This document shows, piece by piece, positions 1 through 64,000 of a DNA stretch of 64,000 nt; the stretch's first letter is position 1; every line of letters begins with the position of its first letter. Under the pieces are notes generated by a model that saw only the letters and a list, made by a program, of their open reading frames with translations, was not told the origin of the DNA and did not search any database. Made by a program: the position numbers and the translations under genes. Origin of the DNA: Octopus vulgaris (Eukaryota); contig OX597815.1 of assembly GCA_951406725.2 (NCBI GenBank), forward strand, positions 41,416,001-41,480,000. Direction: 5' to 3'.

Positions 1-714
1 TCTTTCTCTCTCTAGCTCGCGCGCGCACCCACGCAATCGTGTTTGTGTGTGTAGTTACACATGTGATGGTGGGTGGTGGATCTCTATTGTTGTAGGATTA
101 ATGAACTTCCATTCGTGAATCAAAGTGTGACTGAGCATTCCATAAACATTTACAACTTTATTATATTCCGTACGTTGAATCCGCATGGCCGAATGAGTAA
201 ATTACAGCTAGAGTACACTCAACAAGCTTCTATGCAGTTTGCACTTAACAATTACACACACATATGATAATACACGCATTTATGTCCCCTGACATTGGTT
301 ACCAGGCCAGGGTGAGGACCATCTTGTGTTCTATTTTGGTTTCTATAGCTACGTCTTTATCACTAATCACTTTCCAAAGTGTACTGGGTGCATTTTTCAT
401 GACACAAGGCCACATTTCTGCTTGCTTGTCCATCTCTTTACAGACTGAAAAGCCTGAATAATAGGCATCAGTAAGTGACGAAAGGGTTGTATAGTAGGTT
501 GAGTGATAGGGATATTCAGTATGAATATTCAACACCAAAAAGATGGAGGTCGCAAAATTTTATGTAACCCAGTTGTGGATCAACAACAGAGGCTATGAAT
601 ATGCTAGCAGATGTAGCATACACTCTAGTGAAATTCCTCTCTCCTTCATTTTATATGTAAACGAGCGTGCGAAGGAGAGGTGACGAGAATAGCTCCTTTA
701 GTACACCACATGGT

Positions 715-1577
715 CGATACAATAAAGGCGAAATGGATGAATGAGTATAAGTGCCAGAAGGAAAAGGGACACAAATGAGTAGAATGTTTAAGAGATTTTA
801 TTTATGTGTTAACGTGTGTGTATGCGTCATAAATACATATATACTAATAACAGTAGGCAGGCCGCCATGTATACATAATGTATATGTGTGTGCATAGCAT
901 GTAGAGTATTGAAAGAGTTTATAATGTTCAGACAAGGATAAATACCAGTTCGTAGTCAAAGTACACGATAGTTGAAGTGCTGTAACAAGAAGTTGTGGCA
1001 GCAATGCAGAGCCGATTGAGGCACATGTCCTGCTTGAAGCTGTGGCTACTATGCAGAGCTGGTTACTTGGTACAGAAATTCTCACAGGCTGTATTTGCTG
1101 CTAACCAAGATGAAGTAATTCACAGTGTTGAAATAGAACCTGTGCGAGTGTTGCTGGTTGATGTTACATAGAGAGATGATGTTGACGACATAAAGAAGAT
1201 GATGGAAGCGACGAAGAAGGAGATTGCCATATGCTCTTGGTCGAGTGTTGATGCGTCTCCATGTGGCTGCTGTTGTGTTGTCGCTGGAACTGGCTGTGTC
1301 CTGTGTGGTCAGTGGCTAGACCTTAAGAGGTCTGGAACTGAAAGACATTGACTCGATGTGTCAATGAAGTTTTATAGGGATAAGTCGGCGCAAACTGAGG
1401 TTTAGAGGAGACTGTGTTACGTGACCTTATCAGAAGGTTAGTTGGGATGCATATTAGCATGCAATAGAGCAAGAGACAAATGTGCGCCAACACCAACCAA
1501 TCAGAGTAGTGGACACAACAAGGTGCAAAAGGGCAGCCGAAGGCTACCTGTTATCTATTATGTCCGTATTTGTATAT
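715..1577 (-). repeat. LTR-like unit, left arm of a diverged head-to-head inverted pair
   Basis: Reverse complement aligns to 1620-2185 (aaccaatcagagtagtggacacaaca vs tgttgtgtccaccactctgattggtt). On the minus strand it has an inverted CCAAT box (ctgattggtt), TATAAAA and a downstream AATAAA. Confidence 0.6.
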
Positions 1578-1619
1578 ATATAAGAGAAATTTCCCTAAGC
1601 ATATACTCTCTCTCCATAT

Positions 1620-2240
1620 ATATATACATTTGAACATAGCAGATAACAGTTAACCTTTGGACGCTATTTGAACCCTGTTGTGTCCACCACTCTGATTGGT
1701 TGTTATTGGTGCAATTTGTCTCTTACTCTATCATGCCAATATGCAATCTAACAAATCGAAGTCCCTAAATAAGATCATGTGAGACAATCTGTTCTAAACT
1801 CCAATTGAGCCTACTATTACTTATAAAAACTCAACTTCTCCTTGTCTCAAAGTCTGTTGGTTCCAGACCTTCTAAGGTTTGACCACATGACATAGCCAGT
1901 TCCAGCGACGACGCCAAACAGCACCCATCCAACAGCATTACAGCAACCTCCATCTTCATCACCACCATCATATCTTTCACCAACGCTGTCAACATCTCTA
2001 TGTGCACAGCAACACTGCACAGGTTCTAACATAGTGCTGTTCGTGAACTACTTCACCATGGTTAATAGCAAAGATACAACCCACATAGACACATATGAAT
2101 ATATCAATGAATCTTTCATAAGCCTTCTACTCGGTTGTGTCTCTCTTTTCCAACTGGCACATTATATGTATTATTTCAGCCCTCTGATATGAGTCAATAT
2201 AGATGGTCACACTACAAGCACTACGGACCATTATCTATAA
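1620..2240 (+). repeat. LTR-like unit, right arm of the inverted pair
   Basis: ctgattggtt at ~1692, ttataaaaac at ~1821; homologous to the left arm up to ~2185; followed by tggtgacc at 2241. Confidence 0.55.
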
Positions 2241-2399
2241 TGGTGACCTTTACCATCTCTACAGATATAGGATGGTGACAGATACCAGGAGAGGGTGAAT
2301 GTAGATGAAGCTAGGTGCTAGTAGTCTGTAGTAGCCATTTACATATAGGCAAGAAAATGAGGCAATAGACTTGAGTGGTGAAAAAAAAATTTGAGTGAG

Positions 2400-2680
2400 G
2401 TTGTTTCCAGTGCCGCTGGACTGGCTCCTGTGCAGGTGGCACATAAAAAACACCATTTGAGCATGGCTGTTGCCAGTACCGCCTGACTGGCCCTTGTGCC
2501 GGTGGCACGTAAAAGCACCCACTACACTCTCGGAGTGGTTGGTGTTAGGAAGGGCATCCAGCTGTAGAAACTCTGCCAGGTCAAGATTGGAGCCTGGTGC
2601 AGCCATCTGGTTTGCGAGTCCTCAGTCAAATCGTCCAACCCATGATAGCATCGAAAGCGGATGTTGAACGATGATGATGA
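2400..2680 (+). mobile_element. 5'-truncated RTE LINE 3' end (or RTE-dependent SINE) with (GAT)n tail
   Basis: Ends gtccaacccatgatagcatcgaaagcggatgttgaacgatgatgatg, matching the 3' end of the RT-encoding copy at 23370-23455; internal tandem units with gccggtggcacgtaaaagcac. Confidence 0.85.
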
Positions 2681-2939
2681 TATATATATATATATGTACA
2701 CACACATGCACACATATATAATTTACAATCAAATAATTTATTTATATAACATAATATAATTTAAGATAACAAACAAATATTAAAAAAACCAAATTCGCAA
2801 ACAGTTTGTTTCAACTTATATACATATTTTTGATATATAAACAATTCAGCTCCTTTATATAAGTTCCATCAGAGCCAATGATTTGAAAATACACGAAATT
2901 CTGTGTGAAGGGACAAGTGGATTGTAGCCATCCTTTCAC

Positions 2940-3335
2940 GCGGAATTTCATCTATCTTCAAACCATTAGCTCTCATGAGACTTACATAAGGGAAAGAGAG
3001 ACAGTTGAAGAAAGGGAAGCATACCAAGAAATTAACAGATTGTGCACTACAAAAGCCAGAGCATCTCAAAGTGATAGAGGTATGCATGGCTGACAAGGAA
3101 TAGGATCTCCACTGCAGAATGAAGAGCAGTTGCAACAGCTTTGAGAAGCAGCTTTCAATTCTGATCCAGCAATTCAATATGCAGATGACACTAGTTTCCA
3201 TTGGTGCAATGACAACTGGTTGCATACATTATAAAGCAATGGCCTAGAGAGACACCAGCACTTTGCTGCAGTAGTGAAAAGGTTAAACTCCCTGCAATTC
3301 TCCAACCTTCAGAGCCATTAAAAAAAACTGTTGTT
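2940..3335 (+). mobile_element. Decayed Helitron RepHel N-terminal fragment
   Basis: Frameshifted translation AAFNSDPAIQYADD / VSIGAMTTGCIHYKA / WPRETPALCCSSEKVKLPAILQPSEPLKK matches the recalled Helitron motif IGxMxxxCxxCxAxxWxxExxxxCCxxGKVxLP. Confidence 0.75.
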
Positions 3336-3544
3336 ATCAACTGAACAAGATTCCAAGCATTTTCAAAACAAAATTGTATATATGTATGTGTGTATATATA
3401 TGTGCGTGTGTATATATGTATGTATATATACATGTAGTCAATCCAAACATGAACAAGCAAGAAAAAACAACAATGCGAGGATGTGGAATAAGTACAGTGT
3501 TATTGGATGCTCAGGAAAGGAAAGAAGATTTCACGTTTTCAATA

Positions 3545-3697
3545 TGCATATATAAATATATGTATATACATGTGTGTATATATGTATATATATATATACA
3601 TTTATGTATGTTTATGTACATATATATATACATTTATGTATGTTTATGTACATATATATATACATTTATGTGTATATATATATATATACACACACAC

Positions 3698-3746
<49 letters not shown>
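3545..3746. repeat. (TA)n/(TG)n compound microsatellite
   Basis: Direct inspection. Confidence 0.95.
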
Positions 3747-3917
3747 CTATAGATGAAAATATCGTTATAGGTATAAATATACCATAAACAAGTATAAAAA
3801 AAATAGAGGAGAAAAAGATGCTGAATCAAAATTAGATTTAATACAAAATTGGATTCAGTACATATGCACGTTCCAAAGGATAATACAAATATGTAAGAAA
3901 AAGATTATAATCATCAG

Positions 3918-6113
3918 GTGGTACTGTCATTGGCCATGTCAGCGATTTTGATTTCACTTGCCTCAATAGGTCTTTGCAAGCAAAGTTTATTGTCCAATGA
4001 GTGAAGGGTATTCATAAGTGGGCTGGTTACACCCACTGGCATAGGCCATGGGCTATGGTTTCACTTGGCTTGCCTGGTCTTCTAAAGCACAGCATATCTC
4101 CAAAGGTCTTGGTCACTAGTCATTGCCTCGGTAAGGCCCAGTGTTCGAAGGTTGTGCTTCACCACCTCATCCCAAGTTTTCCTGGGTCTACCTCTTCCAC
4201 AGGTTCTCTCAACTGCTAGAGTGTGATGCTTTTTCACACAGCTGTCCTCATTCATTCGCAATACATGACCATACCAGCACAGTCGTCTCTCTTGCACACC
4301 ACATCTGATGCTTCTTAAATCTAACTTTTCTCTCGGGGTGCTTATACTCTGTCTTGTGTGCACACTGACATTACACATCCAGCGGAGCATACTGGCTTCA
4401 TTCCTTGCAAGCTTACACATGTCCTCAGCAGTCACGGCCCATGTTTCACTGCCATATAACATGGCTGTTTGGGCACATGTGTCATACAGTTCACCTTTTA
4501 CTCTAAGCGAGAGGCCCTTTGTTACCAGCAGAGGTAGGAGCTCTCTGCACTTTACCTAGGCTATTCTTATTCTAGTAGCTACACTTTCAGAGCATCCACC
4601 CCCGCGACTGACTTGGTCACCTAGGTAATGGAAGCTATCAACTACTTCTAGTTTTTCTCCCTGGAATATGACAGAAGCTGTTCTCTGTACATTTTCAGTG
4701 CTTATAGCACCTGAGCATTTGCCACAACAAAACCTATCTTCCCAGTTAGCCTTCCTTTGATATTGCTCTTATGTATCCATAGCTTACACTGGGTACATCT
4801 TATAGAGTTTCTACCTACGCCTTTTCTACAGATCGAGCAGGGCCATCTACCTGAAGGGATTTGTGGGTTGTCTGCCTTCCTTCTTATTAAGACTTTGGTT
4901 TTAGCTAGGTCGACTCTAAGGCCCTTTGATTGTAATCCTTGGTTCCACACCTGAGACTTTTCCTCTAGTTCTGATAGTGACTCAGCAATTAGAGCAAGAT
5001 CATCAGCATAGAGGAGCTCCCAGGGGCATCCTATCTTGAATTTCTCTGTTATAGCCTGGAAGACTATGTTGAATAAGAGGGAGTTGAGGACTGATCCTTG
5101 GTGGACCCCTACCCCTACTCGGAATTCTTCACTGTACACGTTGCCAACCCCTCACCTTACTGACAGCATCCCTGTACATGGCTTGTACAGCTTTCACTAA
5201 CCATTCATCTATCCCTAGTTTCCTCATTGACCACCAGATAAGGGATCGGGGGACCCTGTCAAAAGCTTTCTCCATGTCATTGAAAGCCAGGTACATAGGT
5301 TTATCTTTGGCTAAGTATTTTTCTTGCAACTGCCTTACTGGAAATACAGCATCAGTGGTGCTTTTCCCTGGCACGAACCCAAACTGCATCTCATCTAGAC
5401 TGACTCTCTCCCTAAGTAGTTGGGCTATGATCCTCTCCGTGACCTTCATTACCTGATCCAGCAACTTGATATCAATGTAATTATTTATACCTAAAGCGTC
5501 ACCTTTACTTTTGTAGCAGTTGACTATGGTGCTGCTACACCAGTCATTGGGTATGACTACTTCATGTACCCTTTGTTGGGTTGGCATTTGGCAGACTCTT
5601 TCTCCCATTCATTCTCTTTATTTAGCAACCTTTCATAGTGGCGTCTCCAAACCTCTCTCTTTGCAGCCTTGTTTAATGCAAGTAAACTATCATCCATGCG
5701 GACACATTTCTCTCCTACGACATCATGATTCTCTCTCACACACTGTCTTACAACATGAAATAACTCAAGTCTTTGGTCCTCAAGGCACAGAACATTGGCA
5801 ATTTTTTTCTTATCTGCTTCCCCTTTGGCTAAAGAAACCTGTCTCCTAGCTTCCCTTCCGGCAGTCTGATACAGTTCCCTGCTACCACTGTTATTCCAGT
5901 CCTTCCAAGCATGTTTCTTTTCCCTAATAGCCCTGTCAACAATATTGTTCCACCACCACGTTACCTTGGGTCAAGAGGGGTCTTCGCGCTATCCACAGAT
6001 CTGATCAGTGGCCCTCAGCAAGTTGTCCCATAGAAACCACCAGTTGTCTTCCACATCATGTGATGCTATATCCCCCTCTATTTCGTCAAAGGCTTCAAGT
6101 AATACGTCTCTAA
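3918..6113 (-). mobile_element. RTE-clade non-LTR retrotransposon, 5'-truncated RT pseudogene
   Basis: ORFs 5129-5608, 4702-5139 and 4082-4462 carry QFGFVPGKSTTDAVF, DMEKAFDRVPR, GVHQGSVL, LLYADDLAL, LYGSETW, WYGHVLRM and GRGRPRKTW; frameshifts and an internal deletion near 5570. Confidence 0.95.
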
Positions 6114-6385
6114 AGAAGAAAAAAAATCAACTGAAGTGGTACATTCTGCACCAAAATGACTTTTCTTCCTTTACAAACATTGAGTTTTCATCTTTTCTAA
6201 TTCCTGGTACAAAAACTTTCTTCACGAGATTTTCTATCAGCACTGATTTCCTCGACAAAGACCCTTCAACATAGAAGGATGATCCCAGTTACAAAAATGA
6301 ACTTGAAAAAAACTTGAGAAGACAGTTGTTGTAAATGATGTTGCAGAATGAGGTGTCAAACTCATTCAGAATTACAATAGCATTA
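6114..6385 (+). mobile_element. hAT-superfamily (hATm-like) transposase C-terminal remnant
   Basis: Translation TDFLDKDPST*KDDPSYKNE / VVVNDVAE*GVKLIQNYNSI matches recalled FLxxDPxxW...VVNDxAERGVKL; stops are consistent with TGG>TAG and CGA>TGA. Confidence 0.7.
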
Positions 6386-6395
6386 TACAATATAT

Positions 6396-6440
<45 letters not shown>

Positions 6441-6441
<1 letters not shown>

Positions 6442-6845
6442 CATCATCGTTTAACGTCTGTTTTCCATGCGGGCATGGGTTGGACGGTTTAACTGAGGTC
6501 TGGAGAGCCAGCAGCTGCACCAGGCTCCAATCTGATCTGGCAATATTTCTACAGCTGGTTGCCCTTCCTAACACCAACCACTCTGAGAGTGTAGTGGGTG
6601 CTCTTTACATGCCACCAATGCAGGAGCCAGTGAGGAGGGCCTGGCATCGATCACATTCGGATAGTGCTTGTTACATGCCACCAGCACGGAAGCCAGTCAG
6701 TGGGTACTGGTATCAACCATGTTCAGTTGATGCATTTTGCATGCCACCAGAACAGGAGCCAGTCACAGGGCACTGGCCACAGCTACGATTTTTGGTTTTA
6801 CTTGACTCAACAGGTCTTCTCAAGCATATCATATCGCCCGACACA
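6441..6845 (-). mobile_element. RTE LINE 3' end with tandem ~55-60 bp units
   Basis: catcatcgtttaacgtctgttttccatgcgggcatgggttggacgg tail; the far end (ggtcttctcaagca) matches the RTE ORF end at 4076-4090. Confidence 0.85.
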
Positions 6846-7142
6846 TCAAGGGGACTCTTAAATGGGCCAGACATGCTAATGTGTACAATTATTTGATACA
6901 AAGAATTAATCACCGGAAACAATGCCAAATTAAAAATCTGTAGGTGTACATTTTTTTCGTCTGTTCACATACAAGTGATTATCAAAATTTTGCAGGAGTG
7001 TTTTGGACTACTTTCTATGAAAACCAATGCTAATCTACATTTTCTAAGTAGTGATTTTTGCTGAAAAATTTATTGGTTTGTATTGGACTATTTTTCTGTT
7101 TTGATGAAGTTTCTTAAATGCTATGTTTGGGTTGCAGTTTAA

Positions 7143-7355
7143 CCATTTAGCAATCAGATTACTCTGTCAAATGTAGTGGTTACTATTTCACATTGTTTTG
7201 AATTATTCATGCACTATCTTCTAGTTTTGAGATTTTGGTCATGCGATTATTTTTAGAATGACATTCTAGAGTATGTGTGAGAGGTGGTGACAGGCTTGTT
7301 TTGAACTTAAAACAGGATATTTGGGCCTGGTATGACCACTTTAGATACTAAAGGT
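7143..7355 (+). mobile_element. piggyBac-type TTAA MITE, degenerate
   Basis: ttaa-ccatttagca...tactaaagg termini; internal homology to 9911-10131. Confidence 0.7.
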
Positions 7356-7954
7356 TTTTAATTATTTTTGAATTATTAAATTGGCTTGAAATTTTGACTG
7401 TTCACCTAAGGAAATAGATAGAACAATCTTTGAATGATTTGCATTTACTTACCTGCTTTTCATCAAATATTTTATTTATTCGGCTCCAACATAATGCTTT
7501 GTCTAGATTTTTCCAAAAATTTAAATTGCTTAATTATATTAGAGTTCTCTCCCTTAGGATTTTTTTTAGATTTTAATTGTGGTTGTTTATTTATATTCAT
7601 GGACTTTTTGTTGTGATTTGTTGAAGCTTTTAAATGGATCTACTACATTATATTAATTTTCAGACACAGCCAAATTTCAGAGGATGATGGTATAGATTTT
7701 ATCATTTATACAATATAACTGGTACTTTTAATCACAAATTAGGAGAAGCAATATAATTAACATGGTGTGAAAAGTAAAAAAAAAACCAAGTTGTTAAATG
7801 ATACAATAAACACCAATTGTGAATGTCCTGGTAGAATAAAGCCATAGTTGGATATCTGGATTAATGATAAGACAAGCTCTAGTTAGAAACATTCAATGTT
7901 CTTTCAGCTATAATTTCATATTATTGGTGACTTATATATGTATATGGATATCCT

Positions 7955-8230
7955 TGGGCCAACCAGAGCTTTGTTAGTGGATTTGGTAGACCGGAAACTG
8001 AAAGAAGCATATATATCAGTGTGTATGTCTTTGTGTTTGTCCCCCCCACCTCATCACTGCTTGACAACCAGTGTTGGTGTGTTTACGTCGCCATAACCTA
8101 GCAGTTCAGCAAAAGTAGCTGATATAATTACTAGGTTTTCTGGGGTCGATCTGTTTGGTTTTAAACTCTACAAGGTAATACTCCAGCTTGACTACAGTCC
8201 AATGAGAGAAATAAGTAAAAGAATAAAGGA
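7955..8230 (+). mobile_element. SINE family D, 3' part
   Basis: gtggatttggtagaccggaaactgaaagaag core shared with 17630, 35190 and 57040. Confidence 0.75.
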
Positions 8231-8235
8231 ATATA

Positions 8236-8630
8236 TCATCATCATCATCATCGTTTAGCGTCCGCTTTCCATGCTAGCATGGGTTGGACGGTTCAACTGG
8301 GGTCTGGGAAGCTAGAAGGCTGCACCAAGCCCAGTGTGATCTGGCAGTGTTTCTACGGCTGGATGCCCTTCCTAACGCCAACCACTCCGTGAGTGTAGTG
8401 GGTGCTTTTTACGTACCACCGGCACAGGTGCCAGACGAGGCTGGCAAATGGCCACGATCGGATGGTGCTTTTTACGTGCCACCGGCACAGAGGCCAGGTG
8501 AGGCTGGCAACGGCCACGATCGGATGGTGCTTTTTACGTGCCACCGGCATGGAGGCCAGTCGGGGCGGCGCTGGCAACGGCCAACATTCGGATGGTTCTC
8601 TTACGTGCCACTGGCACTGGTATCACAGCT
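8236..8630 (-). mobile_element. RTE LINE 3' end with ~62-bp tandem units
   Basis: (atc)n tail plus repeated gtgctttttacgtgccaccggcac units. Confidence 0.9.
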
Positions 8631-8959
8631 ACAATTTCCATTGATGTTGATCAATTTCGAATTTGATATAGGTTGATCGATAATTTAAACTGGTTATTAT
8701 AACAATTACTTAACAACTTATTTAATAGTGTTTTCTATCTTCTCCTATGCATATAGCTTCCAATTTCTGACGTCAACGGTCCTTTGTAAATAGAAATTAT
8801 CATTTTAGTGGAGATTGGCCTTGCAGTGCACTATTTCTTTACTAGTATTATTAGTAACGAAATGACAAGTGAAATAAATTACAAGGTGGAGGGAACACCG
8901 CAAGCTGAAAATCTGATCTAAATTTATTTATATGCTTCACATGCATATACTAGTGTGTA

Positions 8960-9345
8960 TTTGTGAAGCTGTGACTGCAGAGAACATACAAAAGCCTGAA
9001 AAAAATTAAGCTAGCATGCTTCACTGGATGTGTAGTATCAGGTTGAATGTAAGGTAAAGTGTAAATGTATTGAAAGAAAGATTGGGTATGAGAGGCATCA
9101 GATGTAGTGTGCAAGAGAGAAGCTGTGTTGGTTTGGTCGTGTGATGTATATGAATGAAGACTGCTGTATGAAGAAGGGTCAATCTCTAAATGTGGAGGAA
9201 GACTATGAAAGAGGAAGATGTAGGAAGACATGGGAAGAAGCTGTGAAAAATGATATTCAGATCCTGAGCCTTACATAGATGACAAAGGATGGAGATGATT
9301 GGCAATTTGCTGTGCTTGAGAAGAGCTGTCCAACTAGATAAAACC
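8960..9345 (+). mobile_element. Old RTE ORF C-terminal remnant
   Basis: Nucleotide homology to the reverse complement of 4080-4450 (gctagcatgcttcactggatgtg; gctgtgcttgagaaga). Confidence 0.75.
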
Positions 9346-9910
9346 AAGACCATGATGACATGTTGTTTATGTCCAAGCCCCTGTGCACAATCTGTCCCTG
9401 GCAAACATCTCCCACACACACACATACCTGGGTTCACTACTCACTCTAGTCCCTTCCCCTCACTCTTCCTTCATACCCTCACAAACCTACTTGCATATAA
9501 TGTTTCCCTGTTGAATCTCTTCCAGTTCACTCATATTTATGAGGTTGCCTTATTTTCTGCAAGACTAACACATCATTTCTGCTCTCCTTAGTCTCTGTAC
9601 TTTTGCTGCAAACATGTTTGTGCATAAAGAAAAAGGGAACAATGACCATGATAGTGAAAAAGAAGTGTGAATGTGATGGTGGTGAAGCAGTGATAGGATG
9701 GTAGATGGAGAGAGACAGTGATGGCTACATAGTCGAAATTGATTGGAGATTGAATAGAAAACAGCATCAGCAGCATACAGAGATAAGAATAAAGATATCA
9801 TGGTAAGAAAGCAAGTATTGTAAACTATAGCAACAGGCAGTGTGTGATGGTAAATTGGTGGTAGATGTTAATCAGTTAAGTTATATAAAGGGGGAGAGAA
9901 CGGACCTTAA

Positions 9911-10131
9911 CCCCTTAGCATTCAGAATACTCTCTCAAATGCAATGTTTGTTTATTCACATTGTTCTAAATTAACCATGTATTATTTCATAGCTTTGAGA
10001 TTTCGGTGATGTTTATTACTTATTTTTAAAATGACATTGTGGAATAAGTGCGATAAGTTGGATCTGGTAAGTTTAAACATAAAATAGGTAAAATATTTCA
10101 GCTTGATATGGCCTGTTCAAATGCTAAAGGG
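9911..10131 (+). mobile_element. piggyBac-type MITE, 221 bp, TTAA TSD
   Basis: TTAA|CCCCTTAGCATT...AATGCTAAAGGG|TTAA. Confidence 0.9.
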
Positions 10132-10261
10132 TTAAAGGTGTCGGTACTGAAAATGGACAGGGTTATCATGGAAGAGAGTGAGAGGGTTGGGAGGATAGAT
10201 ACAATCAAATTGGTGATGGACGAATAGACAGATCAAATGCCCTCTGTTGAGGGTATACTAT

Positions 10262-10568
10262 GTGAAGGCACATGACTCAGTAGTTAGAGCATCGGACTCA
10301 CAAGCATGAGGTAGTGAGTTCAATTCCCAGACTGGGCTGTGTTGTGTTCCTGAGCAAGACCCTTTATTTCATGTTGCTCCAGTTTACTCAGCTGTAGAAA
10401 TGAGTTGTGATGTTGCTGGCACCAACCTGTATCGACCTTTGCTTTTCCCTTGGATGACATCAATGGTATGGAAAGGGGATTCTGGTATGCTTGGCAAATT
10501 CCATAAACAACCTTGGAGGGGAACTTTCAAAGAGCAATCCTATGGTCATTCATGACCGAAGGGGATCC
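10262..10568 (+). mobile_element. tRNA-derived CORE-like SINE (family C)
   Basis: A/B-box head (tgactcagtagttagag, gagttcaattcc), then ctgagcaagac...cagtttactcagctgtagaaatgag; homologous to 20987-21320 and 55497-55822. Confidence 0.85.
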
Positions 10569-10636
10569 TCCTCAGTGTGCTAAATAGGACAGGGTTAAGG
10601 AAGGAACAAGACAATAAATGGAGTCTTCCCATTTGT

Positions 10637-10940
10637 GGAAGGCACATGGCCTAGTGGTTAGAGCAGCGGACTTGCGGTTGAGGAATCGCAGGTTCGAATC
10701 TCAGACTGGGCGATGTGTGTGTTTATGAGCGAAAAACACCTAAGCTCCACGCGGCCTCCGGCAGAAGGTAATGGTGAACTTCTGCTGACTCTTTCATCAC
10801 AACTTTCTCTCACTCTTTCCTCCTGCATCTTGCAGCTCACCTGCGACGGACTGGTGTCCCATCCAGGTGGGGAACCTATATGCCAAGGTAACCGGGAAAC
10901 TGGCCCTTATGAGCCAGGCGTGGCTCAAGAAGGAACAAAC
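10637..10940 (+). mobile_element. tRNA-derived SINE (family A)
   Basis: tggcctagtggttagagc A box, ggttcgaatct B box, tail cctgcgacggactggtgtcccatccagg. Confidence 0.85.
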
Positions 10941-12043
10941 CAAATTCTATTTCACCACTGTTATTTTAATGACTACTCTACTGTATTGGCACCAGTGGGC
11001 AGGTGTTCTCTAGCATCATGGGTTGCCACTCATTACAGTTCTACATAAGTAAAGCCTCACCTAGAATGTTTTAACTTTGTCAAAGTTAGTGGGATTAACT
11101 AGGGTAATCATTATGGTTATAGAGTCTAGTTTCTTATCTACTTACCATAATTTACAAAACTATTTTCAAGAACATATCATTTATGCCTGCAGTGACCTAT
11201 ATATCCTCAACAACGACAAATTCAGAAAAATAATGCTGAATTGAGAAATCAGTTTTGGTTAATTTATGTCTATTACTGAATGTGGGCAAGGACTAGCCTC
11301 TTTGAATTCACAAGTCCGCCATATCTATTCACTGTAATTTGCTCCGATAAGGTACTAAACACTTTATAGCAGCTCCATCTACCTAGAAACAAGAAGTTGG
11401 TAGGCACCCAATGAACAGGAAGTTGAATAGTAATTTGGTGGCTTGGTGCCAAGATCAACTCTTCTCATGAAAATGAATGAACTTGATATACAAGAAATAT
11501 AATCTAATGAAATGAACATGTTTCCTTGATTCAACTGAAAATTGTTGTCCTCTCAAACTTATGCATAACTGAAAAAAAATATTTTTCTCATGCAGAAATA
11601 GAAATCTATAACGGTAGCAGCATAAACGAATGAAAAATAAAACTTATGGTTGACTTTCTTCAGAAATTCAGATGTTGAAGGTGTTTACAACACCAAATTG
11701 TACTTTAAGCAGTTCAGAATAATTAACCATTTTTATTTTGAAATAAAATATCTACTGAAATTTAATGAGTAAAAACAAAAACAAAAAAAACCCTTTTGCA
11801 AATTTCTTAATATTCTTGTGTATTGATATAATTAGTAGTGGTTCTGTACTTGCACTCGAATATGATTAAAAGAGAAATGGTGAAGTATTCATATGAAAAG
11901 TTGCTTAATAAAAAATGAGATTTAGTGTGATTTGAAAAAAAAAAAAAAAAAAGCAATTTATGACCAGTAATATTGGAATTTAGGGATAAATAATCAGGTA
12001 CTAAAAGCATCAAGTTACTTTGAAGTGAGATGGTACTCTAGGC

Positions 12044-12248
12044 CAGTGCTCTGCACTGGTATGCTGCGGCACACTGGTGTGCCACAAGATGATGCTAGGT
12101 GTGCCACAAGACAATGCTAGATGTGCAACAGTGTGATCTGAATATAATTTTTTCCCAATACTTTTAGCTATACTTTTAGTTGAGGTGTGCCACCAAATTT
12201 TAAAAGAATGTAAGTATACAGCAAGTGAAAAAAGGTTGCAGAGCAATG
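12044..12248. mobile_element. hAT (Charlie-type) MITE with 8-bp TSD
   Basis: TIRs CAGTGCTCTGCA / TGCAGAGCAATG; TSD CTCTAGGC at 12036-12043 and 12249-12256; internal gtgtgccac repeats. Confidence 0.9.
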
Positions 12249-13168
12249 CTCTAGGCCCACAGATAACTAACAAGACTCATCTATAAGGTCTGAGATTAGA
12301 TACCTTGTTCGAGAATCACATTGTCTTTGAGCCAAAGCATTTAACTACATGTTCTACATGTTGCTCCAGTCGGTTCTGCTGTCAAAAATGGTTATGATGA
12401 AGAGTACTCACTGAAACATCCAGTTAGCACAACATCATTGAGTTGGTGGTGCCACCAAAAGCCTTCAGGCATGAAAAGGTATACTTCCAGCTGTGGACTG
12501 TTATATCCTATCTTTTAAAGGTAGCAATCTTTATCAGGTTTATTTATCAGATCTTTATAAGCATACCAGATGCATTTGTTAATTGCTTCAATTAATAAAT
12601 GCTCTGGAAAATGAATATTCAAGAATACTTAAACCAAGGAATCAAGTAAAGAAGTTATTGCAATATTGGTAAAGAATAATTATAACAAATATGTTATATT
12701 TTGTACCAATATTTGAACCAGTGGTATGAAATACATATTGAAACCATTTGAACCATTTTCTTTTGAGATAGTAACAAACAAACTTTGCATTTGTTTAGGC
12801 ATACTATGAAGATAGGGGATAAAATATGATTAAGATTATGAAAGATCATCAAAAAATTAAGTTTAGGAAGATATCCACGAAGATACTGTCATAAGAAAAA
12901 ATTTGAAACTGGAAGAGAGATCTGAAGGTGAGTAGGTACTAGGTTTGAAAATATAGATCATAGACTCTGTGTGTGTGTGAATACAATTAAAAGGCAGGAA
13001 AATAGGTATTCATTAGTAAAAGTAGAGAGATGACTTATTGAAAGCTGAAACTTCACAAATCATTATAAATTTTTCATTACTGATCTTCAGGTGATTATTG
13101 AATATTGGCTAATATTTAAAGTGCAGACATAATGTTTTGAATAGTGCGACAAGCACAGGTTGGTTTAA

Positions 13169-13389
13169 CCCTTTAGCATCTAAACCGGCCATATCCGGCC
13201 CAAATATTCTACCTGTTCTATGTTCAAACTGGCAGGATCTGGCTTTGCACACTTATCCTACAATGTCATTCTAAGAATAAGCAATCACATCCTCAAAATT
13301 TCAATACTACGATGTGTTTGCATGATTAATTCAAAACAATTTGATTACATAAGCATTACATTTGACAGAATAATCTGAATACTAAAGGG
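13169..13389 (-). mobile_element. piggyBac-type MITE, 221 bp, inverted relative to the 9911 copy
   Basis: TTAA|CCCTTTAGCAT...ATACTAAAGGG|TTAA. Confidence 0.9.
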
Positions 13390-13449
13390 TTAATGAAGAT
13401 AAAAGATTATTATTGGGTGACAATACATATCCATTATTTTCAAGAAACA

Positions 13450-13666
13450 GGCAGCGAGCTGGCAGAATCATTAGCATGCCAGGCAAAATGCTTAGCAGTA
13501 TTTCATCTGCCGCTACATTCTGAGTTCAAATTCCAGCTAGGTTGACTTTACTTTTCATTCTTTCAAGGTTGATAAATTAAGTACCAGTTGAGTGTCGGTG
13601 TCAATATAATCAACTATCCCCCTCTTCCAAATTTCAGGCCTTGTGCTTAAAGTAGAAAGGATTATT
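13450..13666 (+). mobile_element. tRNA-derived SINE (family M, MetaSINE-like core)
   Basis: gcgagctggcagaa head, gagttcaaatt B box, gttgactttacttttcattctttcaaggttgataaattaagtaccag core. Confidence 0.85.
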
Positions 13667-14837
13667 TTGAGAAATAATTTTTTTTTTTGAAAATGCTTTT
13701 TTAGTACTAGTACACTAAGAAATTTTGTATCCAAGGGGGGACTTATTCTTCTATAGCATTACCTTCAATTGCTATTGTGGAATTGTGAATAGTGAATTGA
13801 ATACTTATACCATGGATGAATTGCATGGTTAGATTGTTACTTAAGCTAAATATTTGATAGGCTTGGGTATTGAATTAACACACATTCTAAGGGAAGGCTT
13901 TAGTTAATGAAATTTAAAGAATTGCGGCTTTAGTCTGTATGAATACTGAAGTGAGCGGCTGTTTAGCAGCATCTAGAAAAAGAATTTCACACGTTTTTAT
14001 TACATAGATAAAAAAAGCATGAATAATTTGCTGAATATATGATATCCGTGGGGCAGCTGATGATGGAGGTACATTGGATTGTTGGTATGGCTGTTTGTGT
14101 ATATGTGAAATAGTGTTATAATACATCCTTTTGATATATATATATATATAGCAAAGTGCATTGGTTTAATGTATGCTGTAATATACGTGTTGTTTGTATG
14201 GTTTGTATGAGTTCTGATGGAAAGCATATGGCTTAGTGCTTAGGATGGTTAGCTTCTGATCATATGGTTCTGGTTTTGATTCCAGATCTGCATTGCGTGT
14301 TGTGTTATTGAGCAAACTATTTCATTTCTGTTGTTCCACTCTACTCAGTTACAATGATTACCAGTTGAGTGTTGGTTCAGCCCACTCTTATCCAGCTGTT
14401 ACATATTTGATGTTCTGCTGGGTTGGACAAAGATGGAAGGACTGATAGTGTCTCTGCTTGCTCATGACTAAAGTCCTGGAGTCGATTTGTTCAACTAAGA
14501 TCCTTCTAGGTTCTGCCCCAGCACAGCGACAGTATAATGACTGAAACATCAAAAATGAAATAGAAATAGAGCTGACTTCTCAGAGACTGTTCCTTTATTG
14601 GAATTTAGACAACACAAGCTTAGTAGTTATATATTGGTGTACGTTAAAATATTGCACACATATGTGCAAGTATGAACATCATTGTATGTGTGGATCAGTA
14701 TGTTCTGACTTGCATATGGAACATGCACATGTTTTAACAAGTATTCTTTCATATTATGAGTATGTCCCCCAGATGTATTTATGCACTTATCACAAACTAG
14801 ACTTAAGAAAACGTTTACATATTTCTCAGTTGCATTA

Positions 14838-15200
14838 ATCATCATCATCATCATCATTGTTTAACGTCCGTTCTCCATGCTAGCATGGGTTGGACGGTTC
14901 GACCGGGGATCTGGGAAGCCAGAAGGCTGCACCAGGCTCCGGTCTTATCTGGCAATGTTTCTACAGCTGGATGCCCTTCCCAACGCCAACCATTCCGTGA
15001 GTGTAGTGGGTGCTTTTTACGTGCCACCTGCACTGGTGCCAGGCGAGGCTGGCATCGGCCACGGTCGGATTGGTGCATTTTACGTGCCACCTGCACGGAA
15101 GCCAGTCGAGGCAACACTGGCTTCGGTCACGATTTGGATGGTGCTTTTTACGTGCCACCGACACGGAAGCCAGTCGAGGCAGCGCTGGCATTGGCAATAA
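14838..15200 (-). mobile_element. RTE LINE 3' end with tandem units
   Basis: (atc)n tail and three ttttacgtgccacc units. Confidence 0.9.
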
Positions 15201-15901
15201 TAATCAGCCATGATTTTTCTGATTTTATAAAGCCCAGATTCTCAACATTAGTTCTAAGTATTCAAGTGTCCCAATAATTACAAGTATGAACCTACACTGC
15301 ATGTCAAATTACTAGGCAGCTCTGTTTTTTTTTTGTTTTTTTTGTCAGAATAACAGTATTTATTCATTTGAATCCAGACACTTTTCCACTGAATGATGGC
15401 AACATCTGCTTGTGCATACTGTAGTAAATATAAATTGGATCTGCACAGATGTAAACAAATGGCAGCCTTTTTCATGAAACAGCAACTATTTTACTGTCCT
15501 AAATTATTAGGCAGGTGCCCAATAAAAGTGTTCTTATGGGTCAAAAACGTGATTTAACATCAAAGCTCTGAAATGATGGTGGACTTCTTATATGACATCA
15601 TATTCTTGTATTATTTACATATTAAACATACTCTGTTCATTATGATTATATCTGTTATTAAGAATTGTCGCATTTAGTAAATGTTTCTTTTTGCTTAATT
15701 AGAATTTTTATTTGAGCTCCCCACTAATTTAGGAGGGTAAGAGTTACGCTTATGAACAAAAATGGCTGTTGTTTCGTTACGTATGGGTGGATAAGATTTA
15801 TTTTGGTGTAGGACATGCAGATAGGTGTTATCATCATGCAGCACAAAAATATCTGAATTCAAACAAGTAATTACTGTTATACCGAAGAAACTGAGCTGCC
15901 T

Positions 15902-15902
15902 A

Positions 15903-15967
<65 letters not shown>

Positions 15968-17629
15968 ATATGTATGTATATGTATATATATATGTATGTA
16001 TGTATGTATGTATATATGTATGTATATGTATATATATATGTATGTATATGTATATAGGTATGTATATGTATATAGGTATGTATATGTATATATATATGTG
16101 TATGTATATATGTATATAGGTATGTATATGTATATATATATGTGTATGTATATATATATATGTGTGTATATATACATGTATATATATATATGTGTGTATA
16201 TATACATGTATATATATATTTGCATATATACATGTGTATATATATTTGCATATATACATGTATATCTATGTGCATATATACATGTATATCTATGTGTATA
16301 TTTACATGTATATATATGTGTATATTTACATGTATATATATGTGTATATTTACATGTATATATATGTGTATATTTACATGTATATATATATTTGCATATA
16401 TACATGTATATATATGTGTGTATATTTACATGTATATATATATGTGTATATTTACATGTATATATATGTGTGTATATTTACATGTATATATATGTGTATA
16501 TATACATGTAAATATATATATATGTGTATATATACATGTATATATATATATATGTGTATATATACATGTATATATATATATGTGTATATATACATGTATA
16601 TATATATATATGTGTATATATACATGTATATATATATATGTGCATATATACATGTATATATATATATGTGTATATATACATGTATATATATATATGTGTA
16701 TATATACATGTATATATATATATGTGTGTATATTTACATGTATATATATGTGTGTATATTTACATGTATATATATGTGTATATATACATGTATATATGTG
16801 TGTATATGTGTATATATATATGTATGTGTATATATATGTATGTGTATATATATGTATGTGTATATATATGTGTGTATATATATATATATATGTATGTGTA
16901 TATATATATATGTGTATATATATATATATATATGTATGTGTATATATATATGTATGTGTATATATATGTATGTGTATATATATGTATATATGTATATATG
17001 TGTGTATGTGTGTATATGTATATATGTGTGTATATGTATATATATGTATATATGTGTATATGTACATATATGTGTATATATATGTATATGTATATATATG
17101 TACATATATGTATATATATATGTACATATATGTATATATATATGTGTATATATATGTATATATATATGTGTATATATATGTACATATATGTATATATATA
17201 TGTGTATATATATGTACATATATGTGTATATATATGTACATATATGTATATATATATATGTGTATATATATGTACATATATGTGTATATATATGTATGTG
17301 TACATATATGTATATATGTATGTGTACATATATGTATATATATATGTGTATATATATGTATATGTATGTGTATATATATGTATATGTATGTGTATATATA
17401 TGTATATGTATGTGTATATATATGTATATGTATGTGTATATATATGTATGTATGTGTATATATATGTATATGTATGTGTATATATATGTATGTATGTGTA
17501 TATATATGTATGTATGTGTATATATATGTATGTATGTGTATATATATGTATGTATGTGTATATATATGTATGTATATGTATATATATGTATGTATGTATA
17601 TGTATGTGTATATATATGTATATGTATAT
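15902..17629. repeat. 1.7-kb compound (TA)/(TG) micro/minisatellite
   Basis: Higher-order units such as tgtatatttacatgtatatata and tgtatgtatgtgtatatata. Confidence 0.97.
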
Positions 17630-17895
17630 AGGAGTGGCTGTGTGGTAAGTAGTTTGCTTACCAACCACATGGTTCTAGGTTCATTCCCACTGGATGGCAC
17701 TTTGGGCAAGTGTCTTCTACTATAGCCTTGGGTCGAACAAAACCTTCTGAATGTATTTGGTAGATGGAAACTGAAAGAAGCCCATCTTATATATATATAT
17801 ATGTGTGTGTGTATTTGTGTGTCCTGGAGTCGATTTGCTCAACTAAAGGTGGTGCACCAGCATGGCCAAAGTCAAATGGCCGAAACAAGTAAAAG
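17630..17895 (+). mobile_element. SINE family D
   Basis: ggagtggctgtgtggtaagtag head, ggttcattccc B box, tail cagcatggcc...gaaacaagtaaaagat. Confidence 0.85.
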
Positions 17896-17905
17896 ATATA
17901 TATAT

Positions 17906-18140
17906 CCCTCCAGCTGGATGGGATGCCAGTCCATCGCAGCATTACTCAAGAAACAGGAAGAAAGTGTGAGAGAAAGTTGTTGCAAAAGAGTATAACAGAT
18001 GTTGCCACCACCCCCTGCCGGAGCCTCGTAGAGCCTTAGGTGTTTTCACTCAACAAACACACACGACGCCCAGTCTGGGAATCGAAACCACAATCCTCCA
18101 CCCATGAGTCCGCTGTCCTAACTACTGGGCCATTGCGCCT
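17906..18140 (-). mobile_element. SINE family A
   Basis: Reverse-complement homology to 10637-10870. Confidence 0.8.
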
Positions 18141-19126
18141 CTATATATATATATATGCTATAAATTTAGCTCATTTTAGCAACTGTTTATTTTATTTTCT
18201 GTTAATTTTAAATCGTTACAACTTAATACTTTACTGGTCTATTTTAGTTCATTCTTGCATATATTATTAGCAATCATTGTTGCATTCTGTAATCAGATTG
18301 GTACAAACATATACAATGAAATATTTTTAGAGTAGTCGACTGATCTCTCACTTAAAATCCTATTTTGACAAACAATCATTGGTCCACACTATTGCATATA
18401 ACATGACTTAATTTGTACTTGTACAGTTATATAATTTTAATCTTTCATAATTTGTGATTAAACAAAGATTTAGCAAGTTCTCCCACCTTTTGAAAACTTA
18501 TTAGTACATGCATTAATTTAAACTCTTAATTTATCTGTGATGTTCTCTACAAAAATGTATGCCATTTACTATAGACTCATTCTTTACTATTCATGCTTCT
18601 TTCTCAGCTTGTCATTATAACACTTCTGTGTATCTTTTTGTCACAGTGTAAGCATGCTCACATATTTAGCTACTCATTTTTCAATTGTATCTCTAGTTCT
18701 TTCTCCTAACCATCTGTTTTGCAGCTTTAAAACCCCCGTAAGATCTCTCTCTCTTTACATCTCCTTTCTCCCTCTTACATGCAATGTGACTTTGTTCTAT
18801 GTACGGCCACTTGTTTTTACATATAAAGTTTCTTAGAGAAACGGTACCCTCCTGTAATATTTGTTACAGATGTAGAATATAACTGTCTCATTGCTTTAAC
18901 TATAATCCCTTTGGTCCTAGATCTGTCATATCAAATCTTAGAATACACATCCTGTGCCAAAGCATACACATATCTTTTAACCACATTGTACAGATGCATG
19001 TTAAATATTCTGGCTGCTGAGTTAGGTGCCTGACAGATTTTTTTTTTCTTTAAGTATACATTTCTAGACAAGACACAACCTTGTGCTCTTTGTCGCATGA
19101 AGTGCATTTAGCTGTCAAAGAATGTC

Positions 19127-20550
<1,424 letters not shown>

Positions 20551-20588
20551 AGCCTCAACCACTAGGATGTCTAGAGAACTCACATGTA

Positions 20589-20679
20589 TTTTAGCTGATG
20601 AGTACGGGACACGTTTATATGCTGTAATTTTTGCAACTTTTAATAAAACCTGTCCTTGTATGAAACGATTGTACTAAAA
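20589..20679 (+). ncRNA. Type I hammerhead ribozyme (Penelope/retrozyme type)
   Basis: Stem I TTTTAG (20589-94) / CTAAAA (20674-79); core CTGATGA (20595-601); stem II GTACGGGACA.GTTT / AAAC.TGTCCTTGTAT; GAAA (20662-65); minimal stem III CGATTG; GUA triplet ending at 20673. Confidence 0.8.
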
Positions 20680-20710
20680 ACCTATCCATTCTTGTTGCTT
20701 CATTCTCGCT

Positions 20711-20983
20711 TATATACACATATATATATACACATATATATATACACATATATATATATACACATATATATATACACATATATATATACACATATATATA
20801 TACACATATATATATATACACATATATATATACACATATATATATACACATATATATATATACACATATATATATACACATATATATATATACACATATA
20901 TATATACACATATATATATATACACATATATATATACACATATATATATACACATATATATATACAGATATACATATACATAT
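20711..20983. repeat. (TATATACACA)-type microsatellite
   Basis: Direct inspection. Confidence 0.95.
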
Positions 20984-20986
20984 AAA

Positions 20987-21320
20987 GACCCCCTTCGGTC
21001 ATGAATGACCATGGGATTGCACCTAGAAAGTTACCCTCCTAGACACAAGTCCGGGCAAGGTTGTTTATGGAAGACCAGCAGTCGCCCATGCATACCAGCC
21101 TCCCCTCTCCACGCCACCAGTGTTATCCAAGGGAAAGACAAAGGTCGATACAGCTTGGCACCAGTGACGTCGCAACTCATTTCTACAGCTGAGTGAACTG
21201 GAGCAACGTGAAATAAAGTGCCTTGCTCAAGAACACAACACGCAGCCCGGTCCGGGATTCAAGCTCACAACCTCACGATCGTAAGCTCAACGCTCTAACC
21301 ACTGAGCCATGTGCCTTCAC
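20987..21320 (-). mobile_element. CORE-like SINE (family C), full length
   Basis: Minus strand reads gtgaaggcacatggctcagtggttagagcg...catgaccgaagggggtc. Confidence 0.9.
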
Positions 21321-21368
21321 TTATACATATATATATACATATATACATATACATATACATATATACAT

Positions 21369-21412
<44 letters not shown>

Positions 21413-21967
21413 ATATAAATAATAATATATGCATATATACATACATATATGTACATACCTACATATATATGTATATATACATGCATATATGGGTACAGGA
21501 TGTCAAAAAAACGTTGAACACAATGAGAAAGGAAAGCATAAAAACAAAAACATACAAACAAACTTTTTTCGGAAAACAAAAAAACAAACAAACAGAAACG
21601 AGACGTACAACATAAAGAATATTCCCCTTCTTCAGTTGTCCCCATTTCAATTACTCCACGTTTCGAAGGCAAGTACACACACTCACACACACATATATAT
21701 ATAAAATGTGTGATATACAAAGCTTCTATTCTTTTGCCTACATTTTTCAATAATAGATATAAACCATTTCCCCTGTTAATATATATTTTTGAGTATGCTA
21801 TTTTGAATTCTTGTGGCCATTTTCTCCTGTGAATTCATTGCTTTGGAATCCTTGAACTGTTATTATCCATTGTGACAAAAGTATACGACCGAAGTTACTT
21901 ATCATTTGATGGATAACACTTTAAGATATATATACACAGACACACACACATAAACACATATATATAG

Positions 21968-22008
<41 letters not shown>

Positions 22009-22011
<3 letters not shown>

Positions 22012-23455
22012 TAGTTAACCAGGTGATACACGAAGGAGTCATACCCAATGACTAGTGTAGCAGCATAATAGTCAATTGCTACAAAGGTAAAGGTGATGCC
22101 CTAGATACAAATAACTACAGGGGTATCAAGCTGCTGGATCAGGTAATGAAGGTTACGGAGAGGGTTATAGCCCAACTAATTAGAGAGAGAGTTAGCCTAG
22201 ATGAGATGCAGTTTGGGTTCATGCCAGGGAAAAGTACTACTGATGCTATATTCCTGGTAAGACAGCTGCAGGAGAAATACCTAGCCAGAGATAAGCCCCT
22301 GTACCTGGCTTTTGTTGATATGGAGAAAGCCTTTGACAGGGTCCCTCAATCCCTTATCTGGTGGTCAATGAGGAAACTAGGGATAGATGAATGGTTAGTG
22401 AGAGCTGTGCGTGCCATGTACAGAGATGCTGCTAGTAAGGTTAGGGTTGGCAACGAGTACAGTGAAAAATTCCGGGTAGAGGTTGGGGTCCACCAAGGTT
22501 CAGTCCTCAGTCCCCTCCTATTTATCATAGTCCTCCAGGCAATAACAGAGAAATTCAAGACAGGATGCCCCTGGGAGCTCCTCTATGCTGATGACCTTGC
22601 TCTAATTGCTGAGTCACTATCAGAACTGGAGGAGAAGTTTCAGGCGTGGAAGCAAGGATTAGAATCGAAGGGCCTTAGAATCAACCTAGCCAAACCAAAG
22701 TCCTAATAAGTAGGAATGTAGACCAATCACAAACACCTTCAGGTAGATGGCCCTGCTCGATCTGTAAAAAAGGTGTAGGTAGAAACTCTATAAGGTGCAC
22801 CAAGTGTAAGCTATGGACATATAAGAGGTGCAGCAATGTCAAAGGAAGGCTAACTAGGAAAATAGTTTTTGTCTGTGGCAGATGCTCAGGAGCAATAAAC
22901 ACTGAAAATGTGCAGAGACTAACTTCTACCACGTTCCAGGGAGAAAAACTAGAAGTAGTTGGTAGCTTCCGCTACCTAGGTGACCAAGTCAGTAGCTGGG
23001 GTGCGTGTGCTGAAAGTGTAACTGCTAGAGTAAGAATAGCCTGGGCAAAGTTCAGAGAGCTCTTACCCCTGCTGGTGACAAAAGGCCTCTCGCTCAGAGT
23101 AAAAGGCAGACTGTATGATGCATGTGTACGAACAGCCATGCTACGTGGTAGTAAAACATGGGCTGTGATTGCTGAGAATATGCATAAGCTCGCAAGAAAT
23201 GAAGCCAGTATGCTCCGATGGATGTGTGATGTCAGTGTTCATAATCGACAGAGTGTAAGTACCTTGAGAGAAAAGTTGGACCTAAGAAGCATCAGTTGTG
23301 GTGTGCAAGAGAGACGTTTGCGCTGGTATGGTCATGTGACGAGAATGGCTGATGATAGTTGTGTGCAAAAGCAGCCTTCTGGCTTCACAGACCCCAGTTG
23401 AACCGTCCAACCCATGCTAGCATGGAAAGCGGACGCTAAATGATGATGATGATGA
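22009..23455 (+). mobile_element. RTE-clade LINE, 5'-truncated, RT pseudogene joined to its (GAT)n tail
   Basis: ORF 22146-22706 (QFGFMPGKSTTDAIF, DMEKAFDRV, GVHQGSVLSPLLF, YADD), frameshift, ORF 22910-23401 ([13 protein letters not shown]); flanked on both sides by (TA)n. Confidence 0.96.
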
Positions 23456-23562
23456 CATACATATATATATATACATACATATATATATATACATATATAT
23501 ATATACATACATATATATATATACATATATATATATATACATACATATATATATATATATAT

Positions 23563-23607
<45 letters not shown>

Positions 23608-23642
23608 CACATATATATACATATATACACACACATACATAT

Positions 23643-23683
<41 letters not shown>

Positions 23684-23728
23684 CATACATATATATATAT
23701 ATATATTCATATACACACACATATATAT
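23456..23728. repeat. (AT)n/(AC) microsatellite
   Basis: Direct inspection. Confidence 0.95.
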
Positions 23729-23810
23729 AACCAACTAGCCCCCTCCCCCAAAGTTTCAGGCCTTGTGCCTATATTAGAAAGTGGATACAAGTGATGAGAT
23801 GAAAATGAGG

Positions 23811-23847
<37 letters not shown>

Positions 23848-24242
23848 TATATATGAGAGAGGGAGAGAACTAAAACATTTACTCATAAGTTGCTCTATTT
23901 TAGTACAACAAAAATATTGAATGCAATACATACGAGTCAATGCAGTGTATTTATGTAAGTGGATAAAAAAATCTATAGTTATCTAAAATTTCATCTGACT
24001 ACTATTAAAGCATTATGTTATAGCAGGTTTATATATATATGTATATAAGCTTTGTTCTGCACATTCCCACCACCTTAACCCTCTTTAGTAAGGGGACCTC
24101 CACCACAGTATAAATCAACAAACGAAATATGTTGCTAAAATAAAGGGTGGGTGGAGTGATATATTTAACAGCTAAAATGACATGTATTGCTCAGCTGGAA
24201 CTTTATTTCTCTTTTTTTCCACCCCTAAATTTCTTCCTCCAG

Positions 24243-24350
24243 ATTTGCTGTTTGGATTATTTAGCTAAAAACAATCGCTGTGTAAATTGGCTTGCATTGT
24301 TGAGCATTTTGTCTAGTATTTCATAATGTAGCATGACAGACTGCTTATAA
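24243..24350 (+). other. Candidate non-coding exon
   Basis: Pyrimidine tract with branch-like ccctaaat and ttcttcctccAG acceptor; GTAAGTA donor at 24351; stops in all three frames. Confidence 0.35.
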
Positions 24351-25030
24351 GTAAGTATCCAACAGGGTCTGACCTCTTAAGCGCAATGGTAATGAGATTA
24401 ACTTAAGAGTATTGTCTTATCTGTTGCACATTTTATCAAAGAAAATATTTTCTAACACCTAAATAACCCCAAAGAGTATATTATGTGAATGCAATATGTG
24501 CAAAACATGCAAGTAGTTGTTACTGCTGTTTACATTGGCTGTTTGTTTTACAAAAGTCTCTTTTATTTTTTCATTTGTTAGAAACAGATTATCTTTCAAT
24601 AGTTAACTGATGGCAGTGATGAGGCTTAAATATTTGATTTTAATTTGTGAAAGTTTTTCTAGATTGTTTCAAAACAAAATAAAGTTATTTTAATTCATCT
24701 CAATTAGAAGAACATTTTCTTTCTGATTACTCAAACTTTCATTTCGTTGAAAGAAATTTGTCAACTGTAAAATTTAATATTAATATATCTTAATTTTCAA
24801 CTATTTCATTACTTTTTATTATTCACTGTATTAATAATACTTGTGCAGTTGGTCATCAGTACATTTTCATTCAATTTGGTTCAGTTGATGGTCTTTCAAA
24901 TTCGCTTTTCATCAGTTCGCTATTTGTGAATTAATTTAAAAGCCATTTTCATTGGTATTGCTGTAGGAATCAAATGACTCTTTCAAGGTCACCATACAAA
25001 CATCTTTTTTTTTAATTACTGAGTCTGGAA

Positions 25031-25240
25031 AAGCAGAAAGCTAGCAAAATTGTTAGCATATCAGACAGAATGCTTAATGGCATTTCTTCCAGCCTTTTGC
25101 GTTTTGAATTCAAATTCCACTGAGGTTGTCTTTGCCTTTCATCCTTTCGAGGTTGATAAAATATGTACTAGTTGAGCACTGGGGTTGATGTAATCAACTA
25201 GTCCTCTCCCTCAGTATTTCAGGTTTTGTACCTATAATAG
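25031..25240 (+). mobile_element. SINE family M
   Basis: ttcaaattccactgaggttgtctttgcctttcatcctttcgaggttgataaa core. Confidence 0.85.
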
Positions 25241-25259
25241 GTTTAAAGAGAAAGGCTGG

Positions 25260-26230
25260 GCCCTTGATCTTCTCATGTCATCCTAGACTGATGAGATTGA
25301 GGTCATAAATATTACTCTTGATCATTTGCAACTGAACACCTGTGGGACAGATGAGCAGGGAAAGGGTTCCAGGAGACTAAAGTCCTGAGAAAGATTTATA
25401 CAGGACCTGAGGAATTGAGCATCACAAGAGCCATGAGTGGAGGAGAGATGAGTGGGTTCAAAATGACCAAGAGGAAGTGACAGGAACCTAGCCAATTCCA
25501 ATAAGCAGAAGCTATTATAGTAGGAATAGAAAACACAGAGAGTAGACAGCATAACCATGGCTAAAATTTTGAGCATGCCTGTGAGTGTGTACCTTTAACA
25601 CAAACAATTGATTGACCCTTTTCTGGAAATGGTCTGTGAGTTGTGTAACAACAGCAACCATTCCAAATGTAAGAGCAATACTCCATTTTGGGCTTCACTT
25701 GATCAATTATTGGAAGCTGAAGTATCTTCTGGTCCTGAAGAGAAGGGTCAGATACAGTCCCAGGGAGAGAGTTCTGGTGATTGAGAGGCCCAACATTTGG
25801 ATTGATTGTGAGAATTCTGGTTGCATGCAGATTATGATTAAGGGGAGGTGCTCTCTTCATGAGTAGTATTATACATCAGCCCTAAGAATAGAAATTACAC
25901 AAAAAGAGAGTACCTCAAAATAGAAATTTACCAGAAAAGATCTGGATAAATGAAAGATAGCTATTAATGATGCTGAACAACAAGCAAAACTAGCTGTGGA
26001 AAGAAATTGTTCATAGGTAATGGTCACTAAAAAATGACATGGCACAGAAATAACATCTCCCAAAAGGTTCCTAGCATTAAGAATCTTTATCCTTAAAATT
26101 ATGTTGATTTCAAGTATCATTGATAAGAGCATCAAGCTTAAAAATTGTTCTTATGAGTTAATCAAAGGAACGATAGCAGTACCCATAATTTTTGCAGGAC
26201 CTCGAAGAGTAATGGTAAGGAGAAACTGAG
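25260..26230 (-). mobile_element. Decayed CR1/Jockey-group LINE RT C-terminus
   Basis: Minus ORF 25561-25860 contains QVKPKMEYCSYIWNG, matching the post-RT motif VRPxLEYCSxVW; boundaries approximate. Confidence 0.65.
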
Positions 26231-28189
26231 TTATCAAGTAGTCCCTCCAACAAATTGCTCAACAGTTTCTCTCTATCCAATTTCATTTTCACTCACATAA
26301 CTCTGGTGAGTTCAAGTTGATGATAAAAGATGCTTGTCCAAGATACCATGCAATGGAATAATATTAGAAACCACATGCTTGCAGAGAAAATTTCTTAGCC
26401 ACATGATCATACAAATGTCTATCTATGGTAGTTTCCACAACATTGTTTTGATTCCAATTTAACTACCACATTTATACTTCTTAATATGACTTGATGCTGT
26501 ATCTGTTCAATAAGTCCTCACATACATATATATTTTTAGCAATTCTAATATTTCATATTTTACAATAGCATAACATAAAGATATTATGCTATTGTAAAAT
26601 ATTAAAATATTGAAAATGGATTGTCCACTTGCTTAAGATGTAAATTTGTCTCTTCCTTTCTACACTTCTTTCAAATTTTCTTTTTTTTTTTGTTCTCTCT
26701 CTCTCTCTCACTCATCTCTTACTATTTCTCCCCTCCCATAACCCACTCTCACTATTTCTTTCCCCACTGCCCCATTTTTGTATCTTCACTATTTTTTCCC
26801 TGCCCCTCCATGCTTCACTTTTGTTATTTTTCTTTTCCACTCTCTTTGCTCTCACTATTTCATTTCTCACACTCACCATTTCATATTTTTCTTTATTTTG
26901 TATTTTTTCTCCCTCTCTCTCTCTCTCATTTTGAAATTATGTTGACAACTTAGTTGATTTACATTTCTACATTATAGTAATCAATGGTAGACCTTTATGA
27001 TACATAAGGATTAATCAAAGAAAAAGACCATTTAAAAGTTATCTTCTCCATGAATAGCTATTTTTTTTTTTTTTGCTACAGAGTATCTTAGAAAGCTTAA
27101 TGGAAGAGTTTGATAATTTCAGTTGACATGAGGAATGAAGAATCTGTTTTGCTTCCCTGCACTCTGTACAAGAGTGAAGATAGAGATGGTGGTATTATAA
27201 CTTTGGTTTCTAAGCAAATATATGTTTACAACCAAAGTGACGCCACCATTTAAAAGCAATTGACGTTATCAACAGTTTCCTATATAATAATTTTTGACTT
27301 CATGAGAATTTAGAAATGTGAAATAATTCTTTTTGGGAAGAGCAAATCCCAAAGCTAATAAAGCTATAGATAATAGCCTGTAAATATTGCTGAAAACAAA
27401 GTCATAGGCTGTCCATGTGATGACAGACATTCTGCCATTGGGCCAAAGCAATCCTTCAAGTTTCTCTTTCCTGTTTAGAAACTTTATTCTTACCAGCAAG
27501 AATTGTATGTCATTGATGTCATAAGAATTTTTATACATTTTGAGAGAAAGTGAAATATTTTTTTTTTTTTTTTGTGAAGTGGCAAATCTCGAAGCAATTA
27601 AACGTCCATCATTTCTAAAAAGAAATATTTATAATTTTGTTTATTATTTCATTGTAAGAGAGCTTGAAGAAAATTGGACTGATTAGTTTATTCTATTAAT
27701 TATGATTCTGAATAAATTAGGAGCTAATCCAAACTTACGATTCAAAGCAAACACATTTGTAAATATTGTAGAAAGCTATCTCCCTGTTTTATTATTTTTA
27801 TCTTTCTTTGTCTTACTCTGTGTGTCTGTCTGTCTATCTCTTTTAGCATGTCGCTATGTTTTTTTTTTTATTCTGCTGTTTGCCTTCACTGCATGTTTGT
27901 GTCATACATATGAGTAGACTGTCCTAGTGTTTTCTCTGGCTCTCTTCCAACTTTAAGTCTGTGTTTCTCTCATAGGTACACACAACAGCTATATGTATAT
28001 CTACTTCTCTATATCAGCTCGCCTTCGTATATATCTTTCTGTTTCTCTACCTCTTAAACAGAATTGAGCTAAGGGAAATAATTCAAATAAGCCAATGGTA
28101 TTGATTAAAGATAAATCAAGGTGTTGACATACTGAACTATGAATGTGAAAAATTTGTAATGATTTGGAATTCCTATTTTGGTTATCTTG

Positions 28190-28620
28190 TTTTAGCCATT
28201 AAATTGTGACCATACTGGTGCACTACCTTGAAGGTTTTGGTTAAACTAATTTACCACCAGTACATATTAAGTCTGGTACTTATCTTATTAGTCTCTTCTG
28301 CCAAACTGTTATGGGGATGTAAACAAACCAACGCTGGTTTTCAGGCAGTGGGGGATACAACACACATATTCATATTTCCCCATGTTGATTATTACACTAT
28401 TTCACAGAGTTTAAACAAACCACAACATAACCCTTTACATATATGCACACACACACGATGGGCTTCCACGCAATTTCTGTCTACTGAATTCATTCACAAG
28501 GCATTGGGTAGCTCAGAGCTATATTAGAAGATACTTACCCAAGGTGCTATACAGTGGGACTGAACCTGAAATCATGTGATTCAAAGCAAGCTTCCTATCT
28601 AGACAGCCCATGCCTGCAGT
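28190..28620 (-). mobile_element. SINE family D
   Basis: acgatgggcttcc...agaagatacttacccaaggtgctatacagtgggactgaacc is the reverse complement of the family D head. Confidence 0.75.
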
Positions 28621-28670
28621 TAGAAAAAGAAATAAAAATCTAGCAGCAATTGTCAGTGACTTGCATGTGC

Positions 28671-28709
<39 letters not shown>

Positions 28710-29230
28710 TGCAAGAAATTAAGAATTAGTTTTTAGAAATGTAATTCTCATTCTCATGCCTAAGGGAAAATCTGATCTTCAACAGTGACAGACATATTTC
28801 TTATTGGACCTTGTGTACAGTATAGTCAGCATAAGCCTGCTTGATCAATAGACCAGTTTTTACATATACAGGCATATCGCCACTTAAATCATTTCAGGTT
28901 ATGTCTTTTTCAACTTTACATAATTTTTTTTTAAAGCAATTAATGGGAAAAATAAACCTCAACCTTACTCAATTTATCTGACTTTACATTGATCTCAGCA
29001 AATATATTTATTTAAAACATTAACATTTAAAAAAACACCTAAAAACCAACTCTGAAATGGAAAATGAAATAAGAGACCTGTAAAAAATATGTTCACACTG
29101 TTTATTAAAACAGATATACGCTAATAAATTTTTTTTAATATTTTTTCATGTCGCATTACTTCTCAAGTTAGGCTGTTTGTCTTGGTACCAATTGCCAACA
29201 TATGTTGAGGCATGCCTGTATTTTGTTTAA

Positions 29231-29451
29231 CCCTTTTGTTACCAACCCGGCTGAAACCGGCTCTGGCTCTTTAGCATAAATGTCTTGTTTTCATAAGTTT
29301 TGAATTCAAATCTTCCACCAAATCTTAATCACAATTTATGTTCCTAACACTAGCTCAATGATAACGATGTTATTTTACTAAATTCTTTATTATATTTAAA
29401 ATAATTAGAAGAAACACAGAGCATCTCAAAATAAAAACAGTAATGAAAGGG
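29231..29451. mobile_element. piggyBac-type MITE, second family, 221 bp
   Basis: TTAA|CCCTTTTGTTAC...GTAATGAAAGGG|TTAA. Confidence 0.85.
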
Positions 29452-29455
29452 TTAA

Positions 29456-29675
29456 CCCTTTAGCATTCAGATTTCTCTGTCAAATGTAATGCTTATTTAT
29501 TCTCACTGTTTTGAATTAATCATGCATTATCTCATAGTTTAAAGATTTTGATGATGTGAATGTTTATTTGTAGAATGACATTGTAAGGTAGGCATGAGAT
29601 GCCAAATTTAGCCATTTTGAACACAAAACAGGTAGAATATTTGGGCCAGATATGGTTGGTTTAAATGCTAAAGAG
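29456..29675 (+). mobile_element. piggyBac-type MITE sharing a TTAA with the preceding MITE
   Basis: TTAA|CCCTTTAGCATT...AATGCTAAAGAG|TTAA. Confidence 0.9.
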
Positions 29676-29864
29676 TTAATAAATATTATGCAAGTTATTT
29701 GCTGACAATGTCTTTCTAACATTTTTTTTTTCTTTGTAAAAACTCATGCGGACTATGATCTGCTGATGAAACTCTAATTATACTTGAACCTGCCTCTTGC
29801 TGTTATTTCTTTCTGTTATTAACTTCTGCTAGCAAATATTGAATACACCCTTAAATATGAAGTG

Positions 29865-30110
29865 GAGACATGTAGCTTAGTGATTAGGGTATTGGAATCA
29901 TAATTGTAAGATTGTGGTTTCGATTCCTGAACAAGGTAACATGTTGTGTTCTTGAGCAAAACACTTCGTATCACATGGCCCCAGTCCACTCAGCTGGCAA
30001 AAGTGAGAAAGCCTGTGAAGGACTGGTGTCCTATCCAGTGGAGAAATATATGCACCATGGAAATCAGGAAACTAGCCCTATGAGTCTGTATGACTCAGGA
30101 AGGCTCTTTG
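29865..30110 (+). mobile_element. tRNA-derived SINE (A/C-related)
   Basis: tagcttagtgattaggg head, gttcttgagcaaaacact core, cctgtgaaggactggtgtcctatccag tail. Confidence 0.7.
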
Positions 30111-30519
30111 TCCCATCTTTAAATATGGAAAATTAATTTTTTTTTTTATTAATTTCTTAATCATCTCTTCTTTTTCTTTTGTGAGTTGCAAACAATTATT
30201 GTTTTACTTTTCTTTGCATAAGTAAGTGGCAATTTTTAACTAAATTTTTGCATACACCAATCAGTACATCAACTCTTTGATTTCTCTGATGCTTAGTGTT
30301 ACACATACTGTTGTTTACTTTTTAGCAGTAGATAACTTCAACCAAATTTCTGGATTTACTTTAATTTACTGTTAAATTTTTATAGTTAGCTTTATATTTT
30401 CTTTTCACAACATAGTTTACTAATTCAATTGCATCTTCCTGATATGTCATATCAGAACTGTCATACTGAAATGTTGTACAGGGAAAATACTATATTTTTT
30501 TTTATATCTGAATTTATAG

Positions 30520-31320
30520 ACACTATGCTGGGGCACTGCCTTGAAGAGTTTGATCAAATTGAACACAAGATAGTTATATATAAGCCTGGTGCTTATTCTA
30601 TCATCCTCTTTTTATTGAACCATTTACAGGGGCATAAACAAACCAACACCAGTTATCAAATTGTGGCAAGGGCAAACTCAGACATATGCACACATATGTA
30701 TGACAGGCTTCTTTATAGTTTCTGTTTACTAAATTCACTTACAAGGCATTGGTTGGTCCAGAGCTGTAGAAGACACTTGCCTGGGGTGCCATGCAATGGG
30801 ACTGAACCTAAAGCCATATGGGTGCAAAGAGAGCTTCTTAACCACACAACCATGCTTTCACCTAAGTAAATAAAAATAAATCCTTTCATATAGATAACAG
30901 TAATTATTACTGCCCATTAGCCATGAATATTATAAAATTCATCTTAAGCCTTTTGTTGGCATATTTCTGTTGAAATACACTATTTTTGTTTCAATAAAGT
31001 TTTAAAATGCAGAGTTTAGTAAAATAGCTCTGGACTGACCAAATTCTTGAGTGGATTTGGCAGATGGAAACTGTGTAGAATCCCATTGTGTGTGTGTGTG
31101 TGTGTGTGTGTATGTCTGCATGTGTGTCCCTTTACTGCTTTAGAATTGGTGTTGGTTTGTTTATGTCCTTGTAATTTAGTTGTTCAGCAAAAAGAAATTG
31201 ATAGAATAAATACTAGGCTTAAAAAAATATTACTATGGTTGATTTGTTTGGTTAAACCCTTCAAGTCAGTGCCCCAGCATAGCAGCAAACCCTATGAGTG
31301 AAACAAATAAAAGATAAGAG
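30520..31320. mobile_element. Two divergently oriented family D SINE remnants (30520-30860 minus, 31030-31320 plus)
   Basis: Shared motifs agaagacacttgcc, gagtggatttggcagatggaaactg and aacccttcaag...gccccagcat. Confidence 0.65.
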
Positions 31321-32256
31321 ATATTCCTTTGGAGGGAAAAGATATTGTATTCTTCCTGTCTTAGTTGGAAAACTAACTTTAGAGGACTTCATTAAGTTGC
31401 TGCTAAGGTCACTGGTAATTCATAATTTTACATCCATTTTTTCCATGTTATCATGGGTTGGGTATTTCTCAGTATCTCCACTACCCACTGTGGTCCTTTG
31501 ATTTCTAGCACAAACCAACCAACCTTGTTGTATAGGTCATGTTATTTTTTGTCATAGTTTTTACAAATGAACATCCTTCTTATCAACAAGTGCTTTACAG
31601 TGTACTGGGTGCATTTTATCATCATACTGTCTGCACTAAAATGTCCACAACAGGACTAAAAGCCCTTTCTACACTTCCTTTCTCCCATAGTTTTTTTGCT
31701 GTTGCTTTTGATTCTTCCTTAGGAAAATACAAAAAAAAACAAATACTTCAAAGCTCTAAATACAAAAAAAAAACATTGTTTGATTTGAATAATGGGATTT
31801 AAGGTCTAAGTCATTATAAGTTTGTAAAACTTAGCAACTAATGTTTGATTATACAGGAAATCAATCTGAAATAAGTTCTTTTAGTTGCTTATATGATGAG
31901 ATATGGTTTCAATTATCATTGCTGTCATCATCATAATTGCTATTACTTTCACCATCACCAGTGTTTTCACTGTTTCGTTATTACCACCATCTCCGTCCCC
32001 ATTATCAGCACCACACCACCACTACTGTTTCCATCCTGACTGTATTAATATCTATTTTTTTCCTCTCCACAAAGCTGTAAGGATTGTATAGGTCTTCAAT
32101 TTAGCATGTGTCTATAAGTATTAACTGTATTCTGTCTTGACAGTGGCAAAAATGTAACCAAAGGGAAAAAGAATTTAGGCCAAATTCTAGAACCAAGGGC
32201 ATGTTGCAATTTCTTACTCATGTCAAAAACTATACTCTATCCATTTTATCAATAGA

Positions 32257-32569
32257 CTAGCAGTATCGCCCGGCATTGCTTGGGTTTTAGAATTGGAATT
32301 TTTGAAAAGTAAAAATTTTGCATTATGTAGCTTGTTATTCTCTTTAAGTGAACATTTTTCTGGTGGAAATACACCTAAAAAGGGCAACACAGCAGTCAAA
32401 AAATCGTAAAAAATAGGGATTTTCATAGAAAAAAACGCACCTTTTTGATGTAAATAATTGTTGGTGTTAACATGGTCTGATTTGAATTTTTTCTTCTAAG
32501 GAAGGAAGAGCAAGCCTTCTTCTATCATACTCTCATACACAGACAACTTCAGCTTTATATAGAGAGAGA
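32257..32569 (-). mobile_element. Non-autonomous Helitron with intact termini
   Basis: Minus strand A|TCTCTCTCTATATAAAGC...CCCAAGCAATGCCGGG-cgatactg-CTAG|T: 5' TC, subterminal hairpin, 3' CTAG, AT insertion site, no TSD. Confidence 0.88.
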
Positions 32570-32703
32570 TAAAGATTATGTTATTATAATTATTGCGTGT
32601 GTGTGTGAAGCCTTCTTCTATCATACTCTCATACACAGACAACTTCAGCTTTATATAGAGAGAGATAAAGATTATGTTATTATAATTATTGCGTGTGTGT
32701 GTG
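32512..32703. repeat. Exact 96-bp tandem duplication
   Basis: 32512-32607 equals 32608-32703 (aagccttcttctatc...gcgtgtgtgtgtg). Confidence 0.95.
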
Positions 32704-33261
32704 TAATAAATACTGAAATGTAGATATCTATAGATATATCTTTAGATGGATAGATATTTCCACCTTCTGCAAATGTTACATGCTTAGTAATAAACGAAGC
32801 ATACTTCACTGTATGCTACTAAAGCACTTAAAAAAAAACCCATAAGATATATGAAATTTTTCCTTTTAGGAGTTCAGTTGTTGAAGTGTTGGTGGTACCA
32901 AGAGGACTAATATAATTTTGGATCAGAAATTAGTTATTTTCATCAAAAGACTCTGCTAAGCTCATTAGCTGTGGGTATTCCATTGTGGAGTTTCCAAGTA
33001 ATGGTGTCTCAACCTTTCTTTTAATTTCTATATTCAAATCTTTCATTGTTAGCAAATGTAATTATCTTTGAAGATAATTTTTATTTTGGTGCCATGAGGG
33101 TTCGATACTTCCTCTCCTATCATGGTCATAACTCATTGCAAGCAGTAAAAGTGTGTGTGTGGGGGTGTGCATATCCTCATCATTTTACTTCTGTTTTCTA
33201 TAATGAAATGAGGTGGACTTTTTTCATCATATTCTAAATAATTCTTATTCAATATTATTGC

Positions 33262-33290
33262 CTCTCTCTCTCTCTCTCTCTCTCTTTCTT

Positions 33291-33321
<31 letters not shown>

Positions 33322-33336
33322 TTCTTTCTCTCTCTT

Positions 33337-33367
<31 letters not shown>

Positions 33368-33458
33368 TTCTTTCTCTCTCTCTCTTTCTCTCTCTCTTTC
33401 TCCCTCTCTTTCTCCCTCTCTCTTTCTCACTCTCTCTCTCTTTCTTTCTCTTGCTCTC
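33262..33458. repeat. (CT)n/(CTTT) polypyrimidine microsatellite
   Basis: Direct inspection. Confidence 0.95.
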
Positions 33459-34093
33459 TTGCCAGGCTTCTTTCAGTTTCTGTCTATCAAATCCACTCAA
33501 GGCTCTGGTCAACCCAGGGCTACAGTAGAAAGCATTTCCTCAAGATGCTGTTCAGTGAAACGGAAACGAACATCTTTACAGTGTGTACTGGGTGCATTTT
33601 ATTGTGGCACTAGCACCAGAGAGGTTGTCATGCTCTCTATAAAATATATAAACTGTTTACTTTTACTGAAATAAAAGTAGTTGAACATATGTGAGTTATA
33701 TCTAACAAATCTAATTTTAAAACTACATGTCTAAAAAGAAATGATGCTGATTTATATTTTATTCATATCTACATATTTTATATGATGTTCAATGGCACAT
33801 TCATAACTTGAATGTTGCCTGTTTGTTTTTATAGGATTTTCAAAAGTGTTAATATCTCTTTACAAAAAACTTAATAAATAGGCTTGTTGATTTATTTCTT
33901 GCTAACCCAGCATTTTTTAATTTATTTCATTGCATAACTTGTGCATTTATTGGTTTGATTAAAATTATTGGAGTCTCTGCATTGGTAATATTTTGTCCTG
34001 TATACCTTTCGTTATTGAAAATCCCCTGTTTTTAAGCAGAAAATGTAAATAGTATCCATACTGTTAGAATTCTTACTATACAATAGGAATGAA

Positions 34094-34240
34094 TCATCGT
34101 CATCATCATCATCATCGTTTAACATATGCTTTCCATGCTAGCATGGGTTGGACGATTTGACTGAGGTCTGGCAAACCAGATGGCTGCACCAGACTCCAAT
34201 CTGATCTGGCAGAGTTTCTACAGCTGGATGCCCTTCCTAT
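34094..34240 (-). mobile_element. Short RTE 3' end
   Basis: (atc)n then gtttaacatatgctttccatgctagcatgggttggacg...ggatgcccttcct. Confidence 0.85.
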
Positions 34241-35189
34241 AAAACTCTAAACTGCAAAGATGTCTGTAGAAAAAACCTAAGAAAATTAAAATTTCCTACT
34301 TATTTTTAATTTACTCCATAAGCAGGCGTTGAAATAAGCTAACTTTTGCAATCAACATGCAAGGAAAATTACAGTTTCTCCTTTATGAGTCACAGAATGA
34401 CAGAATAATTTCATTGACACTCCAGTGTATTCATGACAATAATTCTAAGATTTTTGTAAACAAAACTGGTAGCTCTCACTTCTAGTGCCACTGTAAAGTA
34501 GTCATTGTAAGAGTACCTTATTCATCATTTAACGTCTGTTTTCCATGCTAGCATGGGTTGGATGGCTTGACAAGAGTTGGTAAGGCCAAGGGCCACACCA
34601 GATTCCAGATTCTGTTATACAATTTTGAATGATTGGTTCAGAAAGGGAAATCATTCTGAAAAGCTTAGCTTTCTTTGAGTAAATATAGACAAGAAATCAT
34701 TTCAACCTTCTCATGAAAATTATTCTTCATATGTTAAGAGTTAAATCTTCACATATGTGGATTAGGGCCACAAGAATGTTTTCATCAGAAAATAGTTCTT
34801 GGTGTTATAATGGCTAAAGATTTGTTGATCATTTGAGTTGGCACATCTGGAATTGATAATAAATTTGAAGTTTTGTGTTTAGAAGTATAAAATGAACTGA
34901 TAATGAGTAATTTTTGGGTGTTACATTGATTCCTTTTTTTGACATAGAATTTAAGTTTTTCACAATGTTTCAACTCTTAATCTTACTGCCTTTTAAATTT
35001 AAAAAAAAAAATTCAGTTATTTCTTTGAATTTAGGGAAGAACATATCTTAATGGTTTAGAATTTTGAAATCTTGGAAGAGATAAGCTCCTGCTTCAATTT
35101 GGTTAACAAAATTAGCAAAAATGTTTTAAAAAAAAGATGTAAATTTGAACAATCATCTGTGAAATTTAGGAATAAGGCTTTTCAGAATA

Positions 35190-35304
35190 TGCTTCTTAAC
35201 CACATAGTTCAGTGCCACTGCATGGAACTTTAGGCAAGTGTCTTCTACTATAGCCTCAAGCTAACAAAGTGGATTTGGTAGACAGAAACTGAAAGAAGTC
35301 CATC

Positions 35305-35370
<66 letters not shown>

Positions 35371-35562
35371 AAGTGAGTATGTGTGTGTCTTTGTGTTTGT
35401 CAGTGTTGGTGTGCTTATGTACCTGTAACTTAGCAGTTCGGCAAAAGAGGGTGATAAAATAAGTACTCAGCTTTAAAAAATGGGATTGATTCATTTGATT
35501 AAAACCCTTCAAGGCAGTGCTTCAGCATGGCCACAGTCAAATGACTGGAACAAGTAAAAGAA
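35190..35562 (+). mobile_element. SINE family D with internal (TG)n(TA)n
   Basis: ggcaagtgtcttctactatagcctc...ggtagacagaaactgaaagaag...cagcatggccacagtcaaatgactgg. Confidence 0.85.
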
Positions 35563-35917
35563 TAATGCCACATGTATCCCAATTTCAGAATAAATATACT
35601 GACTCTGCACAGAATAAGGAACTAAATCAGTTAGCAACAGAAAAGTCATCTGGCTTTGAAAGAAAATGATGGATCTTGGCATGAATATTGGTTGATAAAT
35701 AGTTGAAATTGAAGACATTTTTTTATTGCTTTACTCTTATAAAAACTAGGTTAGTTATTTGGATTTTACTTTTTTTAATTCCGGGTCTTATACCATATCT
35801 TTATATAATATACTTTTGAGTTGGTTTCTGATCTCATATTTGATTATTTGGATTATTTGAAACATATATCTTGATATTTGTATATGAAATGAAACCTCAG
35901 CAGAGCTTATATAACTC

Positions 35918-36279
35918 TTACCAGCAGCAGTGTCAATGTGTTATGATTTACTTTTGAATAAGAGTATAACTAAGCAAAGAAGAAAAAAAAAGAAAATGGT
36001 AATATTTGATTTTAGTAGAGAATACAAAGACATCTTAAGAGTTATATGTCTTCTTGTCTTGTCTTGAGACAGCATTCACCCGGGGTGGGATGAATGAAAC
36101 CAGCTCAACCCACCCCGGATGAATGTTGTCTCAAGACAAGACAAGAAGACATATAACTCTTAAGATGACTTTGTATTCTCTACTAAAATCAAAATTAACA
36201 TTTTCTTTTTTTTTTTCTTCTTTGCTTAGTTATACTCTTCAAAAGTAAAATCATAACACGTTGATACTGTTGCCAGTAA
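35918..36279. repeat. Long foldback inverted repeat, ~170-bp arms, 19-nt loop
   Basis: 35918-36089 is the near-perfect reverse complement of 36109-36279; closing stem CCGGGGTGGG / CCCACCCCGG. Confidence 0.95.
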
Positions 36280-38020
36280 AAACAAACACAGATGTTGACT
36301 GACTTTGTTGAACTCCAAGGTAAAAGCTAGTGTAACAACTAATAGTTTGCAAATGAAGTTTCGATTTGTTGTGATATTTTCAAATTTTAAACTTCTGCAA
36401 CTTTTATACATTGCTTCAACTATGAAAATCAAATAATTGCCATTCACAAAGAATATGAATAACTTCTGATGTTTGAAAAAATTTGTAATTTGCTTTTAGA
36501 TTAAACAAAATTGAAGAAATCACCAAATTGCAAATATATGAAATTGCTGCTGCTAAATAAAAATTAGTTTTCTATTAAATTACTTGTAGGGACACCATAT
36601 TTTGTTATGCAACCATAGTATACTACAATAGTGTTAAACTGTTATATTTAGTAACTATTTAAGCAATGAGTTTGTAGATGGTTAATGAGGTTGGATGTGG
36701 TGCTGAAGATAGGGCAAGAACTCCTAAAATATGTATATACACCAATTACTTATTGTCCCATCTTCAATCACATTGTTTACATTAGGTGTATTTGTATATG
36801 AAACAAATCAATGCTGGCTACAATTTCTATAGAAAATCTGAAGAGATAAGTTTAAAAAGTTATTAGTTTTCTAATATTTCTTCATAAAAGATATGGTACT
36901 AGTAATACCATGAACTGTAGTATTTTCCACTGAACATCAGTTCAATATTTTATAAATTCTATTTATTGTAAGATATTACAAGCTTTTATCTACATCAAAC
37001 TATAAATTTTATATTCACTCTACTATAATACATGGTATTTATATTTATGTTTGTACTGTATTTCCCGTTTCCAGCATCCTCAAGACCATTCAACACTTCA
37101 TTTTGATGAGACAGTAAACTTTTTCTGATTAGCCTGTTGTATAATTCCTTTGCTTCCTCAGCAATTATTATTTGGCCTTTCTTCTTGAATTACAGATACT
37201 CTCTTTTGTTCCATCTATCTCTTTACATCCTATGCTTCTACACCTGACTGTAAATGATGGTTCTTTTTCTCTAAAATTGCTTTTCTCTAAACTTTTGGAA
37301 ATTATTGATTTGTCTTCATCATTGTGTTCATTTTGAACACTCTCTGCACTTTTTGATCTAGATTTTTTCTTAACACACACACACACACATATCTTGTGTG
37401 ATTTACACATACTTTCCAAGTAATTTTTTTTCTTGATATATTTAATTTATTATTAATCTGTAGCCATATTGTCTACTAGTCACTATCTTTCAAACATATA
37501 GTAAAGTACCTAAGAACACTGTATTATCTTCTACTTTGAAATTTAGTGGCAACCTAACAACATTTGTAAAAAATATCTTCATCTTGGCTCTCAACTTCCA
37601 GACTTCAATAATACATGCTATTTATTACTACATTTTTTTTTATCTATATATCTCTTTTTTGTCTATCTACTAGCATAAATGTAGACACTTCAGTCAATTT
37701 AATTTGAAACAGATGGATAATGTTAATAATAATAATAATTTTGTGGGAAAACAACTTGCTTTGATATTGGTATAACAGAAGCAATTTTATATAGAAAGGT
37801 TTTTTTTCTAATTTTGCAAATCAATGTTTATTGGTATCAGTTACCTTTTGATATACTTCACACTACGTGACATTGATATGCACAAATGTGTATTTGTGTG
37901 TGTATATTTATACAACAGGCTTCCATCCAGTTTATGTTTAGTAAATTTCATGAAAGTTACATTTTGTAAATTCATGAAGCATTGTTCAACCTGAGGCTTG
38001 TGTAGAAGACACTTGCTCAA

Positions 38021-38195
38021 AGTGGCGAGCTGGCAGAAGTTCAAATTCTGCCGAGGTCGACTTTGCCTTTCATCCTTTAGGGGTCGATAAATTAAGTACC
38101 AGTTATGCACTGGGGTCGATGTAATCAACTTAATCCGTTTGTCTGTCCTTGTTTGTTCCCTCTGTGTGAAGCCCCTTGTGGGCAGTAAAGAAATA
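38021..38195 (+). mobile_element. SINE family M nested in a minus-strand family D SINE
   Basis: 17-bp TSD agaagacacttgctcaa at 38004-38020 and 38196-38212. Confidence 0.92.
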
Positions 38196-40678
38196 AGAAG
38201 ACACTTGCTCAAGGTGCAGCACTGTGATTTTGAACTTAGAAAAATGTGCTTGATAAAGGCAGGTTTCTATTATGGTTGTGAATAATTTCCAACCAAATTT
38301 GCAGGTGGAATGTAATGCAGCCTTCTTGGGTACTTTACTACAAGCAGCAAATCAAATTTCAAAATGGTAAAAGAACTATGAAAATTAAATTTTTTATATT
38401 CTATATATTCCTTGTCCTTAAACAAGCTGATAAGACAATCTTTTTTTCAATTGCATATAAATAATTTAGGCTTTGTAGCATTGTAAATTTAGGCTTTATA
38501 TACTTGTAAATACTTGACATTTAAGACATCAATATCTTGGATATAATTTCTCTTCTCACTTTGCAATTGGGATCAACTTTTGTTGACTTTAAACCACAAA
38601 ACTTTTGGTAAGAAAACTGCTTATTACAGACTTGTTCATTGATTCTTAGTATATAAAATGGCAAGGCTGAATTGCATTTTATATTATGTAGATAGTTTTG
38701 CTTCAGAAACTTGTATTGAATTTCTCTTAAGTGCTTTTGCAGATATTTTTGGAATTTGGTATGAATTAAATATAAAACTTTAAACCCAAATTGATCATTG
38801 ATATTTCATTATTTACTTACTTTGATGGATGATAATGGTTTTGTTGACTTTTCATTGGTAAGCATGTCTATTTTCAAAAATATTCCTTTTGTTAGGAAGG
38901 GCATCCAGCCACAGAAACCATACCAAAACAGACATTGGAGCTCAACAGTCCTCTGACCTGTTAGATCCTGTCAAACTGTTCAACTCCCTCCAGTATGGAA
39001 TATGAATGTTTAATAATGATGTTATAATGATGATTCTTTATATTAATGATGACAGATCTGTATTCATCTAGATTTATTGTTATATGAACGATTTATTGCA
39101 GTGTCTTAGGTTCAAGCTCTTAGTTCTGAAAATGTTAACTGTATTTGATAATAAATTGTATTTTGATAACAGACAGCTATGTAACTGTTGCAGGTAAATA
39201 TAAAGTACTGTGAGAATATTCTTTAGGATTTTAAAATCACAGGCTTGTTACATAAAACCTTTAGGGTAATCTTTTTTTTTATCTCCATCTTCACTGTCTT
39301 CAGATATGGGGTGTAAATGAATCTGCAGAACTGTTTCTTTTTATGGCTCCTAATTCTGTATCTAATTTCTAATACAAGATTCTTTTATCTATCTCATTCT
39401 CCATTTATGTATTCATGCCTATATATCCTTAAACAACACATTTTGTTATCTAGTTATCAGTATCATGTATTTTCGACCATTCAATCTCAAGTTTAGGTGG
39501 GGGGAGGTTTCCTTAAATTGATTTATGTCTTCTATTGCACTGCTACTCATTACATTTCTTGAATCAGAGATATACCTTTTTCTTTAAAAGGGAAAAAAAT
39601 TCCTTTTTTTTTGGGACACAATTTTTTTTATATTCAAAAGAAAACTTTCCCTAGTATCAAGCCATAGTGACATATGCATAAATATTAAACCTCTTATTGA
39701 CCATATCACTTGCATCAAAATTTATGAAAGTATCTCAACATTACATATCACAGGCAATCTGGAATTAAATTACTCCTTGATCTGCTTTCACAACTTAGAT
39801 TAAAAGTAGATTTGAAGTTAATTGTTGCCCTAATTGCATAGAATGACACTTTCATCTATTATACAATGAAGTGAAATACAAAACAAAATTTGATAAATTT
39901 GCTGACTGATGTCAACTTCTGTAGACTTAAATCATAAAATTTAGGTTTTTTATGTTTTTATATAGAATAGCCTAACAAATTTATACCTACTAGACTAATT
40001 TCCCACCCTGTCCATTTAATGTTTAAACTACCTGCTTGTAACATTAATTCTACATTTTCTTTAAATGTTCCTTCATTATATAACTTGCTTTTTAATTAAT
40101 GATGTACTTAACAATATGTTCCATAATCTGAAATATATAGTAAGATACTATATATAATGATAAATTATACAAATTTTGGCCATTGCTATGACATGTAATT
40201 AGATAGAAAAAGAATTGGCCACCTGGTTTCCACTAATTGTAAACTTCATCAGAGATGATGTCCCCTTGCAATTTCTTCACACAGCGAGGGAAATATAGCT
40301 ATTTAGTCATTTGTTCAGTGTACCATTAATTGAATGACTATGTAGCCAGCAAAAGTGTTGTTACGCAAATCAGATTAACTGTTTTACCAAAATTAGAATA
40401 TATTGTAATTATAAATATGTGCTATATTTCTGTGTGAGCAGGTTGAACAAATGTGTTGTCTCTAATTACTCAAGACTGATTTGTAGAAGGATAAGACATT
40501 TGTTTATATTTGTCCTCATGTATTTGATTACATACCAATGATGTCTTAAACCTGTATTGTTTACCCTTTGGTATACCCACAATATATTTCAGATTAAACT
40601 TTGGACAACTGTCTTATACTATGGCCCCAGACTGACCAAAATTCTTATGAATGGATTTGGAAGATGTGTGTGTGTGTG

Positions 40679-40716
<38 letters not shown>

Positions 40717-41544
40717 GTATATTATACAAGGATGTTGTTGACAGTCACTTCGAAGTTTCATCCAGCTAAGTCAATGATGGCTTAACTGGCTGAAACTTTG
40801 AAGTCTTTGTCAACAACACTTTTGTATAAGAATAATAAATTTATACTCTGCAAACTTAGAGTAATCCATGTGATTAATGTCAAATTGTTTTTATTGTAAT
40901 TGGACATAAAAATAATGTGTGTGCATTGTATGTACCTTTCTTTTGACATCATGTAATAATTGTAAATGAGTATCACCATCATACGAACAATGTTGTTCAT
41001 TTCCTGTCTTCCACGGGGATATATTTACCTTGTTTAGAAACCAGTAAGAATTGGAAATAGGAAGGGCATCTGGCCATAAGAAATCTTCTTTAACAAATCC
41101 CTTCTAACCCATGAAGTATGGAAAAATGGAAGTTAAAAGATAATGAAATGGTAAATTAGATTGAAATTTCAGTTTTTCAATTTTCTATCAAAAATGCCAT
41201 TGAAAGTAATATACTGAAATATAAATAATAGACTGCTTAATATCAAAATATAGACTTTTGGAAAATGACATTGGTTTTGTTGTAATACTAGTAATTTAGG
41301 TGCACCAAACTAAAGCTTCTATGTGTTTTCAGAGATTACTTATCTGCAACTGGAAATTTCCTTCTAAAGGCAAGGATCTGGATAAGATGTTTTATGGAAG
41401 AATGGATGCGTGCTCATTCAGCAAGTTTCTTCTCTACTTTTATTCACATAGTTTGCCACAAGGGCAGTACACAGAGTAGCTGCGGGCTAGACAAGGACAT
41501 TAATGTGATGAGGATGATAACGATAAAAATGAATAAAAATGGGA

Positions 41545-42030
41545 GGGGCACCGGTGCCCGCCGACCGATAACCCTTCGAAAACACTGTTCAATTTAAAAT
41601 TCAAGAATTTAATATGCAGTAATTAGATACAAGTATAAAAATTTCAAAAACAAAAATTCATTTTTCATTAATCCTTCTCATCTGGATCCCCAAGTATGTT
41701 TCCTGGTGCCTGCAGGAAAGCCTGCATTGGCAGGCCCGGACGGAGGGATACAAAATCCTCGTTATTGCAGGTCCTCTTGACCTCAATTAATTCTTCCTGG
41801 GTAACGAACTCCGCAGCCACCTGCGGAGGCCAACACGGACTGTCTATACAGACCGAATCATATCGTTCTCGGTCTAGAAGACTGTCCAAGTACATCTCAA
41901 CTAATGTTGTCCTGGAGAAAACAAGGCTAGTAAAGCTTGGCAACAGTGTCATCACAAATGTTGGAGGCAGACTAGAGCCAGGACATATGTCAAGATATCC
42001 TACCGACTACTCTAACAATCCTACCAATCC
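41545..42030 (-). mobile_element. Probable internally deleted Mutator-like transposase fragment inside a family M SINE
   Basis: ORF 41668-41955 YDSVCIDSPCWPP|QVAAEFVTQEEL...FLQAPGNIL resembles recalled MULE YxxxTWIxSxxWPP; SINE halves at 41425-41500 and 42030-42165. Confidence 0.45.
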
Positions 42031-43441
42031 CACCACCTTGAACTGGCACTTGATTTATCAATCAAAAAGGATAAAAGGTGATGTTGACCTTGGTAGAATT
42101 TGGACTCAGAATAGAGAGAGCTAAAGCAAACACTGAAAACATTTTGATTCTCTGAATTTGCCTATTCACTTCTTTGGATACACCATCTTTCTTATTAAAT
42201 ACTTGTTTCTAATTAAAAACTACTTGTTAATTACTGAAATGGTAGGTAGTATTTTTAAAATTTTGCTAACTGCTAGTTTTTTTTTTTTTTTTTTTTTTGT
42301 GCTTCCTGAATTTAATATTCAATGGACTAATTATTGCCAAAAAAATGTTTCTGTTGCTAAATTTTCATCTTAAAAAGGAAGTCTTGTCTTGAAGTAACAC
42401 ATCATGAGGCGTCAGAACAACATACACACCAGGAAATCAGTTTCCTATAAAAAAAAAGAAACCTTGCACAGATTTAATTATTTTATATATTATAATTGAT
42501 TTAATTAATCAGCACTGTGTATATATATGTGTGCAGATACATGCAATTCAACAACTAAACTGCATCGTTGGGAGCAAAATGTCTCCTCCAAGTTAGAGTT
42601 TTAATCATGACTTAACTAAACTGCTTGGCTTCTATAAACAAATATTACTATTTTTCCACCCCACATGTAAACAAGCAACTTATTTAGAATCTTTTTATCC
42701 TGTCTCATCTCTCAAATTTACTTTGTTAACAGCATCAGTTTTATTTTGCACCAATTGTCTGTCTGTCCTTGAAATTCTGTTATAAATATGAAGCAAATAC
42801 ATGATACAGCCATGTTTTTTTTTTCTGTCTAAGAAATCTGTCTCTGTTGTAGACTGCTGCAATTACTCTGATTGTCTTAAAGAATGGTTCACATTAATTT
42901 TATCTTAATTTTGTTTTAATCTTTTTATTTTTAAAGTGTACTTAGTGATTGTTCAGCAAGTTTTACATTTTCGAAAAGAATTTGTATGTAAAACCGTCAC
43001 TTTTAATTTAATCACGATTTAGTTTTAAAACACATGCCCTGTTATATTTCCTTGCCATATCAGTATGGAGACCCAAGTTATTACTCAGTCTATGTTTTAA
43101 ACTCTAATTTATTACACTGTATATTGTTTTACTCAGCATCTTTCAAAGGGGAAAGGCTGATAAAAGGTTGAGATAAGCTATAGAATATGAAGGGAAATTG
43201 TCAGGTTAATCTTTACAATGTTTTGGTAAATTTATATAATCTAATCAACCCTTAATATTGGAGCTAAACATATTGCATTTTACAAGTTAAAAAATGTCTT
43301 TGTATAAATATATATAGCCGAAATTACTACGATGATCCGGTTCTTGACTGAAGACTGAGGGTTTCGAATGTCCTGTCCGTGTTTATTGTATCGTTTTCTT
43401 GAGTTATACGTTCTTGTCCATGTTGTATTTTTCTACATACC

Positions 43442-43480
<39 letters not shown>

Positions 43481-43529
43481 ATATAAAACCACAAGTATGG
43501 CCACATGGTTTAGAAGTTTATTTGCAGAC

Positions 43530-43950
43530 ACATTCGAGCGTGATCGTTAGCAGCGTCACCTTACTGGCACTTGAGCCCCATGCTAGTAGGGTATTAAGAG
43601 CACCATCTGAACATGATCTCTGCCAGAGCGGCTATCTGGCCTCCATGCCGGTGGCACGTAAAGGACAACATTTGAGCATGATCATTACCAGCATCGCCTT
43701 ACTGGCACCTGTGCCGGTGGGATGTGTAAAAGATTCGAGCGAGGTCATTGCCAGTACCGACTGACTGGCACATAAAAGCACCCACTACACTCTCGGAGTG
43801 GTTGGTGTTAGGAAGGGCATCCAGCTGTAGAAACTCTGCCAGATCAAGATTGAAGCTTGGTGCAGCCATCTGGTTCACCAGCCCTCAGTCATTTGTCCAA
43901 CCCATGCTAGCATGGAAAGCGGACATTAAACGATGATGATGACGATGATG
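43530..43950 (+). mobile_element. RTE 3' end with tandem units and (GAT)n tail
   Basis: Near-identical to 2500-2680 over its 3' part. Confidence 0.9.
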
Positions 43951-45686
43951 ACATGGCTTCAGATTTCCTCCTACTATAAGTTCCTTTAGCAAGTATCTTC
44001 TATTTGAGGTTGAACAAAGCCTTAAGAGTAAAATTTTATATGGATTGAAACTACAGAAGCCCATCTGTGTGCATATTAGCATAGGATGAGCAGAATCAGT
44101 GTGGTGAATAAAAATACCTTCTAGTATTTTGATTCATCAGTCATCTACCTTTTATGTCATAACTAACTTATTTGTCTTTTACATGGTTGATAAAATAAGT
44201 ATCAGGTAAAGCAATAGCATTGATCTAAACTAAAACCTTTGAAGGCAGTACACCAGCATGGTTGGAATCCAGTGACCAGAACCAATAAAACGTTATTGTT
44301 CCTTTCTATATCATTTCTAGCAATATAATTGATATTTCAAATTTTTATACACAAGCTTTCTTGGGTTATTAAACTACACAGCATGCCTGGAAGATACTCA
44401 TTTCTGACAGTTAAGCAAGTTTTAAAATGTTGAACTTACTGCTAATATTTTTCAAATGTTTAAAAAATTTCAGAAAAAGAACACATTTGCAGTATCTCAT
44501 ATGAAAATAAAATAGTGAAGATAATGGCAAATCTTTTCTAATGTATTTGAGAATCCAGTGGCTTGACAAGCAATAAGTTTTGCTACTGGGACTGTTTGTT
44601 TTGTCTATCACTGGTGCTTATAATTGTCTTAATATCAAGTTTCTATGTCTATTTTCAATAGACTTAGTTGATCCAGTTGAATAAATGATATGAAGCATTA
44701 TTTAAAATAATTAGTATAAAAAAATAAATTAAAATCATTAGCATTTGAAAGCCATTGGTTAGATATTAAACTTTGGTTTAACTTTTAAAAGTTTGGACAT
44801 TTAAATTCAACTATTTTTGGAGCAAAAGTTTCAGTTGGATGAATTCAAAATATGCTTGTTTATCAAAGAAATACTTATTTTTTCACTAGCATCAGTTATG
44901 CTCTGTATACATTCCAGGCAAAGATACTTTAATATCTTTGTTCGCTTAGCTGTAGGTTAATATCATATAAAAGTACAGTTCATCTCTGTAAACATTAAGG
45001 CATCATGAAATTGATATTAGGTTAATTAGCAGTAACGAGCTCAAATTTTCCAAAACCTAGAAAATATAACCATAAACAGTTCTAATTCATTCTCTTTAAT
45101 TTCTCTCCAAGAATACATAATCTTCAGTAAATGTTTGAATTTTGGGTGTATTGATGTAGGCCAGATAGAGTCATCTGATAGGGAGTTTGCTTTTTGAGCA
45201 TGTGGTTTCACGCAACTTGTGCGAAGTTTCTACTCTGCCTTGGGTCATCTGCTTTAACACCTACTGCTTGACCCTTGGCTATCTTTAGAGTAGTTCATCC
45301 TGCAACAAGTATTCAGACCAAATTATCAAGTCATAGTTTTGTCTTCCCACTCTCCACCATTCTTGCAAGCTCTGCAAAAGTTTATGGATGGTGCCCTTCT
45401 TTGATTAAGCCATAAAATAAAACATTTTCCCAATGATAACTATCGATCTGTTGTCATTAAATAATACAAGAAACTAATTTTCATTTTCCTATTATGGAAA
45501 TTAAATTTTAAATTAATAAACAGCTTACGATAGTTCCCCCCGTCCCCAATAAATCAAATTACACTTCATAAAGGAATTGTATTTTCATTAAAACTAATGT
45601 CTGTTTTTACCTTGGTAACTGCTCCATTTCATTTTGAAAACCAGTTTCAATGCATTCACCTTAAACAATATGCTGCAATTATTTAA

Positions 45687-45901
45687 CCCTTTGGCATTCA
45701 GCTTACTCTATCAAATGTAATACTTATTTATTCACATTGTTTTGGAATTAATCATACATTATCTTGTAGCTTCAAGATTTCAATGATGTGAATGTTTATA
45801 TTTTAGAATGACCTTAGGTGTGAGAGGCCAGATCTGGTCAGTTTGAACATAAAACAGGTAGAATATTTTGGCTGGATATGGCTGGTTTAAATGCTAAAAG
45901 G
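45687..45901 (+). mobile_element. piggyBac-type MITE
   Basis: TTAA|CCCTTTGGCATT...AATGCTAAAAGG|TTAA. Confidence 0.88.
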
Positions 45902-46055
45902 TTAACTGTTTACACTCTCTACCAACCATGAAGAAGTTTAGCATTGCCACCCATCCATTATGTATCTATCCATGTAAATTATGAACCTTAATGTCTGTAG
46001 CTTTTCCCAATCCTTCATCCTCATTGTCATCATTCTTTCAACTCTGGTTTCTACA

Positions 46056-46056
<1 letters not shown>

Positions 46057-46120
<64 letters not shown>
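46057..46120. repeat. (AC)n microsatellite
   Basis: Direct inspection. Confidence 0.97.
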
Positions 46121-46123
<3 letters not shown>

Positions 46124-46363
46124 TGTATGTATTGAACTCAATTTATTGACATTATTCCATGGTCAGATTCCCTTCTTGATGCTGACCTGTTCTTCGAGTA
46201 AGGCATATCTTATATTGTTTTTCACATTAAAGCCGCCAACCTACAGGATGTATTGTCTACAGATATAAACATAACATCAGCATCACTGAAATGGTATCAA
46301 TGCAAAAGTATACAGGAATAAACACTCAGGCACATACATGCATGTACATATACACACACATAC

Positions 46364-46421
<58 letters not shown>

Positions 46422-46423
<2 letters not shown>

Positions 46424-46645
46424 AACAACTTATAAACAAGGGCAAAAGAATAATTATTTCTTTGCCAATATGCTGAGAACAGACTTTAAATTGTCAATTT
46501 CCACATTTTATTATACATTCACTATAAATACACGTGTATTTATAGTGACTGTTAAATGAAATGTGGAAATTGACGATTTAAAGTCTGTTCACAACATATT
46601 GGCAAAGAAATAATTGTTCTTTTGCCCTTGTTTATAAGTTGTTTA
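46422..46645. repeat. 224-bp spacerless imperfect palindrome
   Basis: 112-bp arms centred on CACGTG (46531-36); perfect 30-bp core tcactataaatacacgtgtatttatagtga. Confidence 0.95.
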
Positions 46646-48814
46646 TAATTTTAACCTTTAAAGGTATTTTAATATGCTGCCACTTTTGATGAAATTTTTC
46701 TGAAAAAAAAATTTTATCCTATATTAGTAGTATATATATACATGTATATATTTGTATAGAATAACTTCTGTATGGTTTCTTTGTCAACTTCACTAACAAG
46801 ACATCAAGACAAAGACTACAAGAATACACTGAAGGTGCTATATGGTTATAGAGCAAACTTGTTAACTACACAGTCATTGCTGTGCGCGCACACACAAACA
46901 CACACTCCATTTCGTAAATAAAACTACAATTTAAAGAATTCATAAAGCCGTTTTCGTAAGTATAGATTGCAAATTTTTTTGTTTTGTTCTAAATGGCTGA
47001 TATTTTTTAAGTAGTAAAAGAAATTTGATATATAGTTTCCTTTTAATCTATACAAAAGCTAATGGGGGAGGAGATTCCTGGTGTGGCATGGTGAAACGTA
47101 TCTCAGTTGCAACCACTTGGAGAAGACAAGTTTAAAGAACACAGTGCAAAATTTCATTAAAAAATACTTTTTTCACTTGAATATTTTATAGCAAACAAGA
47201 CATTCAGGAACATAGCAATCTTATGTGAAATTATCTACACTCTTACATATTTTCCATTGTTCATGAATACCCTGCAGGGATCTTGGGATGATGTACTCTA
47301 TACTTTTTATCCTATTAATGACAAAGGTTTATATGTTGAACACAATGAATTTTCTCTTATTAAAGATTAAATTGGAGATTATACTCAAATTGTTTGGGTT
47401 CAGTGTTGAGGCTATGACACATTTCCCATTCAGTTTTTTTTTTTTGTTTTTATTTTATAGATGTATTTAGGTCAAGAAAGTTAGAGAGAAAGGGAGTTTG
47501 TTTTTCTTTCTATTTGATATAAATGATAAACAAAATGTTTAGATTAGAGTAAATTCTGTTTTAAATGAGAACGAAAACCCTGGCAGAAAAGTCCTTTTTA
47601 TTTATGTATTAGTTTTTTTGTTTTTGTTTTGAGATTCTCATTCGACTGTTCATAATTTGTTTACAACTTACCTAATTCAAATTCATCTTACAAGTTATCT
47701 TTTTAGTCTTACCCGGTATTAAGCTTAACTTGACCTAATCTCTTAATAAGAGGATGAAGATTTATGAAAATAGACAAAATTTAATAAATATTATACAGCA
47801 CTTTTATTCTGTTATTGTTAGCAAGACTATAGACTTTTTTTTTCTCTAGTTTCAGCTCAGAGCTGTTGCCATGCTGATGCACCGCCATTTATTTATATTT
47901 TATTTTCAAATATTTGATGATTTTATGTTTGGACGTAGCTAAATCATTAAAAACTACAGCAAGTCATTTAAATCTGTCACATAAAACCTTGTGTGATTTG
48001 CTTTTAAACATTTGCTTTTCTCTTGCATTGAGGACAACTAACATAAATTTGTTCATAACTTAATCAGAGGAAAGGTAAAGCCCAGGATTTTGACAGGCAC
48101 TTTTAGCCTAGTGAGATTAATGTGGCTGGTATTGAGATTAAACATTGGTAGTCAATGTTTGCAGAAAATATGTGAATGCATAATTCCAATGATTGTAGTC
48201 CTGAGGAGAAGACCAAGGCAAAATGCTTCTTGCAAGGTCTGAGAGGAGAGATAATGATGGAATGGAAGAAAAAGATAGGTATAGTAGTAGAAGAGGCCAA
48301 GGAGAAAACTGCACATGTGACCTAGCAAATATGTGTTGGTGAGTGATTCTTTGCCAGTGAGGATGTCTATGAGCAGCTTTGTCCCCCATATATTAGTTAG
48401 TTGTACTTCAGTGTGGGTTTCATTTGAGTTTTGTAGTGGTGCAACAACTGATCAGAACTGAAAATTTGTCTTTACATCAAAGTCCTAATCCTTGTGATAC
48501 ACCTTAGATACTGTTATACTACACAGAATTGATGATGACTTGGTACCTTGTTCTGTCCTTTCACTGATTGTTTTAGGTAGCTATGTAGTTCTGAGCAGAC
48601 ATTGAGATCCTCTCAGAACGTAACAGTTTGAAGGAAATAGGACTACACTAATACTTGGCTATCACTCTAGTGATCCTGAAAGCTTGGAAGGCAAGAATGA
48701 CCACAACAAAATAGAGCACAAAGAACTGGAACACACATAAAACATTTTATCTGACATTCTAATGGCTCTAGTATATGATTGTCTTGGTACTGTTTATATG
48801 TATGCGTGTGTGCA

Positions 48815-49145
48815 GGCATGGTTGTGTGGCTAAGAAGCTTACTTCCCAACCCTGTGGTTTCAGGTTCAGTCCTACTGTGCAGCAACTTAGGTGAGTGTCT
48901 CCTATTGTAAACCTAGGTTGAGCAAAGCATTGTAAGTGAATTTGGTAGGCAGAAGGTGAAAGAAGTCCATGTGTGTTATCATTTCTTTGTCTTAGCATCA
49001 TGTGATGGTTGTAAATGAATGTTGCCATCATACCAGCAATGTTATTGTTTCCAATCTTCCAAGAAATGCATGTCTAGGCATGACAAAATGTTACTTTGCT
49101 TGGAAACTTGTGAGGGCTGGCAACAGAAAGACCATCCAATGTAGC
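48815..49145 (+). mobile_element. SINE family D variant
   Basis: ggcatggttgtgtggctaagaagcttacttcccaac...caggttcagtccta head. Confidence 0.75.
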
Positions 49146-52100
49146 ATGACAAATTGGATATTAAAACAATGATGTATATATTTGTGAAACCAAAAAATAA
49201 TTCAAACTTCGTTTTTGGTTCCATTAACTCTTTTTTTTAAAGCTCTAAAATTTTCCTCTAACTTTTCCTTATAGCTATAAAATAGCTGCAATTTGTTTTA
49301 TAGCTCTTAAACTTTAATTTGAAAAGTTACAATTGGCTTACAGTTGGATATAGCTTATCTCCATTTTAAACAGAAGTCTTTAGCCTATGCGGGCACTGTA
49401 CTAATTTATCTTCCACAAAAATTATTAAAATCACTGGCCCATATTTCACTTAGGTACTTTTTCAATGAAGGGCCTTACCCAAAATGTCAGATATCTCTTC
49501 TTTCTCACAGTAAACTTATTCCACTGTTGAACTTTTAATAAATATGTGCCATGAAAATGTACTTAAAACAGTATTTTGTTGCAACACATTACAATGTTCT
49601 TGTTAGATTACTATTATGATAGTCTTTTGTTGCTCCCTAATGATATAATGTGTTGATAGATATGGCTTCTAACTTTACTTTAAGCATAACTACTCATAGT
49701 TAAATTTAAATAATGTTTTTTAAGGGAATAGTTTATCAAAACATTTTCTTTCTTTCTTTTTTTGTTGCTTTTAATAACTTATAAGTTGTCTAAAAATAGC
49801 AATATATATATATATATATATATATGCATATATATTCAGTTCTTGAATTTATGAATTTTAAACTGTCACATTATTAATGAAACAGGTTATTTAAGCCACT
49901 ATTAATGAACTGTAAATTGAATGTTTCATTTATCAAGTTTAACTGTAAACTTTCGGAATTTTCATTTCTGAACATATTCCATATCAACTTTTTTTCCTTA
50001 CATCATTATTAAGAGTAGTAGTAGTAGTAACCATATGAAATTAACTCTGGGCAACTTCTTTTTCTTGTAACTAAATTTAATGGCTTAAGCATCTCTTATA
50101 AACGAAGTGATTCTTTAGCTAAATTTAAATTCATGGTAGTGACACAGATTCCTGATTGTATCAGAACTAGTTGTTGGGTAAAGGCTGTAAGATTGCTTAG
50201 TATATTATTTTTTTATTTCCTGAAGTTTATATTCTTTTTAATTGCTGGTTTGCCATAATTTTTGAATTTTAAAAGTTAATTTTAGAATTACATTGATTCA
50301 TCTTGTTAGAGAGTTTATGAAACTTAGTCTTAGTAGACAATCTTCAGTGGAAATAATATTGAAAAAGTAATGTAAGATATTAAACCTTCAAATGGAATTC
50401 CATAATTCTTTCTTGATGTCTGAATTTTTTTTTTCTATAATACAGGATTCTTTGTTATAAACTGTTCAGACAACAAATTGCCAGGCATTAGAGAACTCTT
50501 GAATCTTATTACAATCACATATTTTTTCTTTCTCAGCTAAAGCTTTTATTCATTCAGCCTTGAGCTAGAATTCTGAAATGAAACAGATTAGATTTATATA
50601 TTATTTTGAAAATTAATACTTGTTCAGAAATATCTACTAGATTTTTGGATGTAAACAGTGGGTCATTTTTCTGTTGCATGTTTTCTCCATTGTCTTTGGT
50701 TAAACAGTATCAGCTAAAGACATTTGTCCTTGGGTTGGCTGGGTGGGCTTAATGAATGCTTGTCACTGAAAAAGAAAAAGGAAACAACTTCTGATTACCA
50801 ATCATTGGTCCATTTTGCTTAACTAATGTTTTGTAAATTTGTAGCTTTTTCTGTAGTCAAGGATCTTGTTAAAATTTTGAAAATTTTCCTTCTTTTTCTT
50901 TTAGTCTGTAAAATGTAAATTAGGAGTCATGCATTTGTTTTGTTAACACAATTTTAAATAGAATTTGAATACTTTTGTCTGAAGCAGCATTTTTATAAGC
51001 ATTTAAAAATATTGCATGTCTAGCAAGATATTAGATGGTTAGCTTGCAAAATATGGGATAGGTTTCTTTGATTCAACAAACTCTAGACATTTTTCATATT
51101 TGATGTTATCTCTTTCCCAGTTGTTGTTTTGGTTATGAAACAGCAGTGATCAAACAAATTTATAACACACATTTGAATGACTGGATGTAATTCACAGACT
51201 TCAAAGCTCCAGAAATACCATTCCTTTGCCTAGTTGAAGACAATATCCCACCATGACATGCAGTGATTTATCAAAAGCAAGCTAAGCATGTTGTATTTTC
51301 TCTATTTTGCAGTTTATTCTAGCATGCCTGTAAGCTCTTTTGGCAGTCACAATAAAGGCAAATTAAGTGGACTTGTCTAGAGCAAGACAATTACAGTTTT
51401 TTTACATACATACTTGTGTGTGTGTGTGTGTGTTAGTGTGCATCCCAGACAGCTTTTTATACTAATGAGGTCACTAATGCTGCTGTTATTTTTATGAGTA
51501 TTTGTTTTTCATGTTCGTTTGGAGTGAGTGAGAATGATAGCACTCTTACTATTTTGTTGTACCTGTATTTGAGGTGATAAAGAACACTACAATAACAAAC
51601 TGCTCTTTGCATACTCATGTAGTTTGTTATTTTAAGTACTTTTTTTTATATATTTCATTGTTTACATGTATAATGTAAAGTATACGAATTTATCAAACAA
51701 GTGGTGTCCTCCAGTAGACAATTTTTTCATGATATTTGTTGGGATTAGGAGTTTGAATTTGAAATTAAGAAATAAGGAAAAAGATACTGAGAATACAATT
51801 CATTTATTTATTTTGATACTTATTATGAAGTTATTATAGTTTCTAGTTGGTGGTAAGAAATTTCTTTCTTTTTAGATATTGTCAGCATGACATAACTTGA
51901 GATATATTAAAACATTTTAAGCAAAATCTCTCTTATAGATGGAAAATGTGTTTATGATTTGTTCTGTGATTGAGAACTTCCATGATCTTGTATTATTATT
52001 TCTTTATGTTGGTCAAATATGCTATCCATATATTTTCACTTTCCCTACTAGGACTTTTGTAGATATGTTAGATGGCATAAGTAATTTTTTTCAAATATGC

Positions 52101-54119
52101 TGTAGATACTATAGAGATGCCATTAGTAATTCTTGTATATATTGTAGAGATACCACAGGTAATTCTAAGTTTTTTAGTCTTAGGTGTGATAGATTTATGT
52201 TGTTGTTCAACCTCTGTATTTCAGTTACGGCCATCTCATTTATTTTTCCGGTCAAGCAATCAGTTAAGTAGTGCATTATCCAATGTGTGCTTGGTTTGTT
52301 ATTCTGATAGATAGGGACTTGAGGGGCTACAGTTTCCATATAGAGATCTCCTTATTAGCTTGTATGTTTATGCTGAGTGATAGTTGGTTATATTTCTTTT
52401 TCAGTGTTGCTGCTAACGCAATAAAGAGTGTGTTTTGTAGGTCTTACTTTTAGTCTTCCCCCCCCCCATGTTTCTATGTGGTTGATGTAGAGCTAGAGTA
52501 GCTGTGGAGAATGATGAGAGGAAGTAACTGAGATATCATTTTCCTATGAGTGCAGGCAGGCATAGCTGTGAGAGTAAAATGCTTGTTTTATAGTTGTGCA
52601 ACTAACTCCAGTTTTGATCTTTCTGTTGCACATCACATTGAACAATAGTCTTCGATTATAGACTCGGGTTGATCAATGCTTCAAAAGTGGAATTTAGTAG
52701 CTTGAAATGATGTAGAATCCTATCCCATTGTGTATGCACGTGTATCGTTAAGAAAATTTCTAATAAACATACACATCAAACAAAATACCTTGCCAGAGTC
52801 ACACTCATTCACTCACTCTCACATACACCAAGTCTTGTTAATTGGGAAACAGTCAACCAGTGACTTATTGGCTCGTTGAAAACCTATAACTAAAGATGCT
52901 GTAGTTTATAAGAATGCCTAATATAACATTTTTTTTAAAAATCAAAAATATGTATTTATTAGGCTTGTAATTTGCAACACTGAATGTGCTGTTTTGCTTG
53001 AGAAATAATTTTGCAACCAGTAAAATAATATAGAAAAAATTCTCTTTATTTAGTATAAGTAGAACTGTTCCAGTACTATTTCTAACACATAGCAATAGAG
53101 GAATTTTTATATGACACTGAAATTTAACTGGATATTTGATACCATATTATAATGCTTTATAAAACTAACTGAAACTGGCTATCTAGACATCAGATGGATA
53201 GTTAATTCATGAAATGCCTGGTAACACACATATGCAATCTCTGATAATCCTAATAGATTTATCTGAGGGATTTACTATGTACCACTTGAGAAAGCTGGAG
53301 CAATATTTATCAGATGATAGATATACAGAAAAGAGGGCAGACCCCTAAAAGAAAATATATTTCTCATTACCCTGCAGCTGCTATTATCAATATTTCATCT
53401 GAAGATTTTATATCCTTCATGACTTATAATTATGGTACAAATTTTAAGCTCTTTTAGTTAAATTATTATTGCTCACAATTTTGTAGATTCCAGGTGTTCA
53501 GATACCAGTTTCCACACCAATTATAAATATATCCAGTGTAGCTTTGAAACTTACTGAAGGAATTGGAAGCAGATTTGAAAAGCTATATTATCTATTATAT
53601 TATATTACATTCATCATCATTTTATGACTGCATTTCCAAGCTAACATGTGTTGGAATGGGTTGTTACAGTAATTACATTAAGTTAGGTATGCTGTTGGTT
53701 TACTTTGAAGTAAACAGAAAATATTTTTCTATGCTTCAATAGCTGTTAAATTTATTCAATTATATATATATAAGGCCAGGACCTGCCAGTCTGTCTCATG
53801 CAAAAACATACATATATAGTTGTTTTCATTGATGTTACCATTATCTCCCTCTTTCTCTCCTTGTATTTATCTGTCTGTCTGTCTGTATGTATGTAGTGTC
53901 TATGTGTATGTGTGTGCATGTATGTGTATATTTGTGTGTGTGTGTGTGTGTGTGTATTCTGAAAGGAATAGACGCGTGGCTTAGTGATTAGGGTATTCAG
54001 CTCGCAATTGTATGGTCATGAGTTCAATTCCTGGTGGTGTGTTTTAATGGCGGTGCCCCAGCATGGCCACAGCTCGTGAGCTGAAACTAGATAAAATATA
54101 AAATATATAAAAATATATA

Positions 54120-54445
54120 CCTTTCAGAGATGACTGAAAAGAAATGAAGCTAGCATGCCCCATTGGATGTGCAATGTAAGTGTACATGAATGACAAAGTA
54201 CAAATGCATTGAGTGAAAAACTGGACATACAAGGAATCAAATGTAGTCTGCAAGAGAGAAAACCACTGGTATGGACATGAGCACAGCTGTATAAAAAAGT
54301 GCTGATGACTTAATATGAATGAAGCTTGCAGAAGAAATAGGCTCAGGAAGATATGGGACAAAGTGGTGAAGATTGATCTCAAGACCTTGAACCTTGTAAT
54401 GGATTTGACAAAAGATGATGATATGCAGTTCTTGATGAGGCCTAT
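54120..54445 (+). mobile_element. Old RTE ORF C-terminal remnant
   Basis: agaaatgaagctagcatgc...ctggtatggacatg homologous to 23195-23340. Confidence 0.75.
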
Positions 54446-55496
54446 CCACCTCAGCTAAACTGAAATTCTGGAAACATAGTGTGTGTGTGTGTACACAATT
54501 CCATACCACAGGATTATGTTTGTATCTTCATAGTTGGGCATATATATATTTCTTGTTCTTCATTTTTTATGATATATTCAGTTTGTAATTGCTGGTCATG
54601 TGTAAGTCCTTCACCTTCAGATATATTACAGTGTGTTATTTTTGTTGGAAAATGTATTGGTTCTTCATTTTTTTTTATCATCGTTTTTCATCTTTTTGTT
54701 ACATTCTTTTTACATATATTTTTCCTGATATTTTGAATTTGATAGTTGCTCATAATATTTCATTTTTTATATGTATGATTACATTTCTGTTGTATGTTTT
54801 CCATTATTAATGTTTGGTTAAGGATAAGCACAAATGTTACATTAAACAAAATGTTTTGCAATATTTGTTTGTTTTTCGTCCATCTTTGTAAGTTCTTAGT
54901 TCAAATGCCACCATGGTTGATTTTGCTTTGCATCCTTTCGGGATCAACAAAATAAGTACCAGTTGAACACTGAGGTCAATGTAATTGACTTAGCCCCTCC
55001 CCGAACTTGCTGACCCTGTGCTAAAATTTGAAACCAATATTTGTTCAAGCTCTTTGTGTTCTGCTTTCAAATTCCATTAAGATTAACTTTTCATTTCATC
55101 CTAAGATTGATAAAGTGCTAATCAAGTACTGGGAGTGATTTGACTATATCCCTTCTCCAAATTTCTAGCCTATTAATCCCATTAAGTTCAACTTTATATT
55201 CCATCCTACTGACATTAATAAAATGAAATAAAAAGTGGTAGTCAAGTACTTGGGATGATATATTTGACTAAATCCCTCCTGTGAAAAATTATTTTTAATA
55301 TTGGTTATATCCTTAATTTTATAGATGTGGTAAACAGTTTCACTCTATAGACATGCAACCCTATAATCTACTCATAGGAGAGGTCATGTAGGGGCTATTA
55401 TTTCCTTCCCCTGATACCTGACACTAGGCTGTAGAATCTGTTACTGCAAACACCCACCATTGCATTGTGAATGTTGTTTCATCATCTAATCAGTGA

Positions 55497-55822
55497 AGGC
55501 ACATTGCTCAGTGTTTAGAGCATTGGGCTCACAATCACGAAGTAATGAATTCAATTCTTGGACCGGGTTGTATGTTGTGTTCTTGGGCAAGACACTATTT
55601 CCAGTTCACTCAGCTGTAGAAAGGGGTTGTAACATCACTGGTGCCACACTGTATCAGCTTTTGTTTTCCTCTGGCATATCACTACTGGCATGGAGAGGAG
55701 AGGCTGGTAGGCATGGGCTACTGCTGGTCTTCCATAAACAACCTTGCCTGGACTTGTGCCTTGGAGGGTAACTTTCCATGTGCAATCCCATGGTCATTCA
55801 TGACCAAAGGGGCTCTTTTGCC
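55497..55822 (+). mobile_element. CORE-like SINE (family C) with 14-bp TSD
   Basis: TSD catctaatcagtga at 55483-55496 and 55823-55836. Confidence 0.92.
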
Positions 55823-57039
55823 CATCTAATCAGTGACTCCTTGTCTCTACAAAAGTGTAGGTTTAAACATATGCCCCCAAAAATCTTTGGTTATATTCTT
55901 GGTTTTTTCATCTGAGATTTTACTCATGGGTTTGCCACTTTAGTTATGTTGTTCTTCATAGTTTATCATTCTTTGAAATAAATTCTACTTAATTTGCTGT
56001 TGCCATTGATCCTCTCTGAATATTGTTAAATATTTGTAACAATTCATTGACTATGCTCTTGTTGTTTTTAATCTTTAGTCATATTTTCCTTTGTTTTTTA
56101 TATTCAATTCTTGAGCTGTGTTGTTTGTTTTCTTTCTTCTATATTTAATATTATATTGATCTTATTTTTGAGATTAATATCCTTGTCTATAGAGATTTTA
56201 TTTTGGTGTTTTCATTTGCTATATTCATTTTTCATAAAATTTGTTCCATTTTCATATGTGGGAATATTTTTTTTACTATATCTTATGTACATTCTTCATT
56301 TTTTTTTCATATTGTTTGCTATTCATCTTTAGCAATATACTCAGTTCCTCATGTTTTGTCGTAGCCTTAGATCTTCATCTTTGGTTATATTGCTGGATGT
56401 TAATCTTTGGTTATATTCTTGGCCATTTGGGGTTGCTTTTAGGCTTTTTTTTACTTACATTGTTGGTGTTGGTTCTTTTCCTTCAATTTTGGTAAAAAAA
56501 ATATTGATTTACTACTTTAGGTATATTATTGGTTCTTAACCATATGTAATATCGTTGGTTCTTCATTCTACATTTTTGATGTTTTTTTACATTCTTTGTC
56601 CTTAATTTTTGTTTATATAGTTTGTTCCTTATGTTACAATCTTAATTTCATACATGTGATAGAAATAACATTGTGAAGTAGTTTTATTTTAAAACTTACT
56701 GTACATAACATTTTTTGTTGTTCTTTCTTCCTGTGATATGAATATATTCAAACCTGAACTAACTTGACCCTAAAAAAAAGGCAACATCTAGTTGACCGTG
56801 TGAGAATACTTACTGATTCAAATAAATAAAGTGCAATTTTTTCAAATCTCTGCCTTTGTGAATTATGGATTGTTACTGTCACTGTTTATTTGATAGGGAA
56901 CTATTATCTTATTAATGTGAAGGGAAATTCTTCACCTCCAGAAGGAAGATAGACTCTTGGAATAAACAGGATTTTCTTGTGACAAGGATCATGAGTTAGA
57001 AGTTGTACCTTAATGACTTCACTTCAAATTTCTTGAACA

Positions 57040-57382
57040 GGCACAGCCGTGTGATAAGAAGTTTGCTTCTGAATTTCATGGTTCTGGGTTCAGCCCCCAC
57101 AGTATGGAACCTCAGGCAGTGCCTTGTGAGTGGATTTGGTTAATGGAAACTGAAAGAAGCTAATCATATGTGTGTGTGATTGTATTTGTCCCGCACCATT
57201 GATTGACTATTGGTATTGGCTTATTTGTGTCTTAGTAACTTAGTAGTTTGGAAAAAGAAAGTGATAGTATAAGTACCAGGCTTAAAAAAAAAAGTACTGG
57301 GGTCGATGTGTTTAACTGGACCCTTCAAGGTGGTGCCCCAGCATGGTTGCAGTCCAATGACTGAAACAAGTAAAAGATAAAA
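57040..57382 (+). mobile_element. SINE family D
   Basis: ccttgtgagtggatttggttaatggaaactgaaagaagc...gactgaaacaagtaaaagat. Confidence 0.85.
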
Positions 57383-58315
57383 GAACTAAATGGGGACTAT
57401 TACACATCCCGTTGTATAGAGTAAAATGAAAGTCTTGAATCTGTGTGGTGGCAATCATTATACATTGTGCTTAAATACTTGGAAGTAAATTTAGAAAAGT
57501 TGTTCTGATGTAAGCATTTATCATGATTACACAGTTATATTTGATCTCCTGAAAACTGTTTCAATAACTTGCTATTGGATTTTTTTTTACTTAAGCTAAA
57601 AAGCAATAAGTTTTAGAAAATAATGACACATAAAAAGGCACCCATGCTGGCAACACATATAGAGGCATTGGTACACTCTCTGGAGTGGCTGGCATTAGGA
57701 AAGCATGCAGCAGTAGTAACTAAGTCAAACAGACTGCTGCAGCTCTCTGGCTTACCAGTTCTAGTCAAACCATTTAACTCATGTCAGCTTGGAAAATGGA
57801 TGCTAAATGATGATAATGATTAGCACTGGAGTTGATGCAATTAACTAACCCCTTCCTCCCCGGCAAAATTTTTGGTCCTTGTGTTTATGATAGAAAGAAA
57901 TATAAAGTATTTTTGAGAATAACTGAGCAATTACTGGTGGTATAACTCGATACTAAGAATAATCAAATTTATTGTGAACATCAGCTTTACTGAGACTTCA
58001 TAATAAAACTGGTGTTGGCAATTTTTTGCTATATCTAATTATAGCTAATATTTGTTTAAAATCCCCACTAAAGACTACAACTTTTTCTTCAAAAGAGATG
58101 TATTCAAATTTTGGATCTACACTTTTTTTTGTAAGATCTCTCAATTTCCTATCCAGTTATTTCCGAAAGGAAGTAATTAAACATAGTTAACTCATCCCAA
58201 ATAATGACCTTAAAACAATGAGACATAGGTAATTCGTTCTATATAATGACATTAAGCTAGAATGATATAAAGAGGTTTTTTACTCTGTATTGAGATACTG
58301 CAAATTGTACAATAA

Positions 58316-58828
58316 CCGTAAATCCTTGAGTATAGTCCGCCCTTGAGTTTAATACACAGGGGATTTTTAGGGGGCTGTACCTCTGAAAAACCTAAACCTT
58401 GTGTATAATACGCACCCCTTCTCTAACTTGAGTAAAGGAGGTCTATATAACACCTTGGTTTGTAAACATGTATATGGTGACGTCCTTTATTATTATTATA
58501 TATATAACATAATGCAAATGTGTAGCTTTTTGTGCATTTTGTTTGCAGAAAATAAAGAAATAACAGTAATAACATTTAATAAATGTTGCTTACTGCAAGT
58601 TATGGATGATTCCTTTATGACTTCATTGCTTTCAGGCTTAGCTTAAGGTATTTTCGCGCCTGACATCACAAAATGCGTCTGAATAAACATAGCCAGACAG
58701 CAAATAGAGACTTGGACATTGCTTAGAAAATGATTTTCATTTTTAACGTCGTATATAGTACACTCTAGGGATTTAGACCTTTAAATTTTGGGGGGGAAAA
58801 AATGCGGATTATACTCAAGGATTTACAG
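58316..58828. mobile_element. Tc1/mariner pogo-type non-autonomous element, 513 bp
   Basis: TIRs CCGTAAATCCTTGAGTATAGTCCGC / GCGGATTATACTCAAGGATTTACAG|TA. Confidence 0.9.
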
Positions 58829-59029
58829 TAAAAATAGATTGAATGGAAGGATTAATACAGAATCAAAAGTAGGAAGGTAGCTACAGCAGGCAAGGCACTT
58901 GTTATTGCAATGTTTACTTCTTTACAAACACTGAACAATATTATATTGAACTGTTTTACTAGTTCCATCAATAAGATTAACATTAGATGTTGGTAAGACT
59001 TAATAATCAGTACCTTGATTTAAAGCAGT

Positions 59030-59215
59030 ATGCTGGGCAAAACGCTTAGCAACATGTCATCCTTCTTTATGTTCTGAGTTCAAATTTCACCAAGGTTGAC
59101 TTTGCTTTTCATTTTTCTGGGGTTGATAAAATAAGTACCAGTTGAACATTGGGATCGATGTAATTGATTTTCTCCTCCCCTAAAACTGTTGGTCTTGTAC
59201 CAATATTTGAAACCA
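59030..59215 (+). mobile_element. SINE family M
   Basis: gagttcaaatttcaccaaggttgactttgcttttcat...gataaaataagtaccagttg. Confidence 0.85.
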
Positions 59216-59589
59216 ATTGGCACCTTGATTGTTAACATGAATTGTTTGTTCTGTTTCTTGGAAAGCTACCTGTTGATCTATAATTAATTAGCAAACATTT
59301 TAATTAAATAAAAATTCATTTGTTCAATTCTCTTTGAAACTTCAAAGTTCTTGTAGAATTAACCATCCATTTTCTGTTCTGATGTTCATACGAGCCATGT
59401 TAGGTATTATTAAGAGTGGAGGATAATTTAAAGTGAATTCTTTTTCTCATGAGATCAAGATTTTTTTCCTCTTGTATGTTGACATATGGAACTAGTAATT
59501 TCACTTACTCTTTAATTGATTCATTTCATGTGAAAGTTTGTTTTTCATATGCTGTAAATAATTTCTCAGGTTCTGCAAGGCTGCAGTAA

Positions 59590-62160
59590 AGAGGAAGGAA
59601 TGTCTGGTAATATGCACTGTCATCCTCTGCTAAATCCATTGTTATTGCGACTTCTTTGTATGTAGCACAAACTTCTACCATCAACAGTCACAAATGTAGA
59701 AATGGGAAAGTTCTTTGAGTGTGATGTAACAAGGCTCTGGCTGACATTCACCTAATCTTCTGGGAAACAAATCTTCAGTGAAATAATGGATATCAAACAA
59801 TATAGCTTAAAGCCTCAACATTTTCCTTGCTGCTTCAGATGCTGACACAGCAAACTTTAATGTTATGCTTAATTTCATGTCTTAGCTTTTTGTTCTTGGG
59901 TATTGGTTTCTCTTGTTATTATAGTTACTATTACATAATTATAACCTTTATGGTTATATTTACCAACAATTGCTTATACTTCTACATTAAAAAAAAATCA
60001 TTCAAAAACTACTGACCAATGATCCAAGTCGACATTTGATTTTTTTTTATTCCATGATATGGCTGTTGAGTTCCCAAGTATTTTCATCCTCCAATCCAGT
60101 TGATATGATGTGTCACAAATGTTGGTGTCAAAAAAACAATATCCCAAATATCTTTAGGATATTGTTCTTAACACTTAACTTCAACCATTGGTGGCACATT
60201 TGGGTTAGTATTACCATATGGACCATATTCCATACTTTTGGTAGCATTTTGAAATTATCTCACATGCATTTGTAGATTCACTACTTCTGCAGAATCAGTA
60301 ATATTCAACTGGATACTATTTACAATCCTATTTTTGTTCTACTTCTCTATTTTCCAATATTTTAAAATCCTTCAGTTTCAAAAATTAAACAGGGTCTATC
60401 AGTTAGTTTGCTTTGTACGCAGTTCATTAAATCTGAATTCCATTTGAAAATATAAATGCCAAAAAAGTAATGTTTATTCCTATTTTTTGTCAATTTGCTA
60501 TAATATATTTATTGCATCTATTGTGAGCTTTGTATGAAAGTTGGGTGTATCACTATTCTTTTACTAATATTCATAATTTCAGTTCATGTAATCATTAATA
60601 GTTTCTTAATAATAAATAAAATAATCTGTGTAGTGAAAATAATGAAAATCATTTTCATATAACATAAACCTATATTTTGTAATATATTTATCTAACTAAA
60701 GTTTTTCTTGCATTGCAGTTTGTTATTACAACCTTTTCCATCTTCTTTGGCTAACTTGAAATATTGGGGGAAATTGTACTAGATCATTATTTAAAATATA
60801 GTTACTTGAAATCTCTCTTACAACACCCCCATTTATGTAGCCTCCTACGTTATTCTAGCTGTAGAGTTTTAAAATTAGAATCTGGCTTAATGACTGCCAC
60901 TTCTACAATTAGCCAAGTGTATCTTCTGATATCAAATCTTGGAACCTCTTTGTTTTCAGAAATAAATAACCTTTGAAAATTCTTGAGTATTAAATTTCCA
61001 AGTATCTTGAATAGAGCTACTAACTCTTATCTAGTGGCATCATCCTTATATGAAATGATCCCATGATATGGCTGTTGAGTTTCTGAGTATTTTCATCTTC
61101 CAGTCTAGTTGATATGATGTATCACAAATAGTTATTTGAATAAATATCAGTTTTTTAGATCTTTAGTACTAAATTTGGAGCTAATTTGATGTGTCTTATT
61201 TTCTGGATTTACACATTATTTCTATTTTAGTTATGCTATCATCAATAGTACTAACTAGATGCAAGCTGGGGCTTGATTGACTCCAGCTGGATCATCTGGG
61301 TGAGGGTGTCTGATGTTAAAAGACCTGAAACACCTAATGACCAGGAAACATGATTGATCTGTCCAGAAGCATCACAGGCTGATGTATCAAAAAACTCATT
61401 CTCTTTAGTACCTGAGAATGTAAAAGTTAAAGCTGAGTTATAAACCCTAATATGAAACCTGAAGTTAATACCCTTTGCACTATATCTTAAAAATTCCTTC
61501 AGTTCTGTAGGTGGATCAAAAATAGATGATAATTTCACCTGTTAATTACCATAACACAAATTAAAGATTTGTTTTTGAGCTGATTTTATACCATAGTTTG
61601 AACATTTAGCATTTATCTCCTCCACATAGTTTGTGTTTTTGCTTCAGTTTCATCAATTGTAAAATTCGGCGAGCTGGCAGAAATGTTAGCATGCCGGGCG
61701 AAATGCGCAGACGTATTTCGTCTGTCGTTACGTTGTGAGTTCAAATTCCACCGAGGTCGACTTTGCCTTTCATCCTTTCGGGGTCGATAAATTAAGTACC
61801 AGTTATGCACTGGGTCGATGTAATCGACTTAATACCTATGTCTGTCCTTGTTTGTCCCTTCTATGTTTAGCCCCTTGTGGGTAAGAAAGAAATGTGTAAA
61901 ATTTCATCAATTTCATCAACATTGTAAAACTGTTTCTGTAGTTTTCTTTTCCCAGACATCCTTTACTTCCCTTGTTTAAATGGTTTGCTGTTCTCTTCCA
62001 ATAGCTCTTCTCTCTGTTATTTCTTCTGTGATATTCACTCTCTAGTTTCCCATGCCTTTGCATCAGACACTCGCCTTATCTTCTGTCATTTTTCTATTAC
62101 TTCCTTCGGACTTTTATAAGTTACAACAGATGTTTCTCTTTCAATTCGTATGACATGCTA
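59590..62160 (-). mobile_element. Heavily decayed autonomous Helitron (RepHel) remnant
   Basis: Ordered minus-strand blocks: QVKLSSIFDPPTELKEFL...FRFHIRVYNSALTFT (61390-61540); KVIISENKE..RRYT..EVAVI (~60890-60975); YGPYGNTNPN (~60200); RALLHH..TVDG..CATYKE...LAEDD (59600-59740). Confidence 0.8.
61667..61894 (+). mobile_element. Full-length family M SINE inserted in the Helitron
   Basis: 9-bp TSD tgtaaaatt (61658-66, 61895-903); many intact CpGs. Confidence 0.93.
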
Positions 62161-62567
62161 TTTCATTGTTTAACATTTGTTGTATTGTCCCACTGTAACA
62201 CTTTATTTGTGTACATTTACATATATTAAAATAAATTTATGAAATGGATATGTCTGAAAGTGAAGTCAAAATACTAGGTTTATTAAAAAAAAAATGTTTA
62301 GAACATATGCAGATGCATGTATACACATGTCACATACACATAGTTGCAGACACACATGCATACACATAGTTGCAGACACACATGCATACACATTTACATG
62401 CACACAGTTATATGTGCATATGGTCACACTTACATATACACAATTGCATATTCTCTCCCTTTCTTACACACACACACACACATTATAAACTATGGAAAAT
62501 GAGTTATCAGTATGAATAATTGCAATATGTGAAACTGAAATCTTTGGCTTTTACATGAAAACAGTTA

Positions 62568-62695
62568 CCGTAAATCCTTGAGTATAGTCTGCCCTTGAGT
62601 ATAATAAGCAGGGGATTTTTATGGGGCTGTACCTCTGAAAAACCTAAACCTTCTGTATAATAAGCACCCCTCGGATTATACTCGAGGATTTACGG
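62568..62695. mobile_element. 128-bp MITE, deletion derivative of the 58316 family
   Basis: TA|CCGTAAATCCTTGAGTATAGTC...GATTATACTCGAGGATTTACGG|TA. Confidence 0.92.
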
Positions 62696-64000
62696 TATAT
62701 AATTAAAAAAATTGAAACTAAACTTAAAATACAAAAGTTCCTTAGTGTGAAATTTGGTCCTTAACTTTGAAGTCAGTGACAAATAATAAGATATACTCAG
62801 ACTGTGACAACCTGTCCAATCTATACCAATATAGAAAGTGGATATAAAAGGATAGGTCTGAAAGGTAACTTTAAATACAAACATACATATTTCAAACAAA
62901 ATTTATGAAATGGAGAGCTATGAGGAGTGATGCCAATATTATCAATTGCAATATAAAAAATTGAAAGGTTAAAGTGTAACTTTTAAAGCTGAAATCTTTG
63001 CTTTGATTGAAAACTGTTCTTGTGTGTTTATATAAGAAATTAAGAAATGCTTGTATGCTAAACAGGCATTTAAAAATTTTTCTAAATTGATACACTCATA
63101 CACACATATATTTAGAATATACTAGAAAAGTAGAAATTATGTGTACAAAAGATGTATGACTGCTGCTGTTATGTTTACAACTCCACACTGATTATCATAA
63201 TCCAGTCTGCTTCCTGTATGGTTGTTAAGTAACTTCTATACTGAGTAGTATTACTAGTTATGAAGTACAGAGCAAATGCATACATAATATATATATAGAT
63301 ATATATTATAAAACCTGAAAGGAAATATTGAAAATTATAGATTGGCAAATGGAAAGCTAAAAGCATTTATTTGAGAAAAGTATCTGAAAGAAAACTGGGA
63401 ATAAAAAAAAGTACTTTTATGAAAAGAAAATTATGAAATGGATATATGAAAAAAATATATATAAAAAGATCAGAAATTGATGGAAGCTTCTAGTGTGTTT
63501 GCTTCAGGAAATCACTGATAGCCTGTGTCCTCATGTATTTGAGAGGAAATAGCTAAAGCAGAACTTGAAGTGAGTTCATCAAAATACATCACACACATGC
63601 ATAACCACACACATACACTTATATCTGCAAGTAAGAAATCTTCTGTGTCATCAGAATTGTGGAATTCATGTTCGTGGTCGTTGAACTTCTGGTGACATGC
63701 GCACACACACAAAAAAATCAGTCTCACACATGCACCTATGACATCAGTTCCAGTCTATTAACATGATCAAGATTTACATTTGTTGAGCCTTGGAGTCACA
63801 AACATTATTTGTATTAATTGTATTTTGTACATGAATTGTATATTTGTAATGTATCCTTTTGCTCTTTTACACCGGTTGTTGGACAGTGGCCATGTTAGAA
63901 CACCACCTTGTGAAGTTAGATATACAAATTGATGCTAGTACTTACCCTAAGTCTTATTCTATCACTTTCTTTTGCTAAACCATTAAGTTATGGGTGACAT

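What the first reader, a model, noticed from the sequence alone, without database searches (positions are those of the whole stretch)
20551..20710. Hammerhead ribozyme hidden in a 160-bp island between kilobase (TA)n arrays
Seen: TTTTAG-CTGATGA-[GTACGGGACACGTTTAT...GCTGTAA-TTT-TTGCAAC...ATAAAACCTGTCCTTGTAT]-GAAA-CGATTG-TA-CTAAAA. The catalytic core is intact, stem I is a perfect 6 bp, stem II is an unusually long ~60-nt hairpin closed by G-U, stem III is the minimal near-palindromic type, and predicted cleavage is after GUA at 20673. Known: type I hammerheads with a short palindromic stem III occur in Penelope-like elements and retrozymes and often cleave as dimers. Inference: remnant of a non-autonomous ribozyme retroelement that could cut a plus-strand host transcript or belong to a circRNA-producing family. 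Activity and novelty are untested.
Basis: partly seen in the sequence, partly recalled or inferred. Interest (0 to 1): 0.82.

Follow-up and report, generated by a model that had tools for sequence, protein, structure and literature searches.

The report
Hammerhead at a jumping-gene tail
The self-cutting-RNA (hammerhead) motif is real and is one truncated copy of a high-copy repeat that ends in TA microsatellites, likely the ordinary tail of a Penelope-type jumping gene that is predicted to cut only as a pair, and whose transcripts appear to be A-to-I edited across the cutting site.

Summary
The motif is there as described (type I hammerhead, 20589-20679; Rfam Hammerhead_1 18.4 bits, below the 34-bit cut-off; 0 of 300 shuffled windows give such a motif). 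It is not a lone oddity: public DNA runs of two organisms lay 110 and 290 contigs on the 160 bases. Other copies run on 5' of 20553 and several end at about 20708 in TA-rich sequence, 37 bases after the cut site. That is the published pattern of Penelope-like elements (5' truncation, 30-40 bp tail, TA targets, hammerhead with palindromic helix III that works as a dimer). The G-U closure is common in such motifs (6 of 44 published rows); only the 60-base helix II is unusual, and it shows no covariation. No Penelope RT was linked, so membership is inferred. A solo copy is predicted to misfold and not to cut. One twist: four low-depth contigs of a probable RNA run carry 38 A>G against 1 T>C, including A13, A15.1 and the cut-site A, the signature of A-to-I hyper-editing (no matched DNA). 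Ordinary in kind, new family, modest interest.

The parts
19128..20550 (.). Left (TA)n/(CA) microsatellite array, 1423 bp; target of the insertion
   Evidence: 709 A, 578 T, 132 C, 4 G
20551..20710 (+). 5'-truncated solo copy of a high-copy repeat: its 3'-terminal ~160 bp
   Evidence: 110 (X16) and 290 (X17) contigs laid at >=80%; loose ends before 20553 show other copies going on upstream; loose ends behind 20708 run into TA-rich sequence
20548..20552 (+). 5' junction: 4-base TATA microhomology between the array and the upstream sequence of longer copies
   Evidence: against the loose ends before 20553 in X16 and X6 (one contig each); read by eye
20578..20603 (+). Predicted competing hairpin that sequesters the CUGAUGA box (anti-ribozyme fold)
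   Evidence: minimum-energy and centroid folds; prediction only
20589..20594 (+). Stem I, 5' arm
20595..20601 (+). Catalytic box C3-A9 (CUGAUGA), no extra base before helix II
20602..20661 (+). Helix II, 60 nt, 23 predicted pairs, closed by G10.1-U11.1; holds 7 of the 11 places that vary in the family
20662..20665 (+). Catalytic box G12-A15.1 (GAAA)
20665..20672 (+). Near-palindromic 8-mer of helix III: 2 bp as monomer, 8 bp between two copies; both family variants here make it a perfect palindrome
20673..20673 (+). N17 (A of GUA), predicted cut 3' of it; read as G in 4 contigs of run X6
20674..20710 (+). Stem I 3' arm (20674-20679) and 37-nt stretch from cut site to the element's 3' end
20711..20984 (.). 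Right (TA)n/(CA) array, 274 bp, same strand composition as the left one (likely one array split by the insertion)
   Evidence: 137 A, 99 T, 37 C, 1 G

Best explanation
The island is a 5'-truncated solo copy of the 3' end of a high-copy repeat that carries a type I hammerhead motif, and it is likely the pseudo-LTR tail of a Penelope-like retroelement (or of a non-autonomous derivative) that was likely reverse-transcribed into a TA microsatellite. In the parent element the hammerhead would cut the precursor RNA after GUA when two copies pair through the palindromic helix III (double hammerhead); reverse transcription would start 37 bases downstream of that site and here stopped after about 160 bases, joining the array at a TATA microhomology. 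This copy has no partner nearby and is predicted to fold into a competing structure, so it is likely inactive alone. Transcripts of the family that end up in long double-stranded RNA appear to be hyper-edited by ADAR, as transcribed repeats generally are, which would further blunt cutting. Shown: motif, repeat family, truncation, TA-joined 3' end. Inferred: Penelope link, dimer mechanism, inactivity, editing.
For: Family: 110 contigs in DNA run X16 (organism A; 48 at >=99%, 25, 25 and 12 in the lower bands) and 290 in X17 (organism B; 94/88/71/37), single contigs at depth 1914, 2225 and 1398 beside others at 8-31. Ends: loose letters before 20553 (X16 and X6, one contig each, same letters) and before 20594 (X16, 3 contigs, TA-rich); TA-rich loose letters behind 20708 (X16 3 contigs, X17 2); 37 nt from cut site to end. 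Published PLE traits: frequent 5' truncation, 30-40 bp tail, TA-microsatellite bias, hammerheads within pLTRs (PMC8557442, passages); palindromic helix III, dimer action, mostly single motifs from truncated PLEs, no activity of a single motif (PMC4209133, parts 1-2 of 4). None of the 11 places varying at >=1% of depth in DNA falls in the 29 core and stem I positions (P 0.04-0.10); both helix III variants perfect the palindrome (self-duplex -5.8 to -6.4 or -10.0 kcal/mol). Double-hammerhead dimer -31.6 kcal/mol, within 0.9 of the dimer optimum and below twice the monomer optimum (-25.0); monomer hammerhead 2.0 above its optimum. Editing: records 21-24 of X6 carry 38 A>G and 1 T>C; 14 of 17 A against 1 of 13 T in 20640-20681, Fisher P 1e-4.
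Against: No Penelope RT or GIY-YIG frame was tied to the family; the only RT pieces in the window are RVT_1 LINE-type fragments (137 of 212 candidate frames scanned). The family is not among the PLE consensus sequences of PMC8557442 as far as 11 short search words (line breaks can hide matches) and a by-eye look at the Naiad_Obim and Naiad_Ovul 3' ends can tell. Rfam score is below cut-off. Helix II shows no compensatory change: of 7 variable places 3 break a pair, 2 weaken one, 1 restores one, 1 is in the loop. Both helix III variants are CpG-type transitions that would keep a palindrome without selection. The motif lacks the extra base after A9 and the G-C closure of the published consensus. 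The end evidence rests on 1-3 contigs per place, and 13 further loose ends were not shown. Editing: X6 is only guessed to be RNA, the four contigs have depth 2.9-4.6, no DNA of the same individual and no silent control stretch was laid, and assemblies drop rare DNA variants.
Confidence: 0.75

Rival explanations
1. The family is a tandem non-LTR retrozyme: short head-to-tail units cut into monomers and circularised, and this is a partial monomer.
For: Type I hammerhead with 6-bp stem I and no extra base after A9, as in canonical retrozyme motifs; low GC; solo monomers are common in such families (bioRxiv 10.64898/2026.07.22.740005; PMC7229834). Two X16 contigs begin at 20674 and 20676, at the predicted cut site.
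Against: No joint in any of 4 runs; 3' loose ends run into TA-rich sequence, not into a next unit; one copy only in 64 kb. The unit length upstream of 20553 is unknown, so longer tandem units are not excluded.
Confidence: 0.1
2. The hammerhead belongs to the 3' end of another kind of retroelement (SINE or LINE family that targets TA repeats), not to a Penelope-like element.
For: 5' truncation with a fixed 3' end in TA repeats also fits target-primed reverse transcription by LINEs (general knowledge); the window is rich in LINE and SINE-like pieces; no PLE frame was found.
Against: Type I hammerheads with palindromic helix III close to a 3' end are described for PLEs and their derivatives; the 37-nt distance fits the PLE tail; the island shares no sequence with the LINE or SINE-like blocks of the window.
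Confidence: 0.07
3. The family's ribozyme is gated by editing: the long helix II or an inverted partner recruits ADAR, and inosine at A13, A15.1 or N17 switches cutting off, so that host editing controls maturation of the element's RNA or of host RNAs carrying a copy.
For: N17 reads G in all 4 edited contigs, A15.1 in 3, A13 in 1, stem I 3' arm in all 4. Inosine at the cut-site base slowed an engineered hammerhead about 30-fold (PMC3923133, passage). No paper on edited natural retroelement hammerheads turned up in 3 searches (listings only).
Against: Editing is spread over 14 of 17 A, the blanket pattern of hyper-edited repeats in all animals (PMC5625713, passages), not a site-specific switch; it needs long dsRNA that would itself prevent the hammerhead fold; the two deepest of the 8 listed X6 contigs that cross the core (records 18 and 20, depth 46.8 and 18.2) show no such cluster; no inverted partner in the window (best E 0.18); no matched DNA.
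Confidence: 0.05
4. This copy is an active cis-acting ribozyme that cuts a plus-strand host transcript and has been co-opted.
For: Core, stem I and GUA site are intact; contigs identical to this copy stand in X6 (record 18, 0 differences over 151 bases) and X13 (record 1, 0 over 160, the only family contig in that run), both guessed RNA and possibly this DNA's source.
Against: Those contigs bridge the cut site; stem I probability <=0.01 with the island's 5' part, A15.1-U16.1 <=0.03 in all 15 co-transcriptional windows; single motifs of this kind were inactive in vitro; no host gene or strand established; no conservation at the locus tested.
Confidence: 0.03

Closest known systems
Hammerheads in the pseudo-LTRs of metazoan Penelope-like elements, variant with a small palindromic helix III (Cervera and De la Pena 2014, PMC4209133; nearest rows by eye: Saccoglossus kowalevskii(2) and Marsupenaeus japonicus PLE)
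   Same: Type I topology, intact boxes, palindromic helix III, U-rich before and AU-rich after, cut after an A and no extra base after A9 in those two rows; G10.1-U11.1 in 6 of 44 rows seen (both Lottia rows, Ixodes(2), cichlids, Latimeria(1), Xenopus(1)); mostly single motifs from truncated elements.
   Different: Helix II with loop is 60 nt here against at most 23 nt in the 44 rows seen (counted by eye; about 12 further rows in part 1 not read); stem I is 6 bp; no PLE frame shown.
TA-targeting EN+ PLE clades Neptune, Hydra, Naiad (Craig et al. 2021, PMC8557442)
   Same: 5' truncation, 30-40 bp tail, insertion into (TA)n.
   Different: Naiads lack canonical hammerheads, and the 3' ends of Naiad_Obim and Naiad_Ovul are not this sequence (by eye); clade cannot be assigned without the RT.
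Non-LTR retrozymes of animals (Cervera and de la Pena 2020, PMC7229834; Li, Clavereau and Pollet 2026 preprint)
   Same: Type I hammerhead, low GC, non-coding, solo monomers frequent, thought to derive from PLE pLTRs.
   Different: Defined by head-to-tail units of 150-450 bp and circular RNA; neither is seen here.
Rfam RF00163 Hammerhead_1
   Same: Full-length alignment to model positions 1-45, all core columns matched.
   Different: 18.4 bits against a gathering score of 34, with 54 unaligned bases in loop II against 8 in the model.

Membership tests
Type I hammerhead ribozyme | Conserved core CUGANGA / GAAA / NUH around three helices, stem I open | tested here: met
Type I hammerhead ribozyme | Rfam RF00163 gathering score (34 bits) | tested here: not met
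   18.4 bits, E 0.044; none at gathering in the window
Type I hammerhead ribozyme | Helices supported by compensatory change | tested here: inconclusive
   core and stem I invariant at 1% depth (P 0.04-0.10), helix III variants keep the palindrome, helix II has no compensatory pair; unphased variant tables only
Type I hammerhead ribozyme | Site-specific self-cleavage | not testable with these tools
   only contigs were available; they cannot show RNA ends
Penelope-like element pLTR hammerhead | Palindromic 15.2-16.2 / loop III suited to a dimer | tested here: met
   8-bp self-duplex; dimer -31.6 kcal/mol
Penelope-like element pLTR hammerhead | Extra base between A9 and 10.1, and G10.1-C11.1 (consensus >80%) | tested here: not met
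   no extra base, G-U closure, no C variant listed at 20661 in either DNA run; both departures occur among published rows
Penelope-like element | Dispersed, 5'-truncated copies with a fixed 3' end and a 30-40 bp tail, microsatellite target | tested here: met
   loose ends (1-3 contigs per place), 37 nt
Penelope-like element | Linked telomerase-like RT with or without GIY-YIG endonuclease | tested here: inconclusive
   no genome held; none in the window; pattern scans of viral, metagenome and prokaryote collections empty
Penelope-like element | Partial tandem (pLTR) or inverted arrangement of copies | tested here: inconclusive
   solo here; no joints in the 160 bases laid; longer context not available
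Non-LTR retrozyme | Head-to-tail units of 150-450 bp, each with a hammerhead | tested here: not met
   not at this locus; no joint in 4 runs; arrays of longer units elsewhere not excluded
Non-LTR retrozyme | Abundant linear and circular monomer RNA | not testable with these tools
   no raw RNA reads laid
A-to-I hyper-edited repeat RNA | Dense one-directional A>G clusters in RNA absent from matched DNA | tested here: inconclusive
   38 A>G against 1 T>C in 4 low-depth contigs; 11 of the 14 A>G places have no depth in either DNA run; DNA not matched, RNA status guessed

The most novel reading that the evidence does not exclude
An uncatalogued, high-copy Penelope-type family carries a hammerhead with an exceptionally long helix II whose catalytic adenosines and cut-site base are edited by ADAR, so that host A-to-I editing acts as an off-switch on a natural retroelement ribozyme (and on any host RNA that carries a copy).
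Probability: 0.08. Interest if true: 0.62.

Novelty: new member of a known kind. Interest (0 to 1): 0.27.

Why it matters
As it stands it adds one more family to the thousands of Penelope-type hammerheads known in animal genomes, with a helix II longer than in the published rows I saw (which short-loop descriptors and the Rfam cut-off miss), apparently in a cephalopod-like genome, for which my searches found no hammerhead family in print. What these ribozymes do in the Penelope cycle is still open, and a young family with a fixed 3' end 37 bases from the cut site is good material for that test. If editing of the core proved selective, it would be a natural case of ADAR controlling a self-cleaving RNA, which I found only as an engineered design (PMC3923133).

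Tried and rejected
No whole genome is held for the window, so copies could not be extended or counted. Pattern scans for relatives found nothing in viral, metagenome or prokaryote contigs, as expected for an animal repeat. No RNA holder listed: one search has no run on record as RNA (21 of 24 rows hold the stretch or part of it, 9 studies, X1 a possible source of this DNA); this says nothing on expression. Earlier scan notes: nothing by sequence or place, nothing relevant for octopus or editing words. Host gene: Pfam on 137 of 212 candidate frames gave only LINE-type RT pieces; the exon-like frame at 41671-42006 (minus) stayed unidentified, and its three profile hits are repetitive proteins that do not map back. 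Chance motif: rejected. Decay of this copy as the cause of the G-U closure: rejected, no C variant is listed at 20661 in either DNA run and G-U closures are published. A second descriptor hit on the minus strand (21635-21538) rests on G-U pairs and vanishes under Watson-Crick rules; Rfam has nothing there. Summed depth was not used as a copy number. A paper search for the G10.1-U11.1 pair returned 0 papers. One supplementary file of PMC4209133 could not be searched, the supplement of PMC13282606 was listed but not read, and bioRxiv supplements are closed; a repeat library holding this family (Repbase, Dfam, the O. vulgaris library) may exist unseen.

Full report
Observation. The 160-bp island lies at 20551-20710 between a 1423-bp and a 274-bp (TA)n/(CA) array of the same strand composition. 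On the plus strand it holds stem I (20589-20594 with 20674-20679), CUGAUGA (20595-20601), a 60-nt helix II closed by G-U (20602-20661), GAAA (20662-20665), a near-palindromic 8-mer (20665-20672) and GUA ending at 20673. Rfam gives no match at gathering level in the window; on the island the best of 4 matches is Hammerhead_1 over the whole model, 18.4 bits against 34, E 0.044. A descriptor finds this one motif in the window and none in 300 shuffled windows (thresholds chosen after seeing it). The island is no more stable than shuffles (z 0.60 and -0.62).

It is a repeat. There is no second copy in the window and no genome is held, but 21 of 24 listed runs from 9 studies and two organisms hold its words (X1 may be the source of this DNA). 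Laying 4 runs at 80% likeness gave 110 contigs in X16 (DNA, organism A), 290 in X17 (DNA, organism B), 22 in X6 and 1 in X13 (both only guessed RNA). Single DNA contigs reach depth 1914, 2225 and 1398 beside others at 8-31, which points to at least hundreds of copies; 48 of 110 and 94 of 290 contigs are at least 99% alike, so the family is not very old and this copy is close to it. Loose ends show other copies going on 5' of 20553 (one contig each in X16 and X6, same letters, with a TATA microhomology to the array), others beginning at 20594 (3 contigs) or at 20674 and 20676 (1 each), and TA-rich letters behind 20708 (3 contigs in X16, 2 in X17); 13 further loose ends and 398 pieces were not shown. 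No joint was found. The island is thus the 3' end of a longer element, cut short at its 5' side, and the end lies 37 nt after the predicted cut.

Variation. Eleven places vary at 1% of depth or more in DNA. None lies in the 17 core or 12 stem I positions (P 0.10 over 160 bases, 0.04 over the central 116); one X17 contig has A>G at 20676 at 0.05% of depth. No C is listed at 11.1, so the G-U closure is a family trait. The two variable places in helix III each turn the 8-mer into a perfect palindrome (self-duplex -5.8 becoming -6.4 or -10.0 kcal/mol), but both are CpG-type transitions. Against a selected long helix II: of its 7 variable places 3 break a pair, 2 weaken one, 1 restores one and 1 is in the loop.

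Mechanism. As a monomer the hammerhead fold lies 2.0 kcal/mol above the optimum and helix III barely forms (P 0.02); two copies arranged as a double hammerhead reach -31.6 kcal/mol, 0.9 from the dimer optimum and below twice the monomer optimum of -25.0. With the island's own 5' bases a competing hairpin (20578-20603) takes the CUGAUGA box and stem I falls to P 0.01 or less in 9 of 10 windows starting at 20551 or 20570 (0.06 in the tenth), and 0.02-0.32 in 5 starting at 20580. This matches Cervera and De la Pena 2014 (PMC4209133; parts 1-2 of 4 of the text, one part of the supplement): Penelope-type hammerheads sit in the pseudo-LTRs, have palindromic helix III, occur mostly as single motifs from truncated elements, and a single motif did not cleave while dimers did weakly. 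Craig et al. 2021 (PMC8557442; passages and supplement) add 5' truncation, a 30-40 bp tail and TA-microsatellite targets. My reading: reverse transcription of a Penelope-type RNA, primed in a TA array 37 nt past the ribozyme, stopped after 160 nt. The link to a Penelope RT is inferred, not shown: the window's RT pieces are LINE-type, collection scans were empty, and the family is not recognisable among the published consensus sequences.

How unusual. In the 44 rows of the 2014 alignment that I saw (about 12 not read), G-U at 10.1-11.1 occurs in 6, and two rows share the lack of an extra base after A9, the palindromic helix III and a cut after A; helix II with loop is at most 23 nt there against 60 here (counted by eye). 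'Long helix II' in a 2026 paper means 6 bp (PMC13725137, passages). Tandem retrozymes (PMC7229834, parts 2-3 of 6 and passages; bioRxiv 10.64898/2026.07.22.740005, part 1 of 5 and passages) are the main rival, but tandem units and circles are not seen. Searches for hammerheads with octopus or cephalopod returned no paper on such a family (listings), and the O. vulgaris repeat paper has Penelope families but no word on ribozymes (PMC13282606, passages). That the genome is cephalopod is my impression from the TA load and a recalled SINE; no call tested it.

Editing. X6 shows 14 A>G places, 11 of them with no depth in either DNA run. Solving the depth sums assigns them to four contigs (records 21-24) with 8, 11, 10 and 9 A>G in different but overlapping sets and 1 T>C in all; 14 of 17 A against 1 of 13 T in 20640-20681 (Fisher P 1e-4; 8 of 22 records were listed, 2 rows could not be assigned). 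The sites include A13 (1 contig), A15.1 (3), the cut-site A (4) and the 3' arm of stem I (4). This is the signature of A-to-I hyper-editing of plus-sense family RNA. Limits: RNA status is a guess, depths are 2.9-4.6, the DNA is not from the same animal, no silent stretch was laid, the contigs may come from other copies, and assemblies drop rare DNA variants. Hyper-editing of repeats is general in animals and high in octopus (PMC5625713, passages); inosine at the cut-site base slowed an engineered hammerhead about 30-fold (PMC3923133, passage). No paper on edited natural retroelement hammerheads appeared in three listings. The blanket pattern argues for routine repeat editing, not a switch. Contigs identical to this copy (X6 record 18, X13 record 1; they may be this DNA's source) bridge the cut site unedited.

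Verdict. Observation confirmed; interpretation partly supported. A real hammerhead motif at the tail of a likely Penelope-type family, new as a family and with a long helix II, ordinary in kind, probably inactive as a solo copy. Interest 0.27; the editing-switch reading has probability about 0.08 and would deserve about 0.62.

Noticed in passing
window 21491-21680, minus strand: A second small island between TA arrays holds both hammerhead boxes in permuted order (CGAAAC at 21665, CTGAAGA at 21635-21629), the same layout as the 3' end of Naiad_Obim/Naiad_Ovul ('HHR_half_core') in PMC8557442; likely the tail of another Penelope-like family, facing the finding 0.9 kb away. No Rfam match, no sequence match to the supplement.
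   Followed up: partly
window 20985-21321: SINE-like block inserted between TA arrays right after the finding; recalled as resembling octopus SINEs, not tested.
   Followed up: no
window 4085-5970 (minus) and 22056-23398 (plus): Two broken copies of a LINE-type reverse transcriptase (Pfam RVT_1) with a PHD-like stretch.
   Followed up: partly
window 41671-42006, minus strand: GC-richer open frame that looks like a terminal coding exon (acceptor-like site, stop at 41671); no relative found in four searches.
   Followed up: partly
window 20578-20603: Predicted hairpin that sequesters the CUGAUGA box; by eye the family variant at 20583 (9% and 24% of depth) would add a pair to it. Could be a conformational brake on the ribozyme or chance.
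   Followed up: partly
window 20674-20676: Two DNA contigs of X16 begin at or two bases after the predicted cut site with unrelated sequence before it, as expected of copies made from cleaved RNA; one contig each, may be chance.
   Followed up: no
window 20551-20710 in runs X13 and X6: X13 holds this exact copy and no other member of the family; in X6 it is the deepest of the listed contigs; 13 small runs guessed to be RNA from 4 studies hold all its words. This locus may be transcribed more than its sisters; strand and host unknown.
   Followed up: partly
window 8401-8617, 15009-15195 (also 2259-2621, 6381-6896): Recurrent GC-rich 62-68-bp tandem units of one dispersed repeat family.
   Followed up: no
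window 32512-32703: Perfect 96-bp tandem duplication.
   Followed up: no
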